Part shown: positions 1 through 64,000 of the stretch, in pieces | Layout: each line of letters starts with the position of its first letter | Position numbering within the stretch: the stretch's first letter is position 1 | Virus record (IMG/VR): IMGVR_UViG_3300020572_000004 | From: an uncultured virus (IMG/VR IMGVR_UViG_3300020572_000004) | Taxonomy: Duplodnaviria; Heunggongvirae; Uroviricota; Caudoviricetes | Reading direction: 5' to 3' (one strand) | DNA: 64,000 nt | Translations under genes and position numbers: made by a program | The notes under the pieces: model-generated | The model's database searches: none | The model's input: only the letters and a program-made list of their open reading frames with translations | What the model was told of the DNA's origin: nothing

Positions 1-45
1 TCTTGCTCGACAGGCAAGTGCTCTAACCAGCTGAGCTACATCTTC
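1..45 (-). tRNA. tRNA-Asp(GUC), 3' part outside the window
   Basis: Reverse complement GAAGATG-TAGCTCAGCTGGTTAGAGC-A-CTTGC-CT-GTC-GA-GCAAG. Confidence 0.85.
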
Positions 46-128
46 AAAAATTTATCGGTTCCGTGTAGCAAAGACACAGTGTAGGGACCGAAAACTCCTG
101 TAAGCGATACCACCACAGTATCAGAAAA

Positions 129-203
129 TGGTGGGTCGTGCAGGAATCGAACCTGCATCGGAGGAGTAGAAATCCTCAGTCCTATCCGTTGAACGAACGA
201 CCC
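129..203 (-). tRNA. tRNA-Arg(UCU)
   Basis: Cloverleaf, anticodon arm GAGGA-TT-TCT-AC-TCCTC, GGTTCGATTCC, encoded CCA. Confidence 0.93.
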
Positions 204-210
204 AAAAGAA

Positions 211-287
211 TGGCAATGCATACGAGATTTGAACTCGTAATCTCCACGGTGAAAGCGTGGCGGGATAACCAATTACCCTAATGCATC
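211..287 (-). tRNA. tRNA-Glu(UUC)
   Basis: CCACG-CT-TTC-AC-CGTGG arm, T-loop TTCAAAT, CCA. Confidence 0.92.
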
Positions 288-431
288 TTTTTATATCTTA
301 TGCCTTTACACTATGTATTAAAATTGCTCTACCGTTAAACCGACTTTCACTGGTCACGAATTCTTCGCAAATATGATTTGCTTCACTGGTAGAGTTGCCG
401 ATGCATCGTACCCGAATACATTAGCGAAAAT

Positions 432-506
432 TGGTAGGCCGCCCAGGAATTGAACCTAGATCTTTGCGTTCGTAGCGCAACGTTATATCCATTCTACTAA
501 CAGCCC
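432..506 (-). tRNA. tRNA-Arg(ACG)
   Basis: TTGCG-CT-ACG-AA-CGCAA arm, CCA. Confidence 0.93.
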
Positions 507-514
507 GTTATGAT

Positions 515-586
515 TGGTGGAGCGACTGGGAATCGAACCCAGAGGATACCTTTCGGTTTTTAGACCTCCATGCCAGAGATCGCCCA
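515..586 (-). ncRNA. Anticodon-less tRNA-like RNA (resembles the tRNA-like domain of tmRNA)
   Basis: Perfect T-arm CTGGG-TTCGATT-CCCAG, acceptor end TCGCTCC-A-CCA with G3.U70; no anticodon stem, only an ACC-GAAA-GGT hairpin. Confidence 0.55.
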
Positions 587-593
587 TTGTGAT

Positions 594-667
594 TGGTGCG
601 GGATGAGAGAATTGAACTCTCGACTTCAGTTTGGAAGACTATCATTTTACCATTAAACTAATCCCGC
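594..667 (-). tRNA. tRNA-Gly(UCC)
   Basis: GCGGGAT acceptor, CT-TCC-AA loop, CCA. Confidence 0.92.
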
Positions 668-675
668 GAAAAGAG

Positions 676-770
676 CCTTGGCCATCAGAAGGATTACTGT
701 CGCGACCAGCCTAACTTCTGACTTGCTTCACACTCGTGAGCAATACCCAAATTGCGGGTAGATACCAAGG
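676..770 (-). ncRNA. Four-way-junction structured RNA, not a tRNA
   Basis: Closing stem CCTTGGT/GCCAAGG plus three hairpins; G.U pairs form only on the minus strand. Confidence 0.55.
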
Positions 771-775
771 GAAAT

Positions 776-850
776 TGGTGGAGCTAGTCAGATTCGAACT
801 GACAATCTACTACTTGCAAAGCAGGTGCATTACCGTTATGCTACAACCCC
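776..850 (-). tRNA. tRNA-Ala(UGC)
   Basis: GGGGTTG acceptor with G3.U70, TT-TGC-AA loop, CCA. Confidence 0.93.
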
Positions 851-857
851 ATGAAAT

Positions 858-932
858 TGGTAGAGGCACTGGGTAACGATCCCAGTTCTTCGAGTTAAAA
901 GCTCGATGCTTCACCATTAAAGCTTTACCTCC
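858..932 (-). tRNA. tRNA-Lys(UUU)
   Basis: TCGAG-CT-TTT-AA-CTCGA arm; atypical T-loop ATCGTTA; CCA. Confidence 0.9.
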
Positions 933-988
933 ATTAAAATTTTCTCAATGTTGTAGGCGTGGTCTGACGCCTCGTTGTTTATTAGAGC

Positions 989-1062
989 ACCCTTCTCCGG
1001 GATTTGAACCCGGGAATCTCCAACATATCATGTCGGCGCATTACCATAATGCTATAGAAGGT
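989..1062 (-). tRNA. tRNA-Ile(GAU)-like cloverleaf without CCA, embedded in a larger stem (945-1096)
   Basis: D-arm GCAT-TATGGTA-ATGC, CCGAC-ATGATAT-GTTGG, T-arm CCGGG-TTCAAAT-CCCGG; no CCA. Confidence 0.55.
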
Positions 1063-1099
1063 GTTGTATATCAACTTACCTCTAATCTCTCATTGAAAT

Positions 1100-1188
1100 T
1101 GGTGGACAGTGTGAGATTCAAACTCACTTAAGGTTCCTTAGAACAATTGCAATATGCAATCATCAGCTCAGCTCGATCATACCAGCCC
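1100..1188 (-). ncRNA. Degenerate type-II tRNA-like RNA
   Basis: T-arm GTGAG-TTTGAAT-CTCAC, ACCA end, variable arm GTTC-TAAG-GAAC, non-canonical D and anticodon arms. Confidence 0.5.
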
Positions 1189-1194
1189 ATAAAT

Positions 1195-1268
1195 TGGTAG
1201 AGGATAGAAGAATCGAACTTCTATGTTCTGAGTCAAAGTCAGATGCATTACCATTATGCTAATCCTCA
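1195..1268 (-). tRNA. tRNA-Gln(UUG)
   Basis: TCTGA-CT-TTG-AC-TCAGA arm, CCA. Confidence 0.93.
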
Positions 1269-1270
1269 AT

Positions 1271-1345
1271 TGGTCCTGATGGAGAATTACGATATCTCGA
1301 CCTTCCGCTTATCAAGCGGATGCTCTTCCTCTGAGCTACATCAGG
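1271..1345 (-). tRNA. tRNA-Ile(GAU)
   Basis: TCCGC-TT-GAT-AA-GCGGA arm; atypical T-loop; CCA. Confidence 0.9.
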
Positions 1346-1445
1346 TAAAAATTTGAATCCGTTCTGGAATTTCACCAGCGCCATATCATAACCTTGATAT
1401 TGTGGAGCTTTTCCCTAGACACGAAAAGCGGCTGTTCATACAAAT

Positions 1446-1531
1446 TGGTGGGCAGTCTGGGGAACGATCCCAGCGAGCCTTGCGGCGTCAGATTTACAGT
1501 CTGAACCGTCTCCTTAACGGTATACCTACCC
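1446..1531 (-). tRNA. tRNA-Tyr(GUA)
   Basis: TCAGA-CT-GTA-AA-TCTGA arm, long variable arm, CCA. Confidence 0.92.
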
Positions 1532-1545
1532 AAAAATCAAAAATG

Positions 1546-1690
1546 TTTATTGTCTGTGGAATTGAACCACCTCGCGCGCCTTTGAGCGCATTTTCCGTTT
1601 GCACCATAGAACTTGTACTTCGTTCGTATGCTCCGGCATAGTCCGTTCTCGATATGGACAGCATCAAACCAAAGATGCTTTAACAATAAA
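1546..1690 (-). ncRNA. About 145-nt multi-hairpin RNA with a tRNA T-arm
   Basis: Closing stem TTTATTGT/ACAATAAA, T-arm GTGG-TTCAATT-CCAC, at least four internal hairpins. Confidence 0.55.
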
Positions 1691-1693
1691 GGA

Positions 1694-1783
1694 TGGTGGG
1701 CCGAGAGGGAATTGCACCCACGGTGTTTCTTAAGTAGAGGTTTTACAGACCGCCGCAACGCATCTAACAGTTGCCTTCGTCCC
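1694..1783 (-). tRNA. Atypical second tRNA-Tyr(GUA)
   Basis: CT-GTA-AA loop, long D-stem GCAAC/GTTGC, T-loop TGCAATT, CCA. Confidence 0.65.
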
Positions 1784-1788
1784 AAAAT

Positions 1789-1863
1789 TGGTTGCGGGTG
1801 GAAGATTCGAACTCCCGTGAGATGCTTATGAGACACCTATCTGAACCACTCGATTAACCCGCG
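1789..1863 (-). tRNA. tRNA-Met(CAU), initiator-like C1xA72
   Basis: CGCGGGT/ACCCGCA-A-CCA acceptor, CT-CAT-AA loop. Confidence 0.88.
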
Positions 1864-1887
1864 ATTAAAAGTATTACACTAATTCCT

Positions 1888-2473
1888 TTTGATTATTGCG
1901 ACCACTGGTCTTGCAGTCGCTCGCCGCAATAATCAAACGTGCTATTAAAATTTAAAGGCCGTACTGATCGCACGTTTAACTCACCGCCTTGATCAGCTGG
2001 ATGAGCACCTAAAAGTGTTTTCAGTGAAGTTTTACTTGTGAACGGCTTCAACTCAAAGCGAGGAGCGGAATCACATTCTTCTTGTTTGGTACCAGGGACT
2101 GAATGCTCCTGGGTTTCAAAATCAAAATGTTGTCAAAGAAATGTTGTGGTCCAAACATGATTGTCACTCAACATGACCTCAATGATTTTAACTAGGGCTT
2201 CTCATTCCGAGGCGGTAACCTCATTTAGAGCGTAGTGATTAACGGAACGGATTTTCACCGTTCAGCAGGGTTATTAGCCCTTCGCCTAGCAACAATCATA
2301 TTTGGAGAACAAGCTACAATCAAGACTTTGCCTTGAAGGAATCGCATCAGCCGAGGTTTTGAATCTCAACCAGTTTGATCGTGTTGTAATTGTAAACTAA
2401 TTTCTGCAACTTGTAAACAAGAAAGTATTATTAAATCCAGATCTTATTTAGCTTCGGTTTGGGGAATTAGTTT
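1888..2473 (-). ncRNA. Large structured non-coding region (one large RNA or several RNAs)
   Basis: No ORF; nested long stems (1888-1900/1925-1937; 2150-2164/2292-2306; 2394-2402/2465-2473); lies directly downstream of promoter 2488-2516. Confidence 0.55.
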
Positions 2474-2475
2474 CG

Positions 2476-2570
2476 CCTTACAGAATTATTATACCACAAA
2501 AAATCGGCTTTGTAAAGGAAAAAATGCATGTTTTTGCATTTATTTTTAGCCGTTGAAAATCAACAAGTTA
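2476..2570 (-). promoter_or_regulatory. Early sigma70-type promoter with upstream IHF-like box
   Basis: TTTACA-N17-TATAAT (2516-2488), GTAAGG leader, plus-strand AATCAACAAGTTA at 2558-2570. Confidence 0.8.
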
Positions 2571-2796
2571 CAGCTTTTGCTGAAAAATGGCCCAGAATGG
2601 CATCAACACCAGCATATCTGGCGCCATCAGAGCTTAGGAGAACGGGAACAGTCTTGATACCGTTTTCCATGAAAAACTTTTGATCATCTTCCATATTGAT
2701 CACAGCCACGGAGATACTATTCTCTGCGAGATACTTCTTAATCATCTTGCATGGTCCGCAAAATTCGCTGCTTGCTAGTGTGTATGTTTGTTTCAT
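2560..2796 (-). CDS. Glutaredoxin/NrdH-like redoxin
   Basis: CGPC motif and TVP motif; start MKQTY after a TATATAAA element (upstream ORF extension overlaps tRNA-Ser). Confidence 0.85.
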   Translation of the reverse strand: MKQTYTLASSEFCGPCKMIKKYLAENSISVAVINMEDDQKFFMENGIKTVPVLLSSDGARYAGVDAILGHFSAKAVTC

Positions 2797-2820
2797 ATAG
2801 TTTATATATTGGTTTGAGAT

Positions 2821-2910
2821 TGGCGGAACGAGTGGGATTTGAACCCACGGTGACATTGCTGCCACGTTCCCTTAGCAAGGGAGTACTTTAGACCACTCAG
2901 CCACCGTTCC
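2821..2910 (-). tRNA. tRNA-Ser(GCU)
   Basis: TT-GCT-AA loop, long variable arm, G73-CCA. Confidence 0.93.
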
Positions 2911-2917
2911 TTTAAGC

Positions 2918-2994
2918 TGGTCGGATATGTAGGATTCTAACCTACGACTTCTGCGTCCCAAACGCAGCGCTCTAACAGGCTGAGCTAATATCCG
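2918..2994 (-). tRNA. tRNA-Pro(UGG)
   Basis: CTGCG-TT-TGG-GA-CGCAG arm, CCA. Confidence 0.92.
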
Positions 2995-3098
2995 TGAAAA
3001 TTTGGAAAGCTTCTACAGGCATACTTGTCATGTTGATCCGAAGACGTGAACTTAATCACTCATGTGCGTCGCCACTTTCCGTGAGTCCGTTTGCAAAT

Positions 3099-3173
3099 TG
3101 GTCCTCCTGGTTGGTGCTGACCCAACTACCCGCCCCTTATAAAGAAGCCGCTCTTCCGATGAGCTACAGGAGG
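3099..3173 (-). tRNA. tRNA-Ile(UAU)
   Basis: GCTTC-TT-TAT-AA-GGGGC arm, CCTCCTG/CAGGAGG-A-CCA acceptor. Confidence 0.85.
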
Positions 3174-3367
3174 TTTTGAAAATTTGTGAGTTGCGCATTG
3201 GTGTGCGCTAAGGGACTCACGGCTCCATATTTAAACTTACTGTCATTGCATCTCTTTTCAGATCCAAGCCGTTCAACCACGGTCGTTACCTTGTTTGTAG
3301 CACAAGGCGCGCATTGAGATTTTGAAAAAATGTTGGGCAACTTGTTGTTGCCGTTTGTTATGCGATT

Positions 3368-3396
3368 ATTATAATCTAAAAATTGAGATTTGTAAA
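3368..3396 (-). promoter_or_regulatory. Early promoter driving the tRNA array
   Basis: TTTACA-N17-TATAAT. Confidence 0.75.
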
Positions 3397-3422
3397 GGAG
3401 TTTTTGTCTAAAATGTAAAAAT

Positions 3423-3454
3423 AAAAAACCTTTGTTCCGTTTCCAGAACAAAGG
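3423..3454 (-). terminator. Intrinsic terminator
   Basis: CCTTTGTTC/GAACAAAGG stem followed by a U-tract on the minus strand. Confidence 0.65.
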
Positions 3455-3600
3455 TAAGTGTTTTAAATTTACGGTGTCTGGATTCTATGCGGGCGGAAGT
3501 CCCTTTGATATAATACTGCAGCGGAACGGCGCAGGTCCTGCGAGCTGCTCGTTTGCTGTATTATTATGTTTGTCCTGTACCATACGCTTTATTTATACAA

Positions 3601-4296
3601 TTAGATTGCTACAACAACAAGTTTTTGTCCATTGCCTACAGAGAACAGGTCTTCATTGTCACTATCACCAAATTCATATTCCTTAATGTCAGCATTGGTC
3701 AAGAGGTATATGACACACGTGCTAGGAATCAAAATGCGAGTAATACCAGCATCATCAACGTCTGCTTCTGCGGTTTTAATATCGGCTGCTGTAATATCAA
3801 CATTGTTAATCTTAGAGAGTGTTTTAAGCGCAACTTCTTTAATTTTAGCAACAGTACCTTTAACCGGTTTTACTCCAGCAATTTGTGCTTCAAATGCGCC
3901 TTCAACGTCAGAAGATGTAACCTTATCAATAGGCTTAGCTTTCATAAGATTGTCTTTATAGCCATGAAGACCAACCAACATCCCATTATTATACCATGAG
4001 AATTGTATCACAATGTGCGGAGACGAAGGAGTATCTGCATCACTTTTTTTAACTCTGACGCTTAAATCGCCATCATCTTTAAACCAACCTAATCTATCTT
4101 TAGCAGCCGGATACCAATCTACAGTCAAATTGTGTTTATCGCAAAACTTATCAATTATAGACTTTACTTCTTTCTTAGAGAGTTCATTTTTATCACCATT
4201 ATCCTTATATGAAAAAGCTTCGGTTAATTGGTTTCTTTGTTCTGCTAACATTGCACGGTATGCGTTGGCCGCTGTTGATATATTGTTGTTGTTCAT
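3601..4296 (-). CDS. Putative internal head protein (AYRAMLAE leader family)
   Basis: Shared leader ISTAANAYRAMLAEQ; upstream TATAAATA late promoter. Confidence 0.65.
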   Translation of the reverse strand: MNNNNISTAANAYRAMLAEQRNQLTEAFSYKDNGDKNELSKKEVKSIIDKFCDKHNLTVDWYPAAKDRLGWFKDDGDLSVRVKKSDADTPSSPHIVIQFSWYNNGMLVGLHGYKDNLMKAKPIDKVTSSDVEGAFEAQIAGVKPVKGTVAKIKEVALKTLSKINNVDITAADIKTAEADVDDAGITRILIPSTCVIYLLTNADIKEYEFGDSDNEDLFSVGNGQKLVVVAI

Positions 4297-4320
4297 ATAC
4301 TTTATTTATATAAGTTGTTG

Positions 4321-4464
4321 TTACGCCTTTACAATCTTTGGTCGTTTACCACCAGCTTTTTCAATGGCATCGGCTGCTTCTTCAAGAGAGGCGTATGTTT
4401 GTTCAGCTAACATTGCACGATATGCGTCAGCTGCTGTTGGTGGGATTGAGATGTGGTCGTTCAT
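4321..4464 (-). CDS. 47-aa leader-family microprotein (absent from the ORF track)
   Basis: MNDHISIPPTAADAYRAMLAEQTYASLEEAADAIEKAGGKRPKIVKA*. Confidence 0.7.
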   Translation of the reverse strand: MNDHISIPPTAADAYRAMLAEQTYASLEEAADAIEKAGGKRPKIVKA

Positions 4465-4474
4465 AGATTGTAGT

Positions 4475-4978
4475 TTATTTAAAAGTCTTAAGATCTGCTT
4501 TTGCTTTAGCGAGCACTGCTTTACGTGAGCTTAATTGAGTCTTAAGAATATAATTATTATCATCACGAGATTCAATTTGTTTTTGCAATGATTCAACATT
4601 ATCCTCCAATTCATCAATGAAAGCACGTTGCAATAGCTTTGTCATTTCACCTTGCTCCATTAAACCCTCTTGAATTTCAATCATCGCATTGATATGTTCT
4701 TTAATTTTTTTGCGATAATATACAATAACCGTTCCAGCTTGATGATGGCCTGAACCATGACCGCTATGGCCTTCAATTGAATCATAGTCTTTTATTGCCA
4801 CATCTAAGCCGTTTTGAGCCGATGAAAGCGCTTTAAAAGATTTCTTTAAGTTGTCAACTGAAATTATATACTTACCTTCTGAAAGCACTTCATGTGCAGC
4901 TTCTTCAAGAGAGGCGTATGTTTGTTCTGCTAACATTGCACGATATGCATCGGCTGCAGTTGAGATATTGTTGTCCAT
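4475..4978 (-). CDS. Putative internal head protein (leader family), coiled-coil
   Basis: Same leader; TATAAATA upstream. Confidence 0.65.
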   Translation of the reverse strand: MDNNISTAADAYRAMLAEQTYASLEEAAHEVLSEGKYIISVDNLKKSFKALSSAQNGLDVAIKDYDSIEGHSGHGSGHHQAGTVIVYYRKKIKEHINAMIEIQEGLMEQGEMTKLLQRAFIDELEDNVESLQKQIESRDDNNYILKTQLSSRKAVLAKAKADLKTFK

Positions 4979-5008
4979 AGATTGTAGTTTATTTATATAA
5001 TTAGATTA

Positions 5009-5818
5009 TTAGTTACTCTTTACGCTCATACCCTTCATAATCTCTTTGATTTGTTCAAAGTTTGCAAGGCGCGCAAGAACATGTACAATGTAATCAACTT
5101 TATTGTCAGGAATTTTTTTAATGACTGCCTTCAATTGCTTAAGCTTAACTTTAGGAGGATTAGAAGCAAATCCATAATCAGGCGCTTCAGTTTCTTCAGC
5201 TATAGAGGAATCATATGATTCGCTATAGTCATTTAAAATTTCCTCGTCACTGTCGTCAGTACGCATCCACATATTAACAAATTTAGCTAACTTGCTAAGA
5301 TCGCCTTTAAGTTCAATATCAACAGTTTTGTCATAACGGTTGTATTCACCACCAAGAACAGTAAAGCCATGAGTCTTACCAAGAGTTTTAGCCTGAGCCA
5401 TAATTTTATCTTCGTTTGACCCAGGAAATGGAACAGTCAATGTGACCATCTTTCCTTCATTTATAGAGGAATCATATGATTCACTATAGTCATTTAAAAT
5501 TTCTTCGTCACTATCGTCGGAGCTCATCCACTTATTAACAAATTTAGCTAACTTGCTAAGATCGCCTTTGATTGTGACATATACTGCTTCATCATAGCGG
5601 TCATATTCACCACCAAGAACGGTAAATCCATTCTTAACACCAATCTCTTTAGCCTGGGCGAGAACTTTTTTCTCGTTGGAGCCAGGAAATGGAATACTAA
5701 GTGTAACCTGTTTTACTTCGGTTAGCGCAACTTCTTTAAGAGAAGCGTATGTTTGTTCTGCTAACATTGCACGATATGCGTCAGCTGCTGTTGGTGGGAT
5801 TGAGATATTTGGATTCAT
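5009..5818 (-). CDS. Putative internal head protein with a tandemly duplicated domain
   Basis: Same leader; two copies of VTL.PFPGSNE...DSDEEILNDYSESYDSSI. Confidence 0.7.
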   Translation of the reverse strand: MNPNISIPPTAADAYRAMLAEQTYASLKEVALTEVKQVTLSIPFPGSNEKKVLAQAKEIGVKNGFTVLGGEYDRYDEAVYVTIKGDLSKLAKFVNKWMSSDDSDEEILNDYSESYDSSINEGKMVTLTVPFPGSNEDKIMAQAKTLGKTHGFTVLGGEYNRYDKTVDIELKGDLSKLAKFVNMWMRTDDSDEEILNDYSESYDSSIAEETEAPDYGFASNPPKVKLKQLKAVIKKIPDNKVDYIVHVLARLANFEQIKEIMKGMSVKSN

Positions 5819-5832
5819 AGATTGTACCTTAT

Positions 5833-6204
5833 TTATAAGTAAATGTTATTGGGTTCGCTTGAAATAAGCGCCGCATCGGTGTCTTTAATGTTTTTAGTAA
5901 CAGTAAACCAGCGTCCTTTTTCATCGGCATCAATTTCAGCTAGGCCAGCGTCATCAAGATCCTCACCAGTCGCAACATTTACGCTATACCACTTTTGCAC
6001 ACCAAGTGCGCCTAGCTTACTAGCTTTGCCAATAAGCTTGTATGGGCTAACCTTATATAGTTCGTCATCGTCAGGAAAGTATATGTAACCATCCTTAATG
6101 ATTTGAGATTTAATTGCAGCCTCGTCCAATTGCGTTTGTTCGGCCGCCATCGACGCATCATAAGATTCTTGAGCCATTTGACGATATGCAGTTGTGATAT
6201 TCAT
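5833..6204 (-). CDS. Putative internal head protein (divergent leader)
   Basis: MNITTAYRQMAQESYDAS; TATAAATA upstream. Confidence 0.6.
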   Translation of the reverse strand: MNITTAYRQMAQESYDASMAAEQTQLDEAAIKSQIIKDGYIYFPDDDELYKVSPYKLIGKASKLGALGVQKWYSVNVATGEDLDDAGLAEIDADEKGRWFTVTKNIKDTDAALISSEPNNIYL

Positions 6205-6216
6205 ATTATAGTTTAT

Positions 6217-6801
6217 TTATACAAGGAAGGTTTTCCACTCTTCTCGAATCTCTACTTTTTCACTTAGTGCTGTAAACTCCACATCATTAAGAATCTTTGG
6301 TTTGACACTGCTGCCTTTGATGTTCTGATATGGAAACTTGTTGCTCTTTTTGCTGTTACACTTTTTGCAACTCAATACAATGTTGCTGTCATCATTGCTT
6401 CCACCTCGACTGCGTGGCAATACATGATCACGTGTTGCAGCCGTAAATGGAATCTTTTTGAGACAGTATTGGCATTCGCCATCATACACATAGTATAGCT
6501 GTCTCAAGTTGATGACACGATTGCGCCTCTTGCCAAAAGTGCCAAACCATCCTGGGATCACTACAATTGTAGGCACAGCCCAGCTGCTATCAACACTGCG
6601 CAACGCTGGATGATCTGGCACAAGATATTCATCATTTGCAATCCAGCTATCCCAATCATGAATATTGCCATACAGGTCATATGCTTTAACGCCGCCCACA
6701 ATCATGTTGCGAACTGTACTGCGCGCACTAAAGAATCCGCAGGCCTGAAAGCCTGCAGTCAAGACGAGTGTGGTTTTTGTTTTGGGCGCTACAGGTGTCA
6801 T
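6217..6801 (-). CDS. HNH endonuclease
   Basis: CQYC...TRDHVLPRSRGG...N...CKKCNSKK. Confidence 0.9.
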   Translation of the reverse strand: MTPVAPKTKTTLVLTAGFQACGFFSARSTVRNMIVGGVKAYDLYGNIHDWDSWIANDEYLVPDHPALRSVDSSWAVPTIVVIPGWFGTFGKRRNRVINLRQLYYVYDGECQYCLKKIPFTAATRDHVLPRSRGGSNDDSNIVLSCKKCNSKKSNKFPYQNIKGSSVKPKILNDVEFTALSEKVEIREEWKTFLV

Positions 6802-6980
6802 TCAACAACCTCCTTACTTTGCCTATCTGCTTGCATGATAGCCTTATCTACAATCGCTTGAAAGGCTTTTAGTTTATCCGCTTCATTGTCCAATAGGTGA
6901 GCAATGTCACGATTATATTTTAGAGAAAGCAGTGTTCCTCTAAGTGCTCCCGCGAGACTAGCGTAAAAATTAGGTGTCAT
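6798..6980 (-). CDS. Hypothetical protein
   Basis: ORF directly downstream of an early promoter; ATGA overlap with the HNH gene. Confidence 0.65.
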   Translation of the reverse strand: MTPNFYASLAGALRGTLLSLKYNRDIAHLLDNEADKLKAFQAIVDKAIMQADRQSKEVVE

Positions 6981-6988
6981 ATTAGTTT

Positions 6989-7143
6989 CCTTACAAGATC
7001 ATTATACTCTAAATCTTGTGCTCTGTAAAGGACTTTTTGCCATAAAATGCATATTTTGCGGTTTTGTTGAATATCAACAAGTTACGGAGGAATGCATTTT
7101 GTCATATTTTTTCCTTTACAAGCTGCACTTTTTGGTTTATAAT
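6989..7143. promoter_or_regulatory. Divergent early promoter pair sharing a central IHF-like box
   Basis: Minus-strand TTTACA-N17-TATAAT at 7029-7001; plus-strand at 7115-7143; TATCAACAAGTTA at 7072-7084. Confidence 0.8.
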
Positions 7144-7150
7144 AATCTTG

Positions 7151-7729
7151 ATGCGAATTGAATACCCACACCCAGGCCAAAAAAAGCCTGAAAACCTAAA
7201 GTATGGGCGGGACATTGTTGTCGCCTTTTGTAAAATCAACAAACTCCCAATTCCGTATATTGTGAATGCTGCTAATACTTCATATTACGGATTTTATGAT
7301 TGGGGCAGCGGGACGATTTCCGTGAATGAAAAAATTGTTTTGACGCCTGTGCGCACGCCTGGGTTTTGCTGGTCATATACTGGATACAAAGCAGACTTGA
7401 CAGGCGCTGGTGTTATTGCTCATGAATGCGGACATTATGTTGATGACATGCTTAAAAAACCTTCAAAGCATATTAAGAAAGCAGTCAAAGGCGAAAAGGC
7501 TGTAAGTCCGTATGAGCCCAATGCTTATGAAGTTTTTGCTGAAAGCATGAAACTTTTTATCCTCAACCCAAACCTATTGAAAGTCGGGCGACCTAAGCGA
7601 TATGCTTTTCTCCGTGAGGCTGGATTAAAACCTCTTATAGGCGACTCATGGGAAACTGTATTGGGCGCTGCTCATCCCAAATTGATTGCTGCAGCGAGAA
7701 ACTGGATTAAGGCTGGACAAAGCAAGTAA
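7151..7729 (+). CDS. Zincin-like metallopeptidase domain protein
   Basis: HECGH plus downstream EVFAE; ATG 7 nt after the -10 box. Confidence 0.75.
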   Translation: MRIEYPHPGQKKPENLKYGRDIVVAFCKINKLPIPYIVNAANTSYYGFYDWGSGTISVNEKIVLTPVRTPGFCWSYTGYKADLTGAGVIAHECGHYVDDMLKKPSKHIKKAVKGEKAVSPYEPNAYEVFAESMKLFILNPNLLKVGRPKRYAFLREAGLKPLIGDSWETVLGAAHPKLIAAARNWIKAGQSK

Positions 7730-7731
7730 AG

Positions 7732-7767
7732 AAAAAGCCGCTGTAAAACAAATTGCAGCGGCTTTTT
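7732..7767. terminator. Bidirectional intrinsic terminator
   Basis: AAAAAGCCGCTG...CAGCGGCTTTTT between convergent genes. Confidence 0.85.
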
Positions 7768-7774
7768 CGTCTCT

Positions 7775-8398
7775 TTAATTGGATTCAGTTTTTTTGGGCT
7801 GTCCAGCCTTTTTAGCTTTTTTCTCCATCAGCTTGCCGCGCTTTTCAAGGCGCTCAAGAACCTGATTTGCATCCAGCCAAATATCTTTATCATTTGTCAT
7901 GTCAACAATTTCCTCAGGTGTAAGGAAGTCGGTATACATGTCTTGAAACAATCCAGTGCTCCATTTGCGCTCATGAACCATGCCATGATACATTTCACCG
8001 CCTTTGCCAACTGTTCCAGCACTATAGTTATGAAACAGGAACATGCTGTGATTGGTAATCATATATTCATCGGCCGACAAGAAGATAAGTGTTGCTGCGC
8101 TCATGCATGCGCCTTCAACACTTACAATGATGTGTGCTTCAGTTTCTTGTAATGCTTGAAGGAATTGAATGGTTGTAAATAAGTTTCCTCCTGGGCAATT
8201 GATATGAATCTTTATTGCATCAGTTTCACGACAGTTGCGAATCTCATGGAACCAACTGATATATTCACTTGGTGATCCAATTTCATCGCTCAGGTAATAC
8301 TCACGTACACATCCATAATCGCTTGAGAAACTGTCTGGTGGTCCACTTGTTAGCAGATCAAGCAGGCCTTTGTTGTTTTTAGTTTTTGTATTATCCAT
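7775..8398 (-). CDS. ClpP-like (S14) serine protease
   Basis: HINCPGG, GACMSAATLIF, FLFHN, DIWLDA motifs. Confidence 0.85.
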   Translation of the reverse strand: MDNTKTKNNKGLLDLLTSGPPDSFSSDYGCVREYYLSDEIGSPSEYISWFHEIRNCRETDAIKIHINCPGGNLFTTIQFLQALQETEAHIIVSVEGACMSAATLIFLSADEYMITNHSMFLFHNYSAGTVGKGGEMYHGMVHERKWSTGLFQDMYTDFLTPEEIVDMTNDKDIWLDANQVLERLEKRGKLMEKKAKKAGQPKKTESN

Positions 8399-9089
8399 GT
8401 CCGAATAGTTTTTTGGTATTGTATTCTTTAATTACTTTTTGCAGTTCAGCCGCCCAAGAGTCTCGCTTTTCTTTAAATACAATAGGAACGGGATTGTCAT
8501 CAATAGCCATAACAATTACAGTACGTGATACTGGTATACCCGTGCGCTCTTCAAACATTATAGCATATGCACACGACTGCACAAAGTAGTTGCTAATCTC
8601 TTCTCGAGTTTTAACACGCTTACTGGTTTTAAAATCAATGACACTAAGTTTTCCTTCATATTCTGCAATTAGATCAACTCTTCCAGCAATTCCAAGATGG
8701 TCACTATATAGTGGTCGTTCCTGCATTACAACGCGTCCAATGTTCTTATCGAGGATTGGTTGAATACTACGGAATAATGCTACAACATGGGGCATCTCAT
8801 CCTTTTTGTATATATCAAGTTCGTTATTAATATACTTCTCAGCAATGGTATGCAGTGCCGTTCCTCGTGCACAGGCATGCCGCGTGATACGGTTAGCTTC
8901 TTCTTCACCTACGCGCCGGCGCCATTCATAGATAGCTTCCTTGCCGCGCGCACCCAATACGGTTGTAATACTAGGATACTTTTTCCCTTCAGGTGTAACG
9001 TATACACGTGTGCCTGGAACGCTAGCATCGCCCAACTCAGCATAACCCAATTCAACAGGATCATGCACAAAAGTTCTGCGCTCATTCAT
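8391..9089 (-). CDS. PD-(D/E)XK exonuclease of T4-like phages
   Basis: YPSITTVL, RGTALH, AGRVDL, IDFKTS, Q..AY. Confidence 0.88.
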   Translation of the reverse strand: MNERRTFVHDPVELGYAELGDASVPGTRVYVTPEGKKYPSITTVLGARGKEAIYEWRRRVGEEEANRITRHACARGTALHTIAEKYINNELDIYKKDEMPHVVALFRSIQPILDKNIGRVVMQERPLYSDHLGIAGRVDLIAEYEGKLSVIDFKTSKRVKTREEISNYFVQSCAYAIMFEERTGIPVSRTVIVMAIDDNPVPIVFKEKRDSWAAELQKVIKEYNTKKLFGHG

Positions 9090-9250
9090 AGCGCACTCCA
9101 ATCAATAAAGATACCTTTTTCCACACTTTTGTCTTTTCGGCTATCAGAATGTTTACTCTTTTTGAGTTTTTTATTTTCAGCGTTATAGTCGTCATCATAA
9201 TATGATTGCTTACGACCATTAGATCCTTTGCTTTTTCGACTCTTTCCCAT
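9086..9250 (-). CDS. 54-aa basic hypothetical protein (absent from the ORF track)
   Basis: MGKSRKSKGS...IFIDWSAL*; ATGA overlap with the exonuclease gene. Confidence 0.65.
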   Translation of the reverse strand: MGKSRKSKGSNGRKQSYYDDDYNAENKKLKKSKHSDSRKDKSVEKGIFIDWSAL

Positions 9251-9255
9251 ATGCG

Positions 9256-9528
9256 TTATCGTGTTTCAATATTTTTCTTTGCGTATCGGCCATTTGCCTT
9301 TTGGATTTTTTTCAGAACATCGTTCCATCCCCTACCGGCGCGTTGCAATACCGTTTGAGCACCGTCATATGAAATGCGAGGCGCACTGCTAATGATGCGT
9401 TTGATTACGCCGGGCCCTTCTGCTGCACATGCTACACAATGCTGTGTCAATGGAACATCACGGTCTGCCATACTCATACTAGCGTCCCATTCATGCTCAC
9501 ACGACGTACATTTAAATGTATAAGTCAT
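9256..9528 (-). CDS. FmdB-like zinc-ribbon protein
   Basis: YTFKCTSCEHEW...CVAC...RIISSAP. Confidence 0.8.
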   Translation of the reverse strand: MTYTFKCTSCEHEWDASMSMADRDVPLTQHCVACAAEGPGVIKRIISSAPRISYDGAQTVLQRAGRGWNDVLKKIQKANGRYAKKNIETR

Positions 9529-9529
9529 A

Positions 9530-9964
9530 TCAAATTAAATTTGGAAATGCAGCACGTACTAAAGACTCCGTAAGCAATGGATACAATTCAGGTAGCTTTT
9601 TATCTTTAGCTGCAATAATTATAATAGCGTCTTTTGCATGTGCTCCCTCAATAAGACGAATAAACAATGTTTCTTTACGAATACTAGACAAACGATCATT
9701 TCGTTTCAATAGGCTTGGCAAAATTTTAATTTGTTGTTTTAATGGAGAAGGTTGCAATCCCGCTGCGTTAGGATCTGGATTGTATGGAGGAGCTCCTGCT
9801 GGAAGATCCAAATGAAGGTCAGGTTTGAATGCTGCCTGCAAAATCATTTGAACTGGTTGTGTAAAATTGTTTCTTAAAACCTCTACACGTTCATCAAGAC
9901 TTGTAGTTTTTTCAAGCAACTCAAATACCTCATGTGGTAACCTATCATTCATTCTTCTAATCAT
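9530..9964 (-). CDS. Conserved T4-like hypothetical protein (DUF6433-like)
   Basis: LPAGAPPY, RKETLFIRLIEGAHAKDA; position next to rnh. Confidence 0.7.
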   Translation of the reverse strand: MIRRMNDRLPHEVFELLEKTTSLDERVEVLRNNFTQPVQMILQAAFKPDLHLDLPAGAPPYNPDPNAAGLQPSPLKQQIKILPSLLKRNDRLSSIRKETLFIRLIEGAHAKDAIIIIAAKDKKLPELYPLLTESLVRAAFPNLI

Positions 9965-9968
9965 ATGT

Positions 9969-10835
9969 TTATTTGGTAAAAAATTCTGATGCACTGCTAA
10001 TAAGCATGTTGCAACGTTTGGATATCAGATAGTTAAGAACCTTACTGTTATTTTTAACCGGAGCTGAATTGTATTCTGTAAGAATAGCATTGCGCACCTC
10101 TGTAGGTGCGCAATCAAGATCAATCACGGTGCGGTTGCGAATATAGTTGCGATATGTTTCTTCAGGCATAACATTTTGCAGCTTGCCTGCTTTATCGGCT
10201 GAGATCCATTCGTCAATCTTGGTTGCACGCAATGCTGTTTGACGAATGCTGTCAGTAAATGTATTGTCGGGACTAAGAACATTAGGTACGCCATCACCGC
10301 TATCGCCTTTGAGAACATGCTCCATCAGATACCTTGCTGGATTTTTATCAGTGATAAGCTTCTTGGTCATTGGACTCCATTGTGCGACATTATCATATCG
10401 CTGCAATTGAATAAAGTCCTTATCCGCACTAATAATCATGACAGGCTCATAGTTGCCAAATTCTTGAGTGGTTTCCACTAGTGCAGCAATAACATCATCG
10501 GCTTCTGCCTTATCAGTTTGTACTACAGTGTATGGCAAATGCTCAACAATTTCGGCTTTGACGTTGTTGAGAATGCGGAAGATTTCCTTCCAGTCCATGC
10601 TGCTTTCTTCACGATTCTTACGGCGGGCTGCTTTATATTGTGGATAGTAATCTTTGCGCCAGCTGCCGCCATCGCAGGCAATAACCATCTTACCATACTT
10701 ATCACGGTACTTAAGGTTATACATGCGCAGGCTATTTAGAATAATATGTCGAAGAAAGTCTTCTTCAATCTTATTGCTCTTTGCTTGGCTAAAGACACTT
10801 GAAATGGCAATGCCACTATAATCGATGAGAATCAT
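9969..10835 (-). CDS. rnh: T4-type RNase H (5'-3' exonuclease)
   Basis: ILID, WRKDYYPQYK, EADD, SADKDF, GDSGDGVPN. Confidence 0.93.
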   Translation of the reverse strand: MILIDYSGIAISSVFSQAKSNKIEEDFLRHIILNSLRMYNLKYRDKYGKMVIACDGGSWRKDYYPQYKAARRKNREESSMDWKEIFRILNNVKAEIVEHLPYTVVQTDKAEADDVIAALVETTQEFGNYEPVMIISADKDFIQLQRYDNVAQWSPMTKKLITDKNPARYLMEHVLKGDSGDGVPNVLSPDNTFTDSIRQTALRATKIDEWISADKAGKLQNVMPEETYRNYIRNRTVIDLDCAPTEVRNAILTEYNSAPVKNNSKVLNYLISKRCNMLISSASEFFTK

Positions 10836-10884
10836 TTTGTTTTGGTTGTTATGTAATTATAATCTAAAAACGAAAGAATGTAAA

Positions 10885-11316
10885 TTACTTTTTCCACAAA
10901 TTTTGTACATGCTTTGAATGAATGCGGCAGCCAATAAATTCATTGTAGTAATCGTCACTTAGGAGCACTTCTCGGTCAAAATGGTACTTTGCTTCAATGT
11001 ATGACAGCTCGCCTTTTGCTTTACCAAACGCAAGTATCTCTCTTGAGAAGGTGTCCTCCCGTTCTTCAACCAACTGCTTAACGAGTTCGCTACTTCCATA
11101 ATATGTTTGCCAATCACTGTGTACAATTTTTTTGCGCTTGCGCTTTGTTCCTTTAAGTGGCGGTAATTTTTTAGTTGTAGTTAATAGCTTCTTACCAATA
11201 TATTTTTTCCCATTGGTATTGTCAGTTACTTCATATATGAATCCGATGTAACCTTCAGCTATCTTTTCAACCGCATGTGTAACGCTAAATACTTCTCCAT
11301 TGTAATACCAATCCAT
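10885..11316 (-). CDS. GIY-YIG nuclease family protein
   Basis: GFIY...KKYIGKK...YYGSS...E...YYN. Confidence 0.8.
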   Translation of the reverse strand: MDWYYNGEVFSVTHAVEKIAEGYIGFIYEVTDNTNGKKYIGKKLLTTTKKLPPLKGTKRKRKKIVHSDWQTYYGSSELVKQLVEEREDTFSREILAFGKAKGELSYIEAKYHFDREVLLSDDYYNEFIGCRIHSKHVQNLWKK

Positions 11317-11326
11317 GTATTATATA

Positions 11327-11539
11327 TCAGAGTAATTCATCATCGGACGAATCAACCTCTCCATTATAATCACGATGAATACCACAGAAAGGGCAATACT
11401 CAGGATATAGCTCTTCTGATTCGTCAAATTGGTCTAGCTCATCTTCATCTTCATTATCATTATAATATTCGCTATTATCATCATCCCAAACAATTTCATA
11501 CACATGTTTGCAACCAGGACATTTATTTGTTTCAATCAT
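11327..11539 (-). CDS. Small acidic zinc-ribbon protein
   Basis: CPGC and YCPFCG flanking a D/E-rich segment. Confidence 0.7.
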   Translation of the reverse strand: MIETNKCPGCKHVYEIVWDDDNSEYYNDNEDEDELDQFDESEELYPEYCPFCGIHRDYNGEVDSSDDELL

Positions 11540-11717
11540 TATCTTTTAATTCTTCTTTACGTTGATAATAAGCTAATATTGGAACTATTGGCCAACTGCA
11601 TAAAAATGCAACGGACGTAATCAATAGTATGATTACTAATAGTGGAACGCTAAACAACGTTCCAACTGCGTACCAGAATGGTGAAAGGCTATCTGCTGAT
11701 GATGGTTTTTCAGTCAT
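11532..11717 (-). CDS. Small membrane protein
   Basis: Long hydrophobic stretch; gene packing. Confidence 0.6.
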   Translation of the reverse strand: MTEKPSSADSLSPFWYAVGTLFSVPLLVIILLITSVAFLCSWPIVPILAYYQRKEELKDND

Positions 11718-13378
11718 TATGCTTCACAGGTTGAACATGTCATGATGCTGCGCGCTAGCTCTTGAGCAGGATTTGCACTACGTTGATAATACAATCCTTT
11801 GATTCCGCTTTCCCACGCAAAAATCATTAGTTCATTTACTTCTTTTGGTTTGGCTTTTGGTGCAATCATTAAATTAAGACTTTGTCCTTGATCTATATAT
11901 CGTTGACGTTGAGCTGCTTGTATAACAATTTCCTTTTGAGGGATTTCACCAAAGGTTTTAAATGTGGCTTTCTCTTCATCCGTTAGTGTTGTCAGATGTT
12001 GAACACTGCCGCCATGAATAAGAATATCACGCCATGTTTCGCTGTTGTCCAACGCTTTGCTCTTAAGTAACTTTGTCAGGTATGGATTCTTATATGTGAA
12101 TTTACCTTTTGCAAGATCTTTAACAAAGTAGTTGCTGTTAAGAGGTTCAATACTTGGACTAACTTGACCGAGAATAAATGAGCTGCTGGTGGTTGGTGCA
12201 ATTGCAATGGTTGTAGCATTGCGCCGCCCATACCCTTTGAGCAATTCAGGTTCGCCATACATCTGCGCAAGTTGCTCTGTAGCAGAGTCACATTTTTCAC
12301 GAAGTGTTTTAAAGATGCCGATATTTTCCATCTTGGCTTCCATACTCTCAAACGGCAAGGCTTTGCTTTGCAAGTAACTATGCCATCCAAGAACGCCTAC
12401 ACCCAATGCGCGCTGATTGATTGCAAACCGACGTGGAGCATCCATGTGCGCCATACCTTCAGTCTTGTCAATGAATTCAGTCATGACACTGTCAAGAAAG
12501 TATACCAACGTTTCAATAGCATCAGTATCTTTCATGTCATCCCAACGCTCAAGGTTGATTGATGATAGATTACAAACAAAGCTTTCGTCTTTACACGTAC
12601 TCAGGTAAATTTCATTGCAAAGGTTGCTTGCATGGATGCGTTTACCTTTGTCCTTGTATACTTGAGGCGCACCATTGTTTGCGGTATCACTAAAGAACAG
12701 GTATGGATAGCCACTTTCAAAACGCTTCTTGATGACTAATCCCCATGTCTTGCGTGCTTCTTTATCGCCATCAATCATGCGCTTCATCCATGCGTCACTA
12801 ACAGTAACACCAATACTCATGTCCTGAATGGTGTGGCCTTCTCCTTTAATTTTTAGGAATTCTTCAATGTCAGGATGGTCAATTGGTAGGTATGCTGCAA
12901 AGCTGCCTCGGCGAACATTGCCTTGAGATACTACACTCATTAGTTTGTCATAAAGCTCCATGAAGTGAACAGCGCCTGTGCTTGTTCCGCCAGTGCTAAT
13001 AGGAGTACCGCGGCCGCGTAGCGCGCCAAAGTATGCACTTGTACCACCTCCATTTTTTGTCATCATGGAGATTTCAGCGATTTTATAACCAGCAATCTCT
13101 TCAAGAGTATCATCAATATATGTACCAAAACAACTGATTGGCAATCCACGCTCACGACCGCTATTACTCCAGATTGGGCTGCTTAGTGAATAGTATCCTT
13201 TGTGTAGATAGCTTTCAAACTTGTCAGCAAATCCAGCGATTCCTAATCGTGTTTCCGCCGCAACAGCAATATCACGCATGCGGCTTTCTGCAGTTTCACC
13301 GTTTTCTTCAAGGACATAACCTCTGCTTAGGAACTTTCGGCTGTCTTTGTTTAGCCAGTAAATATCTTCTGTACTCAT
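11717..13378 (-). CDS. nrdA: Ribonucleotide reductase class Ia alpha subunit (no ATP cone)
   Basis: PISCF, SNLCNEI, VCNLSS, APTTSSS, LYY, C-terminal CxxC. Confidence 0.95.
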   Translation of the reverse strand: MSTEDIYWLNKDSRKFLSRGYVLEENGETAESRMRDIAVAAETRLGIAGFADKFESYLHKGYYSLSSPIWSNSGRERGLPISCFGTYIDDTLEEIAGYKIAEISMMTKNGGGTSAYFGALRGRGTPISTGGTSTGAVHFMELYDKLMSVVSQGNVRRGSFAAYLPIDHPDIEEFLKIKGEGHTIQDMSIGVTVSDAWMKRMIDGDKEARKTWGLVIKKRFESGYPYLFFSDTANNGAPQVYKDKGKRIHASNLCNEIYLSTCKDESFVCNLSSINLERWDDMKDTDAIETLVYFLDSVMTEFIDKTEGMAHMDAPRRFAINQRALGVGVLGWHSYLQSKALPFESMEAKMENIGIFKTLREKCDSATEQLAQMYGEPELLKGYGRRNATTIAIAPTTSSSFILGQVSPSIEPLNSNYFVKDLAKGKFTYKNPYLTKLLKSKALDNSETWRDILIHGGSVQHLTTLTDEEKATFKTFGEIPQKEIVIQAAQRQRYIDQGQSLNLMIAPKAKPKEVNELMIFAWESGIKGLYYQRSANPAQELARSIMTCSTCEA

Positions 13379-13394
13379 AATCTAAAGTTATATA

Positions 13395-14390
13395 TTAGAA
13401 CAAGTCGTCCTCACCAAAGCTCTGATTTTTCTTGCTGTATTCGACTGGGCGTGATGCAAAAAAGTCGGTCATATTGTTGCCATGCAACTGTTCATCAAAC
13501 CACATTGTTTCGGCAATCAATGCTTCATCAATCTCAAATGGTTTACGGAATCCAATTTGCGTCATGCTTTCATTGATACGATTTTTGATAAACTCTTTAA
13601 GAATTGGCGCACTTAGACCAGTTTCATTGATACCATTAATCATCCAATCAACAATTTTACTTTCTGCTTTGTATGCTTCATGTGCAGCCGCAATAATACG
13701 CTCTTCCAATTCATCATCAAACATGTCAGGCAATTCCTGCCTCATGGTATTGATGATTTGAATACCAACAAGTGCATGAATGTTTTCTTCGTTGCGTGTA
13801 TACTTAACTTGTTGGTCAGCATGTGTCAATACATTTTCAAATGTCTTAAACCAATTGATAACATAAAACTGGCTAAATAAGCTAACATTCTCAACAAACA
13901 ATGTAAAAAGAGTTAGTGCATAAAGATATTGTTTATTGCTGTCCTTATAAAAACGGTGTGTATATTTCTTTAGGTATTTGACACGCCCTTGAATCCATTC
14001 CAATTTAAGATTCTCCTCAAAGATGTCTTCCATATCCAATACACTAATCAAACGCTCATAGGCATTGTTGTGAATCACTTCAGTATTGGCCATAACAAAA
14101 CCAAGATCTTGCAATGATGGATGCGGCAAGTTATCACCCAACTTAGCCCAAAAGGTTTTGACTGCAACCTCAATTTGACCAATAGCACTTAGCGTACGTA
14201 TAACAATTTCACGGCGGCGATCATCAAGAACTGTTTTAAAGTCATGTAAGTCAGGTTGAAATGAAAATTCTTTGTCGGTCCAAAACCCGGAATGCATAGC
14301 TTCAATAAAACCCTCGGTCCATGGGTAGCGGTTTGGTTTACGTGAGATTTGCTCATCAAAGATGGTCATTTTGGTATTGTCGGGATTCAT
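13395..14390 (-). CDS. nrdB: Ribonucleotide reductase class Ia beta subunit
   Basis: FW, EVIHNNAY, ENVSLFSQF, EENIH, DFF...EY. Confidence 0.95.
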   Translation of the reverse strand: MNPDNTKMTIFDEQISRKPNRYPWTEGFIEAMHSGFWTDKEFSFQPDLHDFKTVLDDRRREIVIRTLSAIGQIEVAVKTFWAKLGDNLPHPSLQDLGFVMANTEVIHNNAYERLISVLDMEDIFEENLKLEWIQGRVKYLKKYTHRFYKDSNKQYLYALTLFTLFVENVSLFSQFYVINWFKTFENVLTHADQQVKYTRNEENIHALVGIQIINTMRQELPDMFDDELEERIIAAAHEAYKAESKIVDWMINGINETGLSAPILKEFIKNRINESMTQIGFRKPFEIDEALIAETMWFDEQLHGNNMTDFFASRPVEYSKKNQSFGEDDLF

Positions 14391-14410
14391 ATGGTTAAAG
14401 GAAAATTAGC

Positions 14411-14440
14411 AAAAAAATAGGCTACTTTACTGTAGCCTAC
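14411..14440 (-). terminator. Intrinsic terminator
   Basis: TAGGCTAC/GTAGCCTA stem with U-tract. Confidence 0.7.
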
Positions 14441-14504
14441 CTTCTATATAAATTATATATTGAATTTCTGAGTATGTAAATCTTTATTTTACATTTTGCG
14501 AATT

Positions 14505-15026
14505 TTAGGCACCTTTCTTTTCAACATACTTCTTGAGCTTAACATAGTAGTCAGGATCTTCTGCCAAATGATGCTTAGCTATTATGGTAGCAATTTCTTT
14601 ATGAGGCGTATGTTCTGATTCTACCTCTATCCCCACTGTTAATTGTTCAGCATCATAATCAATTTGAGTGTCTACTGGTTTAAAGAATCCTTTAAACTCT
14701 GCCATTTTTGCGTCTGCTTCATTGAGTGCACGACGGCGGATACTACGCATTGCACCAGTATCTCCATTGCGCAACACAATGGTATGATCACGATTTTTCA
14801 TTGCATAATCATAAATTGCTTTTTCAGAGTCATCTTGCAGATTTAAGTATTTGCTCCAGCGCTCAAAGCGATTGCGACCGGTTTCAAATTTACGAAATGT
14901 ATCGCTATTAACATCAAACTGCATAAACTTTTTACGGCGAATCATAGTGTCGCTGTTGTCATGCGGGCGATTGCCAGTCGCTGGCAATGCTACATTTGCA
15001 GTGGTTGTATCTTCTTTAGCATTCAT
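14505..15026 (-). CDS. Hypothetical protein with C-terminal DUF5661-like domain
   Basis: GIEVESEHT...IAKHHLAEDPDYY. Confidence 0.7.
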   Translation of the reverse strand: MNAKEDTTTANVALPATGNRPHDNSDTMIRRKKFMQFDVNSDTFRKFETGRNRFERWSKYLNLQDDSEKAIYDYAMKNRDHTIVLRNGDTGAMRSIRRRALNEADAKMAEFKGFFKPVDTQIDYDAEQLTVGIEVESEHTPHKEIATIIAKHHLAEDPDYYVKLKKYVEKKGA

Positions 15027-15607
15027 CTTTTAAGGTCGTATGGTGTTACAAATAGTGTCTGTCGAGTTTTTACATGGCATGCTTCATAAACCGGCACACC
15101 TAAAATTGATCCAACTGCAATTGCATTTTCTTTTACAACCACTTGGGTATTTATAATTTGAAGTTCTTCGCCTGTGGTTGCAAATGCAATATTTCTTGCA
15201 AGTGTATACACACCGCTTTGGAGTGTTGAGTCCTCGTTGATATACCATGTGCTTTCAATCAAGCTATTCATATCAATGTCAACGCCAGTAACCTCATGCA
15301 ATATACTATGGATTCTTTTGTCGCTGATGCCCGTATGTTCTTTAATAAGCCATAGCGCAGCAAGATAGCTAGCTACGGTGGTTTTACCAAATGGAATCTT
15401 GTTGAGCAAACGCTTGATGCGAAATACTAATCGGTGAAAGATGTTGTATTTGCTGCGTTCGCTCATGTCGATTGGCTTACGCAGTATCTTTCCTTCAGCA
15501 TCAATTATGCCCAGCTTGTAAGCTCCTGTTTTTTCCCAAGGAGTTGTAAGCAGTCGCAGAAAACGAAATGCAAAGTATGTGTCTGTAGCAGTTGAAAAGA
15601 ATCCCAT
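15023..15607 (-). CDS. Conserved T4-like hypothetical protein
   Basis: FRFLRLLTTPWEKTGAYKLGIID motif. Confidence 0.7.
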   Translation of the reverse strand: MGFFSTATDTYFAFRFLRLLTTPWEKTGAYKLGIIDAEGKILRKPIDMSERSKYNIFHRLVFRIKRLLNKIPFGKTTVASYLAALWLIKEHTGISDKRIHSILHEVTGVDIDMNSLIESTWYINEDSTLQSGVYTLARNIAFATTGEELQIINTQVVVKENAIAVGSILGVPVYEACHVKTRQTLFVTPYDLKR

Positions 15608-15614
15608 AATGTAT

Positions 15615-15983
15615 TTATAATTTTTGAAGAACACGCGCTACGCGCAAGTCAATTGGTATATTAAGATACTGATCTTCAGGTATATAGTTAAGATACAATA
15701 AAAAAGTTTTTAGTGTTGGCCAATGTGTTTCTTTAATTTTAAAAAAGCACATGCGCGTTGCAGCAGAGATATTAAACACGTTGTGCATAATGATCAAATG
15801 GTTTAAAATTAGTCGCTCCTGAAGTATACTTTTTTCTTGGTATTTGTTTAGAAGCTTTTTGATATATTTAAGACGATTAAGGTCCTCATGAAATTCTTTT
15901 ACATCAAGGCAGCGTGGATTGTTATAATTGGTAGCTGCATACAGTAGAAAATTCTTTTCTGTCAAGTCATGCGTACGTTTCAT
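15615..15983 (-). CDS. Conserved T4-like hypothetical protein
   Basis: LTEKNFLLYA..NYNNP.C...ERLILNH motif. Confidence 0.7.
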   Translation of the reverse strand: MKRTHDLTEKNFLLYAATNYNNPRCLDVKEFHEDLNRLKYIKKLLNKYQEKSILQERLILNHLIIMHNVFNISAATRMCFFKIKETHWPTLKTFLLYLNYIPEDQYLNIPIDLRVARVLQKL

Positions 15984-16692
15984 ATTCAAATGTATAACCA
16001 AATTTATTTATGACTTCTTTAGCATGATCATATACCAAATCACGCAATGATTTTGAATAGTATTCACGATAGTCATCCTTTGTAGTAGTATTTATTGGCA
16101 ACATATTGTCAAGTTGGTACTTTACCTGTGGAGTCATATCTCCTACAGCTGTTATAAATGCTGACAAGTCATCTTTTAATGTTTCGGTTTTACCAATTAC
16201 TGTTGCATGTTGTAAATAAAGGTTACAAACGTGTGTATAATAATCATATTGATTATTTAACCATTCACGAGCAATAGGCTTATATGTATTCTTTAATCTT
16301 TTTTGCAATTCCCAATCATCCGAATCAACAAAATAATTTTGCATCATTACAATGCGATTGTTTTTAATAAGGTCATGCTTAAATTGATGTGATGGTGACA
16401 ATAGAGTTTTTAAGAATGTTTCAAATGATACAGTCTTAACACCAAATGTCATCATAATGCTTTGCGGCCAAATTGGCATTTCCATTTCTGAACCGTATAT
16501 ACAAAACTTATAAAGAGAAACATACCATGCCCAAGGATTTCTTACTGCTGCAAAGCAATGAGTATATTCTTTTGGCATCCAATCCAAATTGCAATCATGG
16601 CCTTCTGTTATAATGCTGCTTAATACAGAATCCATCCATGTTCCGCCGGTTTTAGGCACATGCAAGTATACTGCATTTTTTGTAATGTACAT
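15967..16692 (-). CDS. Sulfotransferase-family protein
   Basis: PAPS-binding YLHVPKTGGTW and VRNPWAWYVSLY motifs. Confidence 0.8.
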   Translation of the reverse strand: MYITKNAVYLHVPKTGGTWMDSVLSSIITEGHDCNLDWMPKEYTHCFAAVRNPWAWYVSLYKFCIYGSEMEMPIWPQSIMMTFGVKTVSFETFLKTLLSPSHQFKHDLIKNNRIVMMQNYFVDSDDWELQKRLKNTYKPIAREWLNNQYDYYTHVCNLYLQHATVIGKTETLKDDLSAFITAVGDMTPQVKYQLDNMLPINTTTKDDYREYYSKSLRDLVYDHAKEVINKFGYTFEYETYA

Positions 16693-17027
16693 TATTTTTT
16701 AAGCAAATCACTAACACTCTTGCCTGCTTCCCAGAATCTGCAGCTCCAATAGTTAGCTTTCCACTTTGGGCCAGGATCGGTATCGCAGCCGTGGCGTGCA
16801 CGATAACTTTTTAGACGCGCTGGGTCGTCTCGTTTGATTTCCATGTTGGGATCGCCAAAACCAAGTTTGATTACATTGTCTTTTTCGTTTTTGACATATA
16901 CATAAAACTTATGTTTATCGTCATCGCTGCGAAATGGCTTGTTGAGTGTTACTTCTTTACCATCATATTCAGCCGCTTCAAACAGCGTAAAGGTTGGAGT
17001 CTCTAATATTTGTTGTAGTGTCTTCAT
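16692..17027 (-). CDS. DUF6321-like phage protein
   Basis: FGDPNMEIKRDDPARLKSYRARHGC...YWSC; MKTLQQILE leader. Confidence 0.7.
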   Translation of the reverse strand: MKTLQQILETPTFTLFEAAEYDGKEVTLNKPFRSDDDKHKFYVYVKNEKDNVIKLGFGDPNMEIKRDDPARLKSYRARHGCDTDPGPKWKANYWSCRFWEAGKSVSDLLKK

Positions 17028-18355
17028 ATGATTTGATACCATGCAAGGCCGCCTGTATATTTTGCGTTTGTGCCAGTAGTTGTAATTGCAACAGTATACG
17101 TATCAGACACTCCAGCTATAGTTCTTCCAAGTTGCAATGCAATATCACCAGCAAGCGTTGCACCAACACTTCCACTATTACTTGTGAAATATCCAGTCTT
17201 TACCAACACACCGCCGGTGATCGTTGATACACTAGTTGTAAATTGGGCTGTGTCACAATCCGCATGTGTTGTCCATGTAGGAGCGGTGCCAAATGTAGCG
17301 TTACGAAGTAAAGCCCATTGATATGATTTGTTACTTTCTCCTAGCAATTCAATATCAGTAGGAATAATTATACCATCAGTTTTGCCTGTGGCCAATCGTA
17401 TTGAAACTACATTATAGAATAATCCATCTGTGGCTGCAGTACGAAGATTGGCATTTGATATATTAGCGGTTGCTAATTGATTATATGTAATGCTAGTTGG
17501 GTTAAAACCACCTTCACTAATTACAGTATTACATACCTGTTTAATGAATGGGCTTGTAGAACCAGTGTTGGTCAATTCATATCTTATAGGCAACACCGCG
17601 GTTGTCATATAGGAAGTGGTGTTGATATTATCATTATGGAATGTATGTGCAACAACCATTCGGCCGTCAACAATAAATCCGCAACGAACATCACCAACAC
17701 CCAGCCATTCGATATCCATCCAGAATATATTTGCTTTACTAATATCTAAAATTCTGCCACTAATTCCGGTTCCGTCAAACTTATCGCCATTCCAATTTGC
17801 CTGCTCAACAGAAATTTCTGTTGAATCGCCAACTGTTGTATTTGTGCTGTCTGATCGCAATACAAATCGTAAGCCATTACCATTACGAGGCGTCACTACA
17901 TCGGCGGTGCCGTTTGTTTGTTCAAGATAAATGCCATTATCACTGCTAAAATAACCGATTCGTTGCGTAACTGTTTGTGATCCCGTTGTGGTACGGGCAC
18001 TGAAAGCAAAACTATTCATTAAGAGCAATGATTTTCCTGGCTGATAAGGAAATACAACATTGCTTTGTCTCGTCACAGTTCCAGCACCGGCTGGCGCCTT
18101 TAAGTCAACAGCGCTTTCACTTTGTATATAAGCTACTGCACCAGTTCCGGTAAGAACATTATTCCATTTTTTATTTTCTGAATACCGATGCTGACTATCA
18201 AATAATGTATAAGGTTCAGCCACACGAAGGCGCCCAAACCCGTCATATGCTGTTGAGGTTGCAGTTGCAGCACTTGAAGAATTGCTAGTAAACCCATAGT
18301 CAAGGTAATCCTCAATCTTACGAGACAACGTGCGTGGAGCAGTATAGTGTGGCAT
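17024..18355 (-). CDS. Virion structural/beta-rich lectin-like protein
   Basis: DGFGRLRVAEPYTLFD, YQPGKS, EWLGVG; T/S/G-rich; TATAAATA upstream. Confidence 0.65.
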   Translation of the reverse strand: MPHYTAPRTLSRKIEDYLDYGFTSNSSSAATATSTAYDGFGRLRVAEPYTLFDSQHRYSENKKWNNVLTGTGAVAYIQSESAVDLKAPAGAGTVTRQSNVVFPYQPGKSLLLMNSFAFSARTTTGSQTVTQRIGYFSSDNGIYLEQTNGTADVVTPRNGNGLRFVLRSDSTNTTVGDSTEISVEQANWNGDKFDGTGISGRILDISKANIFWMDIEWLGVGDVRCGFIVDGRMVVAHTFHNDNINTTSYMTTAVLPIRYELTNTGSTSPFIKQVCNTVISEGGFNPTSITYNQLATANISNANLRTAATDGLFYNVVSIRLATGKTDGIIIPTDIELLGESNKSYQWALLRNATFGTAPTWTTHADCDTAQFTTSVSTITGGVLVKTGYFTSNSGSVGATLAGDIALQLGRTIAGVSDTYTVAITTTGTNAKYTGGLAWYQII

Positions 18356-18371
18356 AACAATCTATTTATAA

Positions 18372-19142
18372 TTAAGCACAGCTTTTGACCATCTTTGCTT
18401 CTTCATCGCGGCGTGTAAGTAATCCATCCAAACCTTTGCCAACCCAAAGACGTTTCATATCAACGATTTGATCTGCAATGTAGGCATAAATGTCAGCACG
18501 ATTGGAGGCAATTGCATTCTTGATGTTTAACATTTCAGCACGTGAACTGCCAGTTATGCTGCCACCACGATTAAATACTAAACTTACAAGTGCACCAAAG
18601 GCGTCCTCGTGTAGCCGTTCAGAGCCTGGGAATGCACGAACAGTTTCCTTGATAAAGCGTGGTAGCGTGTTGCCTTTGAATACCACTTCAGCTGCTTCCC
18701 AAGATACGCTAATATCTTTAAGAATGCGCACTGCATCTTTTGCAGGACTGCTCTTTTTGCCAAGGTGTGGCACAAGTCGGGTATAATCTGATGCGCTTAA
18801 TAGCCCTTTCCAATCGGTTGCAAATTGAGCAGTAGTATTGTAACCCATATCATAACCAATACCAATGGTAACACCACTTTCACCACCTGGGTAACATGGA
18901 TTCTTCAATGCTTTATTGTAATAGCTTGGGCCTCCACCCACTTCATACTTAAGAATAAGTTTGTAGGCAGCGTCACCAATACCAACAACGGTTGAGGTTG
19001 ATACTGGTGCAACAGTAGCTGCAGCTACACCAATCTTAGCTGCAATAGCAGTCCATGTGTGTGCGCCGTCAACACCATCAGCATCCAAACCCAATGCAGC
19101 TTGAACACTCTTAACAATTTGTTTTCTTCCGTCGAATTGCAT
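18372..19142 (-). CDS. Endolysin: peptidoglycan-binding N-terminus plus lysozyme-like domain
   Basis: VQAALGLDADGVDGAHT; YE...SGVTIGIGYD; ALVSLVFNRG; GLLTRRDEEA. Confidence 0.85.
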   Translation of the reverse strand: MQFDGRKQIVKSVQAALGLDADGVDGAHTWTAIAAKIGVAAATVAPVSTSTVVGIGDAAYKLILKYEVGGGPSYYNKALKNPCYPGGESGVTIGIGYDMGYNTTAQFATDWKGLLSASDYTRLVPHLGKKSSPAKDAVRILKDISVSWEAAEVVFKGNTLPRFIKETVRAFPGSERLHEDAFGALVSLVFNRGGSITGSSRAEMLNIKNAIASNRADIYAYIADQIVDMKRLWVGKGLDGLLTRRDEEAKMVKSCA

Positions 19143-19169
19143 TTATTTTGTAATTTATGAATTTTATCC

Positions 19170-19198
19170 TTTACAAGTTTAATGTCATATGGTATAAT
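19170..19198 (+). promoter_or_regulatory. Sigma70-type promoter on the strand opposite to the surrounding genes
   Basis: CCTTTACA-N17-TATAAT with an extended TG. Confidence 0.7.
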
Positions 19199-19336
19199 AC
19201 TTTATACGAAATGGTGCAATATTGTATACCATATGATACGTTAAGGTTGCTTAATTAAACAATCTTGTTACATCAGTTGTTACCGTAGGTTCCCGAAGGG
19301 AGTACCGTTGCAATAGAGAAAGAACCATTAGACTGT

Positions 19337-20233
19337 TTATGCCGCAGGTGTTTTAGCGTCACGAGCAGTCTTCTTTAGTTTGTTTAATATTGCGCTATCG
19401 CCTGTAATCATACTAACCAATAGAACAAGAGTATCACCAATGATTTTCTTTTGTTCTTGAGTTGGTGGATGTCCGCCTTCAATAGCTTTCATGCCAAGAG
19501 CTGCTTTATTTGCATCGCCTGGTGATAACAATCCAAGGATAGCCAACTGTTTGAATTTATAATAGTCAACTTCTTCGTCTAGTTGAGTTCCTTCGGTTTC
19601 AAACTCTTCGTTTTGAGCTGCATAATAAGCACCTAGCGCCATCTTGATGCGTTCCTTTTTACTCTTGCCTTCAAAGCGTGTGTCGGTACTCTTTACAAAA
19701 TCACTGATCCATACACCTGCATCGTCGTCTGCACTCAACTTTTCTTCTGTCATCCACTTAAGACCGCGTTTCTTAGCCTCAGCTGCAGCAGCTTTAAGCT
19801 CCTTTGCAAACTGATCGCCCACCTTTGCGGTTGTCCAGTTTATATTTAACCACATCTTAAGGTGTTTGTCATCAAATGTTTCAAAACTACGATCTTCATT
19901 GACAGCATTCTTCTTCTGTTGAACACCAATCTTTTGAATAGCTTTAATAGCATCTCCCATATGATCAAACATGGTTACCTTTTCATCATTGACAACTGCA
20001 TAGCCATCTTCAAGAATAACGAACCATACGTCAGCCCACTTACCAGCGCGCATTGGAATACCATATAGATGGTAAATGTCATCCTTAGGCAGGCCTTTAA
20101 AGCTGCGTAGGTCAGAACCTTTAGCTGCTTCAAAACCTAGTCCGTGAAGTGTTGTATTAAGAATCTTCCATGAATGACTTTCGGTAAGGTCAACAGCTGG
20201 AACGGCGTTTAAGATTTGCGATAATGTTTTCAT
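19337..20233 (-). CDS. Putative virion/internal protein
   Basis: MKTLSQIL leader; WISDFVKS...FEGKSKKERIKMALGAYY module. Confidence 0.6.
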   Translation of the reverse strand: MKTLSQILNAVPAVDLTESHSWKILNTTLHGLGFEAAKGSDLRSFKGLPKDDIYHLYGIPMRAGKWADVWFVILEDGYAVVNDEKVTMFDHMGDAIKAIQKIGVQQKKNAVNEDRSFETFDDKHLKMWLNINWTTAKVGDQFAKELKAAAAEAKKRGLKWMTEEKLSADDDAGVWISDFVKSTDTRFEGKSKKERIKMALGAYYAAQNEEFETEGTQLDEEVDYYKFKQLAILGLLSPGDANKAALGMKAIEGGHPPTQEQKKIIGDTLVLLVSMITGDSAILNKLKKTARDAKTPAA

Positions 20234-20643
20234 AATAGTTTGAATTGTTTTGGGATTGAGATGTAGTTTGTGTTTTTATCGTAAAAGATAATTGGATGCT
20301 GCGTAGCACCAGGCAGGTTATCAACTTCTAGGCGCAATACATTAGAACGTGCACTAGCAACCCAGCGGCCATTATAGGTATCACCTATGCGGCATGCGCC
20401 GTGACTCCCAATGCAACGAATCTTAGCGGTTTCTCCTTTATCAATACCGCCAGCTTCATAATCGTCTGGTGTATTCTCTTCAATGAATGCATGATACTTT
20501 TCTTTAATATCAAGAATACTGAGGCTTTTAAAGTCGGCTGTGCTTTCAACAAATTGCGCAATCAAGTCGTCATATGGACTATTGGTCGCTATTTGAACAA
20601 TACGTTTTTGTCTTTCTTCTACTAAATTTTTCATGCTGTGCAT
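20230..20643 (-). CDS. Hypothetical protein
   Basis: ORF packed into the late operon. Confidence 0.6.
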   Translation of the reverse strand: MHSMKNLVEERQKRIVQIATNSPYDDLIAQFVESTADFKSLSILDIKEKYHAFIEENTPDDYEAGGIDKGETAKIRCIGSHGACRIGDTYNGRWVASARSNVLRLEVDNLPGATQHPIIFYDKNTNYISIPKQFKLL

Positions 20644-21482
20644 AATGGTTGTATATTTTCTAATGTTAGTCGCAAGTCAGCCACAAAGATTTTGCTTTCG
20701 GCTAGCGTATGCAGGTTCTTACACACTACATAGTTTGGTTTTTGTTCAGTGATCATTAGTTCAGCTTCACCGGTTTTGGTGCTGTATACCACATCACCTT
20801 TGTTGAAAATTTCTCCAGCAATATAGCGTTCACGGTTTTCTGAAACGGCTACAAATTGAACATGTTTGCGAAAGTTGTGGCTTTCTTTAAGACCGAGGCC
20901 AACGCGCACTGCATTGAACATGTCTTTGACATCACCAAATGTTTTGGGTACGCCTTTTGCAAATGCTTCAAGATCATTGTTGGCGGCCGCCGCTCGCATT
21001 TTGCTAGCACTCATACCGCTGACTCCATCACTATCAGGATCCCGTTCACCAGCGCTCTTAACTTCAATACCATCACGGAATGAGTAGTATCCATGGCCGG
21101 CTTTAACGCCATCATATTTGTTTAACAGCTTTGTGAATTCATCTATACGATCGCTGCCAACAACCAGAGTCAATTTGTTATATCCGCCGTCATATGCTTT
21201 TACAGCAACATCAAATACGTTCTTTACACTTTTATCAGATATAATACTGCGCCCATATGATGGAAACATTTTGCGAAGAAACTTAATCTTGTCATCATAA
21301 GCTAATGGATTTTTAAGGTCATTACTTTGAGAAGAATAGATTAAAAAGTTTTTGCCTTTTGCAATTTTTGCGACAGCATCAAATAATTTTTCATGACCAA
21401 CGGTAGGTGGATTGTAGCGCCCAAAGGTAACTACAACGCCATTAGTGCGCTCTTCAGTAAATGACTTAAAGGACTTTATCAT
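20631..21482 (-). CDS. Cytidylyltransferase-like (HxGH-class) nucleotidyltransferase of T4-like phages
   Basis: TFGRYNPPTVGHEKL, VVGSDR, MSASKMR. Confidence 0.85.
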   Translation of the reverse strand: MIKSFKSFTEERTNGVVVTFGRYNPPTVGHEKLFDAVAKIAKGKNFLIYSSQSNDLKNPLAYDDKIKFLRKMFPSYGRSIISDKSVKNVFDVAVKAYDGGYNKLTLVVGSDRIDEFTKLLNKYDGVKAGHGYYSFRDGIEVKSAGERDPDSDGVSGMSASKMRAAAANNDLEAFAKGVPKTFGDVKDMFNAVRVGLGLKESHNFRKHVQFVAVSENRERYIAGEIFNKGDVVYSTKTGEAELMITEQKPNYVVCKNLHTLAESKIFVADLRLTLENIQPLCTA

Positions 21483-21490
21483 AATATGAT

Positions 21491-21874
21491 TTATACACCT
21501 TTAACAAGGTTTTTATATAGTCCTCCTGGACCAGCAAGCTTATTGCCGGCTGGACGATATTTACCACGCTTATACTTTTTATTATAATCATCACGGCTCA
21601 TTGCACCGGCATTAACTCGGGCCCAATCTGCGCGCTGCGGTCCAGTTAATACAGCTTCAGCCGTTGGTGTCAATGCATCAAATTGTGCTTCAAAACTTTC
21701 ATCACATTCACATGGCTCGGTCGCACACTCCTCACACGGCTCTTGGGTTGCTTCACCAATAATTCCACGGCGGCGCTTTTTGTATTGATATGCAATCAAT
21801 CCGATAGCGTCATCCCATGCGCCTTCAGTCTGATCAACAACCATCAAGTCTCTAAATGAAAAAGGTTTGCTCAT
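21491..21874 (-). CDS. Hypothetical late protein
   Basis: TATAAATA upstream; CEEC...CECD. Confidence 0.6.
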   Translation of the reverse strand: MSKPFSFRDLMVVDQTEGAWDDAIGLIAYQYKKRRRGIIGEATQEPCEECATEPCECDESFEAQFDALTPTAEAVLTGPQRADWARVNAGAMSRDDYNKKYKRGKYRPAGNKLAGPGGLYKNLVKGV

Positions 21875-21884
21875 AGGTTTGTAT

Positions 21885-22835
21885 TTATATTATCCTTTGG
21901 CTATAAGATTGGAATTGTTTTGCAATCTCTACTAATGGGTCGTCCTGTATATTTGAATAGTTCATATTATCTTCTGACATGCGTGAATAATAATTACGGG
22001 CGGCGACCGTATCCCATCCTCCAGTTAACTTTTTAACCAATGCTTGCATATCACGATCTTTAGTACCTCTAAACTCATCGACAACATCACGTTCAACACT
22101 AGTTAACTTTTGAGCAGCAGAGGTATGTGCCTTAATGATGATAGCCAAGATTTGGTCATGTGTAAGATTTGGATACAACTTACTCTGCAATTGTTTTGTT
22201 TTGGACGGAGTATCATTGGTCGTGCGGTCGCCATATAAATTAAAATTTTCTGAATCGGAACAGACCCATAAGATGTTATTTTTTAACTTAAATGCGTCGT
22301 GTACAGCTTTAACATCAGACATTTTAATGTCATTCTGTTTGGCCCAAAAGGTAACAAAATCAAACTTTTTATTGCGAAAAACTTTTACTGGGATGTTTGA
22401 CCAAACACGACCAGCACGCGTTTTCATGCGCGCAGCGTCTTGATCATCAAAGCCACGGTTAATTTCACTAAGGTTGTGTTTGATATCATTAGGTTTTAAC
22501 GGCTTAAGAGTATATACATCATGATACTTTAGGACTCTCTGGATGCTAGCCGCATCACAAACACCACCGTTGTATGCTTTTTTAAGCGCAATGAAGATGG
22601 CATCGTGTACAGCACGCTTATTGGTGCGGTTTAGCATATATATTAGTGTACCACGCCCCGGCCCAATATACATGAATGGACCTGTTGCTTCTCTCATTTC
22701 ATAGAATGAATAGTTAACATTTAAGTCAGATGGTGTTGAATAATTAGCTGGAATAGTTTGTGGTGCATCTGTGCCTTCAAGTATAGCACGTGCTATACCT
22801 ACCAATGGATCGTCTTGTGTGTTAAACGTTTGCAT
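21885..22835 (-). CDS. Hypothetical protein
   Basis: 316-aa ORF; QDDPLV motif at both ends. Confidence 0.65.
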   Translation of the reverse strand: MQTFNTQDDPLVGIARAILEGTDAPQTIPANYSTPSDLNVNYSFYEMREATGPFMYIGPGRGTLIYMLNRTNKRAVHDAIFIALKKAYNGGVCDAASIQRVLKYHDVYTLKPLKPNDIKHNLSEINRGFDDQDAARMKTRAGRVWSNIPVKVFRNKKFDFVTFWAKQNDIKMSDVKAVHDAFKLKNNILWVCSDSENFNLYGDRTTNDTPSKTKQLQSKLYPNLTHDQILAIIIKAHTSAAQKLTSVERDVVDEFRGTKDRDMQALVKKLTGGWDTVAARNYYSRMSEDNMNYSNIQDDPLVEIAKQFQSYSQRII

Positions 22836-22848
22836 ATAGTTCTATTTA

Positions 22849-24102
22849 TTATTTTTGCCAGCCTTTGATTACATTTGGATCAAAATTATTTTTACTGAAT
22901 GTCATGCGGTCAACCAGTTTGACTGCACCACCTTTAAGATGGTCAATTGCAACAAAGCCTTCTTGACTTGTTACGCGGAACCCATCACTTGTTTTGACAA
23001 AGGTATCTATCTTTTTGAGACTGTCAAGCTTTTCTATAATAATAAGTTTAGCCTTGACAATTGCATTTTGTAGCTGATACATCAAGTCAAGATTAGCTTT
23101 GTTGGAGTCATTGAAAAATGCTAGGTAAGCATCTTTGCGCGCGCTTGCGGCAGCCTGCCCTTTTTCACTTTTCTTGCTTGCCACATCAGCATCAAACTTT
23201 TTGGTTGCCCATGCAATCAACCCTGCAACATGCCCCTTTGTATCAGATACAGTTTGCCCTTTGCGAACAAACGTATTGTTGTATGTTTCGAGAGTGGTTG
23301 CAAATTCAGCATCCTGTTCGATAGCTTTTAGAGTGGTGCTGCTAATCTTTTGAAAGATCTTGCCTGCTTCAGATAGTGCAGCCGTAACTTGTGCCGTATC
23401 AGCTGCTGTCAGTGTAGCCTTACCGCTCAGGTCATGAATGGTTGCATCTTGATACCATACACTAGGCAACTTTTTAAGAGATCGTGTGTCAACGCCATAA
23501 CTAGCAGTCATACTCTCAAAACTACTGCCATTGTATGATGTGTGAAATACAATGCCAAGATTTGCCTTCTTTAGCGTATCAGCCAATTGGCTGTTGGCAG
23601 GAACGGCATATGCAATGGTATTGGGTTGAAACACAACATACTTTTCTCCTTCAATACTAACCGTTTTTAGGTCACCTTTGGTAAACATCAGGTCGCCTTG
23701 TATAACATTCTTGATACCAAGTTTCTTTAGTTCGACGTAAGCAACACTCAGTTTGTCAGCAAGTTCGCCACTTGTGTCGGCTTTTACATCAGCTATACTT
23801 TTATATACCTTTGGGTTCTTATTGAAGATACCTTTTTTAGCTACAAAGAATTCTCCATCGCTTGGATCAACGCCACAGAACACGGCTGGCGCGCCATCAA
23901 ATTTAATTGTTACATCAATATTAGAATGCGAGTTTCCGGCCAACATATCGCGTAGGCTGCGCAAAGCGTTAATTGCATCACGTGTACCACTGACACCGCC
24001 GTATAATACTGCATCTTCCAAATGTTGCATATGAACATTCTTGCCAGCGACACTAGCTTCGGTAATATAATCTTTAAATGATTTCAACTGTGTAACCTGC
24101 AT
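22849..24102 (-). CDS. DUF6267-like protein with a ligase-like KxDG motif
   Basis: KNVHMQHLED, TIKFDGAPA, QGDLMF, FQPNTI, EGFV, KLVDR. Confidence 0.75.
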   Translation of the reverse strand: MQVTQLKSFKDYITEASVAGKNVHMQHLEDAVLYGGVSGTRDAINALRSLRDMLAGNSHSNIDVTIKFDGAPAVFCGVDPSDGEFFVAKKGIFNKNPKVYKSIADVKADTSGELADKLSVAYVELKKLGIKNVIQGDLMFTKGDLKTVSIEGEKYVVFQPNTIAYAVPANSQLADTLKKANLGIVFHTSYNGSSFESMTASYGVDTRSLKKLPSVWYQDATIHDLSGKATLTAADTAQVTAALSEAGKIFQKISSTTLKAIEQDAEFATTLETYNNTFVRKGQTVSDTKGHVAGLIAWATKKFDADVASKKSEKGQAAASARKDAYLAFFNDSNKANLDLMYQLQNAIVKAKLIIIEKLDSLKKIDTFVKTSDGFRVTSQEGFVAIDHLKGGAVKLVDRMTFSKNNFDPNVIKGWQK

Positions 24103-24742
24103 TTATAAATCTCTCTTTAATGTTTTGGATTATTTTTGTGCAACTCTCAAGAGTGCTATTTCCCTTAATACTATTTATATATTTTAATACAAACGCAATG
24201 TTATCAATACTTGCCGCATATTCAATGCTATCACCATCAAAGAAACATAATATAATAGGCTTAATATGATCAACGGATCGCTTTCGCCAATCATTTGGAT
24301 TAACTTTTAAGCTTTCACATTCTGCAAACATAATTCCGCTATATTGACAGTATGAAGGAATTTTTTTAGCATCTTTTATTTTCTTAACATTTTTATCTGT
24401 TAATTTTTTTACCTTTTTACAATACTCGCTATATTCATGAACAAATGGTAATTTATCATATGGGATATCGTTAATTATTGCAAAGCCCCCGCTGATTTGC
24501 CCCCAATTTTTTACACCATGTTTTGAAAGCATTATATCTTCATGATTTTTAGCTTTCGTCTTAAGATAATTATCACCAGTAAGGCCTTCATAAATACCTA
24601 TTTCATTAAGATACTTTTGTATTCTTACTCGACCAACCCCGTCTTTACACCGTCTTAATATCTCAGAGATACTATACGTTTCTAAATAAATTTTACGATA
24701 AAGATCTTTCTGATCTTGTGTTAATGCATTCTTTGTTATCAT
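24074..24742 (-). CDS. Putative HNH-type homing endonuclease
   Basis: RSVDHIKP...N...INSIKGN; AT-rich; own late promoter. Confidence 0.65.
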   Translation of the reverse strand: MITKNALTQDQKDLYRKIYLETYSISEILRRCKDGVGRVRIQKYLNEIGIYEGLTGDNYLKTKAKNHEDIMLSKHGVKNWGQISGGFAIINDIPYDKLPFVHEYSEYCKKVKKLTDKNVKKIKDAKKIPSYCQYSGIMFAECESLKVNPNDWRKRSVDHIKPIILCFFDGDSIEYAASIDNIAFVLKYINSIKGNSTLESCTKIIQNIKERFINAGYTVEII

Positions 24743-24791
24743 ATTAAATTTATTTATATAATATGATAACTTAAGATGGCTACCATCCAAT

Positions 24792-26099
24792 TTATTCTAA
24801 TTTGATAAAAGGTGCGCTCAGGTCTGAACTGCTGCTTGCATATTGAATACATGAAGTAATAAAATCATCTTCGCGATGACTGCTCTTGACTATATCTATA
24901 AGCTGGCATCCTAGGAATTTACTAAAGGCCCAGCTAACACCTTTGGCTTTACATTCTTCAACAAATGCGTCCAACTGCAACTTTGAAGAGTCCATCGAAT
25001 AGCGTGTATAATTCTCGTAAAACTCTTTATAGATTTTCTCATCGCTTTCAGCCAATGCTTTGCGTAAAGTTTTGATGTCAATCAGTTGCTGCAATCGAAG
25101 GTGACGCAATACGGTTTGAATTGGCCCATAGCTAAGTTTACCTTGATTAGCATTCGTCCCTTTGATTTCGCCTTGGAAAGTTTCAGGAAAAGTACGGAAT
25201 TGTATTTTGCCATTCTGTGAAAAATACATATAGATATCCTTACCGCTAAAGAATCCTTTGGTACCAGTTGTAAACTTGTCAAATTCAATGGTGTGCTTTT
25301 CATCACCGGCATTATAAGTTGACATTTTGACACCGCCTTTAAGCAGCTTTAGAGATACACCAACTATATCACCATCACGCATTGCCTCAAGAAGCAGGCC
25401 ATTCAATTCGATAATATTTGTAGCCGCTGCAAGTTTAATCGCAGCGCCAGCCGGCGATACCATATAGATGTCAGCTGGACTCCATTTGTTGACATTCGAA
25501 AATATCTTTTCGGCGCTGTTGAGTTTCTTGAATGTTTTTTCGAGTGACTCTACCCAGTCGCTTCCACGATGGAAAGTATAATTCTTTTTGCTATATTTCT
25601 TATGCAATGCTTCAGCACCAAGAATACAACTATCACGCCATGCTGGTGATAAACCGTTCAATATGTTTTCAAATGGTTCATCTACTTTGCAGCCTTTGTA
25701 TGCGCGTTCCAAATCAATAGCTGTATAGTTTTTGCTACCAGCCCATCGTGCAGCTGCATATACTGCCTGTGCACTTTCCGTAGTACGCGTAACATCTGCA
25801 CCAGCACCTTTACCACCTCCCCCACCAAATTCTTTGGTTTTACTAAAATCTTTTAGAGCATATGGTTTGTCATCTTTAGCTGAATAGAAAACAATCTTGG
25901 CTGGGTTGTTTTTAGCTTTTACATCAGCTGCGGTCTTTGCGTCATAGCGCAATACCACTTCTCCCCCGGCGGCTAATGTTAATGGTTGACTGTTCTTGTA
26001 TTTGTCAAGAAACATATCAACACGCCAATCATATTTGTATAATTCAGCTGGCGCTAGGTTTGCACCTTCGGTCAAATAGTGTTGTTTAAATGATATCAT
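24792..26099 (-). CDS. PD-(D/E)XK restriction-endonuclease-like protein
   Basis: TES, KWSPADIY, GVSLK motifs. Confidence 0.65.
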   Translation of the reverse strand: MISFKQHYLTEGANLAPAELYKYDWRVDMFLDKYKNSQPLTLAAGGEVVLRYDAKTAADVKAKNNPAKIVFYSAKDDKPYALKDFSKTKEFGGGGGKGAGADVTRTTESAQAVYAAARWAGSKNYTAIDLERAYKGCKVDEPFENILNGLSPAWRDSCILGAEALHKKYSKKNYTFHRGSDWVESLEKTFKKLNSAEKIFSNVNKWSPADIYMVSPAGAAIKLAAATNIIELNGLLLEAMRDGDIVGVSLKLLKGGVKMSTYNAGDEKHTIEFDKFTTGTKGFFSGKDIYMYFSQNGKIQFRTFPETFQGEIKGTNANQGKLSYGPIQTVLRHLRLQQLIDIKTLRKALAESDEKIYKEFYENYTRYSMDSSKLQLDAFVEECKAKGVSWAFSKFLGCQLIDIVKSSHREDDFITSCIQYASSSSDLSAPFIKLE

Positions 26100-27010
26100 T
26101 TGTATTCAATTCCTTTGCGTCCACCAACTGGACTGATTACAATGCGTGTACCTTTTACGCCGGCATCACTGCGATCTCCTTTGTATATAGCCATAAGAAC
26201 AGGATCATAGCCATCACCATCTACGCTATCACCATTGTAATGAACATGATTAGCTGACAATTCATAATGTTTGCCTTTCTTGACGAGTTTAACTGGTCCT
26301 TGCAACAGCATACTAACATTTTGTTGACCAAGTGTACCACCATACTTGTTGCCATATACACTAAGCATTTTCAACTTATCATCTTTAATTTTACGATATA
26401 GCGTAGTAGCTGGTGGCAAACCATCAGGATAGTCTTTTTTAAGATCAGAGATAAATTTTTGAGTTTCCTTATGAGCAAAAATTGTTGGTTCCTTTGCTGA
26501 ACTTATACCACCCCATTGTTGAAAGTCTTTTGCTTTGCTACCATCTTTATGTGATAACCAAACAATCTCTTTACCATCAATATCCAATAAGTGAAAGTCG
26601 CTCTTAGGAGTTCCTGCAGTACTAGCTGCACCATACACATCATAAGTTTTATTGCCAACTTTTATTTTGATGGTAGCTGATGCCATGTCGCTTTTTGCGG
26701 CATCAATTTGTTCTATCAAAGATGCCAATTCACGGTCCTCTTTAACAGTTCCTCCGCCACTACCCCGGCCGCCAAATTCTGAATTTTTTGCAATATCCTT
26801 TAGTGAATATGTATTGCCTTTGCCATCAAGTAATCGTATAGCGCTTGTAGGCAGTCTTTTGGTAATGGTGTTGATAACATCTTTAGCTGGTATGAATACC
26901 ACTTTTTTACCATTCTCCAATTCAAAAGCTTCACTGTTCTTAAGCTTTTTAAGAAAAACTTCGGCGCGCCAATCGTACTTGTATAATTCTTTTCCTGCTA
27001 AGTTTGACAT
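26096..27010 (-). CDS. PD-(D/E)XK restriction-endonuclease-like protein
   Basis: KE, TPKSDF, WLSHK, FQQWGG motifs. Confidence 0.65.
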   Translation of the reverse strand: MSNLAGKELYKYDWRAEVFLKKLKNSEAFELENGKKVVFIPAKDVINTITKRLPTSAIRLLDGKGNTYSLKDIAKNSEFGGRGSGGGTVKEDRELASLIEQIDAAKSDMASATIKIKVGNKTYDVYGAASTAGTPKSDFHLLDIDGKEIVWLSHKDGSKAKDFQQWGGISSAKEPTIFAHKETQKFISDLKKDYPDGLPPATTLYRKIKDDKLKMLSVYGNKYGGTLGQQNVSMLLQGPVKLVKKGKHYELSANHVHYNGDSVDGDGYDPVLMAIYKGDRSDAGVKGTRIVISPVGGRKGIEYK

Positions 27011-27028
27011 ACTGTGAATTATGGTTAT

Positions 27029-27478
27029 TTATACCAAAGGATATTTAGATATAAAGTCAGCTGATAGAGATGGCTCTAAGGCGTTTGCTTCTATTTCCCA
27101 CGGGCATTCTTCATAATCGGTATCGTCAGCATAATTTTTGCCTTTCCATCGCGCACAATATCCTGAATATAACATTCGCAATTCTCCTCGAGAAAACTGT
27201 TTGATATGAATCATCTCATGCGCAAGCGTGCGTATTAGCGTATCTGTATCATTATAGTCTAGACGAATAGTATAATAATCATTATGTTGTGAGGCGTCCA
27301 AATCATAACATTCACCATATGTATTTTCATTGGTCAACATATCCTTGACCAGCTTGATGCGTATTTCTATGTTACGCTTACGCGGCATCAATGCCTTCAA
27401 AAAGAAAACGGCTGCAGCGCCAATGCGACGTTTTAATCGCTTATCTGCGCTGCAGCCGTATATACTAAATTTAATCAC
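27029..27478 (-). CDS. Zinc metallopeptidase-like protein
   Basis: TLAHEMIHIKQ and PWEIEA. Confidence 0.8.
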   Translation of the reverse strand: MIKFSIYGCSADKRLKRRIGAAAVFFLKALMPRKRNIEIRIKLVKDMLTNENTYGECYDLDASQHNDYYTIRLDYNDTDTLIRTLAHEMIHIKQFSRGELRMLYSGYCARWKGKNYADDTDYEECPWEIEANALEPSLSADFISKYPLV

Positions 27479-27484
27479 TGAGGG

Positions 27485-29017
27485 TCAAGCATATGTTTCA
27501 ATCATTCGTGACAGGTCAGCATCGCTAATCTCAACGCCGCTGGCAATAGCGCCAGCGCTCATGTTTAAGCCGCGGGATAGTTTGCGAAGGTTAGCACTTT
27601 GTTGACTCTTGCCTTTGCGCAACAGGTCAACAACGTGCTTACGTGCTTTATCATCCAGCTCAAGACCATCCTCAAGAGTAATCTTACCAACAATTTTATC
27701 CATGAAATCATAAATTTCGGCTTCAGTTGGATCAATATTGATAATGAACGCACGAGTACGCAGCGCACCATCAGGATCAAGTTTGTTTAATGGAAGGTTA
27801 CTAATAAAAATAACTTTACCTGTAAATTCAAAATAACGCGGAATCAAGCCTGCATCAAGAATTTCTTCATCGGTCATGTCATCAGGATCAACAACATTTT
27901 TACCCATTTTGTTCCACACCAACTTACGAATCTTCTTGGTATCGGTAGCGGCTTTCAACAAGTTGCGTGCTTCTTGATCACCCAATGCATCGTCGGAATC
28001 ATCAAAGAAGATGATCTTATCCTTATAGCGGAACAGCAATGAGTATAAACCTGCAGCACTAGCACTACCAGTATTCTTAAAGTAACCAGCGCCATCACGC
28101 AATCCAAGGTTGCTAAGGATTTGTTCGGTTGTATGTGTTTTACCAACACCGCCTTTACCACTGACAAACAATGCATTGGCAGAACCACTAACAGTCATTT
28201 TAACTAGATTTTCTAGGTCAAACAATTGAGCTTCAAAGGTGAGGCGCTCTTGATCGCTTTCAAGAGCGTTGATCTCTTGAGATATAACATACTTTTCTTT
28301 AGCAGAGCCACGCGTTACTTTTGCTTCAACACTGCCAGTTGCATCAAGGAGTGCACCTTGTTCTTTACGAATCTTTTCAATGTCCTTTGCCTTACCAGCC
28401 CATGTGAACTTTGTGCCAGTCTTGACAAACAGTGCAGGGTATGAGGTTTCAAGCTGATCAAAAATCTTCTGACCAGCACTCTTGTGTTTAGTATATACCT
28501 TACCCTTTGCAAAGGAAGGCTCAGTAACCATATCTAAGATATCATTAAGAATATCTACTGGGCTAGCAGCTTCAGCTAAAAAATCATAATTGAAATCTTC
28601 GTTGAGTGGCACATCATCAGGCATGGTACGAATCTTACCCAGCTCAATGCTGTTATTTTTAAGTGCATCTGCAACGAGTGGCAATACCTTAACAATACTT
28701 ACGGTCTGATCAAATTCAATGTGGAACGGAGCTGGAGTTTTACCATTCCAAAAATCAATGCTTGCAAGATTTGAATAGCCGGCTTGACTAGCACTCTTCC
28801 AGTTGAAACGCAATGAAACATTCTTTTTGCTAGAATAGAAACGCAAACCAAAACCTGCTCCATCACCGTTCTTGAATGCTTCAATACCAGGATATCTAAA
28901 CAATACAACACCGGTTTTCTTCTTTAGATATTTAGCAATTAGAAATGCTACTTTATCTGTAGACGCGTTTGAAAAGGCCTCAGCCAAATAACTTTTAAAA
29001 CTTATTACGTTTGACAT
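27485..29017 (-). CDS. AAA+/P-loop ATPase with N-terminal extension
   Basis: GKGGVGKT Walker A, IFFDDSD Walker B, IFISN, ALRTR. Confidence 0.8.
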   Translation of the reverse strand: MSNVISFKSYLAEAFSNASTDKVAFLIAKYLKKKTGVVLFRYPGIEAFKNGDGAGFGLRFYSSKKNVSLRFNWKSASQAGYSNLASIDFWNGKTPAPFHIEFDQTVSIVKVLPLVADALKNNSIELGKIRTMPDDVPLNEDFNYDFLAEAASPVDILNDILDMVTEPSFAKGKVYTKHKSAGQKIFDQLETSYPALFVKTGTKFTWAGKAKDIEKIRKEQGALLDATGSVEAKVTRGSAKEKYVISQEINALESDQERLTFEAQLFDLENLVKMTVSGSANALFVSGKGGVGKTHTTEQILSNLGLRDGAGYFKNTGSASAAGLYSLLFRYKDKIIFFDDSDDALGDQEARNLLKAATDTKKIRKLVWNKMGKNVVDPDDMTDEEILDAGLIPRYFEFTGKVIFISNLPLNKLDPDGALRTRAFIINIDPTEAEIYDFMDKIVGKITLEDGLELDDKARKHVVDLLRKGKSQQSANLRKLSRGLNMSAGAIASGVEISDADLSRMIETYA

Positions 29018-29037
29018 ATACTTTATTTATAATAAAG

Positions 29038-30219
29038 TTAAATTTTAAAATCATCAAACTTATTAGCACGACCAGCATTAGTTCGCCCTGCAGCAAAAGG
29101 AGTTTGCGGAGCAGAGTGTGAAGAGTCATCAGCCATAATATTTGCGGTAGGATCGCTCACATCATACAGTCTCATCTTTGCTAGATCAACACCAATTGTA
29201 AATCGTTTATTGGTTGTTGGATCATTGTAACGATTCTTGAGTTGCTTTACCATTATTTGATTCATCTTGTCAAGTTGTTCAGTACGAATAAATGCAATCA
29301 TCAAGTCAGCCGTTGCAGGTAGTCCAAAACTTTCGCTGGTATCCGTAATTTCAATATCTGACGATTGAAAACCCGACCGCGTAACTTGAGTTGCACTCCA
29401 GATGGGTACATTAAATTCAACAGCCAATCCACGAATCTCTTCAGCAATACTTTTGATAAGACTGTATGTATTGACGCTTCCGCTCAATCCTTTCATGCGG
29501 CTACTTGCGCAAATGTTTAGATAATCAATATAAATGATGTCAGGAACAAACTTCTTTTTCAATTTGAGTTCAAGTAGCAATGCGCGGAAGTGACCGACAT
29601 GTGCACTTGCGGTTGGATATTCTTTGACAACAAGTTTACCTTTGGTTTTATCGCTGATACCTTTGACCTTTGTATTGAATGATGCTTTAGTCAAGTCCTT
29701 CAACTGATCAATACGTACATCAAAAAGATTGGCATCAATACGCTCAGCAATCTTTTCTTCGGCCATTTCCATTGTGATATACAATACATTGCGACCTTCT
29801 GATAGTGCAGCACTAGCCATATGACACATACCCAAACTTTTTCCGCAACCAGTATTATGTGAAGAAACACCATCAGTGTAATACCGATGATTATCATGCT
29901 CAACCTGAATATCAACGATTGGAATTCGCTTTCCTGTTTTTGTAACAATACCAATTTGGTATCCATTTTCAGTTAGATACTGTTGTTTTTTAAGAACTAA
30001 ATCTTTTGCGTATTGCCATCCGTCAATGGTTTCAAACAAGTGATTTTCATTAACTCGAATAACTTTTCCACTATCAAGTAGTAAAACATATTCATCCCAG
30101 ATTCCTTTGTCAACAAATGCTGATACCGGAACAAACCCATCGGGTGAATCTACTTCTATTGTGTATCCTGCATTCAGGAGCTCTTCAATTTCTTTAATTT
30201 TAATAATTTTTTCGGTCAT
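29038..30219 (-). CDS. 41: gp41 replicative helicase C-terminal part preceded by a 122-aa split-intein C-fragment (29854-30219)
   Basis: Intein motifs NENHLF, IVDIQV and SSHN, then TGCGKS, YITMEM, IDYL, SATQ, TSESFGLPATAD, QLKNRY. Confidence 0.92.
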   Translation of the reverse strand: MTEKIIKIKEIEELLNAGYTIEVDSPDGFVPVSAFVDKGIWDEYVLLLDSGKVIRVNENHLFETIDGWQYAKDLVLKKQQYLTENGYQIGIVTKTGKRIPIVDIQVEHDNHRYYTDGVSSHNTGCGKSLGMCHMASAALSEGRNVLYITMEMAEEKIAERIDANLFDVRIDQLKDLTKASFNTKVKGISDKTKGKLVVKEYPTASAHVGHFRALLLELKLKKKFVPDIIYIDYLNICASSRMKGLSGSVNTYSLIKSIAEEIRGLAVEFNVPIWSATQVTRSGFQSSDIEITDTSESFGLPATADLMIAFIRTEQLDKMNQIMVKQLKNRYNDPTTNKRFTIGVDLAKMRLYDVSDPTANIMADDSSHSAPQTPFAAGRTNAGRANKFDDFKI

Positions 30220-30272
30220 ATAAAGGTGTGATTTGTATAAATATAATGTTAGCTGGAACAAGAATCAATCTT

Positions 30273-31088
30273 ATGAAATTTTACGCTCAAATCTATTATA
30301 ACATCTGTAATGAAAATGTAAATAACAAAATTCATTATTGTAAAGGATCAAACATACATAAGCATCATATCATTCCCCGTCATGCGGGTGGTGGAGAAGA
30401 TGAAAGTAATTTTACTTACCTTAGTATTAGACAGCATATAGCAGCACATTTCTTATTGTGGAAAATACATGGTATGGTTAATGATTTGCGATCAATGCAT
30501 ATGCTAGGAGCAAAATTAACATATGAACAAAGACGTATTGTTGGCAAATGGTGTTATGAGAATAAGATCGGAATGTTTTTAATCGGTAAGGAAGAGCGAG
30601 CTGAGATATCACGCAGAGGAATTGAGACACAAATCAAAAATAAACTAGGTATTCATAATCCAGAAAACTTTTCAAAATTTGCATCACTTGGTGGAAAAGC
30701 TTCAATAATTTCACCTAATAACCCATGGGCATATTGGGCCTCAAAGGAAGGGCAATCTGCTAGAGCACATTTGGGTGGAAAATCACACATTGGTAAATTA
30801 TGGATTCATAAAAATGATGTTATAACACGGTGTCTTAATACCGAAATTCAACAAAAAATTGATGAAGGATGGCAATATGGTATGAAAGATGGTGGAAAAG
30901 AATATGTGAATAACGGAGAGAAAACATTTAGAATTGAAACCAATAGGATATTCGGATTGCTTTTACGCGGTTGGCAATTAGGAAAAGCACCCAATTACCA
31001 ACCTGATCGCAGACGGTCTAAGAAAGAATTTTCTTATGAATCCTTACTCGAATTGGAGTCTCAGGGTGAACACAGCCTGCCAAAATAA
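30273..31088 (+). CDS. Free-standing HNH homing endonuclease inside fractured gene 41 (antisense)
   Basis: HKHHIIPRHAGG..E.SN...QHIAAHFLLWK; plus-strand TATAAATA at 30236-30243; start may be 30246. Confidence 0.88.
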   Translation: MKFYAQIYYNICNENVNNKIHYCKGSNIHKHHIIPRHAGGGEDESNFTYLSIRQHIAAHFLLWKIHGMVNDLRSMHMLGAKLTYEQRRIVGKWCYENKIGMFLIGKEERAEISRRGIETQIKNKLGIHNPENFSKFASLGGKASIISPNNPWAYWASKEGQSARAHLGGKSHIGKLWIHKNDVITRCLNTEIQQKIDEGWQYGMKDGGKEYVNNGEKTFRIETNRIFGLLLRGWQLGKAPNYQPDRRRSKKEFSYESLLELESQGEHSLPK

Positions 31089-31659
31089 TGTTGAGCGTCT
31101 TGCGAGGAATACCTCCGCCTGTAATGGTATTAAGCATTTCAAGGTCAAAGGCAATCTTATCTTCGGTCTTGTGATAAAAGTCATAGCGGCTTTCAGCATT
31201 CTCAAGATAGTCATGTCCAACATTTGTATCAAAGGTAACGCTCAATGCATTGCTAAGAATGGTTGGAATGGCGCCTTCGGTCTGATCTTTGCTTTTGCCG
31301 TCAATAATACTAACGGCTTCCATAATTGCAAGATGTACTGCGCGATCCTTACACCACTTTTCAGTGTTGTCCACTAGCCAATCATAGTCAACACTGGCAG
31401 GACTATCAATATCACGAATGCTGCTTAGCACTTCGTGATGGTCATTGCGATTAACATAGTCGCTATTTTGAAATTCAATGTCTAGGACACTGCTAGTTGG
31501 CAGCTTGTTGTACTTGCTGATAAATGACAAGATCAATTCATACAATACTTTATGCTGTCCTTCAAAGTATTCGGGTTTTAAATGAGGAAGCGCTTTGCGC
31601 GTAAACATTTCATTTTGTATCAGGTTCTTAATGATTATTTCCTCAAGATTCTTTTGCAT
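31018..31659 (-). CDS. 41: gp41 helicase N-terminal part ending in an 18-aa split-intein N-fragment (31021-31074)
   Basis: FDTNVGHDY, LNTITGGGIPRKTLNIILAG then CVHPETPIRVRIHKKILS*. Confidence 0.92.
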   Translation of the reverse strand: MQKNLEEIIIKNLIQNEMFTRKALPHLKPEYFEGQHKVLYELILSFISKYNKLPTSSVLDIEFQNSDYVNRNDHHEVLSSIRDIDSPASVDYDWLVDNTEKWCKDRAVHLAIMEAVSIIDGKSKDQTEGAIPTILSNALSVTFDTNVGHDYLENAESRYDFYHKTEDKIAFDLEMLNTITGGGIPRKTLNIILAGCVHPETPIRVRIHKKILS

Positions 31660-31951
31660 CGTTGTTTCCAATTTTAAATTCGCTTTGTGATAATAGATGA
31701 TTTAATACGTCTCCGATATGATTCTTAAATTCAGAGTCTTCGTCTAGCGATTCCTTAAGCAGCCCTTCTGGAGTGCTTTCAATCTTATAGACAAATGAAA
31801 CCTTCAAGACATCATTTTCTTTGTCCTCAGTGAGGCGGGTGCGTCCATATGTATAGATCACACCCGCCCAACGTCCAGACAATAATTTTATCGAGTATTG
31901 ATCACTATGTAAATCATTTTCGACAAAAATATAGTCTTTTTTCTCAGTCAT
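31643..31951 (-). CDS. gp40-like head vertex assembly chaperone
   Basis: Synteny uvsX-40-41 and size. Confidence 0.55.
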   Translation of the reverse strand: MTEKKDYIFVENDLHSDQYSIKLLSGRWAGVIYTYGRTRLTEDKENDVLKVSFVYKIESTPEGLLKESLDEDSEFKNHIGDVLNHLLSQSEFKIGNNDAKES

Positions 31952-32522
31952 CTGTTTGTGTATCAGGCGATTCTTCAAAGGTGATTGCACTCTCAGGAAC
32001 GCGATCAAGATCAACTTCAACGTCATTCATCATGTCGCGCAGGCCGATGGTATACTTGTTTTTGAGATATTCCGCAAAGTCAGTATTCTTAAATACAGTC
32101 TCCCAGAATTCTTTAGTCATGGTTTGAGCAGCACGCAGGTTACCAGTCAACTCAACATCCTTTGCAATGTCCCATGCTTGGTACCAACCATTCTTTGGCT
32201 TGCGAACATAGCCACCAAGAATAGCAATATCCAATAGGCCGCTCCATTTTTGAACGCCACCTTCCCAGCTTACACTGATTGGAATTTTACTTTTTTCTTT
32301 AACAAAGCGACTCTTTTCTACATTGATTACAAAGTGATAGCCTTGAATTTCAGTACCATCTTTATCTTGTTGGCGACCAATAATCCAAACATTGTCCGCA
32401 CTATACATGATGCCGGTGTTATGCGTCACAACACCATTCTTAAGAATATAGTGTTCAGCATCTTTAACGCTAAGGTCATATACTTTTTGCCGCCCTATTG
32501 ATTTAATTTCTTTAATTTTCAT
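31944..32522 (-). CDS. uvsX: UvsX C-terminal part preceded by a 35-aa split-intein C-fragment (32418-32522)
   Basis: MKIKEIKSIGRQKVYDLSV...NGVVTHN then TGIMYSAD, KSRFVKEK; own promoter at 32531-32559. Confidence 0.92.
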   Translation of the reverse strand: MKIKEIKSIGRQKVYDLSVKDAEHYILKNGVVTHNTGIMYSADNVWIIGRQQDKDGTEIQGYHFVINVEKSRFVKEKSKIPISVSWEGGVQKWSGLLDIAILGGYVRKPKNGWYQAWDIAKDVELTGNLRAAQTMTKEFWETVFKNTDFAEYLKNKYTIGLRDMMNDVEVDLDRVPESAITFEESPDTQTDD

Positions 32523-32567
32523 TATGTTATATTATAATATATTTTCTTCTGTTTGTAAAGGTCTTTT

Positions 32568-33257
32568 TTAAACGTAATTCCATTTACTCCATTGTGTATG
32601 ATCGGACTTAATTCGGCGTGATATAACGGCTCTAGTTAAATTTAAAGCATTTACGGCATCTTTAATACAGTCATACTGTATTTCGTTAATCATAATTGAT
32701 TTTGCACAAGGATTATTTCCACCAGTTCTTTCTTCTGAATATCTCTTAAATAATGCATCGTGCTTTCCTGTATTATATACATCTTGAATTTTTGTTTTTC
32801 TAATTTTTGCAGCTTCTTCAGACATGTTTAATCGTTGCTTTTTATTCATTTCTGATATTATAGACGGATCTGTATTAGATATTCTTTCTTTTACCTTTAA
32901 ACTAATGTTTTCATTTCTATTCACTATTTCTTCATCAGATAAAGATTCATACCACCCAAACCAACCTTTCCTGGTAATGCCGTCATAATCATAACCAGTT
33001 TCAGGAATTAAATTTGCCCATTCGCTACTTTCAACAACATCATATTTAGCTGAGGCTAAAACAGCGGCATTTCGCAATTCTTCTTTTGTTTGGTATGTTC
33101 CTAATAACTCAGTAAAAATATCTTTGCCATGCGTCTTTATGTGTGACTTCCAGTAATGCCCAGAACCGCTATACGATTCATAGTCATCTTTGGAAGTGAC
33201 GCACAGATATTTAAGACCTGTTATGTTATGCGTTTTTATCATCAATTTAAATGTCAT
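32568..33257 (-). CDS. Seg-like (degenerate GIY-YIG) homing endonuclease inside fractured uvsX
   Basis: KTHNITGLKYL...YSGSGHYW..H..HG...WANL..E; C-terminal NUMOD1-like HTH; TATAAATA upstream. Confidence 0.75.
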   Translation of the reverse strand: MTFKLMIKTHNITGLKYLCVTSKDDYESYSGSGHYWKSHIKTHGKDIFTELLGTYQTKEELRNAAVLASAKYDVVESSEWANLIPETGYDYDGITRKGWFGWYESLSDEEIVNRNENISLKVKERISNTDPSIISEMNKKQRLNMSEEAAKIRKTKIQDVYNTGKHDALFKRYSEERTGGNNPCAKSIMINEIQYDCIKDAVNALNLTRAVISRRIKSDHTQWSKWNYV

Positions 33258-33304
33258 AGGTATGTGTGGTTAACATACTTATTTATACAATTGACGATTT
33301 TAAC

Positions 33305-34219
33305 TTAAACCAATACTTTACAGTCTTGAGCAACCACCAAATCTTTAGCTTCAACCCATTGGTCGCCAATCATGAACTTATGGGTATCACTACAAATGAC
33401 AGTATGACCGTCTTCAAAGGTAACTTCATAGCATTCGGGCTCACCGTCTTCAAGAGTATCAGGATTCCAGACAGCAGTAACTTCCTTAGGCCCATCCAAT
33501 GTTTGAACAGTATCACCTTCAATAAAGTCTTCAACGGCTTTGGTTGTTCCATCAGGCAGAGTAATAAGAGTTCCAGCAGCAACACATCCTCCGCTAACAA
33601 TTGACTTAGGGAAAAGTCCGATCTCGAGGTAGGTATGGTTGATTGCAAGCAAGCAAATGTTTTTCATTGTAAGGTATGGCGTAACCATACGGAACAATCC
33701 TTTAAGCGCTTTAGCACGAGTCATGTCGGCAACGCTCTTTTCATTCATTGCATCTTCCAATTCTTTTTTGGATGCAAGGTTACCAACACTATCAATAACA
33801 ATAATTACCTTGTCCTTGCGCTCCATTTGCTCAAGTTGATTTACAATATCAAACTTGAGCTCTTCAATATTCTTGATAGGAATATGCAATACTCGGTTGG
33901 TGTCAATACCAAAGCTTTCGAAGTATTGCTGAGGACTACCAAATTCGCTATCATAAAACATAAGGCAAGCATCTTTATGTTTCTTAAGATATGCACCTGC
34001 CATAAGCAATGCAAAGCTGGTCTTAAAGTGCTTTGACGGACCAGCAAGAACGGTAAGGCCGCTGGTCAATCCACCGTCAATACTGCCGCTTAATGCGACA
34101 TTGACCATTGGTACACTTGTGGAGGTGATGTCTTTTTCAGCATAAAAATCGCTGTCAGCCAAGACGTCGGCTTCTTTAATTCGGCAATTCTTTTTTAGTT
34201 TTTCTAGTACAGATGACAT
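33305..34219 (-). CDS. uvsX: UvsX N-terminal part ending in a 93-aa split-intein N-fragment (33308-33586)
   Basis: AGPSKHFKT, YDSEFG, IDSVGNL, IVSGG then CVAAGTLI...CSDTHKF...W. Confidence 0.93.
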   Translation of the reverse strand: MSSVLEKLKKNCRIKEADVLADSDFYAEKDITSTSVPMVNVALSGSIDGGLTSGLTVLAGPSKHFKTSFALLMAGAYLKKHKDACLMFYDSEFGSPQQYFESFGIDTNRVLHIPIKNIEELKFDIVNQLEQMERKDKVIIVIDSVGNLASKKELEDAMNEKSVADMTRAKALKGLFRMVTPYLTMKNICLLAINHTYLEIGLFPKSIVSGGCVAAGTLITLPDGTTKAVEDFIEGDTVQTLDGPKEVTAVWNPDTLEDGEPECYEVTFEDGHTVICSDTHKFMIGDQWVEAKDLVVAQDCKVLV

Positions 34220-34241
34220 ATATTATTTCGTTGAGATATTA

Positions 34242-35513
34242 TTATAACAGGTTTTTCTTCTTCTGTAAACTAAAAAATTCATCAAGTTCATGAGAATTAT
34301 TTAGCAGCACACGTGTAGGATATTCAACCGTCTTATTCTTATTGCTTTGTTTGGTATAGTTACTTTCACTCCAAGTAACATCGCCATCAAGATACTTTAC
34401 TACATTAAGCATCATATCACGAGCTGTACTTACAGGTACATTTTGGCAGATGTGATTAATCTTGGTTTTAAGCGGGTGCAATGATGCAAGATTAAAGTCT
34501 TCAGGCATCTTCATAACACGGAGACAGTCACGTACAGTTGGAAAGCTTTGAGTAAATGGATTAATCATCCAGAATGGCAATGCTCCAATCAGACTAGGAA
34601 TAATACCTTTGACCATAGTAATGCCATGCGCCCAGTAACCCATACCTTTTGCACGTTTAGCGGCCATATCCCGAGCACGTCCTGCAGTTTTAGTATAACC
34701 ATTCGCATCCATCCATTCCGATACAACTGTAAGATTATCACCTAAGCCGCCGTCGGCCCAGACAATAAGATTCTGTGTATCATCCAGGGTGTCATATAGT
34801 TCTTTAATATCTTTAGTACCAGTCTTGTGCATGGCGTATGCAGCCCAACCATTGGTATTGGGATCATCTTCATTGCAAGAGATATTCATTGGATCACCAT
34901 CAGCATATGCCATATTAAAGATGTTTTCAATGGGTTCTCCAGGAACATTAAACCAACTAAATAGCGGAGCAGATGTACTCTTAGTAAAGAAGTAGAATGT
35001 GCGGCCGCGCTTTTGAGACAGGCCGTGAAGGCGGCTTTCAGTATAATACAAGTTTAAGCTATACCCATACTTTTCGCCGATAGCAAACAAACGGTCTGCG
35101 ACTTTTTTACCCATGTTGCTGTATAAACGTGGAGCATTCTCGCCCCAAAATACTTTAGGACCTACTTTATCAAGTACATATTCAGCGGTGGTATACAACC
35201 ATTCATTAACTGCACTATCTGCACTGCTTGCAGTGCTAAGGCTGCTCAAACCAGCACAAGGGCAGGTGGAATTTACAACATCAACCGATTCTGGTACATA
35301 ATCAGGCTGTTTGTCAAGGTGAATATAGTCACCAGTCCATCCTTTTGTGTTGCGGATGTATTGAATGTAGTGATCGTCATTGCTTGCAAAGGGACTATAT
35401 GATAATACGTATTCTGGAAGTTGTCCATCTAGTGCTTCCATGACTCCAAGTGATTCACCGCCAATAAGCGGTACGATTGATGCGTATGTGTATTTCTTTT
35501 GTGCGTTCTCCAT
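34242..35513 (-). CDS. Divergent DNA cytosine-C5 methyltransferase-like protein
   Basis: PCAGLS (motif IV), GENAP (VI), QKRGRT (VIII), ICQNVPV (X); atypical motif I IVPLIGG. Confidence 0.8.
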   Translation of the reverse strand: MENAQKKYTYASIVPLIGGESLGVMEALDGQLPEYVLSYSPFASNDDHYIQYIRNTKGWTGDYIHLDKQPDYVPESVDVVNSTCPCAGLSSLSTASSADSAVNEWLYTTAEYVLDKVGPKVFWGENAPRLYSNMGKKVADRLFAIGEKYGYSLNLYYTESRLHGLSQKRGRTFYFFTKSTSAPLFSWFNVPGEPIENIFNMAYADGDPMNISCNEDDPNTNGWAAYAMHKTGTKDIKELYDTLDDTQNLIVWADGGLGDNLTVVSEWMDANGYTKTAGRARDMAAKRAKGMGYWAHGITMVKGIIPSLIGALPFWMINPFTQSFPTVRDCLRVMKMPEDFNLASLHPLKTKINHICQNVPVSTARDMMLNVVKYLDGDVTWSESNYTKQSNKNKTVEYPTRVLLNNSHELDEFFSLQKKKNLL

Positions 35514-35521
35514 AAATTGAT

Positions 35522-36796
35522 TTATAGGACTTTGCCGGGACCCGTAATCTTATTCAATGCAGCTAGCGTAACATCATTCAAATGCTCACCAGAATAGTAT
35601 GATGGCTTTAACATAGTATCAAGAGTATCGCGCAACTTAGTATATGCGTCTGGATTACTTTCAAGATATGCAATCTTATCAAATAGGTCTTTACTGTCCT
35701 TTACACGCAAGAACTGTGGAGCATTTAAATGGTTTTGTTCATCATAAGTTGGATGCAGGAATGGTATGATTCCATAATGAGCCATCTCCCAGAACTTCAT
35801 GGTGACCCATCCTTTTTTGATAGGAATGCAATAAGTATATTTTACGCGCGGCAGCATGCTTTGCAATTCATGGAACGGTAAGCTGCCTTTAAAACGAGAG
35901 TCTGTTCCAATAGTACGCTCATCCCATTTGCCATAGATTGCTACATCTTGTACATGGTTAAGAATGGTTTCTTTCAACAGGTTGTATCGTGATGGTCGCC
36001 CCTCATTGAGAACAATCATAAAGTTGATGTCTTTTATACCAGCCGGCTCTGGTATGTCTTCACCAAAGAATGTATCCAACGACGAAGTTTCCGTTTCGGC
36101 GCTTTGCTTTTCTTTATCTTGTCCAATAAGAAAGATGGTTTCCATTGCACTATAGGTACTGGGAATGGTGTGCACTACCGTTTCATTGTCTGTATAGTTT
36201 TTACGAACTGTTACACGCGTATCTTCATCATATTGTGACAAGACAATGGTTGGCATATGAATCCAATCGCGTGCATTAGGAGGCCAGAAGCGTGGATCAT
36301 TTACAATGAGAATGTATGGGATGTGGCGATTATCATTCATCCAATCCGTCATGGGTGCAACATATTTGCATAACATTTCAAGAGGACTTGCAACCTCACT
36401 AGGGTTACGCATTTTGGTAACCTTAAATGGAATGTTGGTAGTACCGGTTGGACCAGTAAATACAACACCAGCATCAAACTTTACATGATTGAGTGCAACA
36501 TATTCTTTAAGGTATTCTATATTGTGTAATTTACTGTCCATTGGATTGTTCTTTTTCCAATCCACAAACTGCTTACCCCAAATGTCAACCACATTACCAT
36601 TCGCATTGATGCGTTGCTTTTCGCTGCTGCTTAGACGTGAAAAGTCATTGCAACCCAACAGGTAAAATGTAATGCTAGGATTACGCGCAAATAGGTTTTC
36701 ATAATACTTGGGCGCTTCGCAGTCACCGCCAATATTCCCCCATGAATTGCGATTAAACAATATGCTCTTGCCAATCTTTCCTACATATACATTCAT
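35522..36796 (-). CDS. DNA glycosyltransferase, T4 beta-glucosyltransferase-like (GT-B)
   Basis: NDPRF, VTMKFWE, YDEQNHL, FLRVKDSKDLFDKIAYL resemble recalled T4 Bgt segments; operon context. Confidence 0.72.
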   Translation of the reverse strand: MNVYVGKIGKSILFNRNSWGNIGGDCEAPKYYENLFARNPSITFYLLGCNDFSRLSSSEKQRINANGNVVDIWGKQFVDWKKNNPMDSKLHNIEYLKEYVALNHVKFDAGVVFTGPTGTTNIPFKVTKMRNPSEVASPLEMLCKYVAPMTDWMNDNRHIPYILIVNDPRFWPPNARDWIHMPTIVLSQYDEDTRVTVRKNYTDNETVVHTIPSTYSAMETIFLIGQDKEKQSAETETSSLDTFFGEDIPEPAGIKDINFMIVLNEGRPSRYNLLKETILNHVQDVAIYGKWDERTIGTDSRFKGSLPFHELQSMLPRVKYTYCIPIKKGWVTMKFWEMAHYGIIPFLHPTYDEQNHLNAPQFLRVKDSKDLFDKIAYLESNPDAYTKLRDTLDTMLKPSYYSGEHLNDVTLAALNKITGPGKVL

Positions 36797-36797
36797 A

Positions 36798-37817
36798 TTA
36801 TCCAATCTTAACGCTGTCGGTATTCAAGTCAACCATGTAGGTTAGAGGATCAATGGCGCCTCGCTCAATTTCTTTTTCAAGATAGGCAATTGTATCATCA
36901 AGTGCAGTTGAGATACTTTTCTTTGGGCACCAGCCAAGCGAGAGCGCCTTGCGAATATCCGCAAATATTTCAAATGCTTCACCGTTGATTTCCGGCATAA
37001 AGGTATATTCTACTGCATCTGGCACTTCATATCCACGCGCTTTAAGTACACCTGCAACAGCATCACCAATTTCAAATAGGCTACAACTTTGTCCACGCCC
37101 AAGATTGTATGTTTGGCCAATAGTGCGATCATCGGTTAAGCATTGAACGTGAAAAGCATTCACGTCATCAACATGAATAAAGTCCCTACGACGTTGGCCA
37201 TCGCCGAAGATGATTGGGTTGTTACCTCCCATCATGCGAATAGCAAAGCCGGCAAACAGTGGAGGCACAGTGCGCTTGTAGTCTTGAATAGGCCCTGCAA
37301 TATTAAAGTAACGCAATGCAGTATAGCGCAATCCTTTGGTGCGTGCATAACTTTCAGCAAGCAATGCAACAGCTGCTTTAGTGCTTGCATACACTGTAGT
37401 AGGATCGCTTTGGCCTTCAAAATAACCATCTTGTAGCAGCTCACAATTTTCATATACTGCACTCGTCTCAGAGAAAACAACGCGTGGGCAACCGGCTGCA
37501 AGCAGTGCATCAAATACATTTACACTACCAACAATGTTGTTGTCAACCGCACTTGATGGGTCACGATGGCAATCATAAATGCTAACCAAGCCTGCAAAGT
37601 GAAAAGTAATGTCAGGTTTGATATTGCCAATGTGTAAATGCATTGCTTCACGGTCACGAATATCGCATTTGAAAAAACGGACACGATCATGCACTTCAGG
37701 GATATATGAGCCGTGCGCAAGATTGTCAATTACAATCACATCATGCCCTAGTTCTAACAAATTAGGAATAAGATTTGTTCCGACGAAGCCGCAGCCTCCA
37801 GTAATAAGTATCTTCAT
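36798..37817 (-). CDS. NAD-dependent nucleotide-sugar epimerase/dehydratase (SDR)
   Basis: ITGGCGFVG, YASTK, LRYFN, GDG.QRRDFIHV. Confidence 0.93.
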   Translation of the reverse strand: MKILITGGCGFVGTNLIPNLLELGHDVIVIDNLAHGSYIPEVHDRVRFFKCDIRDREAMHLHIGNIKPDITFHFAGLVSIYDCHRDPSSAVDNNIVGSVNVFDALLAAGCPRVVFSETSAVYENCELLQDGYFEGQSDPTTVYASTKAAVALLAESYARTKGLRYTALRYFNIAGPIQDYKRTVPPLFAGFAIRMMGGNNPIIFGDGQRRRDFIHVDDVNAFHVQCLTDDRTIGQTYNLGRGQSCSLFEIGDAVAGVLKARGYEVPDAVEYTFMPEINGEAFEIFADIRKALSLGWCPKKSISTALDDTIAYLEKEIERGAIDPLTYMVDLNTDSVKIG

Positions 37818-37833
37818 AGAGTTATATATGTGG

Positions 37834-38289
37834 TTAATTTTTCTTTGCAATGACGCGCGATCTCAATTCACTTGTAGAGAAACTGTGTCTTCTTTTGTTG
37901 TAATGGATTGGGCAAAGGTCTTTTCCGGTGTGATTGGTACCTTGGTATTCCTCGCCAACAATGCGCACATCAGGATTGATTGTAAGAATCATATCTTCCA
38001 GATCCTTTTCGGTTTCAAAGGGAATAATTTCGTCCACATATTTGCATGCTGATACTTGTAGGTATCGCTCAAATACACTTTGAACTGGTGCGTTCTTTGT
38101 ATCAGCACGATCCTTTGTGGGATCAACCAATAATCCTACAATTAGATAGTCACACAATTGTTTTGCTTCCATAAGCATTACTGTGTGGCCAGCATGAAAG
38201 AGATCGAAGGTGGAACAGCTGAAACCAATTATAACCTCGGTTACATCTTTATTTAGTTTTTTTGCTATTTCTTTTTTATTAATGTACAT
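37834..38289 (-). CDS. TagD/HldE-like cytidylyltransferase
   Basis: STFDLFHAGH, LIVGL, ERY, VGEEY, FSTSELR. Confidence 0.9.
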   Translation of the reverse strand: MYINKKEIAKKLNKDVTEVIIGFSCSTFDLFHAGHTVMLMEAKQLCDYLIVGLLVDPTKDRADTKNAPVQSVFERYLQVSACKYVDEIIPFETEKDLEDMILTINPDVRIVGEEYQGTNHTGKDLCPIHYNKRRHSFSTSELRSRVIAKKN

Positions 38290-38300
38290 ATTTCTGGTTT

Positions 38301-39365
38301 TTATCTAGTTGTGTATATTGTTTGTCTGGCAGCATTGATTTTATTTTTTAAGTATTGTAATAGATATTCTTTGTCATTCGCATATGGATACATTCTACAA
38401 AGATGACCAATCTCATGAGCCTTAAGAACTTCGACCGGCACCAATCCACTATTTTCAATAAGTTGAAGTGAAGAATCAGACGAGTCGTTCAAAGCAATTG
38501 TAGTATATAGTTTGGCAATGTCAATGACCCATGAACTATATAGTGTGATGTCATTGATTGGATCAATAAAACAAATGCTTTGACCAGTACTATCATTACT
38601 CATAATGTTACTGATGCTGCAATCTCCATGACTAAAGGATGTTGGTGTATACCACATCGCGCCATTAAGCAGAATATAGATGAAACTATAGTCGCCAATA
38701 TACAGCAGGTCCTTAACGCGTTCACGACAGCGTGAAATATATGAATCGGCGCTAACAGGTTCAGATTGCAGAGGCGGATGAGAAGCGAAGGTATGAACGG
38801 TTTCCAGCACGTCGGTTATGTCACCACTGTATGTATGCAAATATTGCATACGAATAGTATCACCAATAACACTATGCACTCCTGGGACATTATAACCATA
38901 CCATCGCGCGGCCTCAAACCATCGCACAACACTCTGTGTATTTTTTGATGTCTTGTAGACGCTGTCTGTCACTTTATCATAATACACAGAGTCACCACTC
39001 CAACCGCCAACCAATCTTGTGCGCTCAAAGCTTTTAACAAATTGTTCTGGTGTAATACCTTTGTCATCAATGTAGTATGCTGCAAGCTTCTTTTGGAAGC
39101 TAAGCGAGCTATACTTTACGTCATGCTGAGTTAGCCAGCTCTCAATTTGTGCTCTGTACTTGAGATCGGCCGCTTCACAATCACCATTACATGAGAGTTG
39201 ACCTCGTGCGGTAACAATATGAATGCTCCAGCCATCATCACATAAAGCATTGAGTTTGTTGACAAGCGCAACATTTGGCATTGCATTTACCCAATCACGA
39301 TTGTGAGTAATAGCAATGGTATCATCAAAGTCAACAACAAGAGTGGTTGTATAGTCTGAAATCAT
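38301..39365 (-). CDS. HAD phosphatase fused to an APH/choline-kinase-like phosphotransferase
   Basis: N-terminal VDFDDT, TARG, K, YIDDK; C-terminal HGDCSISNI, FIDP, DIAK. Confidence 0.85.
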   Translation of the reverse strand: MISDYTTTLVVDFDDTIAITHNRDWVNAMPNVALVNKLNALCDDGWSIHIVTARGQLSCNGDCEAADLKYRAQIESWLTQHDVKYSSLSFQKKLAAYYIDDKGITPEQFVKSFERTRLVGGWSGDSVYYDKVTDSVYKTSKNTQSVVRWFEAARWYGYNVPGVHSVIGDTIRMQYLHTYSGDITDVLETVHTFASHPPLQSEPVSADSYISRCRERVKDLLYIGDYSFIYILLNGAMWYTPTSFSHGDCSISNIMSNDSTGQSICFIDPINDITLYSSWVIDIAKLYTTIALNDSSDSSLQLIENSGLVPVEVLKAHEIGHLCRMYPYANDKEYLLQYLKNKINAARQTIYTTR

Positions 39366-39380
39366 ATGATGTATATATGC

Positions 39381-39752
39381 TTAGATGCGGCGGTTAAGAA
39401 AATCGCGATCAGCTTCTTGACCATCAACTTTGCCGCGCATATATGCTACAAGGAATGAACTGTAGTTGATTAGATCCTTACCACTATCTTCAATACTCTC
39501 AAAGTTGGGTTGATACTCAGGATCATTTTCCATAGCTTCAATCACACTATACATTCGCAATACCTTAGCTTGAATAATATCAAGAATGCTAGCTACACCG
39601 CGTGGGTAATAGTTTGCTTGACGAATGCGACTGTTTGGGTTTTGATAGTCACGACTCTTGCGTTCTTGCAATTCGGCGCATTCTTTCAATACCAGAATAC
39701 TTTCTTTAACTGGTGGAGTCACAGCAGTTGTGTTTGGATTAACCTTGGCCAC
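39381..39752 (-). CDS. Nucleotide-modification-associated domain (Nmad1-like, all-alpha NTP-PPase related)
   Basis: LQERKSRDY, K..R, EDS..DLINY; probable GTG start. Confidence 0.7.
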   Translation of the reverse strand: MAKVNPNTTAVTPPVKESILVLKECAELQERKSRDYQNPNSRIRQANYYPRGVASILDIIQAKVLRMYSVIEAMENDPEYQPNFESIEDSGKDLINYSSFLVAYMRGKVDGQEADRDFLNRRI

Positions 39753-39864
39753 GTGACAGTTTCTTGTAGTTTTTACTTTGCTTAAGATGAGAAGTTTTGC
39801 TTTTGGCATGGATTCCCTTGCGACGAATTTTCTTTGGCTTTACCTTGGGGTTGCTGTTTTTCAT
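39739..39864 (-). CDS. 41-aa highly basic protein (absent from the ORF track)
   Basis: MKNSNPKVKPKKIRRKGIHAKSKTSHLKQSKNYKKLSRGQG*; ATG 6 nt after a -10 box. Confidence 0.7.
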   Translation of the reverse strand: MKNSNPKVKPKKIRRKGIHAKSKTSHLKQSKNYKKLSRGQG

Positions 39865-39882
39865 AAATTTATTATATACTGT

Positions 39883-40053
39883 TTATATGGATTTGTAAAG
39901 GACTTTTTTGCATTTATTAAAATGATATCTTGTCATGTTTGGACGCCGCCCGATTTTAGCACAATAGGGACAATGAACAATATTCCAAGTTTTCTTTTTG
40001 CCTAAATGAATATCTGATAATTTTTTTCGCAATTTATTTGCAGCTTTATTCAT
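39883..40053 (-). pseudogene. Homing endonuclease C-terminal remnant (NUMOD3-like segment plus zinc finger)
   Basis: RKKLSDIHLGK...CPYCAKIG...NMTRYHFNKCK with no nuclease domain. Confidence 0.55.
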
Positions 40054-40780
40054 ACAATTTGTTATAATCTTCTTTAGATATAACAAATTCTTTTCCCTCA
40101 GTTTTGATATAATGATCTAGTAAGTAAAATTGTCGGCTATACACATGAAGTGATCCTACTTGCCATGTGATACTGCCAGCACTGATTGCATTGCCAGTGC
40201 GGCACACAAGATCTTCAACCAAGCAGCCTTGAATATACTTTTGCCATGCATAGTCATTTCTATATCCGGCCCAAACATCATTGCTGCGCATCTGAACAAT
40301 CATATGCAGCTGCGAATCTCGAAGTAGAAACTGAACAGCATTGGTACAAATGAAGTCGCTCATTCCACCAGCATACCAGTCAGTATGCATGGTTGGTCGA
40401 GTGTAAATCATTACGGCTCTGCGGCTTTCAGGGTTAACGGTCAATTCATTGCGTACATTTTCATACTGTGCACCATTCTCTTTGCTTAGCACGAGGTAAC
40501 CATAATTGCTGTTGATGAAGCCTTCAGGAGTAGCTACAGCATTCCAGATGGCAGGTGTCTTTCCAGGGATATCATTTACATTGAGACTTTGTGAAAGATA
40601 CCAATCCAATTCGTTTTGAATATATTCAGCATTTTCAGATCCAAAGATTAGTGCTTCATCAGCAATGAAACTTGCACCCACGAGCTCTACGGTTTTTACA
40701 CCGCTCTTATCGGTTGTGAATTTTCCAGTTAGGTATTGTTCGGCGAGCAATTTACGAATGTCATTTACTTTAATTTGCAT
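40046..40780 (-). CDS. 42: dCMP hydroxymethylase (T4 gp42 orthologue)
   Basis: INSNYG, SRRA, DFICT, MRSND..GYRNDYAWQ (Asp at the cytosine-specificity position), SLHVY; 244 aa. Confidence 0.9.
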   Translation of the reverse strand: MQIKVNDIRKLLAEQYLTGKFTTDKSGVKTVELVGASFIADEALIFGSENAEYIQNELDWYLSQSLNVNDIPGKTPAIWNAVATPEGFINSNYGYLVLSKENGAQYENVRNELTVNPESRRAVMIYTRPTMHTDWYAGGMSDFICTNAVQFLLRDSQLHMIVQMRSNDVWAGYRNDYAWQKYIQGCLVEDLVCRTGNAISAGSITWQVGSLHVYSRQFYLLDHYIKTEGKEFVISKEDYNKLYE

Positions 40781-40786
40781 ATGTGT

Positions 40787-41125
40787 TTAGAATAGGAATT
40801 TGCGGAAGCGGATGATGTCTTGCATAAATCGCAAGTCATCGCTTTCAAGAATGTTTAACCACACATTGTTACCGGCCAGCTCTTCAACAATGCAACGATC
40901 AACATTAAGCGGACGGTCGCGTGTGATATATGTATACGCTTCACTAAAGAAGTCTTTAATAGCAATGCCATTCTCAACGGCCTGCCAGTTGGTATCACAA
41001 TATTCATTGCTTTCAACAAAGCTGGTAGTATAGAGGAATAGCAATTCTCGCAGCGTATCATCGGTTTCGGTTTGACGCGCGCTAAACATTTGGCCGAGGC
41101 GGCTCCAGACAGTTTGGTTTTTCAT
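40787..41125 (-). CDS. Hypothetical early protein
   Basis: ATG 6 nt after the promoter at 41132-41160. Confidence 0.65.
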   Translation of the reverse strand: MKNQTVWSRLGQMFSARQTETDDTLRELLFLYTTSFVESNEYCDTNWQAVENGIAIKDFFSEAYTYITRDRPLNVDRCIVEELAGNNVWLNILESDDLRFMQDIIRFRKFLF

Positions 41126-41163
41126 AGTGTTATTATAACAAGTTAGATGTGATTTGTAAAGGA

Positions 41164-41559
41164 TTATTTTTGCAATAGTGCTGCAATGATAAGCTCAGCA
41201 TTTTCTTGTAGAGATGGATATTCAAGGGTGCTAAATTCTTTTCCATTGCGAGACATGAACCAATCCCAATCAGCTTTTGCCTGTTCTGATAGCGGAATGG
41301 ATTGAGGTCTTGCTTCACTTGCTTTACGAATAATGTCGACAAGCGCGTCTTCTTTATCACGCACAGCAGCCATAATCTCTGCCTTTGCAGGATAGACTGC
41401 TTGACGAATTGAAGTACTTCCTGGTTTTACTTTTATAAGCCACCAACCTTCTCGCAATCCTTCATATGCCCAAGGATCATTATCCTGCACATATTTGTTG
41501 CCAATCTTTTTGTAGCGAATTTGATTCATGTTTTCGTATACTCTTGTTTCTGCGTTCAT
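41164..41559 (-). CDS. Hypothetical protein
   Basis: ORF and gene packing. Confidence 0.6.
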   Translation of the reverse strand: MNAETRVYENMNQIRYKKIGNKYVQDNDPWAYEGLREGWWLIKVKPGSTSIRQAVYPAKAEIMAAVRDKEDALVDIIRKASEARPQSIPLSEQAKADWDWFMSRNGKEFSTLEYPSLQENAELIIAALLQK

Positions 41560-41571
41560 AATTTTATTATA

Positions 41572-41730
41572 TCAAAGTTTAGTGTTGGCCGCCCAGATGA
41601 GTCCCAGGTTTGCAGCTGCATAACTAAACCAAATGAGTGCCCATGGGTAATTCTTTTGTGCTACATAACTAATTCCCACTGCCGCATACAGAAAGAATAC
41701 TATTGTAACCATGATGTCTTCAAACTTCAC
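41572..41730 (-). CDS. Small membrane protein (absent from the ORF track)
   Basis: ...VTIVFFLYAAVGISY...WALIWFSYAAANLGLIW. Confidence 0.55.
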   Translation of the reverse strand: MKFEDIMVTIVFFLYAAVGISYVAQKNYPWALIWFSYAAANLGLIWAANTKL

Positions 41731-41983
41731 GGTTTTGAATATTGATTAATTGATCTACGAGATCTGCAATGCTTTGATCATTGAGTAATACCATATCAGT
41801 ATACGGTTTGCCCTTAAGACATTGCCACGCTAATCTAATACGATTGCACCATGAACGTTCTTGTGGATTATAATGGAACAGCGCAAACTCAGTGCTGCCA
41901 TAACCGTCATACTCCACCCATAGACCTTCACTTCCGCAGTCACATCTAAAAAATTTACCTTTCATAATTATTGGTTCTAACAA
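41720..41983 (-). CDS. Hypothetical protein
   Basis: FFRCDCGSE...RIRLAWQCLKG. Confidence 0.6.
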   Translation of the reverse strand: MLEPIIMKGKFFRCDCGSEGLWVEYDGYGSTEFALFHYNPQERSWCNRIRLAWQCLKGKPYTDMVLLNDQSIADLVDQLINIQNREV

Positions 41984-41984
41984 T

Positions 41985-42209
41985 TTAGCGGTATTTAATT
42001 TCTAGTGGATGCATATTACGGCTATCATTAGATCTGATTTGCGGCTTGGCCCATCCACGAATTGTTTCACCTTGGGCATTGTAAAAATGATTGAGTTTTG
42101 CGTGTGTTGACTGATGAATCATTTTGTTGTAATTTTTTGATGTGCTGAAGGCCTTCTCGTATGATTGCCCTAGAGTCAAGCGGTAATATAGTTTCCAAAT
42201 AGTTTTCAT
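41985..42209 (-). CDS. Hypothetical early protein
   Basis: Downstream of a GTAAGG-type promoter (about 42223-42265). Confidence 0.55.
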   Translation of the reverse strand: MKTIWKLYYRLTLGQSYEKAFSTSKNYNKMIHQSTHAKLNHFYNAQGETIRGWAKPQIRSNDSRNMHPLEIKYR

Positions 42210-42301
42210 AATGTAATTTATTTCCTTACATGATTATTATACACCATTTATGCAAGCTTGTAAAGGAAAAAAATGCGTAACGTCTGTTGTTGATTCGTGG
42301 C

Positions 42302-42517
42302 TCATTTGTCGCGAGTCACCTCGACGTTCTCAGGAAGAATCCGTCGCACCCGCGTTGCGGCAAATTCGTTCGGGACGTTCCATTCGTTCCCAACGGCCTG
42401 CCGTATATCAGAGGCGAGGACGACGGCGTTCGTGAGTTCGGTTGACGTGCCGCATCCCTCGATGCGGTCGATGAGTTTGTCAAGTGCGGCGTATAGTTCA
42501 GTCTGATTCAGTTTCAT
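42302..42517 (-). CDS. Hypothetical protein (GC-rich patch)
   Basis: MKLNQTELY; ATGA overlap. Confidence 0.55.
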   Translation of the reverse strand: MKLNQTELYAALDKLIDRIEGCGTSTELTNAVVLASDIRQAVGNEWNVPNEFAATRVRRILPENVEVTRDK

Positions 42518-42858
42518 TGTCTTTGTGTCGGGGGGTTTGCAAGAGAGACAAGCACATCGCCGTGACACGCTTTAGGAGCGCACCAACATCCCAACACTTT
42601 CCCGCACAACTCAGGCAGTGCGGCCATGAGATCAGGCTGAGCCATTACCCATTCGCAGTATTTTTGAATTACCTCTTCTCGGTCGCCATCTTTCCCAATC
42701 TCGAACGGGTTTCCCCATTTGGACGGTCTTCCGATGTATATGTCGTGCTTAGACTTCTTGCAGTGGACAACAAGAGCCGAACAAATCGTGAGAGGCAATG
42801 CCTCGCGCACGGCTTGGTCGGTCTCTGGCGTTGGTTTCCCGGTGGTAGTGGTTTCCAT
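42514..42858 (-). CDS. DUF4326-like protein
   Basis: VHCKK...IYIGRPSKWGNPF...LGCWCAPKACHGDVL. Confidence 0.85.
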   Translation of the reverse strand: METTTTGKPTPETDQAVREALPLTICSALVVHCKKSKHDIYIGRPSKWGNPFEIGKDGDREEVIQKYCEWVMAQPDLMAALPELCGKVLGCWCAPKACHGDVLVSLANPPTQRQ

Positions 42859-43009
42859 AGGTTCAGCTTTCACTGCGAGCCTCCCGATCGACGTTCTCTG
42901 GATAACTGGTTGCATCGATCACGGATGTCCCTATCACCATCAGCCGGTGCTGATATTGGAAGTGTCCTCCACTCATTTTCGTTGGTTGGTGTTGTTGATT
43001 TGTGTGTTT

Positions 43010-43399
43010 TCAACGTTCGCTCTCGGCGATTTCCTCAGGAGTTGCAATATAGCAAACACCGTCAAAATCAGTGTCAGCATAATCATTGGCGATCGCTTCA
43101 GTTTTTGCAGCCTTAACAAGTTTCGCTGCTTTCTTTGCAGCAGGTTTTGTTGCTTTCTTTGCAGCAGGTTTTGTTGCTTTCTTTGCAGCAGCCTTGACAA
43201 TCTTCACGTCAGCATCAAGTGTCGCGGCATAAAGGCCACGAGAGATTGCTTTTTCTTTGCCTAGGAATGTTTCCAGAACTTCCTTACAAGTAAGGCCGTA
43301 TTGTTGGCCGGTCTGGTAAAGTGTCTTTGCTGAAAAACCAGCGGAGGCGTTGGGTTGTGCATTGAGGGCGTCAATCATTTCATTTACTTTTGTCATCAT
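43010..43399 (-). CDS. Protein with histone-H1-like AAKKATKP repeats
   Basis: Translated repeats; early promoter upstream. Confidence 0.7.
   Translation of the reverse strand: MMTKVNEMIDALNAQPNASAGFSAKTLYQTGQQYGLTCKEVLETFLGKEKAISRGLYAATLDADVKIVKAAAKKATKPAAKKATKPAAKKAAKLVKAAKTEAIANDYADTDFDGVCYIATPEEIAESER
43126..43192. repeat. 24-bp coding tandem repeat, about 2.7 copies
   Basis: TGCTTTCTTTGCAGCAGGTTTTGT units. Confidence 0.9.
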
Positions 43400-43469
43400 A
43401 ATGTGTGTTTATTTGGTTTCCTTACGGTGTTATTGTATCAACTTTTGTCGCTCTTGTAAAGGACAAAAT

Positions 43470-43562
43470 TCATTGTTTTGTTTCAGAAGCAAAAAACGTT
43501 GAGACAAAAAACGTTGCAAGAATGAGCGCGATTGCGGCAAGTTCTAAAGCGGCGTTTTGCAT
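43470..43562 (-). CDS. 30-aa hydrophobic peptide
   Basis: MQNAALELAAIALILATFFVSTFFASETKQ* directly after the promoter at 43590-43618. Confidence 0.55.
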   Translation of the reverse strand: MQNAALELAAIALILATFFVSTFFASETKQ

Positions 43563-43577
43563 AATATTTTATGGTTT

Positions 43578-43672
43578 CCTTACAGAATTATTATACCATA
43601 TTTTTCAGGACTTGTAAAGGAAAAAATGAAGAAAAATGCATATTTTTTTGGCCATTGAAAATCAACGAGTTA
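43578..43672 (-). promoter_or_regulatory. Early promoter with IHF-like box
   Basis: TTTACA-N17-TATAAT; AATCAACGAGTTA at 43660-43672. Confidence 0.8.
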
Positions 43673-43748
43673 CGCAAATGACCATTTTTGAGCGGAAATT
43701 CAGAGGATTTGCAGCTTCTTTACAGCGGATTGCCCAGCAGATTAAGCA

Positions 43749-43790
43749 TAAAGGCATGAAATCCCATTTTCAGAGATTTCATGCCTTTTT
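43749..43790. terminator. Terminator-like hairpin
   Basis: AAAGGCATGAAATC/GATTTCATGCCTTT. Confidence 0.7.
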
Positions 43791-43819
43791 CGGACTGTGG
43801 TTTAAGCCACAGACATTTT

Positions 43820-44254
43820 TCAGTTTAAGATGTAAACGTCAGTCCACGCCGGTGTGGTTTTTGACATATGACTTATGGCTCGGTTTGATGCAACAAATAC
43901 ATCAAACACATATGCTTTTCCGCGCGCTGCCTTTTTGCTTGTTACAGCAGATCCACGATCTTGAACGGTAAATTTCCCGTCATCAATCTTGTTCTTCAGT
44001 GCAGGAATATACACGCGCGTTCCAAACTTAAAGTCTGGATGCGCAGCTACAGTTATTCCTTGACGTGCTGCCTTAACGGCTGGCGATGCTACGCGGCTGC
44101 CCCAACGATCTTGTCCAGGGCAGTAATATGTAATGCGGGCTCTTACTATGTGTACAACTGTTATTGTATCTAAACGTGCCGTTTCGGCAATAGAGACAGG
44201 CGAGCAACTGAACAGAGACAGCACCAATGCTAGGGATATTGCTATTCTTTTCAT
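43820..44254 (-). CDS. 3D-domain (lytic transglycosylase-like) lipoprotein
   Basis: Signal peptide ending LFSC; ITYY, VAAHP, VQDRGSAV, FDVF. Confidence 0.8.
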   Translation of the reverse strand: MKRIAISLALVLSLFSCSPVSIAETARLDTITVVHIVRARITYYCPGQDRWGSRVASPAVKAARQGITVAAHPDFKFGTRVYIPALKNKIDDGKFTVQDRGSAVTSKKAARGKAYVFDVFVASNRAISHMSKTTPAWTDVYILN

Positions 44255-44442
44255 TGTGTTGTTGGGTTGTGGTATTTTATTTTGTTTTGGTTTCAGAGAG
44301 AGTATCATACCACATTTCATACTCTTCTCCGCTTTGTGTATAGACTCAACTTTCGCTATAGTCTCACACGAGTGTAGAGTCAGCTAACATAGCAGTCTCC
44401 ATTTGTTTTGTAGATTTCCTACAAAATTATTTATCAAAGCAT

Positions 44443-45012
44443 TTATGTCCAAAGGACTTTTACATGTCGCACAATGGTCGTCATTGCATCTTGATCACGC
44501 TGTTCAATCAAAGATTCTAGACGATTTGTTTCAGCGTATGCTTCAGCAAAACTCATACCATACAGCGTTTCGCATGAACGCATACATCTTGATTTGTTTC
44601 CTGCGGCATCAAACGTTGGCTCTTCAAATACGCCATGAACACCAGGAAGCATCTTTGGGTAGCTGTCATCATGCGCAGCTTGCATTGCATCACGTTCATG
44701 TTTAACATAATTATAGGCATCACGCAATTCGCCATATGTTTTCTGGATATCATCAATATATTCTTGTGTAATGTGACCAGCCGCAAGTTCTTTACTCCAA
44801 TCGGTGTCAAGTTGACTCAATCCTTTTTCTTTCTCTACAAAGTCAATTAGGATTGCAAACAATACACGCGGTACCAATTCGACTTTATCACAGTATGTGC
44901 GCGGGATGACTCGTGTAAGCCAACGCTGCTGTGGAATAAAGAAACCACGAATGCTCCAGTAAAGACAGGAACGTGCATAGCTGTTGGTAAATAATAGTAT
45001 CAGTCTTTTCAT
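44443..45012 (-). CDS. Hypothetical protein
   Basis: 189-aa ORF; ATGA overlap. Confidence 0.65.
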   Translation of the reverse strand: MKRLILLFTNSYARSCLYWSIRGFFIPQQRWLTRVIPRTYCDKVELVPRVLFAILIDFVEKEKGLSQLDTDWSKELAAGHITQEYIDDIQKTYGELRDAYNYVKHERDAMQAAHDDSYPKMLPGVHGVFEEPTFDAAGNKSRCMRSCETLYGMSFAEAYAETNRLESLIEQRDQDAMTTIVRHVKVLWT

Positions 45013-45668
45013 ATGTATTTTAATTTAAAATTTCCGTCATCATATATCTCAATGTATGAACATGTTTCATCGCAAAAGCTTCCGCTGTTGGCATAGGTGC
45101 AATTGGCATAAACGCGTACTTCAGGATAGTGTGTATGACCAGCTAACAATACATCGTGCGCACGGCCATGCTTTTGAACAAACCTTTCACGAATAGTATC
45201 CTTAGCTCTAATCCATGATTTGCTAAGCTGTTTGATCTTGCGTGTAAAGCGATGGCGACGATCAAACTTTTGAATCCAGTAGTATGCTCCAGTAAAGAAC
45301 CATGTAATGAATGGGCGTTCGCTGATCCACTCATCATAGTTATGGCCGTGCTCTATGCGAAACTTTACGCCGTTTATCTCTATAGCATAATGATCAACCA
45401 AATCCATGCCAGCTATTGCGCTCAAGAATTCTGCGTCTTCATCATGATTGCCGTATACCAATACCACATGATGACTTTTTGATAGCTTGCGAATTTTGCT
45501 AAGAATCTTCCAATCCTTTTTATCATAGCGATGAAATGAATAGTTGTCAAACAAGTCTCCATTGATGACGAGTGTGTTAAATTTAAAGTTCAGTACCTGC
45601 AGCACCTTTTCTTTTTGACTTACACTGGTGCCCAAGTGAACATCGCTAATGACTAGCGTATTAATCAT
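45009..45668 (-). CDS. Calcineurin-like metallophosphoesterase (LpxH-like)
   Basis: SDVHLG, GDLFD, GNHD, HGH, GHTH, NSGS. Confidence 0.9.
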   Translation of the reverse strand: MINTLVISDVHLGTSVSQKEKVLQVLNFKFNTLVINGDLFDNYSFHRYDKKDWKILSKIRKLSKSHHVVLVYGNHDEDAEFLSAIAGMDLVDHYAIEINGVKFRIEHGHNYDEWISERPFITWFFTGAYYWIQKFDRRHRFTRKIKQLSKSWIRAKDTIRERFVQKHGRAHDVLLAGHTHYPEVRVYANCTYANSGSFCDETCSYIEIYDDGNFKLKYI

Positions 45669-45957
45669 TGGTTACTGTTTCATCAGATAGTTCGTCACGA
45701 TTCATTGCAGCTGTAATATAGCCTATTAGAATGGTTGTCATTTCTGCTTGAATGCGATCATCGCTCCAGCCTGATTCTTTACGAAAGTCGAGAATCATTT
45801 CTGCTATGCGCAATGACTCCATCAATAGAGCGCCATCAGCAAATACGTCATATACTTGTGTGCGGTATGCATTGCTAGACCGATGGTTGAAGCGCAATTC
45901 AACGTCAGATGTTTCTTTAAAGTGATGTGTGATAGCGACTGAGATAAGTGGAATCAT
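45661..45957 (-). CDS. Hypothetical protein
   Basis: ORF and gene packing. Confidence 0.55.
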   Translation of the reverse strand: MIPLISVAITHHFKETSDVELRFNHRSSNAYRTQVYDVFADGALLMESLRIAEMILDFRKESGWSDDRIQAEMTTILIGYITAAMNRDELSDETVTND

Positions 45958-45962
45958 AAGTG

Positions 45963-46238
45963 TTATTTGCTTTCTTTAAATGTTACAGTGCCTTCCCATA
46001 CACCAAAGTCGCTTTGCTCGCGCATTGTCCATGTCTCAGGCACTTCTCCTTCACGCATAGGTCGCGTAGTATACCATAATGAAGAATTGCCTTCTTTAGA
46101 CGTCTTCCAAGTTGCAATAACAAATTTGTTTCCAAGTGGAACGTCTACATTCATGTTTCCGCCAAAGGCCTTAGCTCGTTGGTTTTCTGTGCATGATAAT
46201 AGTAATGCTGATGCAAGGATTAGTGGCAGTAGTTTCAT
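45963..46238 (-). CDS. Phage lipoprotein
   Basis: LLLSC lipobox; TENQRAKAFGG...LWYTTRPM. Confidence 0.75.
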   Translation of the reverse strand: MKLLPLILASALLLSCTENQRAKAFGGNMNVDVPLGNKFVIATWKTSKEGNSSLWYTTRPMREGEVPETWTMREQSDFGVWEGTVTFKESK

Positions 46239-46291
46239 ATTGATAATTTATTGGTTTTCTAAAATGTATTTGGCGAGGATGTATTTTTCTT

Positions 46292-46426
46292 TTAGAGAAG
46301 GCTAACAGCTTTACCGCGAAAGGCTACAATTACAGCATTAAGTGCCGTGCCAATTGCACAAATAAGAAACATGGTGCCTAGCCAGATCCAAAATGAAGAG
46401 AAGACGAATTTAAGTATTTCAAGCAT
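46292..46426 (-). CDS. 44-aa membrane peptide (absent from the ORF track)
   Basis: MLEILKFVFSSFWIWLGTMFLI... Confidence 0.55.
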   Translation of the reverse strand: MLEILKFVFSSFWIWLGTMFLICAIGTALNAVIVAFRGKAVSLL

Positions 46427-46441
46427 AATCGTATTGTTGTG

Positions 46442-46687
46442 TTAGCAGAGAATCCTATCGGTTTTTGGGAAGTGGCTTTTTTCTAGAAGAACCTTTTGAT
46501 CGTGCGTGATGGTTTCCATGATCTTCTTAGCATAGTGTACTGGGTCAAATTCTACAAGTCCCACATCGTTATATCCACCACAGCTGAGGAAAAGCGCAAT
46601 GTCGCGCAATGCATCCTCTGCTGCAGCTGCTTTTAGTTCTGCCGCTTCGGCTCGGTGTAGTAATAATATTGTGTCACTGTTGGTCAT
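46442..46687 (-). CDS. Hypothetical protein
   Basis: ORF and gene packing. Confidence 0.55.
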   Translation of the reverse strand: MTNSDTILLLHRAEAAELKAAAAEDALRDIALFLSCGGYNDVGLVEFDPVHYAKKIMETITHDQKVLLEKSHFPKTDRILC

Positions 46688-46691
46688 ATTA

Positions 46692-46892
46692 TCAAATGGT
46701 ATGCTTTACTAGAGTCTGCAGCAGGTGATCATAGTCACCACTCATGCAATCATCCAACACAGCTTTAATTTCAGCAGCTGTGCGCCCTTGCTGCCGAGCT
46801 GCTTTTTGAAATGCTCCCATGAGTGAGAATGCATTACCGTCAAGGCCAACAAGTTTTAGTTTAATTGCTTCACAATGTAGTGTTTCAGTCAT
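46692..46892 (-). CDS. Conserved small phage protein
   Basis: LVGLDGNAFSLMG...MSGDYDHLLQ. Confidence 0.7.
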   Translation of the reverse strand: MTETLHCEAIKLKLVGLDGNAFSLMGAFQKAARQQGRTAAEIKAVLDDCMSGDYDHLLQTLVKHTI

Positions 46893-46893
46893 A

Positions 46894-47280
46894 TTATTTT
46901 ATTTCAATTGCGTTCCATTTACTGTTAAAACCATAGTATACATTTTTCTCATAGTATCTTTTGACTAGACCTTTACCAGCATTCATATTGACGATATCTT
47001 TATACTCGCTGAACACTATTTCGTCAACACTATCTGTGATGATGACCATTTTATTATTAATCATAACATTTGATAGGATTTTTACAGGTACTTCTTTAAT
47101 AAAGGTTGTCTCTGTATTAGCATCTACAATCGTAGCTGGCATCAACCCAAACATCGCTGAAAACATTAATGGTAAAAGAATACATGCTGGAGAGGTTGAA
47201 TCACCACTCATATCCATGGCGAATCCAAGGGAAAAGGTCAACGGGAGTAGTATAAAAAATGTAATTTCAATCCATGTCAT
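46894..47280 (-). CDS. Membrane protein
   Basis: Two N-terminal hydrophobic helices. Confidence 0.6.
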   Translation of the reverse strand: MTWIEITFFILLPLTFSLGFAMDMSGDSTSPACILLPLMFSAMFGLMPATIVDANTETTFIKEVPVKILSNVMINNKMVIITDSVDEIVFSEYKDIVNMNAGKGLVKRYYEKNVYYGFNSKWNAIEIK

Positions 47281-47302
47281 AATTTTATTGTATTAGAGTT
47301 TC

Positions 47303-47491
47303 TTACCAATGAGTATATTCAACAATTGCTCCATCCTCGCAACGCCATTTAGCATGAACGTAACTTTCAACGCAGCTATCATCACATGTCTCAAAAATGC
47401 CTAAGCGTTCACGAAGATCATACATAGCTTCAACATAAGCTTTGCAGGCTCCTGCTGCTTCTTCGCGGGTGTTATAAATGATTTCTTTCAT
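47303..47491 (-). CDS. Hypothetical protein
   Basis: ORF and gene packing. Confidence 0.55.
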   Translation of the reverse strand: MKEIIYNTREEAAGACKAYVEAMYDLRERLGIFETCDDSCVESYVHAKWRCEDGAIVEYTHW

Positions 47492-47510
47492 ACTCTTATT
47501 ATATTAGTGA

Positions 47511-47594
47511 TTAACAACCGCAGCATGGTGCATCTTCGCAGCCGCACGGTGAGTCATTTGGAGAATCTTCAATGTCGTATTTCATATTGGTCAT
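47511..47594 (-). CDS. 27-aa Cys-rich microprotein
   Basis: MTNMKYDIEDSPNDSPCGCEDAPCCGC*; first gene after the promoter at 47623-47651. Confidence 0.65.
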   Translation of the reverse strand: MTNMKYDIEDSPNDSPCGCEDAPCCGC

Positions 47595-47610
47595 AATCAG
47601 TAGTGGTTTG

Positions 47611-47701
47611 CCTTACGAGATTATTATACACTAAAAAAAGCGTCTTGTAAAGGAAAAAATGCATGCATTTTTTTGTGTTTTTGTTGATTTTCAATGAGTT
47701 A
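47611..47701 (-). promoter_or_regulatory. Early promoter with IHF-like box
   Basis: TTTACA-N17-TATAAT; TTTCAATGAGTTA at 47689-47701. Confidence 0.75.
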
Positions 47702-48157
47702 CGGCATTATCTTTACAGCCGTCACTGTATCAGCGAGTTCGCATACTTTATGGGAGATATGAAGCATTGGGCTTCCATCATACCAGACAGCATCATCGAT
47801 GTATAATCCATAACCGTATACCCGATTCAGAGTGGTCAAGTCACGCACATCAAAGCCTACAAGATCATCCATGTTGATTGGTGGTTTTTCCCAGCTGAAA
47901 CTTTGCATAGTAAACATCTTTTGATTGTTGCGATATTCGTCCAATCCTTCAACCCAGAATTCTTCCAGATATACATAAGTGCTGCTGCTGTTGAGGCTGG
48001 TTTTTCTTACAGTATATTCTTGCCCTGGCACAAGAAGAGTCTTTTCATCTTCAATCACATTGGTAAAATATCCCCATTCCGCTGGAGCTTTAAAAGTAAT
48101 CTTTTGCCCAGGCAGAGGGAGTCCGTGCAGTTTGCTGTATTTGTTGAATATGCTCAT
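47699..48157 (-). CDS. Hypothetical protein
   Basis: 152-aa ORF; ATGA overlap with the Pth2 gene. Confidence 0.6.
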   Translation of the reverse strand: MSIFNKYSKLHGLPLPGQKITFKAPAEWGYFTNVIEDEKTLLVPGQEYTVRKTSLNSSSTYVYLEEFWVEGLDEYRNNQKMFTMQSFSWEKPPINMDDLVGFDVRDLTTLNRVYGYGLYIDDAVWYDGSPMLHISHKVCELADTVTAVKIMP

Positions 48158-48573
48158 AGGAGTGGTAGTAGTGAAGTTACGCCGTGGAAGCGATCATCAT
48201 AATGAGGACCAATTGCAATGCAGGTTTTTGTTGGCACACCGCCAAACTCGGTTGTACCGTTGTCGGTTATCAGATGTGAGGTTAATCCTGCGGCCTTTGC
48301 GGCTGCATGAACAGCTTCAAGAGCGGCTTCGCTGTCAACATAACATACAATCTTTCGGAAAGAATTCTTCAACCAATGATCAATTTCATCGGCATGTGTT
48401 TCACTCCAAATGGTATCGGTACAAAACCAATATTCTTGTGTAACTGCTAAGCGCTCTTTGCGCATACGCTCAGTTAGAAATGCCATGCTGGCATGACCTC
48501 CTTGTGCAACCATTTTTCCTTTGCGCATATTTAGATCATTGCGCATTACAATTACCTGTTTAGTATTCTTCAT
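48154..48573 (-). CDS. pth2: Peptidyl-tRNA hydrolase type 2
   Basis: KQVIVMRNDLNMRKGKMVAQGGHA, ITDNGTTEF, AIGP. Confidence 0.92.
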   Translation of the reverse strand: MKNTKQVIVMRNDLNMRKGKMVAQGGHASMAFLTERMRKERLAVTQEYWFCTDTIWSETHADEIDHWLKNSFRKIVCYVDSEAALEAVHAAAKAAGLTSHLITDNGTTEFGGVPTKTCIAIGPHYDDRFHGVTSLLPLL

Positions 48574-49093
48574 TGTGTAGTGTATTTAGAAAATGTTTTA
48601 CGTCCTTTTCAAATGTACAGTCAGGATAGGTTATACCATAGTATGCTTGCACATGATGATAGCGGCTGCTATCAATACCAATCAGTCTCATCTTTTCGAT
48701 GTTATGTCTGGGATGCAGATTGTCAATAAGTACATTGTGGGCGTGTGATAGCGTCGCATGTGGAAGCGTTGTTCTTGAGCCGTATGCTAACGGATACTCA
48801 TGTTGTTGCAACGTTTCACGCGTAAGAATATGACTATCATCAAAGTTCCATCCAGCTAGCTCTGATATTTTACTAGCATAATCTCGAGTACTAGCTGTAA
48901 GAATATAAACATTCTCATGCCCTAATAACTCTCGACTATACTCAATAAGAGATGCAGCAGCTGGGCGCACCTTTGTGTGGTACTTGTGACGGTCGCCATC
49001 AAGTGTAAACATAAAGTGATGGCCCTCAAAATCTGCATTAAACGATGTATGCATTAAGCATTCATCAATGTCCCAAAATATATTCTTAATCAT
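48560..49093 (-). CDS. HAD-family (FCP1/NIF-like) phosphatase
   Basis: WDIDECLMH, RP, LTAS..DYA, LIDN. Confidence 0.8.
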   Translation of the reverse strand: MIKNIFWDIDECLMHTSFNADFEGHHFMFTLDGDRHKYHTKVRPAAASLIEYSRELLGHENVYILTASTRDYASKISELAGWNFDDSHILTRETLQQHEYPLAYGSRTTLPHATLSHAHNVLIDNLHPRHNIEKMRLIGIDSSRYHHVQAYYGITYPDCTFEKDVKHFLNTLHNEEY

Positions 49094-49308
49094 AATGTTG
49101 TTGTAATATCCCAATGATGTATAAACTCTTTAAATCCACCGCGCCATTCCCACGATCCATCTCTTAATATGAAATCACCAGCGCCTTCAATATCAGCAGA
49201 CACAAGTTGAGCTTCACAATGGCGATCAGTTAATCCCCAACTTGTATACTTGCGACCCATAATGATTGGGTATTTCTCTAATAGTGTTTTTTGTATAATG
49301 TTGTCCAT
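49090..49308 (-). CDS. Hypothetical protein
   Basis: ATGA overlap. Confidence 0.5.
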   Translation of the reverse strand: MDNIIQKTLLEKYPIIMGRKYTSWGLTDRHCEAQLVSADIEGAGDFILRDGSWEWRGGFKEFIHHWDITTTL

Positions 49309-49468
49309 TTTTACCAATGATGTATTGCGTTTGCTATAATAAAACCGCAGGTGATTAGATTTATAATCCAAAAGAATGATCTGATAGCTGCTGCAGCATC
49401 TGCTTCACCGCTGTCATTACTAATCTTATTGCCCATGGTTTTACACCATACACGCCATGCTCTCTTCA

Positions 49469-49741
49469 TTAAAATTCGTCTAGGTAATCTTGTTGGTATT
49501 CGTTGACGCCGCATTCTTTGCATTGATCCCACAGTAGTCCAAGACCCGGTCCTTCCCAATCTCCGCATTTTAAATAGGCACAATAGCCATTTTCTTGGGT
49601 TGGCTTGGTAGGGTCACGATCCCAAAAAGGACACAGTTGCATCTTGCCAGCAGCATCACGCGTATAGCAATATGATCCTTCGGGAATCATGCTCTTGCAT
49701 TGTTCAGCTGTCAATTTTAATGTATATGTTTCAATTCCCAT
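49469..49741 (-). CDS. Cys-rich hypothetical protein
   Basis: IPEGSYCY, CPFW, GYC, LLWDQCKECGVN. Confidence 0.7.
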   Translation of the reverse strand: MGIETYTLKLTAEQCKSMIPEGSYCYTRDAAGKMQLCPFWDRDPTKPTQENGYCAYLKCGDWEGPGLGLLWDQCKECGVNEYQQDYLDEF

Positions 49742-50000
49742 CTTCAGATATAAGCTGATATTCTAAACGATACTTACACAATGTGAATTCAAGAAAATTC
49801 TCTAGTGCATAGCGGTCTCCATTACTGTCAACGCTATCAAGCAGATCAGCTTTACACATTCTATCATTAGTATAAAAATAAGAGGTGTGTGGAAGAACAC
49901 TCGAATAAACAAAATGTACTCCTCCTAAAGCATCGACATGCGTGCACGCATAGCGGCCTGATGGTTTATGTTTGTATAGATATACCGTTTCCTCTTTCAT
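49731..50000 (-). CDS. Hypothetical protein
   Basis: ORF and gene packing. Confidence 0.55.
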   Translation of the reverse strand: MKEETVYLYKHKPSGRYACTHVDALGGVHFVYSSVLPHTSYFYTNDRMCKADLLDSVDSNGDRYALENFLEFTLCKYRLEYQLISEDGN

Positions 50001-50401
50001 TCTGTTAATGCTTTTGCAATTTCTTTACGACCCCATTCGTTAGCACTGTGAATATAACACTTTGGTAACTGCACACCAGCAGCTTCACATTGTTGCACTA
50101 AGTATTGAGCACATGCGCGACCAGTCAGGTTCTTAAGATTGCCATATTCAATAACTCCAGTTTGCTGTGTGACGCTAAAGTAATGAATGATGTGTTCTTC
50201 ATGCAGGTCATGGTCAAATGACACTGTCTTCGGAATCATATGTTTGACCATCAAACAAAATTCTGAATAGTCGCGAACAACTACCCAATTGTCAGCTGCT
50301 ATGCCACTCTTGTCCGTCAGCTTGCATTTGTCATCATAAAGATATGCGGCCTCAGGATTGCGCAAGTCGTCAAGAAAAAGGTTATATGAGGTAAGAGCCA
50401 T
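49997..50401 (-). CDS. Cyclic-phosphate-processing receiver-domain protein
   Basis: LFLDDLRNP, VSFDHDL, TG, HSAN..G. Confidence 0.82.
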   Translation of the reverse strand: MALTSYNLFLDDLRNPEAAYLYDDKCKLTDKSGIAADNWVVVRDYSEFCLMVKHMIPKTVSFDHDLHEEHIIHYFSVTQQTGVIEYGNLKNLTGRACAQYLVQQCEAAGVQLPKCYIHSANEWGRKEIAKALTE

Positions 50402-51088
50402 TTGCTTGTGTACCAAATATATTGTATACCTGCTCAAAGAATTCACGCGTCATTTTTTCACTGGTTGGCGATTCAATTTCCTCAAGCAATGGATTGGTCA
50501 ATACATCTTGATCGGCCAAACCATATTCACGTTTCCATTCTTTAAGTGTCTTTTTTTCGTTTTCTAAATTCATATTGTGTTTTTATTTAATAGCTCACAA
50601 AATTCCTTATATGATATTGGAATATCGCTTGCAACAATCACTGTCACATTTTCCTCATAGTGTAACCAGTCGGCTACGCTTTTCTTACTGAAAGCTTTAT
50701 CCCAATTGGAACGCCCTTCACTACTGAGAATGCCGCTCTTAATTTCAGCACCTGTTATATCATTCTTACTTGCCATAAAGGTTTTCCTTTACCATTTGAG
50801 AATAAGAATCTTCGTGTTCATAGCTATTAAAAATGTAATCAAAAAGCCATGAGTTGTCTTCATCAAGATCACACTCTTCACATAGAGTAGAGTATACGGT
50901 TTCTTGAAGTTTGTTTAAATCGCTTATTGCGCTGCGCGCAGTTTCAATCTTCGCTATCTGTTCTTGTGTTAACTTTTTCATATCTTTCAGTTAATCTGTT
51001 CAATGCAAGTGCATAATTTAATTGTTTAATAGTCCGAGCATCACTATAAAAAGTTTTGCCTCGGAAAGTATACAATTCTTGTTTAGTT
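50382..51088 (-). CDS. Run of four small hypothetical ORFs (50382-50573, 50570-50776, 50766-50981, about 50944-51088)
   Basis: Tightly overlapping small ORFs in the ORF track. Confidence 0.5.
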
Positions 51089-51094
51089 GTTTCT

Positions 51095-51799
51095 TCAGTA
51101 CCAGTGGTCATATTTTTTTCTATATTCATTTATGAGAGTTTGAGTTTTAGATAGTTTGATTGCAAGATCTTCAATGCCAAAAACGGGTTGATCTTCAATC
51201 AGTACTGCTTCGATGTTGTCAATAAGACGCTGCTCAGCATTTGGATTTTTATGACGCATTTCATGACATCGCGCGCGATTTTCAGCCATGGCCGCTTCTC
51301 TCGCGGTACGGCGATCCTCAATTTCCTGTTGTGTATATTTGACTGGTAGTGTATGTTCGCTCTGCGAAATTTGAATCAGTTGCCCATTTTGAAACAATGA
51401 TTTATATTCAACCCAACCATCCGCAAACATATCTTGTTGATAGTCATCACCAGTTTTTTTATCAGCATGAGGATAACTGTCATAAAAATGAACCACTCCG
51501 TTAAAGTGAAGACACTGTTCTGTCCATTCGCGAACAACTTTATTGTAGCCGAGATTCCAAAATGCCTGCAATGGTGTTGCATCATCTTCTTTATTTTCAG
51601 GAGTGTCTACCCATTCATATTCCTTACAGTTAACCAATAAGCACCCATCTGCAGTAATGGTGTATGAAGCCATCCCTTGATTTGGTGTATCTTTAGTTTG
51701 AAACGCAATGTCTCCAACAGTTTTGCCCCAGCGATCAATCAATGCCTGTGGGCATGATGGCAGCGGATATTCACAATGTATATAGTCGAACAGTCCCAT
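51095..51799 (-). CDS. Hypothetical phage protein
   Basis: MGLFDYIHC...FQTKD motif. Confidence 0.65.
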   Translation of the reverse strand: MGLFDYIHCEYPLPSCPQALIDRWGKTVGDIAFQTKDTPNQGMASYTITADGCLLVNCKEYEWVDTPENKEDDATPLQAFWNLGYNKVVREWTEQCLHFNGVVHFYDSYPHADKKTGDDYQQDMFADGWVEYKSLFQNGQLIQISQSEHTLPVKYTQQEIEDRRTAREAAMAENRARCHEMRHKNPNAEQRLIDNIEAVLIEDQPVFGIEDLAIKLSKTQTLINEYRKKYDHWY

Positions 51800-51835
51800 A
51801 GTATTATATATTAAGCGGTTTATTTTTCAAACAGT

Positions 51836-53020
51836 TTAGTCCTTGTAAGGATCATACACATCGGCACCTGCCATAGCAACGCCTAACGGCTTAAGCTGAT
51901 GTATGATTTGCACAGTATCTCCTTGAGCAGCCAACACATCGGTCAATCGTTTGTAAGCATGAGGACTTTCATCACAGCCTCCACCACGCAGCTCAACATT
52001 TGCATCGGCTAGCCAAGTGTCCATCATGTGCTGTGAAACTTTACCTTCACTGACACGAACTTTTTGCCCACCTTTCCATTTGCATTTGCCGGCGGCTTCA
52101 GTGCGGCTCATAACACGACCAGCACCATGAACGGTTGAATAGAGTGCGGCCGCCGACAAGTCGCTTTGCGCTCCTTGCAAGATAACACTGTTTTCTCCCA
52201 TGGTACCGCCAACAAATCCTCGTTGCCCTGGCCAAGCTGGCGTTGCACCTTTGCGAACAACCCATAAGTCAACACCAGCGTGCTGTTCACGCCAAGCATA
52301 ATTGTGGTGATTGTGAACTTCATCAATGATGTCAGCCCACAGGATACGTGCAACTTCGGCACACACCCAATCACGACCAGCATATGCATAATCGCCAGCA
52401 AGTTGCATTGCAGCGATATACTCACGACCAAGATCGGTATGCACATCAAGCAACACTGGATCCACAAGGATTCCGTCAGTCCCACCACCAGCTTTGATGT
52501 AGTGCGAAGCAATTTTGTGACCAAGACCGCGGCTGCCAAAGTGAACGCCAATCCAGATACGCTCTGCTTCGTCTGCAAAGATGTCAACATAATGGTTGCC
52601 ACTGCCTACGGTGCCTAATTGACCGCGAGCCATATCTTTAAGAGGACGCAGCATTTCAATGTCATCCCACTGATCAGCATCAAACAGTGCATGGTCAACT
52701 TTGGTTTTGTTTACACGACCAATACCAAACGAGACTTTTGACACCACTTCATCCATGATGCGTGAAATATCACCCTTCACATCAGAAAGAGTAGCGTTGG
52801 TTAGCACTGCTTTGTTGCCGCAGCCAATGTCAAAACCTACGCCGCTTGGCGAGATGTGGTCACGATAAGCAATCACACCGCCCACAGGAACAGCATAGCC
52901 TAAGTGATGGTCAGCCATCAGCGCAGCAGCATGTGCACCTTTGCACAAGCAGTTGTCCATTTGATCCACTGCATTTTGCAATGGGTCTCCAAATACTGAA
53001 ATGTTGTTTAAAATTTTCAT
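51836..53020 (-). CDS. rtcB: RtcB RNA 3'-phosphate/5'-OH ligase
   Basis: DHHLGY, DIGCG, GNHY, HFGSRG, HNHHN, RKGA, HGAGR, DESP.AYK. Confidence 0.95.
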   Translation of the reverse strand: MKILNNISVFGDPLQNAVDQMDNCLCKGAHAAALMADHHLGYAVPVGGVIAYRDHISPSGVGFDIGCGNKAVLTNATLSDVKGDISRIMDEVVSKVSFGIGRVNKTKVDHALFDADQWDDIEMLRPLKDMARGQLGTVGSGNHYVDIFADEAERIWIGVHFGSRGLGHKIASHYIKAGGGTDGILVDPVLLDVHTDLGREYIAAMQLAGDYAYAGRDWVCAEVARILWADIIDEVHNHHNYAWREQHAGVDLWVVRKGATPAWPGQRGFVGGTMGENSVILQGAQSDLSAAALYSTVHGAGRVMSRTEAAGKCKWKGGQKVRVSEGKVSQHMMDTWLADANVELRGGGCDESPHAYKRLTDVLAAQGDTVQIIHQLKPLGVAMAGADVYDPYKD

Positions 53021-53024
53021 AATG

Positions 53025-53357
53025 TTATTGAGCGGCGCTCATGCAATCATCATCTACGGAAAATTCGATCCTCGGCACGGCATCTTCTGAGTAACTCTCA
53101 AGGTCAAGGTTCTCTCGCCATTCCTCACTTTGTTCAACTCCATTTTGGATAAACTCAAAAAGAAGCTCAACTGCACCTGGGTTGTCTGCAAGGAAGTTGG
53201 CAATATAATGTTGGCCAATAAACTGTCCATGGCGATAGCCTAGGCCTTCACATAGCTGCTCAAGGTTGCGAACACCAGTGCATCCTTCGGTGCGAAAGCG
53301 TCCTCCAAATTTTTGGTCAATATAGGCATCAAACAATTGGTTGGTATCTTCGGTCAT
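53025..53357 (-). CDS. Hypothetical protein
   Basis: EG..GVRNL..L...LGY...FLADNPGAVE. Confidence 0.65.
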   Translation of the reverse strand: MTEDTNQLFDAYIDQKFGGRFRTEGCTGVRNLEQLCEGLGYRHGQFIGQHYIANFLADNPGAVELLFEFIQNGVEQSEEWRENLDLESYSEDAVPRIEFSVDDDCMSAAQ

Positions 53358-53374
53358 AATATAGTGTGTTGAGA

Positions 53375-53560
53375 TTAGCGGTTGCCGTTAACCACGGCTT
53401 GATTTAGAGTGGCAGTAAAACTGAAAGCAAAGGTGAGAGCAAGAGCGCCCCACAATGCATACACATTCAACTCTTGAGGAATAATGTCAGCTTGACGAAC
53501 GAGAAGATAAACGCCAATGTGCGAGAGTGAAGCAATGGCTGTAAGTAGTGCAATTTTCAT
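53375..53560 (-). CDS. Small membrane protein
   Basis: Two hydrophobic segments. Confidence 0.55.
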   Translation of the reverse strand: MKIALLTAIASLSHIGVYLLVRQADIIPQELNVYALWGALALTFAFSFTATLNQAVVNGNR

Positions 53561-53570
53561 AATGTATTTT

Positions 53571-53705
53571 TTATCGGCAGGCTTTCTTTGAGCCTTCTTT
53601 TTTTCTGTCTTTAAAGTAAACGGTGGCTGGAGCAATTTTGTGGCGAACTAACGAACGCAGTGCAATTGGGCTATAGTCAAAGGTGAGGCTTTTGTTCTTT
53701 TTCAT
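53571..53705 (-). CDS. Small basic protein
   Basis: ...APATVYFKDRKKEGSKKACR*. Confidence 0.55.
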   Translation of the reverse strand: MKKNKSLTFDYSPIALRSLVRHKIAPATVYFKDRKKEGSKKACR

Positions 53706-53706
53706 A

Positions 53707-53907
53707 TTAAAAACCAGCGGTGTTGATGCTTGCTTTTTGAAGGCGGTCAAATTCTTCGGTAATGACGCTTTGATATTCGCTTTCAGTATCGGTGCTTTCC
53801 TTGACTGCAACGCTTTTGACAAATTCGGCTTCAGCCGCGTGGCGCTTAGCGATTTGGGCGATCAGATTCTTACGGGCGGCGAGAGCAGGAGTGGAAGTAT
53901 TTTTCAT
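53707..53907 (-). CDS. Hypothetical early protein
   Basis: First gene after the promoter at 53934-53962. Confidence 0.6.
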   Translation of the reverse strand: MKNTSTPALAARKNLIAQIAKRHAAEAEFVKSVAVKESTDTESEYQSVITEEFDRLQKASINTAGF

Positions 53908-53921
53908 AATGTGGTGGTTTG

Positions 53922-54019
53922 CCTTACAAGATTATTATACACTAAAAAATCCCACTTGTAAAGGACTTTTTTCAGTAAAAATGCATATTTTTGCATTTTT
54001 GTTGATTTTCAACCAGTTA
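53922..54019 (-). promoter_or_regulatory. Early promoter with IHF-like box
   Basis: TTTACA-N17-TATAAT; TTTCAACCAGTTA at 54007-54019. Confidence 0.78.
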
Positions 54020-54028
54020 CGGAGGCAT

Positions 54029-54073
54029 AAAAAATCCTCGGTCTACAAGATTTTGCAGATTCCGAGGATTTTT
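54029..54073. terminator. Bidirectional terminator-like hairpin
   Basis: AAAAATCCTCGG/CCGAGGATTTTT. Confidence 0.75.
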
Positions 54074-54089
54074 GGCAGTTTTAGGAGAA

Positions 54090-54326
54090 TCAGATGATTC
54101 CACGGGCCTTGAGCGTAACTTTACTATAGTCCTTCAGTAAAGCCTTGATTTGAGCAGCTGAAAGTTTAGGCTTTACTGGAACTTCAGGAGAAGGAGAAGG
54201 AGCTGCGGTTTTAGCAGTTTTGACAGCAGGAGTTTTAGCAGCCTTGACAGCGGTTGGTTTGTCAGTTGCAACTTCTACAGTTTCTTCTGCAACATCAGGA
54301 TCGGTAATAATATTTTTTTTAGCCAT
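54090..54326 (-). CDS. Small K/A/P-rich late protein
   Basis: TATAAATA just upstream. Confidence 0.6.
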   Translation of the reverse strand: MAKKNIITDPDVAEETVEVATDKPTAVKAAKTPAVKTAKTAAPSPSPEVPVKPKLSAAQIKALLKDYSKVTLKARGII

Positions 54327-54334
54327 ACATTTAT

Positions 54335-55276
54335 TTATAAGCTTCTTACAGCAAAATCAATTGCTCTCGCACTTTCATTTTCCATTGGTCGGTTCTTATA
54401 CCAGCCGCCAGTATCATTGTCTATATCTTTACACAGGCGTGCAACTTCAGCTGATGTAATAGGATAACCTCGCTTCATTGCATTTGCGGCAATACTCATC
54501 ATAATCTTATACATCATATGATACCAGCCGCCAGCTTGGATGGTACGATACTCTGCAACCATTCGCTTGTTGACAAATGGGCAATCGGCATATGAAGTCC
54601 ACTTGTATGATGTGTTGATTAACTTTTCTTTGCGGTATTGCTCAATCTTACGACGCATTTCTTCAGGTAGTTTATCAGACAATGATAGGCGCTGAAGGTT
54701 ACCAGTCCATGGATGCTTTGCCATAATCTCATAAGGATCAATCATTGGTGCTTCACGATTACTAAAGATAAACTTTTTAGAGTTTGGATAAAGCGCTGGC
54801 ACATAATACATTCGGCTTAAGTCTTTGGTTTGAGGATCACCCAATCCATTATACTCTTTATTTAAAGCATACCAAAGGTGACGTATGCGATCCGCCGGCA
54901 CTTCACATGTAAGAGGCAATACCACTCTAAACTTTGGATGCTCGTCTGTTGAGCTGGCAGAGCTGTAACATACATATCGCACATCTCTAAATACACTTAT
55001 TGCATCCATCCAATGGCCTTCATATGTGTCAACATCAAGTGCCGCCCAACCAGCCCACGCTGTTACATTAGCATTTGCTCGAGTAGTGCCAGCCGTAAAT
55101 ATCGCTGGACTAATAAGTGCACTGCCATCTTTACGCTCATCCTTCTTCGGCTTGTATCCAGGTTGATCGCTCAACTTGTATAGCAATCTTTCAAATGCGT
55201 CCCATGTATTAAATGACAATTGACGGTGTGTCTTGTTGTCATAGATACTTTTAAAGATGGTCAGACTATACTTCAT
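54335..55276 (-). CDS. Archaeo-eukaryotic primase (AEP)/prim-pol-like protein
   Basis: ALDVD, YSSASST..HPKFRVVLPL, DPQTKDLSRMYY; helical C-terminal domain. Confidence 0.72.
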   Translation of the reverse strand: MKYSLTIFKSIYDNKTHRQLSFNTWDAFERLLYKLSDQPGYKPKKDERKDGSALISPAIFTAGTTRANANVTAWAGWAALDVDTYEGHWMDAISVFRDVRYVCYSSASSTDEHPKFRVVLPLTCEVPADRIRHLWYALNKEYNGLGDPQTKDLSRMYYVPALYPNSKKFIFSNREAPMIDPYEIMAKHPWTGNLQRLSLSDKLPEEMRRKIEQYRKEKLINTSYKWTSYADCPFVNKRMVAEYRTIQAGGWYHMMYKIMMSIAANAMKRGYPITSAEVARLCKDIDNDTGGWYKNRPMENESARAIDFAVRSL

Positions 55277-55788
55277 GCGTGATCAGCAAATGCTTTTTGG
55301 ATAAGTCCATGATTGCCTGTATGATCTGGAGCGGTCCAATTTTCGGGTTTGACTAAATCTGGTAATGAAAGTGGGTTTGGTCTGCTCTCTTTAATTCCAA
55401 CGCGCTTAGCCATGTTTGCTTGCAGCACTTCAAACCAGGCTTTTTGAAAATCAACTTGAAGCAAGTCTAGTGTACCAGCCGCTACAACAATAATATCTAT
55501 CAGGCTGTCAACAATTTCTTCGCTGTTGCGCTCAATGATTGCAGCCTTGCCTTCATTTACTTCTTCTTGCAAAAAGTCATAACGGAATTTGATAAAGCTG
55601 GTTAGATTATCAGCTGATAAGTTTTCAACTGCATCGTTGACTCCATAATACTGATGCATCATATGCATATCGGTGCTAACATCTTCTTCAACATTTTTAC
55701 CACAGTCCCACAATTCTTTTATTTGTTGCCAACGGTGCGCGGCTTGTTTTTTCATATGTCCATCTTGTCTGTTTGTTGCTGTATTCAT
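55273..55788 (-). CDS. MazG-like nucleotide pyrophosphohydrolase
   Basis: LQEEVNE, EIVDSLID, ANMAK, DLVKPENW..P. Confidence 0.8.
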   Translation of the reverse strand: MNTATNRQDGHMKKQAAHRWQQIKELWDCGKNVEEDVSTDMHMMHQYYGVNDAVENLSADNLTSFIKFRYDFLQEEVNEGKAAIIERNSEEIVDSLIDIIVVAAGTLDLLQVDFQKAWFEVLQANMAKRVGIKESRPNPLSLPDLVKPENWTAPDHTGNHGLIQKAFADHA

Positions 55789-55799
55789 ATAGTAATTTA

Positions 55800-58361
55800 T
55801 CAGTTAAAGAAATCTTCTAGACTTGCACGCGGTTCTGCGCTCCAGCCAATTGCATCAAGAATAAGTTCAAGTGGTTCAATGAAAGTCTTGTTGAACTGAT
55901 GATCATAATTGACATATCTGTTCATATCAAATTCAGCTGGGAGCTTATCCACAAATCCAATAACATTTTCAGCTGTTGGGTTAGGCAACTTGAGTGGAAT
56001 GTATTTGATACGGTCACCGCTTTGAATTGGTTGATATGTATCAGTCAATCCTTTCTGCTTAAGCATATGATTATACATTAGAGCAGCACGCACATGCATC
56101 GGCGTACCTTTCTTATAGATGGTTTGTTTATCGCGCCACTTTACAATATCGGTAATACCTCGAGGGAAGGCAACCTGTTCGATTGGAATGGTTGCAAAAT
56201 GCGCACGAAACATTGCGATTGCAGCTTGGGTCTTAGCTTCATCCTCATTGATAATAATCTTAAAGATTTCCTTGAATGCGCCGCGGCATACTTTAGGAGT
56301 ACTGCTTTTGATTGCTTCGATACCCATCATTTTGATTTTTGGTTCGGTATACTGCACTCCTTCATTGTTGTGAATATTAAGAATGTATCGCTTCTTAGCA
56401 GTCCAGATTCCACGGTCAGCAATAGCCTCCCGCTTCATAACCATTGCAGGTTTATAAACATTAGTAAGATCGGCAAGGCTATCAAACGCTTTCTTAAGCA
56501 TCGGCTCAACGGCCTTGCTTCCAAATTCATCAAGGAATGCAACTGGATTGTTGGGCTTAAACTTTTCAATCACATCTTTTACGTGAATATACAAACTGTC
56601 TGTGTCAGCTGCAATAACTCGATCCACAACACCGTCATCCTTAAGGAATTTGCTAAGCCAAACATTAGCATGCTCTTCAGCCCAACGAATAACCAACTGA
56701 CCAGTAAGAGTAATACCTTCAGCAACTGCAATATCAAAATATCTAAAGTAAGAATTTCCCAAAGCCCCATAAAGTGAGTTCATAAGGATTTTTATACACA
56801 TTTGTTCGGTCTCAAGACGCTCAACTTCAATATCAATACTCTTATACTTTCGGGCGTCAGTCTTAGAGTTGATGGTTTCCTTTTCCTTCTTCTTGCGAAT
56901 CATTTCAGCTTTGATGCCAACACGACGATTGTATAGCTCCTCAATAATCTCAGGCAGAAACCCTTGCTTATCACGACGAAAGCATGCGCCGTTTGCAGCA
57001 ACCGCAAGATTCTCCTCAGGACTGATATGTTGCTTGTTGGCCAATACAACGTCAGGATTCATACTTGGCAGATGCATGTGCCGCACAAGTGTTTCAGGGC
57101 TCATGTTGTATTGAATAATGATGTTGGGATAAAGACTGTTAAGGTCAAAACTCATAACCCAATCATACATGCCCGGCACCACTTCCTTAACAAAGCCGCC
57201 TGGGTAGCTAACCTTTTGACTTGGGCGACTTGGCGGTACCGCAATCTTTTTTAATGCAAGGCGACGGAAGATGATGCTATCCCAGATAGCAACCGTACCC
57301 AATGTATCACTATAGTTGACACCGCCAAAATATGCAAGGGTAAACACAAGGTTAATCAATCCCAGCTTAGCTTCAAAGCGCTCAATAAGTTCAACGTCAA
57401 CAATGTTATAGTCAACAAACTTTTGGAAGTCCCGCTCATACAGTTTGGCTAGCGTGCCTTCTTCGCCATAGTCCAACTTGTTTTGACCCAGCACTACTTC
57501 AGCAATGTTGTCCAACTTGTAGCTTTCCTGCTTGCCATAGGTGTTGAGCGTAAACTTTTGGAACAAGTCCATATAGTCAAGTTGCTGAATGCCGGCGATG
57601 TTATAAAGAGTATTCTCACGGCCTTTTACGGTAACCGTCTTTTGCTCAATCTTGCGCCATGGGCTCAGCTTGCTAGCTTCATCACTACCCAATACTCTAC
57701 TGATACGATTCACAAGATAAGGAACATCAAAGAGTGTGGTATTCCAACCAGTAATTACATCAGGGGTATTAAGAGTATCGCTCCACCAGCCGATAAAGTC
57801 TAGCAGCATTTCGGATTCAGTTTCAAATTGACGATACTCCTTTTTAAGATGTGGGCTGCTGCTAGCGCTGACGTCATAATCCTTTAGTCCCCACACAATG
57901 TATTGCTCAGCTCTGCTGCTTTTTAGTGCAATGGTCAATACACTATGACGTGCCTCACTAGGCTCAGGGAAACTTGTGGTTGTTACGCCTGGGATTACAC
58001 CGTAGGCAGTCTCAATATCAATGTATGCAATGTCAATAAGGCGGCGATCATACACAATTTCATTGGGAAACTCTGCTTGAATAAATGCAGGAATATGCCG
58101 ATCATTTCCATAGATCTTAAAGTTGGGAACGCCTTCATAGCTTTTTGCAAACTCGCGGCACTCACTCATACTATCAAATCTCATCGGCTCAAGTGGGAGA
58201 CCTTCAAGGCTGCGCCACTTTGCAGCTTTATCCTTACTTTCCAGATACATTACTGGACGGAATTTGTAACTATTGTAAACCTTTTTACCTTCGTCATCAT
58301 AGCCGCGATAGCGCAGGCTGTTCATATGGCGGTCAATGCAAGTATAGAATCCATTAATCAT
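55800..58361 (-). CDS. 43: Family B DNA polymerase gp43
   Basis: DIET, GWN...FD, YNIVD, FDLNSLYP, K..MNSLYG, DTDS, KKRY. Confidence 0.97.
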   Translation of the reverse strand: MINGFYTCIDRHMNSLRYRGYDDEGKKVYNSYKFRPVMYLESKDKAAKWRSLEGLPLEPMRFDSMSECREFAKSYEGVPNFKIYGNDRHIPAFIQAEFPNEIVYDRRLIDIAYIDIETAYGVIPGVTTTSFPEPSEARHSVLTIALKSSRAEQYIVWGLKDYDVSASSSPHLKKEYRQFETESEMLLDFIGWWSDTLNTPDVITGWNTTLFDVPYLVNRISRVLGSDEASKLSPWRKIEQKTVTVKGRENTLYNIAGIQQLDYMDLFQKFTLNTYGKQESYKLDNIAEVVLGQNKLDYGEEGTLAKLYERDFQKFVDYNIVDVELIERFEAKLGLINLVFTLAYFGGVNYSDTLGTVAIWDSIIFRRLALKKIAVPPSRPSQKVSYPGGFVKEVVPGMYDWVMSFDLNSLYPNIIIQYNMSPETLVRHMHLPSMNPDVVLANKQHISPEENLAVAANGACFRRDKQGFLPEIIEELYNRRVGIKAEMIRKKKEKETINSKTDARKYKSIDIEVERLETEQMCIKILMNSLYGALGNSYFRYFDIAVAEGITLTGQLVIRWAEEHANVWLSKFLKDDGVVDRVIAADTDSLYIHVKDVIEKFKPNNPVAFLDEFGSKAVEPMLKKAFDSLADLTNVYKPAMVMKREAIADRGIWTAKKRYILNIHNNEGVQYTEPKIKMMGIEAIKSSTPKVCRGAFKEIFKIIINEDEAKTQAAIAMFRAHFATIPIEQVAFPRGITDIVKWRDKQTIYKKGTPMHVRAALMYNHMLKQKGLTDTYQPIQSGDRIKYIPLKLPNPTAENVIGFVDKLPAEFDMNRYVNYDHQFNKTFIEPLELILDAIGWSAEPRASLEDFFN

Positions 58362-58379
58362 TATATGTTATTATAAACT

Positions 58380-58418
58380 AAATCGGCCCAGATGTAAACT
58401 ACAAACTGGGCCGATTTG
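58380..58418. terminator. Terminator-like hairpin overlapping the gp43 promoter region
   Basis: AAATCGGCCCAG/CTGGGCCGATTT. Confidence 0.65.
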
Positions 58419-58434
58419 GATTTATTTTATTGCT

Positions 58435-58836
58435 TTACTTGATAGCAATGATGCGTGGCTTTTTCTCGTCAGGAATGACTCGCTCAAGAGCGATGATTAA
58501 GATACCATTCACAAGTGATGCTTCACCGACTTTAACATGTTCTGCTAAAGTAAAGCGGCGCGTAAACTTGCGTGCGCTGATACCTTTGTGTGCGTATTCC
58601 CGCTCATCTTCAACTGCATGTTCACCGGTAATCACTAGCGAATTTTCAGCAGTCTCAATGGTAAGATCCTCAGCAGAGAATCCAGCAACCGCAAGTTCGA
58701 CCAAGAACGAATCATCGTCAAGCTTGACCACATTATGCGGTGGGTATACATTTGTATTTTCCTTAAACGCGACATCGAAGTCAGCAAAGACTCGATCAAA
58801 CCCAATTCCCCAAGGGGACAATGTATTTATTTTCAT
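58435..58836 (-). CDS. Small heat shock protein Hsp20
   Basis: YPPHN, ELAVAGF, HKGISARKFTRRF, NGIL, PRII.I. Confidence 0.93.
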   Translation of the reverse strand: MKINTLSPWGIGFDRVFADFDVAFKENTNVYPPHNVVKLDDDSFLVELAVAGFSAEDLTIETAENSLVITGEHAVEDEREYAHKGISARKFTRRFTLAEHVKVGEASLVNGILIIALERVIPDEKKPRIIAIK

Positions 58837-58929
58837 ATGTTTTTTAACTCCTTATTAAGCAAGTTTTTGGTTTATGTTGTAGATGAACCCGAAACGGCAT
58901 TCACCTTTGTGGCCAACCTCGCCACAAAT

Positions 58930-59853
58930 CTATTTATTCTTATTAGAGGAAAATTCTTTAAAAGAAAGCAATTTTCTTGAACTAATAATCTCAAAGAAAG
59001 TCTTTGCAGTTTGACCATTTAGTTTGTCATAACTAAAATGTACGCTGCTATAAATTGGGCGATAGTGTAGTGTGCGCTCTTTACAAGTAATAAGCAACTG
59101 ACCAGTTGTAACCATATCACCTTTACCTGGGTCGCCCATACGCACTGGGTTCATGAATGGATCATCATTAGGCTTTTGACTCATTGCCTCAAGAAAGTCA
59201 ACGGGATTGTTAATCTCAACATCACGCAGGTAGTTGTTGATTATTTTCCATCTCTCTTCACTGCTTTGTCTCGATTGGATGATTTTTGGGTCCGTCGCAT
59301 TTGCACTATATCCCAGCTGTGTAAGATCAATGCCGTGGTTAGTACGCACACAATGATTATCATCTTTGGTAATTTCCTTTAGGTTGTAAATATATTTACG
59401 TGGCTTCTTGTCGGTGCTGTCTGCTTTTTTAACAGTAAAACCACCTTCAAGAAGATAGCATTTGTCGCTATTAAAAATAAAGGTTGCACCAGCAAGTTCC
59501 TTTTCAATCAGCATCTTTGCTGCGCTCTTAGGATCCTTACATAGTAAAGAATTGCGAATAGCAAGGCCGTCTGGCGATACCATTGCTTTCTTTTTACTGT
59601 TTTTACCTTTCTTAGCTAATACCTTGCCACCTTCTTTTTCGTCACTCTTGACACTAAAAGAAGCACTAATAATTGCTACACCATATTCATTGATACCTTC
59701 AGTCCATCGTGTAGTCTGATCATCAATGTATAGCCGTTGAATGTTTTCTCTGTTGGAGTTAACAATTTCTATTTCGGTTTTATAATTGCGGTCACGATTC
59801 TTAGCGCCAACCCAACCATAGTTCTTGATGTATTTAACAGCAATGCAGCACAT
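58930..59853 (-). CDS. Ntn-hydrolase-like protein (N-terminal Cys)
   Basis: MCC...AKNRDR, EGINEYG, RTNHG, SEER; TATAAATA upstream. Confidence 0.6.
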   Translation of the reverse strand: MCCIAVKYIKNYGWVGAKNRDRNYKTEIEIVNSNRENIQRLYIDDQTTRWTEGINEYGVAIISASFSVKSDEKEGGKVLAKKGKNSKKKAMVSPDGLAIRNSLLCKDPKSAAKMLIEKELAGATFIFNSDKCYLLEGGFTVKKADSTDKKPRKYIYNLKEITKDDNHCVRTNHGIDLTQLGYSANATDPKIIQSRQSSEERWKIINNYLRDVEINNPVDFLEAMSQKPNDDPFMNPVRMGDPGKGDMVTTGQLLITCKERTLHYRPIYSSVHFSYDKLNGQTAKTFFEIISSRKLLSFKEFSSNKNK

Positions 59854-59878
59854 ATTTTTATGTTATACTATATTTATA

Positions 59879-60079
59879 TTAAGGCCAATTTCTATAGCAA
59901 TAAGGGTTACAATGGTAATCATAAAATGGTCGGTCATAGCGATAGCGATATGATGGTATACACCTATAGTTATATGTTGGAATGTATAGCACTGGCTGAA
60001 CACATATTCCAACTGGTGGAGAAACATAACAGCTGCTTAGCATACCGATGCATACTAGTAAAAAAAATAATTTAATCAT
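59879..60079 (-). CDS. Small lipoprotein
   Basis: LSSC lipobox; Y/R/P-rich. Confidence 0.55.
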   Translation of the reverse strand: MIKLFFLLVCIGMLSSCYVSPPVGICVQPVLYIPTYNYRCIPSYRYRYDRPFYDYHCNPYCYRNWP

Positions 60080-60504
60080 TTCTTTTTGATATTACCAATG
60101 CTATATTTTGAGCGAAGATCCCATTGACTCTTAACAGAGTGAGATATAATTTTAATTTGTTTAAGCGAAGTAATTTCTTTGATACTTTCAGCATTAGCTA
60201 CTCGCACCAGTCCCCAATCACTCAATAGCGTAATGATAGTATTGCGACGGCAATAGTCATCATGTGTAAAGTTTGACGGTTTACCATCAAGCATAAAGAG
60301 TTCTTTAAAGTGAACAATAAAGTAACGGCCTTGCTTGTGTAGGATATGACAGCTTTGGTATAGCACATTTAAATCTCTTTTGGAACTTACGCCAATACGA
60401 CTTAGCGTTTCCTTTACTTTTAAGAAATCATCAGGCTCATTCAAATACACTTCAACCATATCGGTTGGAGCCCACTCAATAACATTTTGTGAATTGTCAT
60501 ACAT
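60076..60504 (-). CDS. regA: Translational repressor RegA
   Basis: DDFLKVKETLSRIG, LYQSCHILHKQGRYFIVHFKELF, KYSIG. Confidence 0.97.
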   Translation of the reverse strand: MYDNSQNVIEWAPTDMVEVYLNEPDDFLKVKETLSRIGVSSKRDLNVLYQSCHILHKQGRYFIVHFKELFMLDGKPSNFTHDDYCRRNTIITLLSDWGLVRVANAESIKEITSLKQIKIISHSVKSQWDLRSKYSIGNIKKK

Positions 60505-60522
60505 AGCAATAGTTTATTTATA

Positions 60523-60993
60523 TTACTTACGACCGCCACGATCTCGGCTAGCGCGAATAGCTGATAATGCAGACTCACTTAGCAAAGGTAAAGCCTCACG
60601 CGCTTTTTCTGCACTATAACAATAATGATCCATCAGCATTTGCACATCTGCGCCATCATCCATCTTTTTGCTCCATTTGCTAAAGCGTTTCTTTGCGCGA
60701 ACAGTATTCTTGAGAAAGTCATATTGCATTTTGACTGGCAAAGCAGCATAACGATTCATTTCATTGGCGAGCAGCACAGTATCATTAAAATATGAGAGCC
60801 CACGATTTACCATGAAAGGTAGGTATGCACGATCCGCACTAGATGGATCGGCCGCGCCTTCGCTATTATCAGCTTTACATTCGGTCAATAAACTTTTACC
60901 ATTTGTGCCTTCGTTGATACTATTGAGAAAATCAAAAAATGACAATTTCTTAGGAGCTGCGGCCTCAGCTGTTTCTTTTTTCTTGGCTGCCAT
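60523..60993 (-). CDS. 62: Clamp loader small subunit gp62
   Basis: PFMVNRGLS, ANEMN, QYDFL, KRFSKW; synteny. Confidence 0.9.
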   Translation of the reverse strand: MAAKKKETAEAAAPKKLSFFDFLNSINEGTNGKSLLTECKADNSEGAADPSSADRAYLPFMVNRGLSYFNDTVLLANEMNRYAALPVKMQYDFLKNTVRAKKRFSKWSKKMDDGADVQMLMDHYCYSAEKAREALPLLSESALSAIRASRDRGGRK

Positions 60994-60994
60994 A

Positions 60995-61939
60995 TTACTT
61001 TGTCCATTCAACGTTACTCATCAGTTCGGTCATACATGCTACCATGTTAAGTTCTCTGTCACTTACAAAACATGCCTTATAACTATAGTCTGCAAGAATA
61101 AGTACAGCACTTGGAATGCTGTTGGGTGATGCAGTATCATACAAGCTGTCATAAATCTTGCGAAACACAACGCTGCTATCAAGGCTACTGTTGTTCACAA
61201 CCCAGCTGCGCATGCTTTTAAAATCCTTAGTGCGCAGGTGTGTTGTAAGTTCAGCGATGTTTTGATCGCTCATTCCTACAAGGATAGCCGTGGGAATCTC
61301 GCCGCCTGTGCTATATCGCTGACACTCATTTAGCACTCGACGCCAATCTGGAGCATAACGAATAATCAGTTCGGCGATGGTTTTGTCTTGAAAGGCAACG
61401 CCTTCGGCTTTGAGAATAGCACTAAGCCGCTTCATGAAGTCACCAGCCAGACCAGCTAGTTGCTTCTTTGTGGTATTAAATTCAACCACACTGCATCGAC
61501 TATGAAGCGGCTCAATGATTCGATTCTTGAAATTACACGTAAGAATAAATCGGCAATTATTACTAAACTCCTCGATGAATCCGCGAAGTGCTGGCATTGT
61601 ACTTGTTGGATTAAGATAGTCAGCCTCATCGAGAATAACTACTTTATATCCACCAGTCAATGATACAGTACTTGCAAATTGTTTGATCTTATTGCGCAGC
61701 ACATCAATGCCGCTTTCCTCACTGCCGTTGATCATGATGTAATCAAGATCAAGCTGGTTACACAATGCTTTGGCGACTGTAGTTTTACCCAAGCCAGCCG
61801 TGCCAGCGAGGAGTAGGTTGGGCAACTGTCCACCCTTCACAATATCATTAAAGGTTTTCTTTAATTCGGGTGGAAGGATACATTCGTCAATGGTTTGTGG
61901 GCGATAGCGCTCTACCCATAAGAATTCAGAGTTGTTCAT
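60995..61939 (-). CDS. 44: Clamp loader large subunit gp44
   Basis: LWVERYRP, GLGKTT, DEAD, SRC. Confidence 0.96.
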   Translation of the reverse strand: MNNSEFLWVERYRPQTIDECILPPELKKTFNDIVKGGQLPNLLLAGTAGLGKTTVAKALCNQLDLDYIMINGSEESGIDVLRNKIKQFASTVSLTGGYKVVILDEADYLNPTSTMPALRGFIEEFSNNCRFILTCNFKNRIIEPLHSRCSVVEFNTTKKQLAGLAGDFMKRLSAILKAEGVAFQDKTIAELIIRYAPDWRRVLNECQRYSTGGEIPTAILVGMSDQNIAELTTHLRTKDFKSMRSWVVNNSSLDSSVVFRKIYDSLYDTASPNSIPSAVLILADYSYKACFVSDRELNMVACMTELMSNVEWTK

Positions 61940-61982
61940 AATATAGTTTAGTTCTGGTGTGTATTTTAGTTGCAACAGTATT

Positions 61983-62237
61983 TTATACTACTGTGATTGC
62001 TTTGTAAAGGTTTTTAATATCGCTAGTCTCATTTTCAAAATCAGCAACATTCTTCTTATGGTATAGTCGCGCAACTTTACGAATTAGCGGTTTACCAATA
62101 TCAAATGCTTCGGCGGCTGCACCGATGATTTCTTTAATCTGATCACGGCTGTCGTCCATCTTGGACAATTCGATACCAATCTCTTTAATGACATTAAGCA
62201 TGTCAAGCTTTTGTTGTTCGTCTTCAATATCAATCAT
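61983..62237 (-). CDS. T4 DsbA-like dsDNA-binding protein
   Basis: Size, helical pattern, RKVARLYHK...F..E motif. Confidence 0.6.
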   Translation of the reverse strand: MIDIEDEQQKLDMLNVIKEIGIELSKMDDSRDQIKEIIGAAAEAFDIGKPLIRKVARLYHKKNVADFENETSDIKNLYKAITVV

Positions 62238-62559
62238 ATTCTGGTGTGTCGGTGTTGGGGTTTGACCGTACATGGTCTTGTATGCTTTCGATGACTGGTG
62301 CGGCAGGAGTTATCGTTTGTGGAGTATCGGTAAAATATCCATACACACAAAAGCTAACCACTGCCCAAAAAGCAAGTGAATATAGAACAGTCATGACGGG
62401 ACTGCTAGCGCGACGTTTGGTTTGTGCAACCATTGTCCATTGGCCTCCCTTAGACGATGGATTCATATATTGAATCCAAAGAATAATTCTGCCAGGAAGC
62501 GTGAACAACTCAAAAAGGCATCCACCCTTTGCAGTCCCGTCAAGTCTGTCTTTATTCAT
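62230..62559 (-). CDS. Membrane protein
   Basis: Hydrophobic segments. Confidence 0.6.
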   Translation of the reverse strand: MNKDRLDGTAKGGCLFELFTLPGRIILWIQYMNPSSKGGQWTMVAQTKRRASSPVMTVLYSLAFWAVVSFCVYGYFTDTPQTITPAAPVIESIQDHVRSNPNTDTPEYD

Positions 62560-62560
62560 A

Positions 62561-62851
62561 TTAGTCTTTGTTAGCGGCTGCACCAGCAAAATCAAAGTTC
62601 AATTGATTTTCTGGAATCTCTGCGACAGCACTAGTATTGGTAGTCTCTGCAGCATTGGTTTCTTCGGGAGCGGCCTCAGGAAGGAATCCCTTAAGCTTTT
62701 CAAATAAACCGCCAACGACGGTAAATTCAGCGGCTTCAAATGCACCACGGCGTGATACGGTAGCAATGATATTGACAATAAGTGCAATGTCATCAATAGT
62801 AATTTGTTGCGGTGCGGCTTCAGTTTGTGTTTGTTCGTTTTCGTTACTCAT
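62561..62851 (-). CDS. Hypothetical protein
   Basis: ITIDDI...II...SRRGAFEAAE...VG motif. Confidence 0.7.
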   Translation of the reverse strand: MSNENEQTQTEAAPQQITIDDIALIVNIIATVSRRGAFEAAEFTVVGGLFEKLKGFLPEAAPEETNAAETTNTSAVAEIPENQLNFDFAGAAANKD

Positions 62852-62859
62852 AGGATTGT

Positions 62860-63534
62860 TTATGCGTTATAGCTGCTTGTCTTTTCAAGAGCAATGTAGT
62901 AATTGATTGGCGCAGCGTTGTTGATCCAATGACTGATCAGCTTGCTGCTAATCTTAACTTCATAATCGCCTGGGATTACTTTAAGATTGGCAATAAGGAA
63001 TTGAAGATCAAAGTTATTTTTATTGTCGTTAGCGTCATCAAGAACAACCGTAAAGCTGTTGGCCGTACTGTTCTTTGGATCAATTACGCTAAGTGTAATA
63101 ACTCCAGCTTCTCCGCCAATGCTTACGATGGTATGACCAAGGACGCCTGCAGCTTTACGAATCTGTCCAAGCAGGTCGCTATCAATATTTACAATCACAT
63201 CTGCTGAAGGCATAGTGATTTTACTTTTGGGAGTGGTCAGAATGCTTTGATCCGCAAAGCGATAACTTGCTTTGGTGCGGCCACTCTTGAACACAACACT
63301 GTCTGCTGTGAAATCAAGGTCAGGATCACTCATCAATGAAAACATACTAATGAATTCATTAAGATCATAGATACCAAATGTGGTTTCAAACAGTTCAGTA
63401 ATTTCAGCGCTAGCCATAATGTTTTTAGCTTCTGAAATGGTTGAGAGTGCTTCTCCGCTTTTGACAATCAGGTTACTGTTGATTGATGCGAAGTTTTTTA
63501 GAATCTCGAGGGTTTGTGTAGATAGTTTTGTCAT
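62860..63534 (-). CDS. 45: Sliding clamp gp45
   Basis: LKNFASIN, FGIYDLNEF, NLKVIPGDY, YYIALE. Confidence 0.95.
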   Translation of the reverse strand: MTKLSTQTLEILKNFASINSNLIVKSGEALSTISEAKNIMASAEITELFETTFGIYDLNEFISMFSLMSDPDLDFTADSVVFKSGRTKASYRFADQSILTTPKSKITMPSADVIVNIDSDLLGQIRKAAGVLGHTIVSIGGEAGVITLSVIDPKNSTANSFTVVLDDANDNKNNFDLQFLIANLKVIPGDYEVKISSKLISHWINNAAPINYYIALEKTSSYNA

Positions 63535-63575
63535 ATAGTTAATTATATACGGTTATGTTTAAAATGCAAATCTTT

Positions 63576-63899
63576 TTATTGTTTTTCTTTAGAGATGAAG
63601 TCCAATTCATAGTAGAATAGCATGCAGCAAACCGCATGTGCGGCGTGATGCAATCCGCTTTCACGATCATATGTTTCATCTTTCTTTAGTGCCCACATGT
63701 GTCGCTGTGCAGCTGCAAAGTAACGATTCTTTGCATCATGCAGAAGCTTCCAGTTGTCTACCGAATACTTGGCTGCACCAAAGGTAAGAACCATGACAGC
63801 TTCTTCCAATGCATGCGGTGGAATCAAACCATAATCAGGCTTATCGCCATCATATTTGACACCAACTGGGACGGGATTTGAGAAAGAGTGTGATATCAT
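63576..63899 (-). CDS. dATP/dGTP diphosphohydrolase-like (DUF5664) protein
   Basis: GVKYDGDKP, VLTFGAAKY..DNW, AAQRH, DRESGLHHAAHA. Confidence 0.85.
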   Translation of the reverse strand: MISHSFSNPVPVGVKYDGDKPDYGLIPPHALEEAVMVLTFGAAKYSVDNWKLLHDAKNRYFAAAQRHMWALKKDETYDRESGLHHAAHAVCCMLFYYELDFISKEKQ

Positions 63900-63910
63900 A
63901 AAAGAAGTAA

Positions 63911-63943
63911 ATGCAGGGGTATAGCGAAACACCATACCCCTGC
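63911..63943 (-). terminator. Hairpin after the gene that ends at the window edge
   Basis: TGCAGGGGTAT/ATACCCCTGCA. Confidence 0.55.
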
Positions 63944-64000
63944 ATATTAGCAATTAGCCGTTCTTACGTGCGGTACCCAAGCGATAGCGCTTAACGAGTT

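Follow-up and report, generated by a model that had tools for sequence, protein, structure and literature searches.

The region between tRNA-Met and promoter 1 of a T4-like phage (positions 1888-2473) contains, on its minus strand, a conserved RNA of about 140 nt (2158-2297), which recurs in distant phages with the same boundaries, secondary structure and strand, is non-coding throughout and has varying neighbours. It is very probably a structured RNA maintained by selection and apparently constitutes a new, undescribed small family of phage RNAs. A first-pass annotation of the sequence had proposed that 1888-2473 encodes a single large ornate RNA of about 600 nt, either of the GOLLD or ROOL kind or of a new class. 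What holds of this proposal is that the minus strand of a tRNA array encodes, downstream of a phage promoter, a structured non-coding RNA outside the Rfam classes; the size and kind do not hold. The region is a row of smaller units, not one giant RNA (Table 1): a single 600-nt unit is unsupported because there is an internal second promoter, because at least two independent motifs appear separately elsewhere, and because no Rfam match was obtained. Relatives split the stretch, the unit that is conserved being about 140 nt, and the covariance models of GOLLD and ROOL matched neither the stretch nor the homologous loci.

The window (the whole 64,000-nt stretch of DNA that was analysed) corresponds to the opening 64 kb of a T4-like phage genome that measures 133 kb and has 39% GC, and lake and freshwater metagenomes hold DNA identical to it. 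Region 1888-2473 falls close to the beginning of a tRNA array on the minus strand, for which ARAGORN predicted 13 tRNAs in the window; the array runs beyond the contig end, and an overlapping contig carries 22 tRNAs and a tmRNA. Two tRNA calls in the window (989-1062 and 3099-3173) were odd, one being a weak tRNA-Ile(GAT) and one having a TAT anticodon; tRNAs with the latter anticodon are present in loci L004 and L509 too. Phage-encoded tmRNA genes were found in related arrays (L510, 11582-11904; L508, 13919-14249), and their tag peptide is a possible clue to the host. Several minus-strand ORFs at 3601-6204 share an N-terminal motif (A..AYRAMLAEQ..) and had no PHROG match. The genes for a DnaB-like helicase and a UvsX-like recombinase (29038-31671 and 31944-34219) are each present as two ORFs, with a homing endonuclease splitting the UvsX-like gene; these splits are likely introns without an Rfam call. 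An RtcB ligase gene is located at 51836-53020 of the phage genome.

Table 1. Units and structural elements in and around region 1888-2473 (window coordinates)
Feature	Position	Strand	Remarks
Promoter 1, TTTACA-17-TATAAT, extended -10	2488-2516	minus	Kept in both relatives
Variable spacer between promoters, outside the conserved RNA	2418-2487	minus	60% identity to both relatives; 2394-2473 z -1.1
Promoter 2, TTTACA-17-TACAAT, predicted start near 2382	2389-2417	minus	Hexamers kept in both relatives
Lineage-specific 5' piece, ~75 nt	2313-2385	minus	95-99% identical in close relatives; not found in distant loci; z -0.5 (2310-2392)
Outer closing-stem extension, 5' arm	2299-2312	minus	Pairs with 2144-2157; window lineage only
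Conserved ~140-nt RNA	2158-2297	minus	Pair conservation, double changes
P1 closing stem	2294-2282 with 2176-2162	minus	
P2 hairpin, RGGG/CCCU	2281-2267	minus	
3-bp helix, GCU with AGY	2266-2264 with 2199-2197	minus	
P3	2263-2245	minus	Capped by GG-UGAAAAU-CC
T-loop UGAAA-AU, G-C closed	2251-2257	minus	Invariant in 7/7 (two search patterns required the T-loop)
P4, variable hairpin	2244-2231	minus	
P5, with internal loop	2230-2201	minus	
P5 internal loop	2204-2227	minus	UAMAU (2227-2223) opposite GGAAU (2208-2204), capping hairpin between
P6, bulged G and loop ending AAAUC	2196-2177	minus	
P6 loop, 7 nt	2184-2190	minus	Invariant AAAUC end; invariant bulged G at 2180
Outer closing-stem extension, 3' arm	2144-2157	minus	
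Pseudoknot motif, GGAG-Y-N-[UUCAGU 2103-2098]-CCCU ... [ACUGAA 2025-2020]-AAA, ~100 nt	2012-2113	minus	
Strong hairpin, 13-bp stem	1888-1937	minus	Peculiar to the window genome, not conserved
tRNA-Met(CAT)	1789-1863	minus	First tRNA downstream of 1888-2473

Secondary structure of the 140-nt RNA

The fold has an outer four-way junction of P1, P2, the GCU/AGY helix and P6, and an inner one of the GCU/AGY helix, P3, P4 and P5, with a single A standing between P5 and the AGY arm. On a plain MAFFT alignment not fitted to the fold, 95.9% of 314 cells pair, and double changes occur in 17 of the 45 pairs (six in P1, two in P3, four each in P4 and P5, and one in P6). None of 500 shuffles matched the pairing level, the double-change counts or the covariation score, 95 of 500 equalled the pair-type count, and slid controls gave 37-46% pairing; these comparisons are to be read in view of the fact that kinship alone can beat shuffles without structure and that the seven sequences amount to about four independent lineages. 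Unaided, RNAalifold recovered P1-P5 with a covariation term of -7.0, placed P6 in another register and omitted the GCU/AGY helix, so that the junction geometry rests on invariant pairs together with one G-C to G.U and one U-A to A-U change; the G-C and A-U pairs closing P1 and the GCU/AGY helix have zero double changes. The sense strand folds better in every lineage (z of -2.7 to -3.8, versus -1.3 to -2.3 for the antisense strand), and all six frames contain stops in all seven sequences.

Invariant columns number 63 and take in the T-loop, the P6 loop, the internal loop and paired junction bases, and the end loops of P2, P4 and P5 vary freely; the conservation of the invariant motifs is overstated, since the search patterns required some of them. 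The 15-bp stem that had been pointed out at 2150-2164/2292-2306 was found to pair at 15 of 15 positions on the minus strand, with one U.G, and to contain a C.A mismatch on the plus strand; all 15 pairs are kept in both close relatives, where one U-A is replaced by C-G. Among the shorter helices read by eye inside this stem, GAGG/CCTC, GAACGG/CCGTTC and AGGG/CCCT were found and are conserved, and CTAGG/CCTAG was not confirmed, as 7 of its 35 cells fail to pair (80% pairing) and it has zero double changes; in the homologues its 5' arm is paired with 2162-2176 instead. Having a well-supported fold and defined ends, this compact family is small enough to be made, probed and solved.

Distribution of the family

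The family comprises seven distinct sequences in four lineages, with 61-74% identity between lineages. Only 2158-2297 recurs in distant phages, the similarity within the stretch being confined to about 2170-2300 and ending at the closing stem. A pattern scan of metagenomes yielded four homologous loci among 118 matches, leading to L148 and L146, and a scan of viral sequences yielded two (L290 and L292) among 82, in addition to L235, which is identical to L146; the matches of both scans were mostly due to chance. More members probably exist, since the metagenome scan covered 45 of the 64 parts of the collection. Model R1, which recovered three of three known members, gave one weak match over 426 non-member loci (L049, 18.7 bits, E 0.035). 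One of the chance pattern matches, at about 1490-1600 of L315, resembles by eye a group I intron core and is unrelated to the 140-nt family.

No Rfam model matched the element at gathering level, only weak chance matches being obtained at E up to 10, and none matched over the homologous loci either; the detection of the tmRNA and tRNAs in related arrays indicates that the Rfam scan works on such DNA. Resemblances to RNase P, group I and II introns, the hairpin ribozyme, SRP, tmRNA and FMN, judged by eye, were dropped because of misfitting motif order and the lack of an Rfam match. Searching cultured phage genomes with blastn returned chance-level fragments or nothing, and 0 of 88 pattern matches in GTDB bacterial genomes were homologous to the 140-nt RNA. 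Model R1 matched 0 of 4 and 0 of 151 bacterial genomes sampled from one phylum, which was chosen by a guess at the host and searched without a positive control. The RNA is present as a single copy in the phage genome; the related phage L076, with 74% identity in a ClpP-like protein, shows no copy in 20 kb, which may be due to array position alone. Paper searches returned no description of the 140-nt RNA, and the searched files of the Fremin 2023 supplement gave no match to it; an earlier computational listing, as in the alignments of PMC10690425 or PMC5737381, is possible.

Remainder of region 1888-2473

Much of what had been read from the sequence in this region was borne out: it lacks a long ORF, the overlapping frames being just 30-52 aa, and the promoter proposed at 2516-2488 is found on the minus strand with 11 of 12 consensus positions and an extended TG, one of 25 similar sites genome-wide. 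Both promoters are kept in close variants of the region, which are of the L004 type (91% identity) and the L006/L074 type (83%), and promoter 2, which belongs to the same class as promoter 1, is likely the promoter nearest to the 140-nt RNA. In folding, the minus strand exceeds its shuffles (z -3.2, 0 of 20) and the plus strand does so less clearly (z -1.45, 3 of 20). By segment, 2144-2312 (z -4.7) and 1888-1937 (z -4.9) account for this signal. Two of the further domains that had been suggested, 2310-2392 and 2394-2473, fold at shuffle background (Table 1), and two segments are borderline, namely 1957-2047 (z -2.0) and 2085-2115 (z about -2). The 13-bp stem at 1888-1937 is perfect as described, but conservation fails, since only 7 of 13 pairs are kept in L004 (45% identity over the hairpin) and L074 has no counterpart.

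The close relatives are 93-100% identical to the window from 2388 to 2144, and over 2115-2012 the two close variants have identities of 99% and 61%. In L074, the equivalent of about 2005 is immediately followed by tRNA-Met, and the last ~140 nt of the region have no counterpart; in L006, the rows below about 2011 align to its tRNA-Met and beyond, and therefore those counts were left unused. P1 in the window lineage is longer by about 14 bp and has the 75-nt piece in front of it. The high identity of 2388-2144 makes a form of about 250 nt possible in this lineage; it could be closed by a 5-bp helix with invariant pairs. Alternatively, the identity may reflect recent exchange.

A second motif and other small units

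A pseudoknot motif with the pattern GGAG-Y-N5-GU-CCCU, a variable insert and then AC-N4-AAA was found in three copies on the minus strand of the window (2012-2113, about 3175-3235 and about 50-125; near 2109, 3226 and 98), in three copies in L074 (near 8658, 9392 and 10939) and once in L076 (near 11105). Over eight aligned copies, 90.9% of 88 cells pair and three of the six pseudoknot pairs have double changes; 0 of 500 shuffles matched the cell counts, and 93 of 500 matched the number of changed pairs. This motif, for which no Rfam match was obtained, is independent of the 140-nt RNA and is a candidate second RNA family.

Other small units were noticed in the arrays. At 1350-1447 (minus strand), a non-tRNA unit of about 95 nt with a T-loop-like hairpin (GGUGAAAUUCC) is situated between tRNA genes; it is 97% identical in L074, is absent from L072 and folds at shuffle level. 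A non-coding block at 3241-3288 (minus strand), having 85-88% identity over 33-48 nt in the distant arrays L508 and L509, stands behind a promoter at 3396-3368 and is possibly another small RNA. A non-tRNA cassette of about 85 nt is by eye identical in L074 (about 9575-9660) and L292 (about 1217-1300); its sharing by otherwise distant arrays suggests that cassettes move between phages. The lesson from this T4-like stretch is that long ORF-free regions of such arrays can be rows of small cassettes rather than one ornate RNA.

Genomic context and expression

In L146, L290 and L292, tRNA or tRNA-like genes stand on both sides of the element, which is bordered by the same U/A-rich spacers as those around the tRNAs. 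In L148, the surrounding phage region has an endolysin and small genes, and the 2 kb on either side of the element are free of tRNAs; the element begins a few bases downstream of a promoter-like sequence identified by eye (TTGCAC-17-TATCTT), has a U run at its end and is followed by a 68-aa ORF. With a promoter on one side and a small ORF on the other, it is here placed as a 5' leader would be. A cis riboswitch is disfavoured, because L148 is the only one of the four lineages with a directly following ORF. An antisense role within the phage genome is also disfavoured, as no antisense match of at least 12 nt to the 140-nt RNA was found elsewhere in that genome.

Contigs from metatranscriptome runs X19, X20, X21 and X23, which were picked for containing the core, cover it; since contigs lack strand, ends and level, they are no evidence of transcription or of the ends. 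Neighbouring genes lacked coverage in three RNA runs, which is uninformative. In one X20 contig, 2140 is linked to 2330 through 19 other letters, which by eye resemble 2311-2329. This single contig appears to come from a variant without the stem-closed module; another X20 contig has the module, and the skipping of the core (window 2141-2329) would reflect either a strain variant or an excision product.

Possible function and alternatives

We know of no job for GOLLD, ROOL or the T4 stable RNAs, and phage tRNA clusters are thought to serve counter-defence and translation support. Our working proposal, which we favour with less than even confidence, is that the 140-nt RNA is a movable unit which is transcribed from the adjacent phage promoter, is cut free and serves as a compact trans-acting binding surface for a host protein. 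Its gene would be a single movable unit among the phage tRNA genes and would be transcribed with the tRNAs from promoter 2 or promoter 1, presumably early in infection. Nucleases cut the spacers in phage tRNA clusters, and such enzymes may release the RNA at its AU-rich spacers as they do the neighbouring tRNAs. The T-loop would be engaged in tertiary docking: since T-loops have a gap accepting an intercalating base (PMC4810234), the likely docking partner is either the P6 loop or the internal loop of P5. The invariant loops and junctions suggest, by sequence comparison, a shape-based binding site; as the three end loops vary and the junctions, T-loop and internal loop are fixed, tertiary shape is indicated, not base pairing with a target. 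The putative action would be that of a decoy or scaffold for a host protein, the protein partner being a guess.

We rank this protein decoy or scaffold ahead of, in descending order of probability, tRNA-elbow binding, a ribozyme, a metabolite sponge, a nearly neutral cassette and a 600-nt RNA. A broader idea, possible but not probable, is that a T-loop platform gripping tRNAs, or a riboswitch-like pocket soaking up a host signal, makes the unit a new class of trans-acting RNA, an RNA-only counter-defence or tRNA chaperone cassette of unrelated freshwater phages. For tRNA-elbow binding, which we regard as unlikely, the two A-rich loops would interdigitate as a double T-loop platform that protects or helps to process phage tRNAs. 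The interdigitated T-loop motif is described, with more examples expected, in PMC4810234; the T-loop is canonical and invariant, the second loop has the sequence UGAAA-UC in L148 and is UAAAA-UC in the window lineage, and tRNA arrays house three of the four lineages, but the second loop begins with A instead of U in three of seven sequences, a shifted register fails in L148, that locus has no tRNA within 2 kb, and no element pairing with an anticodon or CCA is evident by eye. Somewhat more doubtful is a small ribozyme, self-cleaving or engaged in processing, which would help to break up the tRNA precursor; theta ribozymes provide the analogy and the precedent (PMC10879173). Its size, conservation pattern and site in tRNA arrays would fit, but the RNA has no HDV nested double pseudoknot and no fixed site beside a tRNA 3' end, P1 ties both ends so that an internal cut frees no neighbour, and the Rfam ribozyme models were unmatched. 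Placed below the ribozyme is an aptamer without an expression platform that would sequester a small molecule, for example a cofactor or a nucleotide signal. The gathering of invariant paired and unpaired bases at the junctions argues for it, as does the GG-UGAAAAU-CC hairpin, which we take to resemble the T-loops of FMN and cobalamin aptamers. Against it, no riboswitch model matched even at E up to 10, no metabolic gene is consistently nearby across the loci, and we know of no natural trans-acting RNA sponge of metabolites as a precedent.

A nearly neutral or selfish cassette, the fold of which is kept just for harmless moving or excision from the tRNA transcript, has a low probability: its position varies, X20 contains an apparent core-less variant, other array cassettes are shuffled between phages and ORFs resembling homing endonucleases are frequent in the arrays, but the invariant loops and internal helices exceed what excision needs, and the single genome copy has no linked mobility gene. 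Lowest of all we place the reading of 1888-2473 as one large ornate RNA with the 140-nt module as a domain. Apart from the folding of the whole region and the possible ~250-nt form of the lineage, a perfect 9-bp helix (2463-2471/1878-1886), of which L004 keeps five of nine pairs with one double change, and a helix at 2394-2402/2465-2473, with seven of nine pairs and one double change in both relatives, speak for it. It is disfavoured despite these long-range helices because a promoter lies within the region and its parts occur separately, three other lineages having the core by itself and the pseudoknot motif being found alone elsewhere; furthermore, L074 lacks the last ~140 nt, the X20 contig skips the core, and the covariation term of the three-way consensus is only -0.9. 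The long-range helices may be leader pairings in a precursor.

Comparison with known systems

ROOL RNAs are 581 nt long on average and have six junctions plus three pseudoknots (PMC5737381), and GOLLD is often >800 nt and forms a 14-mer cage (PMC12286853). Like ROOL (PMC12286853), the 140-nt RNA is a phage-encoded structured RNA near tRNA genes, in three of its four lineages; unlike ROOL, it has no covariance model match, and 140 nt are conserved in distant phages instead of a unit of ~580 nt. The phage tRNA-island context is shared with GOLLD, the stretch in the window adjoining tRNA-Met, but the GOLLD model with its conserved 3' domain gave no match and covarying palindromic loops were not seen by eye. 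Theta ribozymes are HDV-like and abut tRNAs, with a cleavage site no more than about 5 nt from a tRNA end (PMC10879173), and are likewise small structured RNAs of phage tRNA regions; unlike them, the 140-nt RNA has a fully nested fold with no nested double pseudoknot carrying a catalytic C in J4/2, and the nearest tRNA in the window is ~300 nt off.

With the RNase P specificity domain, T-box stem I and the L1 stalk, as treated in PMC4810234, the RNA shares a canonical T-loop, an A-rich loop and a tRNA setting; the T-loop definition given there, a pentaloop closed by U...A, is fitted by the first loop in seven of seven sequences and by the second in four of seven. It differs from interdigitated T-loop tRNA binders in its inconsistent second loop, in having no specifier, antiterminator or catalytic domain, and in the lack of a model match. 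Unlike cis riboswitches (FMN, cobalamin and others), it matched no aptamer model, and an ORF comes directly after it just in L148. The T4 species 1 and 2 RNAs (RNA C and D) and the T5 stable RNAs are small stable RNAs of about 100-140 nt, of unknown function, encoded in tRNA clusters. Although blastn against cultured phages was negative, it is to such small stable RNAs of phage tRNA clusters, for example T4 RNAs C and D, that the 140-nt RNA is nearest in kind.

Follow-up and report, generated by a model that had tools for sequence, protein, structure and literature searches.

Genes fractured by split inteins were described in phages by Dassa, London, Stoddard, Schueler-Furman and Pietrokovski in 2009 (PMC2677866). 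In these "fractured genes" a phage DNA-metabolism gene is cut by a split intein, a free-standing endonuclease lies between the halves and is preceded by the late box TATAAATA, and the intein halves carry opposite charges. All three coding regions lie on one strand, the nucleases are of the GIY-YIG or Vsr-like type, gp41 is among the hosts but UvsX is not, one atypical terminase split has an IntC of 122 aa, and a nuclease-less split allele, gp41-7, exists (PMC2677866). A second relevant system is the atypically split intein VidaL (PDB 6VGV/6VGW; 16-aa IntN), for which the S1 split site was described (PMC13014065). Split UvsX inteins also occur in cultured T4-like phages; in one of these, Yersinia phage vB_YenM_TG1 (KP202158), uvsX consists of two ORFs around a GIY-YIG gene and is followed by an intact helicase gene (gene 41); the annotation does not name an intein.

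The DNA analyzed here, a window of 64,000 nucleotides, comes from an uncultured T4-like lake phage whose record spans 133 kb (74% complete). Its helicase gene (gp41) and its recombinase gene (uvsX) are each broken by a different split intein around a nuclease gene (Table 1). The original prediction of two real split inteins within 5 kb holds, and all the features it gave are present in the sequence: a gp41 intein of 18+122 aa with a basic IntN, a UvsX intein of 93+35 aa with an acidic IntN and a Lys-rich IntC start, and Cys1, Asn and Thr+1 in both. Most likely, these co-resident inteins are selfish elements of the type already described in 2009 that met by chance, and not a tuned pair, and each set of gene halves is likely to rejoin as protein without mixing between the inteins. 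The nuclease genes inside both breaks and a third split intein of the genome, a Cat-like one in terL outside the window, were not part of that prediction. A genome-wide IntC search (simple motif pattern plus Pfam) found these three, each with a split site of its own (VidaL-type in the gp41 intein, canonical in that of UvsX and Cat-type in that of TerL). Within a literature search that had few subscription papers within reach, no description of a single phage genome with several distinct split inteins was found.

Table 1. Features of the uvsX and gene 41 loci (window coordinates; a slash marks a splice junction).
Feature	Position	Strand	Evidence or remark
sigma70-type promoter motif TTTACA-N17-TATAAT before uvsX-N	34241..34269	-	motif match
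UvsX N-precursor	33305-34219	-	ends ...SGG/C, then IntN
UvsX N-extein, 211 aa	33587..34219	-	RecA PF00154, E 1.1e-10
UvsX IntN, 93 aa, Cys1, canonical split	33308..33586	-	5 K/R, 20 D/E, net -15
T4 late promoter box TATAAATA before GIY-YIG gene	33280..33287	-	motif named in PMC2677866
GIY-YIG nuclease gene within uvsX break	32568..33257	-	SegE GIY-YIG, E 0.016; I-TevI DNA-binding, E 1.1e-5; phrog_314, E 2.1e-10
sigma70-type promoter motif before UvsX IntC	32531..32559	-	motif match
UvsX C-precursor, begins with IntC	31944-32522	-	starts MKIKEIKS...
UvsX IntC, 35 aa, net +3, ends His-Asn	32418..32522	-	PF14890, E 2.1e-5; junction VTHN/TGIMYS
UvsX C-extein, 157 aa, Thr+1	31944..32417	-	T4_UVSX_C, E 9.6e-11
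91-aa ORF between uvsX and gene 41	31643..31918	-	phrog_3998, E 5.8e-8
gp41 N-precursor	31018-31659	-	ends ...NIILAG/C, then IntN
gp41 N-extein, 195 aa from ATG, ends inside Walker A	31075..31659	-	phrog_19, E 3.7e-43
gp41 IntN, 18 aa, Cys1	31021..31074	-	4 K/R, 1 D/E, net +3
Antisense HNH-type putative homing endonuclease, 271 aa (280 aa from ATG 30246)	30273..31088	+	PF01844, E 0.0064 (under cut-off); phrog_655, E 2.3e-13
sigma70-type promoter motif for gp41 IntC, within HNH coding sequence	30295..30322	-	motif match
T4 late promoter box (TATAAATA) for antisense HNH gene	30236..30243	+	motif match
gp41 IntC, 122 aa, net -7, VidaL-like, ends His-Asn	29854..30219	-	C-precursor start ATG 30219; junction SSHN/TGCGKS
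gp41 C-extein, 271 aa, Thr+1 of Walker A motif	29038..29853	-	DnaB_C, E 8.1e-15

As in fractured genes, both loci have a free-standing endonuclease ORF that separates the intein halves, a late box ahead of the nuclease gene and opposite charges on the halves. The uvsX locus also has all three coding regions on one strand. At gene 41, in contrast, the nuclease is an HNH type lying antisense (as in 23/23 split relative loci), and therefore this gene is filed as a variant of the fractured gene. Its layout is compact: the C-terminal HNH codons overlap the whole IntN on the opposite strand, and the HNH gene supplies the IntC promoter motif. The IntC has the length of that of the atypical terminase split. 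The insertion lies in Walker A, whereas the site of gp41-1 to gp41-7 is residue 356 of P-SSM2 gp41 (PMC2677866); Dassa Table S1 may give further sites, for gp41-8 and gp41-9, that could make the Walker A site a known one. For the gp41 C-precursor, a TG start at 30261 was dropped in favor of ATG 30219 because the latter is common to close relatives.

Both inteins have the residues of class 1 split (Hint) inteins, namely Cys1, terminal His-Asn and Thr+1, and there are Pfam Hint/intein matches, each under the curated cut-off. These matches, the PDB match to VidaL and the exact joining of uninterrupted genes at the two junctions speak against a chance resemblance. In block B, S-x-x-H is invariant in 18/18 aligned UvsX inteins, with Ser at the Thr position of T-x-x-H; in the gp41 inteins the His is invariant and the Thr position is Asn in 17/17, and VidaL also lacks Thr there. 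Empty alleles (L037, L038, L042) read through both junctions, removal of the inteins restores the host proteins exactly, and natural unsplit homologues span both halves of the Hint fold. VidaL is the closest intein to that of gp41 by sequence and fold: it is the best sequence match of the gp41 IntC (PDB, E 6.9e-12) and the top fold match of L018, an unsplit homologue (E 3.4e-12, TM 0.87, 28% identity; pLDDT 94.9). The L018 fold is an alignment-based model and stands for the gp41-type intein; a single-sequence fold without the first three residues (pLDDT 43) was discarded. The gp41 IntN ends after strand 2, as at the S1 site, and its length falls in the range of VidaL-type atypical splits (IntN about 15-18 aa; one relative has 16 aa). 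It differs from VidaL by its about 28% identity, its 18-aa IntN and its Thr+1, where the VidaL crystal construct continues Ser-Gly. Neugebauer 2017, the original VidaL paper, reportedly mentions two inteins of the same source, one in a T4-like helicase and one in UvsX. The UvsX IntN is 59% identical to that of phage TG1, and among the best 30 of 83 records in its search, 25 are UvsX/RecA-type (47-59% identity).

The sigma70-type motif has 17 matches in the window versus 0.11 expected, and the same box stands ahead of uvsX-N, the UvsX IntC and the gp41 IntC. The UvsX-IntC promoter is also likely to serve the 91-aa ORF and gp41-N. The gp41-IntC motif holds its position in 20/20 split loci with a 796/798-nt gap; its exact pattern was not found in three distant split loci. 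Co-expression of gp41 and UvsX, which had been put forward as seen, is not visible in the sequence, and we infer it from the common promoter motif. In four RNA runs, only 0.06-0.16 of the words were present. In fractured genes an RNA hairpin accompanies the late promoter of the nuclease; here the GIY-YIG gene is preceded by a weak hairpin (-5.4 kcal/mol, z -0.74) and the HNH gene by none, and translational hairpins did not exceed shuffles. Alternatively, the genes could be rejoined at the RNA level, by intron splicing or ribosomal bypass, with the inteins acting in cis, as the unsplit versions of both inteins (L018, L080) might suggest. However, the 798-nt and 782-nt gaps are nearly filled by the nuclease ORFs and both IntC reading frames come with a separate start and promoter motif, which makes this explanation extremely unlikely. 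A group I intron or other RNA element was rejected, since an Rfam scan of 29000-34400 returned no intron and, as its sole match, a snoRNA under the cut-off (E 0.12).

Purifying selection holds for three of the four intein halves (dN/dS 0.07-0.15 for UvsX IntN, 0.02-0.06 for UvsX IntC and 0.06-0.11 for gp41 IntC). The gp41 IntN is the exception, with 1.4-1.9 on 54 nt in 3/5 comparisons and identity in the other two, a value confounded by double coding with the HNH gene. Both nuclease genes also have low ratios (GIY-YIG 0.13-0.15, HNH 0.12-0.17). No second gp41 or uvsX copy was found in the 133-kb, 74%-complete record. Together with the selected split inteins this suggests that the genome likely needs trans-splicing for both proteins, in support of the proposed dependence of replication and recombination. 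It was also proposed that trans-splicing is a post-translational control point, retained as a switch responsive to redox, metal or temperature. Both insertions do lie in conserved ATPase-domain motifs and use Cys1, a role as sensors has been argued for inteins (PMC4760082), and split alleles persist without a nuclease (L257, L261, L079, L086, L088). Selfish elements are equally expected at conserved sites, however, and we found no regulatory feature. Moreover, the phages without either or both cassettes (L037, L038, L042) are near-identical and have uninterrupted genes, and a single run can contain both filled and empty alleles. In lake run X2, contigs with the cassette are accompanied by one that joins across the gp41 cassette, and run X20 has one that joins across the uvsX cassette. 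There is thus no sign of such a control point, and a switch is very improbable.

Relatives suggest that the two cassettes spread independently. In 66 related contigs with both genes callable, split gp41 alone occurs in 13, split UvsX alone in 35 and both in one, which is identical to the window. Where uvsX is intact, the gp41 IntN has 18 aa in 13/13 contigs (net +3 in 12, +6 in one); where gene 41 is intact, the UvsX IntN has a net charge of -10 to -16 in 34 of the 35 contigs (one row is mis-registered). This polarity also appears in unsplit homologues (L018 +2/-10, L035 +4/-10, L080 -13/+4). The gp41 IntN DNA of the window matches that of L015 (uvsX intact) in every nucleotide, as its UvsX IntC DNA does that of L054 (gene 41 intact). 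In an extein-only sample (49/80 contigs callable, collapsed to 28 haplotypes) one double split was seen versus 1.07 expected (Fisher p 1.0), and in a second sample (68/80 callable) one versus 0.74 (p 0.56). Double carriers appeared depleted on raw contigs (p 0.027-0.14), with one versus 3.7 expected in the uncollapsed extein-only sample (p 0.075) and fewer under a narrower pattern in 37 close contigs (p 0.027), but this vanishes after collapsing near-identical contigs; the raw shortage could reflect a cost of carrying both cassettes. In a tree built from the exteins of 20 chosen loci, split alleles are sister to empty ones in five well-supported separate groups and the window groups with L038 (98% DNA identity), a pattern that repeated loss would explain as well as repeated gain. 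The 796/798-nt gp41 cassette occurs in N-exteins that are 68-100% identical. L018 may be either an ancestral unsplit form or a re-fused split allele: it groups with split L007 (96% IntC DNA identity; support 89-90/91-96), but trees constrained to unite the split alleles also passed the test (p-AU 0.11, 0.22), and its linker did not match the HNH gene (best 14-16 of 26).

The two inteins were originally read as a natural pair whose split points and charges were shaped, or filtered, to avoid cross-splicing. Both cross pairs are indeed like-charged (+3/+3, -15/-7), the genome's three split inteins differ in split site, and raw counts show few double carriers. However, single carriers show the same split points and charges and unsplit homologues the same charge polarity, the intein DNA is shared with single carriers, and collapsed counts agree with independence, so that neither the excess co-occurrence nor the double-carrier-specific traits of a co-evolved pair were found. 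In addition, 15/16 unrelated inteins proved orthogonal without shared history (Pinto 2020; PMC7090010). Shaping is therefore unlikely. A differing split point alone does not block cross-splicing either, since CL and CLm, a single intein split at two sites, cross-splice (PMC12707363). Cross-splicing between gp41 and UvsX still appears unlikely, as one of the cross pairs would be missing most of the fold and the other brings together like charges at about 23% identity; what lacks support is a tuned origin of the differences. Against orthogonality, the cross-signals that did arise in Pinto 2020 came mostly from short atypical fragments. Judged from these sequences, orthogonality is likely but incidental. 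A complex prediction of gp41 IntC with UvsX IntN (score 0.01, verdict "no answer") was counted neither way. It is also doubtful, though conceivable, that orthogonality filters homing, a cassette settling only where resident split inteins cannot pair with it; on that reading the filter would account for three split inteins at three split sites, and multi-intein phage genomes would be pre-screened sources of mutually orthogonal sets.

The gp41 and UvsX cassettes are separate split-intein/nuclease units, and most probably each was dispersed by homing on its own and the two came together here by coincidence. This is favored because close relatives hold either cassette alone with the same features, and because layout, late boxes and homing model match those of fractured genes (PMC2677866). 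Three promoters of a single class would drive the four precursors, and cognate pairs would trans-splice via Cys1, the block-B His, the terminal Asn and Thr+1 into a 466-aa gp41 and a 368-aa UvsX. During late infection, the nucleases would each cleave empty alleles in co-infecting phages, which would then receive a copy of the entire cassette. The predicted lack of cross-splicing, which follows from distant homologues with mismatched halves, would be a by-product of separate ancestry and not of mutual adaptation.

A ready-made orthogonal tool pair was also proposed, but tools of this kind are available as VidaL/Cfa pairs and as orthogonal sets of 15 members. Engineered sets (Pinto 2020, PMC7090010; VidaL/Cfa and Cat/Cfa, PMC11185735) likewise bring an atypical and a canonical split intein together, and such pairs are already in use; they are characterized tools, whereas the gp41/UvsX pair is a predicted one in a single natural genome. 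Useful instead is a putative VidaL-type intein with a synthesis-friendly N-half of 18 aa, Thr+1 and natural variants including an unsplit form. Biologically, two selfish cassettes of a known type in one genome are ordinary. However, empty, unsplit, split and nuclease-less alleles are all present in one family, and a phage group in which every stage postulated in 2009 is represented (empty, unsplit mini-intein, split with and without nuclease) makes homing of an entire split cassette and possible re-fusion directly testable.

The source record, a linear sequence of 133,067 bases rated 74% complete (the window being its bases 1-64000), has a T4-like gene set and contains no second copy of gp41-C or uvsX-N. 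Re-reading of the sequence bore out the lengths, charges and junctions originally predicted for the split inteins of the helicase gp41 (18+122 aa, charges +3/-7) and the recombinase UvsX (93+35 aa, -15/+3), both with Cys1, a His-Asn end and Thr+1. The gp41 break lies within Walker A. Uninterrupted genes in relatives continue directly across both junctions, and in one intein-free locus (L038) the gp41 exteins are 100% protein-identical to those of the window over the matched parts.

Gene order at the split gp41 and uvsX loci (window coordinates)
Feature	Position	Strand	Match
uvsX-N + IntN	33305-34219	minus	
229-aa ORF, presumed homing endonuclease of the GIY-YIG type	between uvsX halves	minus	phrog_314, E 2e-10
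IntC + uvsX-C	31944-32522	minus	
91-aa ORF	between uvsX-C and gp41-N	minus	
gp41-N + IntN	31018-31659	minus	
271/280-aa ORF, HNH-type putative homing endonuclease	between gp41 halves	plus	phrog_655, E 2e-13
IntC + gp41-C	29038-30219	minus	

Candidate homing endonuclease genes, absent from the original prediction, fill both gaps, and a TATAAATA late box precedes each of them (GIY-YIG in uvsX, HNH in gene 41). The layout of both loci is that of the 'fractured gene' described by Dassa 2009 (PMC2677866). Unlike the arrangement described there, the HNH gene runs antisense at all 23 split gp41 loci compared in relatives, and the gene 41 locus is therefore a variant of this layout. The final HNH codons cover the entire 18-aa gp41 IntN, and the gp41 IntC promoter motif is situated within the HNH gene. 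A split PolB intein with an HNH gene inside was reported previously (PMC6892783). One split gp41 allele (L257:75-170) has lost the HNH gene through a deletion between two 9-nt repeats; the IntN is now 20 aa long and the IntC promoter motif is gone. A single UvsX intein lineage carries differing nucleases (229 aa in the window vs 292 aa in the related locus L054). Comparison of the uvsX loci L018, L050 and L054 revealed, besides this nuclease swap in the window's lineage, another intein lineage occupying this same uvsX site, which ends in Ser-Asn and has a different nuclease.

Intein-led scans yielded 103 loci on 99 contigs, with both genes callable in 66. Only gp41 was split in 13 of these, only UvsX in 35, neither gene was interrupted in 11, and both were split in a single contig (L006, which matches the window exactly); unsplit gp41 inteins accompanied a split UvsX in two and an intact UvsX in three, and one unsplit UvsX intein accompanied an intact gp41. 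Extein-only scans were run as well, to avoid ascertainment by the intein queries. Among the best 80 of 114 matches to the gp41 N-extein, 49 were callable (both split 1, gp41 only 13, UvsX only 12, neither 23), with one double carrier vs 3.7 expected (p = 0.075, uncollapsed); collapsed to 28 haplotypes (1/5/4/18 in the same order), 1.07 were expected (p = 1.0). The best 80 of 595 matches to the UvsX C-extein gave 68 callable contigs (1/4/9/54; 0.74 expected, p = 0.56). Depletion of double carriers reached p = 0.027 in 37 close contigs, uncollapsed, and no double-split locus was present among the 11 both-site-callable of 18 loci added by a metagenome scan. Hence, this depletion is at most a weak, unstable hint, and co-occurrence of the cassettes is not enriched. 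The IntN measures 18 aa in 13/13 gp41-only carriers and has a net charge of -10 to -16 in 34/35 UvsX-only carriers (the remaining row is mis-registered); the charge polarity is already present in unsplit homologues. With split and charge unchanged in single carriers and no enrichment, the proposed natural pair was not upheld.

Cross-splicing between gp41 and UvsX appears unlikely, because gp41 IntN and UvsX IntC, mapped on unsplit homologues, leave out the central part of the domain, block-B His included, and thus cannot form a Hint fold, and because UvsX IntN and gp41 IntC duplicate about 70 columns at 23% identity and are both acidic. Orthogonality is the usual state: PMC7090010 found it for 15 of 16 distinct inteins and observed cross-signal mostly with short atypical fragments. 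According to PMC12707363, cross-splicing does occur when a single intein is split at two sites, so it is probably divergence, and not the differing split points that had been proposed, that would keep the two inteins apart. Existing tool pairs include VidaL/Cfa and Cat/Cfa (PMC11185735).

The top match of gp41 IntC is VidaL (6VGV; E 6.9e-12), which is also the best match (TM 0.87) of the fold predicted for a natural unsplit gp41 homologue (L018; pLDDT 94.9). The break after strand 2 coincides with the site reported for VidaL (PMC13014065). A further split gp41 intein (L261:699-1870) is without nuclease and has an IntN of 16 aa, the VidaL length. IntN lengths of 15-37 aa are on record. An unsplit gp41 mini-intein of 136 aa (L018/L019:7944-8351), whose IntC DNA is 96% identical to that of the split locus L007 and which shares 32/33 nt at the IntN start, could be either an HNH target or a re-fused allele. 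In Pseudomonas jumbo phages (L109:2938-4209; NC_071039, PA5oct), an intein related to the gp41/VidaL type (42% identity) occupies a gene resembling uvsX; therefore, this family is found in more than one host gene. The UvsX intein has a canonical split, and related alleles occur in cultured phages, among them TG1, whose gap contains a GIY-YIG gene and whose helicase is uninterrupted. Since terL is likewise split, outside the window (genome 84120-85465; G000:C1:83037-85975; L003), the genome harbors three split inteins, not two. The terL IntN (~34 aa) forms an in-frame fusion with a GIY-YIG domain, and a TATAAATA box lies within the IntN codons; the 102-aa IntC, with Cys+1, is nearest to Cat (6DSL; E 2.4e-10).

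Judged by dN/dS between the window and close relatives, gp41 IntC (0.06-0.11, five pairs), UvsX IntN (0.07-0.15, three pairs), UvsX IntC (0.02 and 0.06, a third pair being identical), HNH (0.12-0.17, five pairs) and GIY-YIG (0.13-0.15, two pairs) are under purifying selection. For gp41 IntN the ratio was 1.4-1.9 in three pairs, with two pairs unchanged, and is uninformative, as only 54 doubly coded bases are involved.

The motif TTTACA-N16/17-TATAAT, which we take to be a sigma70 promoter, occurs 17 times in the window (0.11 expected), and three copies precede uvsX-N, UvsX IntC and gp41 IntC. This shared motif supports the suggestion that the split gp41 and UvsX precursors may be co-expressed. 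No Shine-Dalgarno motifs were found at gene starts in window 29038-34219. The UvsX IntC start lies only 8 nt behind the TATAAT box (window 32522-32559), which suggests a nearly leaderless mRNA. Inteins were argued to be possible sensors (PMC4760082). Nothing here favored splicing as a post-translational control point, as had been considered, and phages that are almost identical do well in the absence of the cassettes. The upstream block (window 34242-39365) contains a gene similar to C5 DNA methylases (PF00145, E 4.7e-11) and ORFs resembling, by eye, nucleotide-sugar epimerase and nucleotidyltransferase, and is possibly a DNA-modification cluster.

In a gp41 extein DNA tree of 20 chosen loci, split alleles are sister to empty ones in five separate supported groups, and the N-exteins hosting the same gp41 cassette are 68% to 100% identical. 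Freshwater or lake DNA accounts for 20/24 runs among those listed, with 0.47-1.00 of words (one is possibly the source run). Four runs were examined: one (X2) contained cassette contigs together with a contig joining across the gp41 site, another (X20) a contig joining across the uvsX site, and a third (X6) contigs over each of the two cassettes. None of the four runs had a piece that spanned both sites. Recurrent loss would fit this distribution as well as recurrent gain through homing. The gp41 and uvsX cassettes are most likely two independent selfish elements of a known kind.
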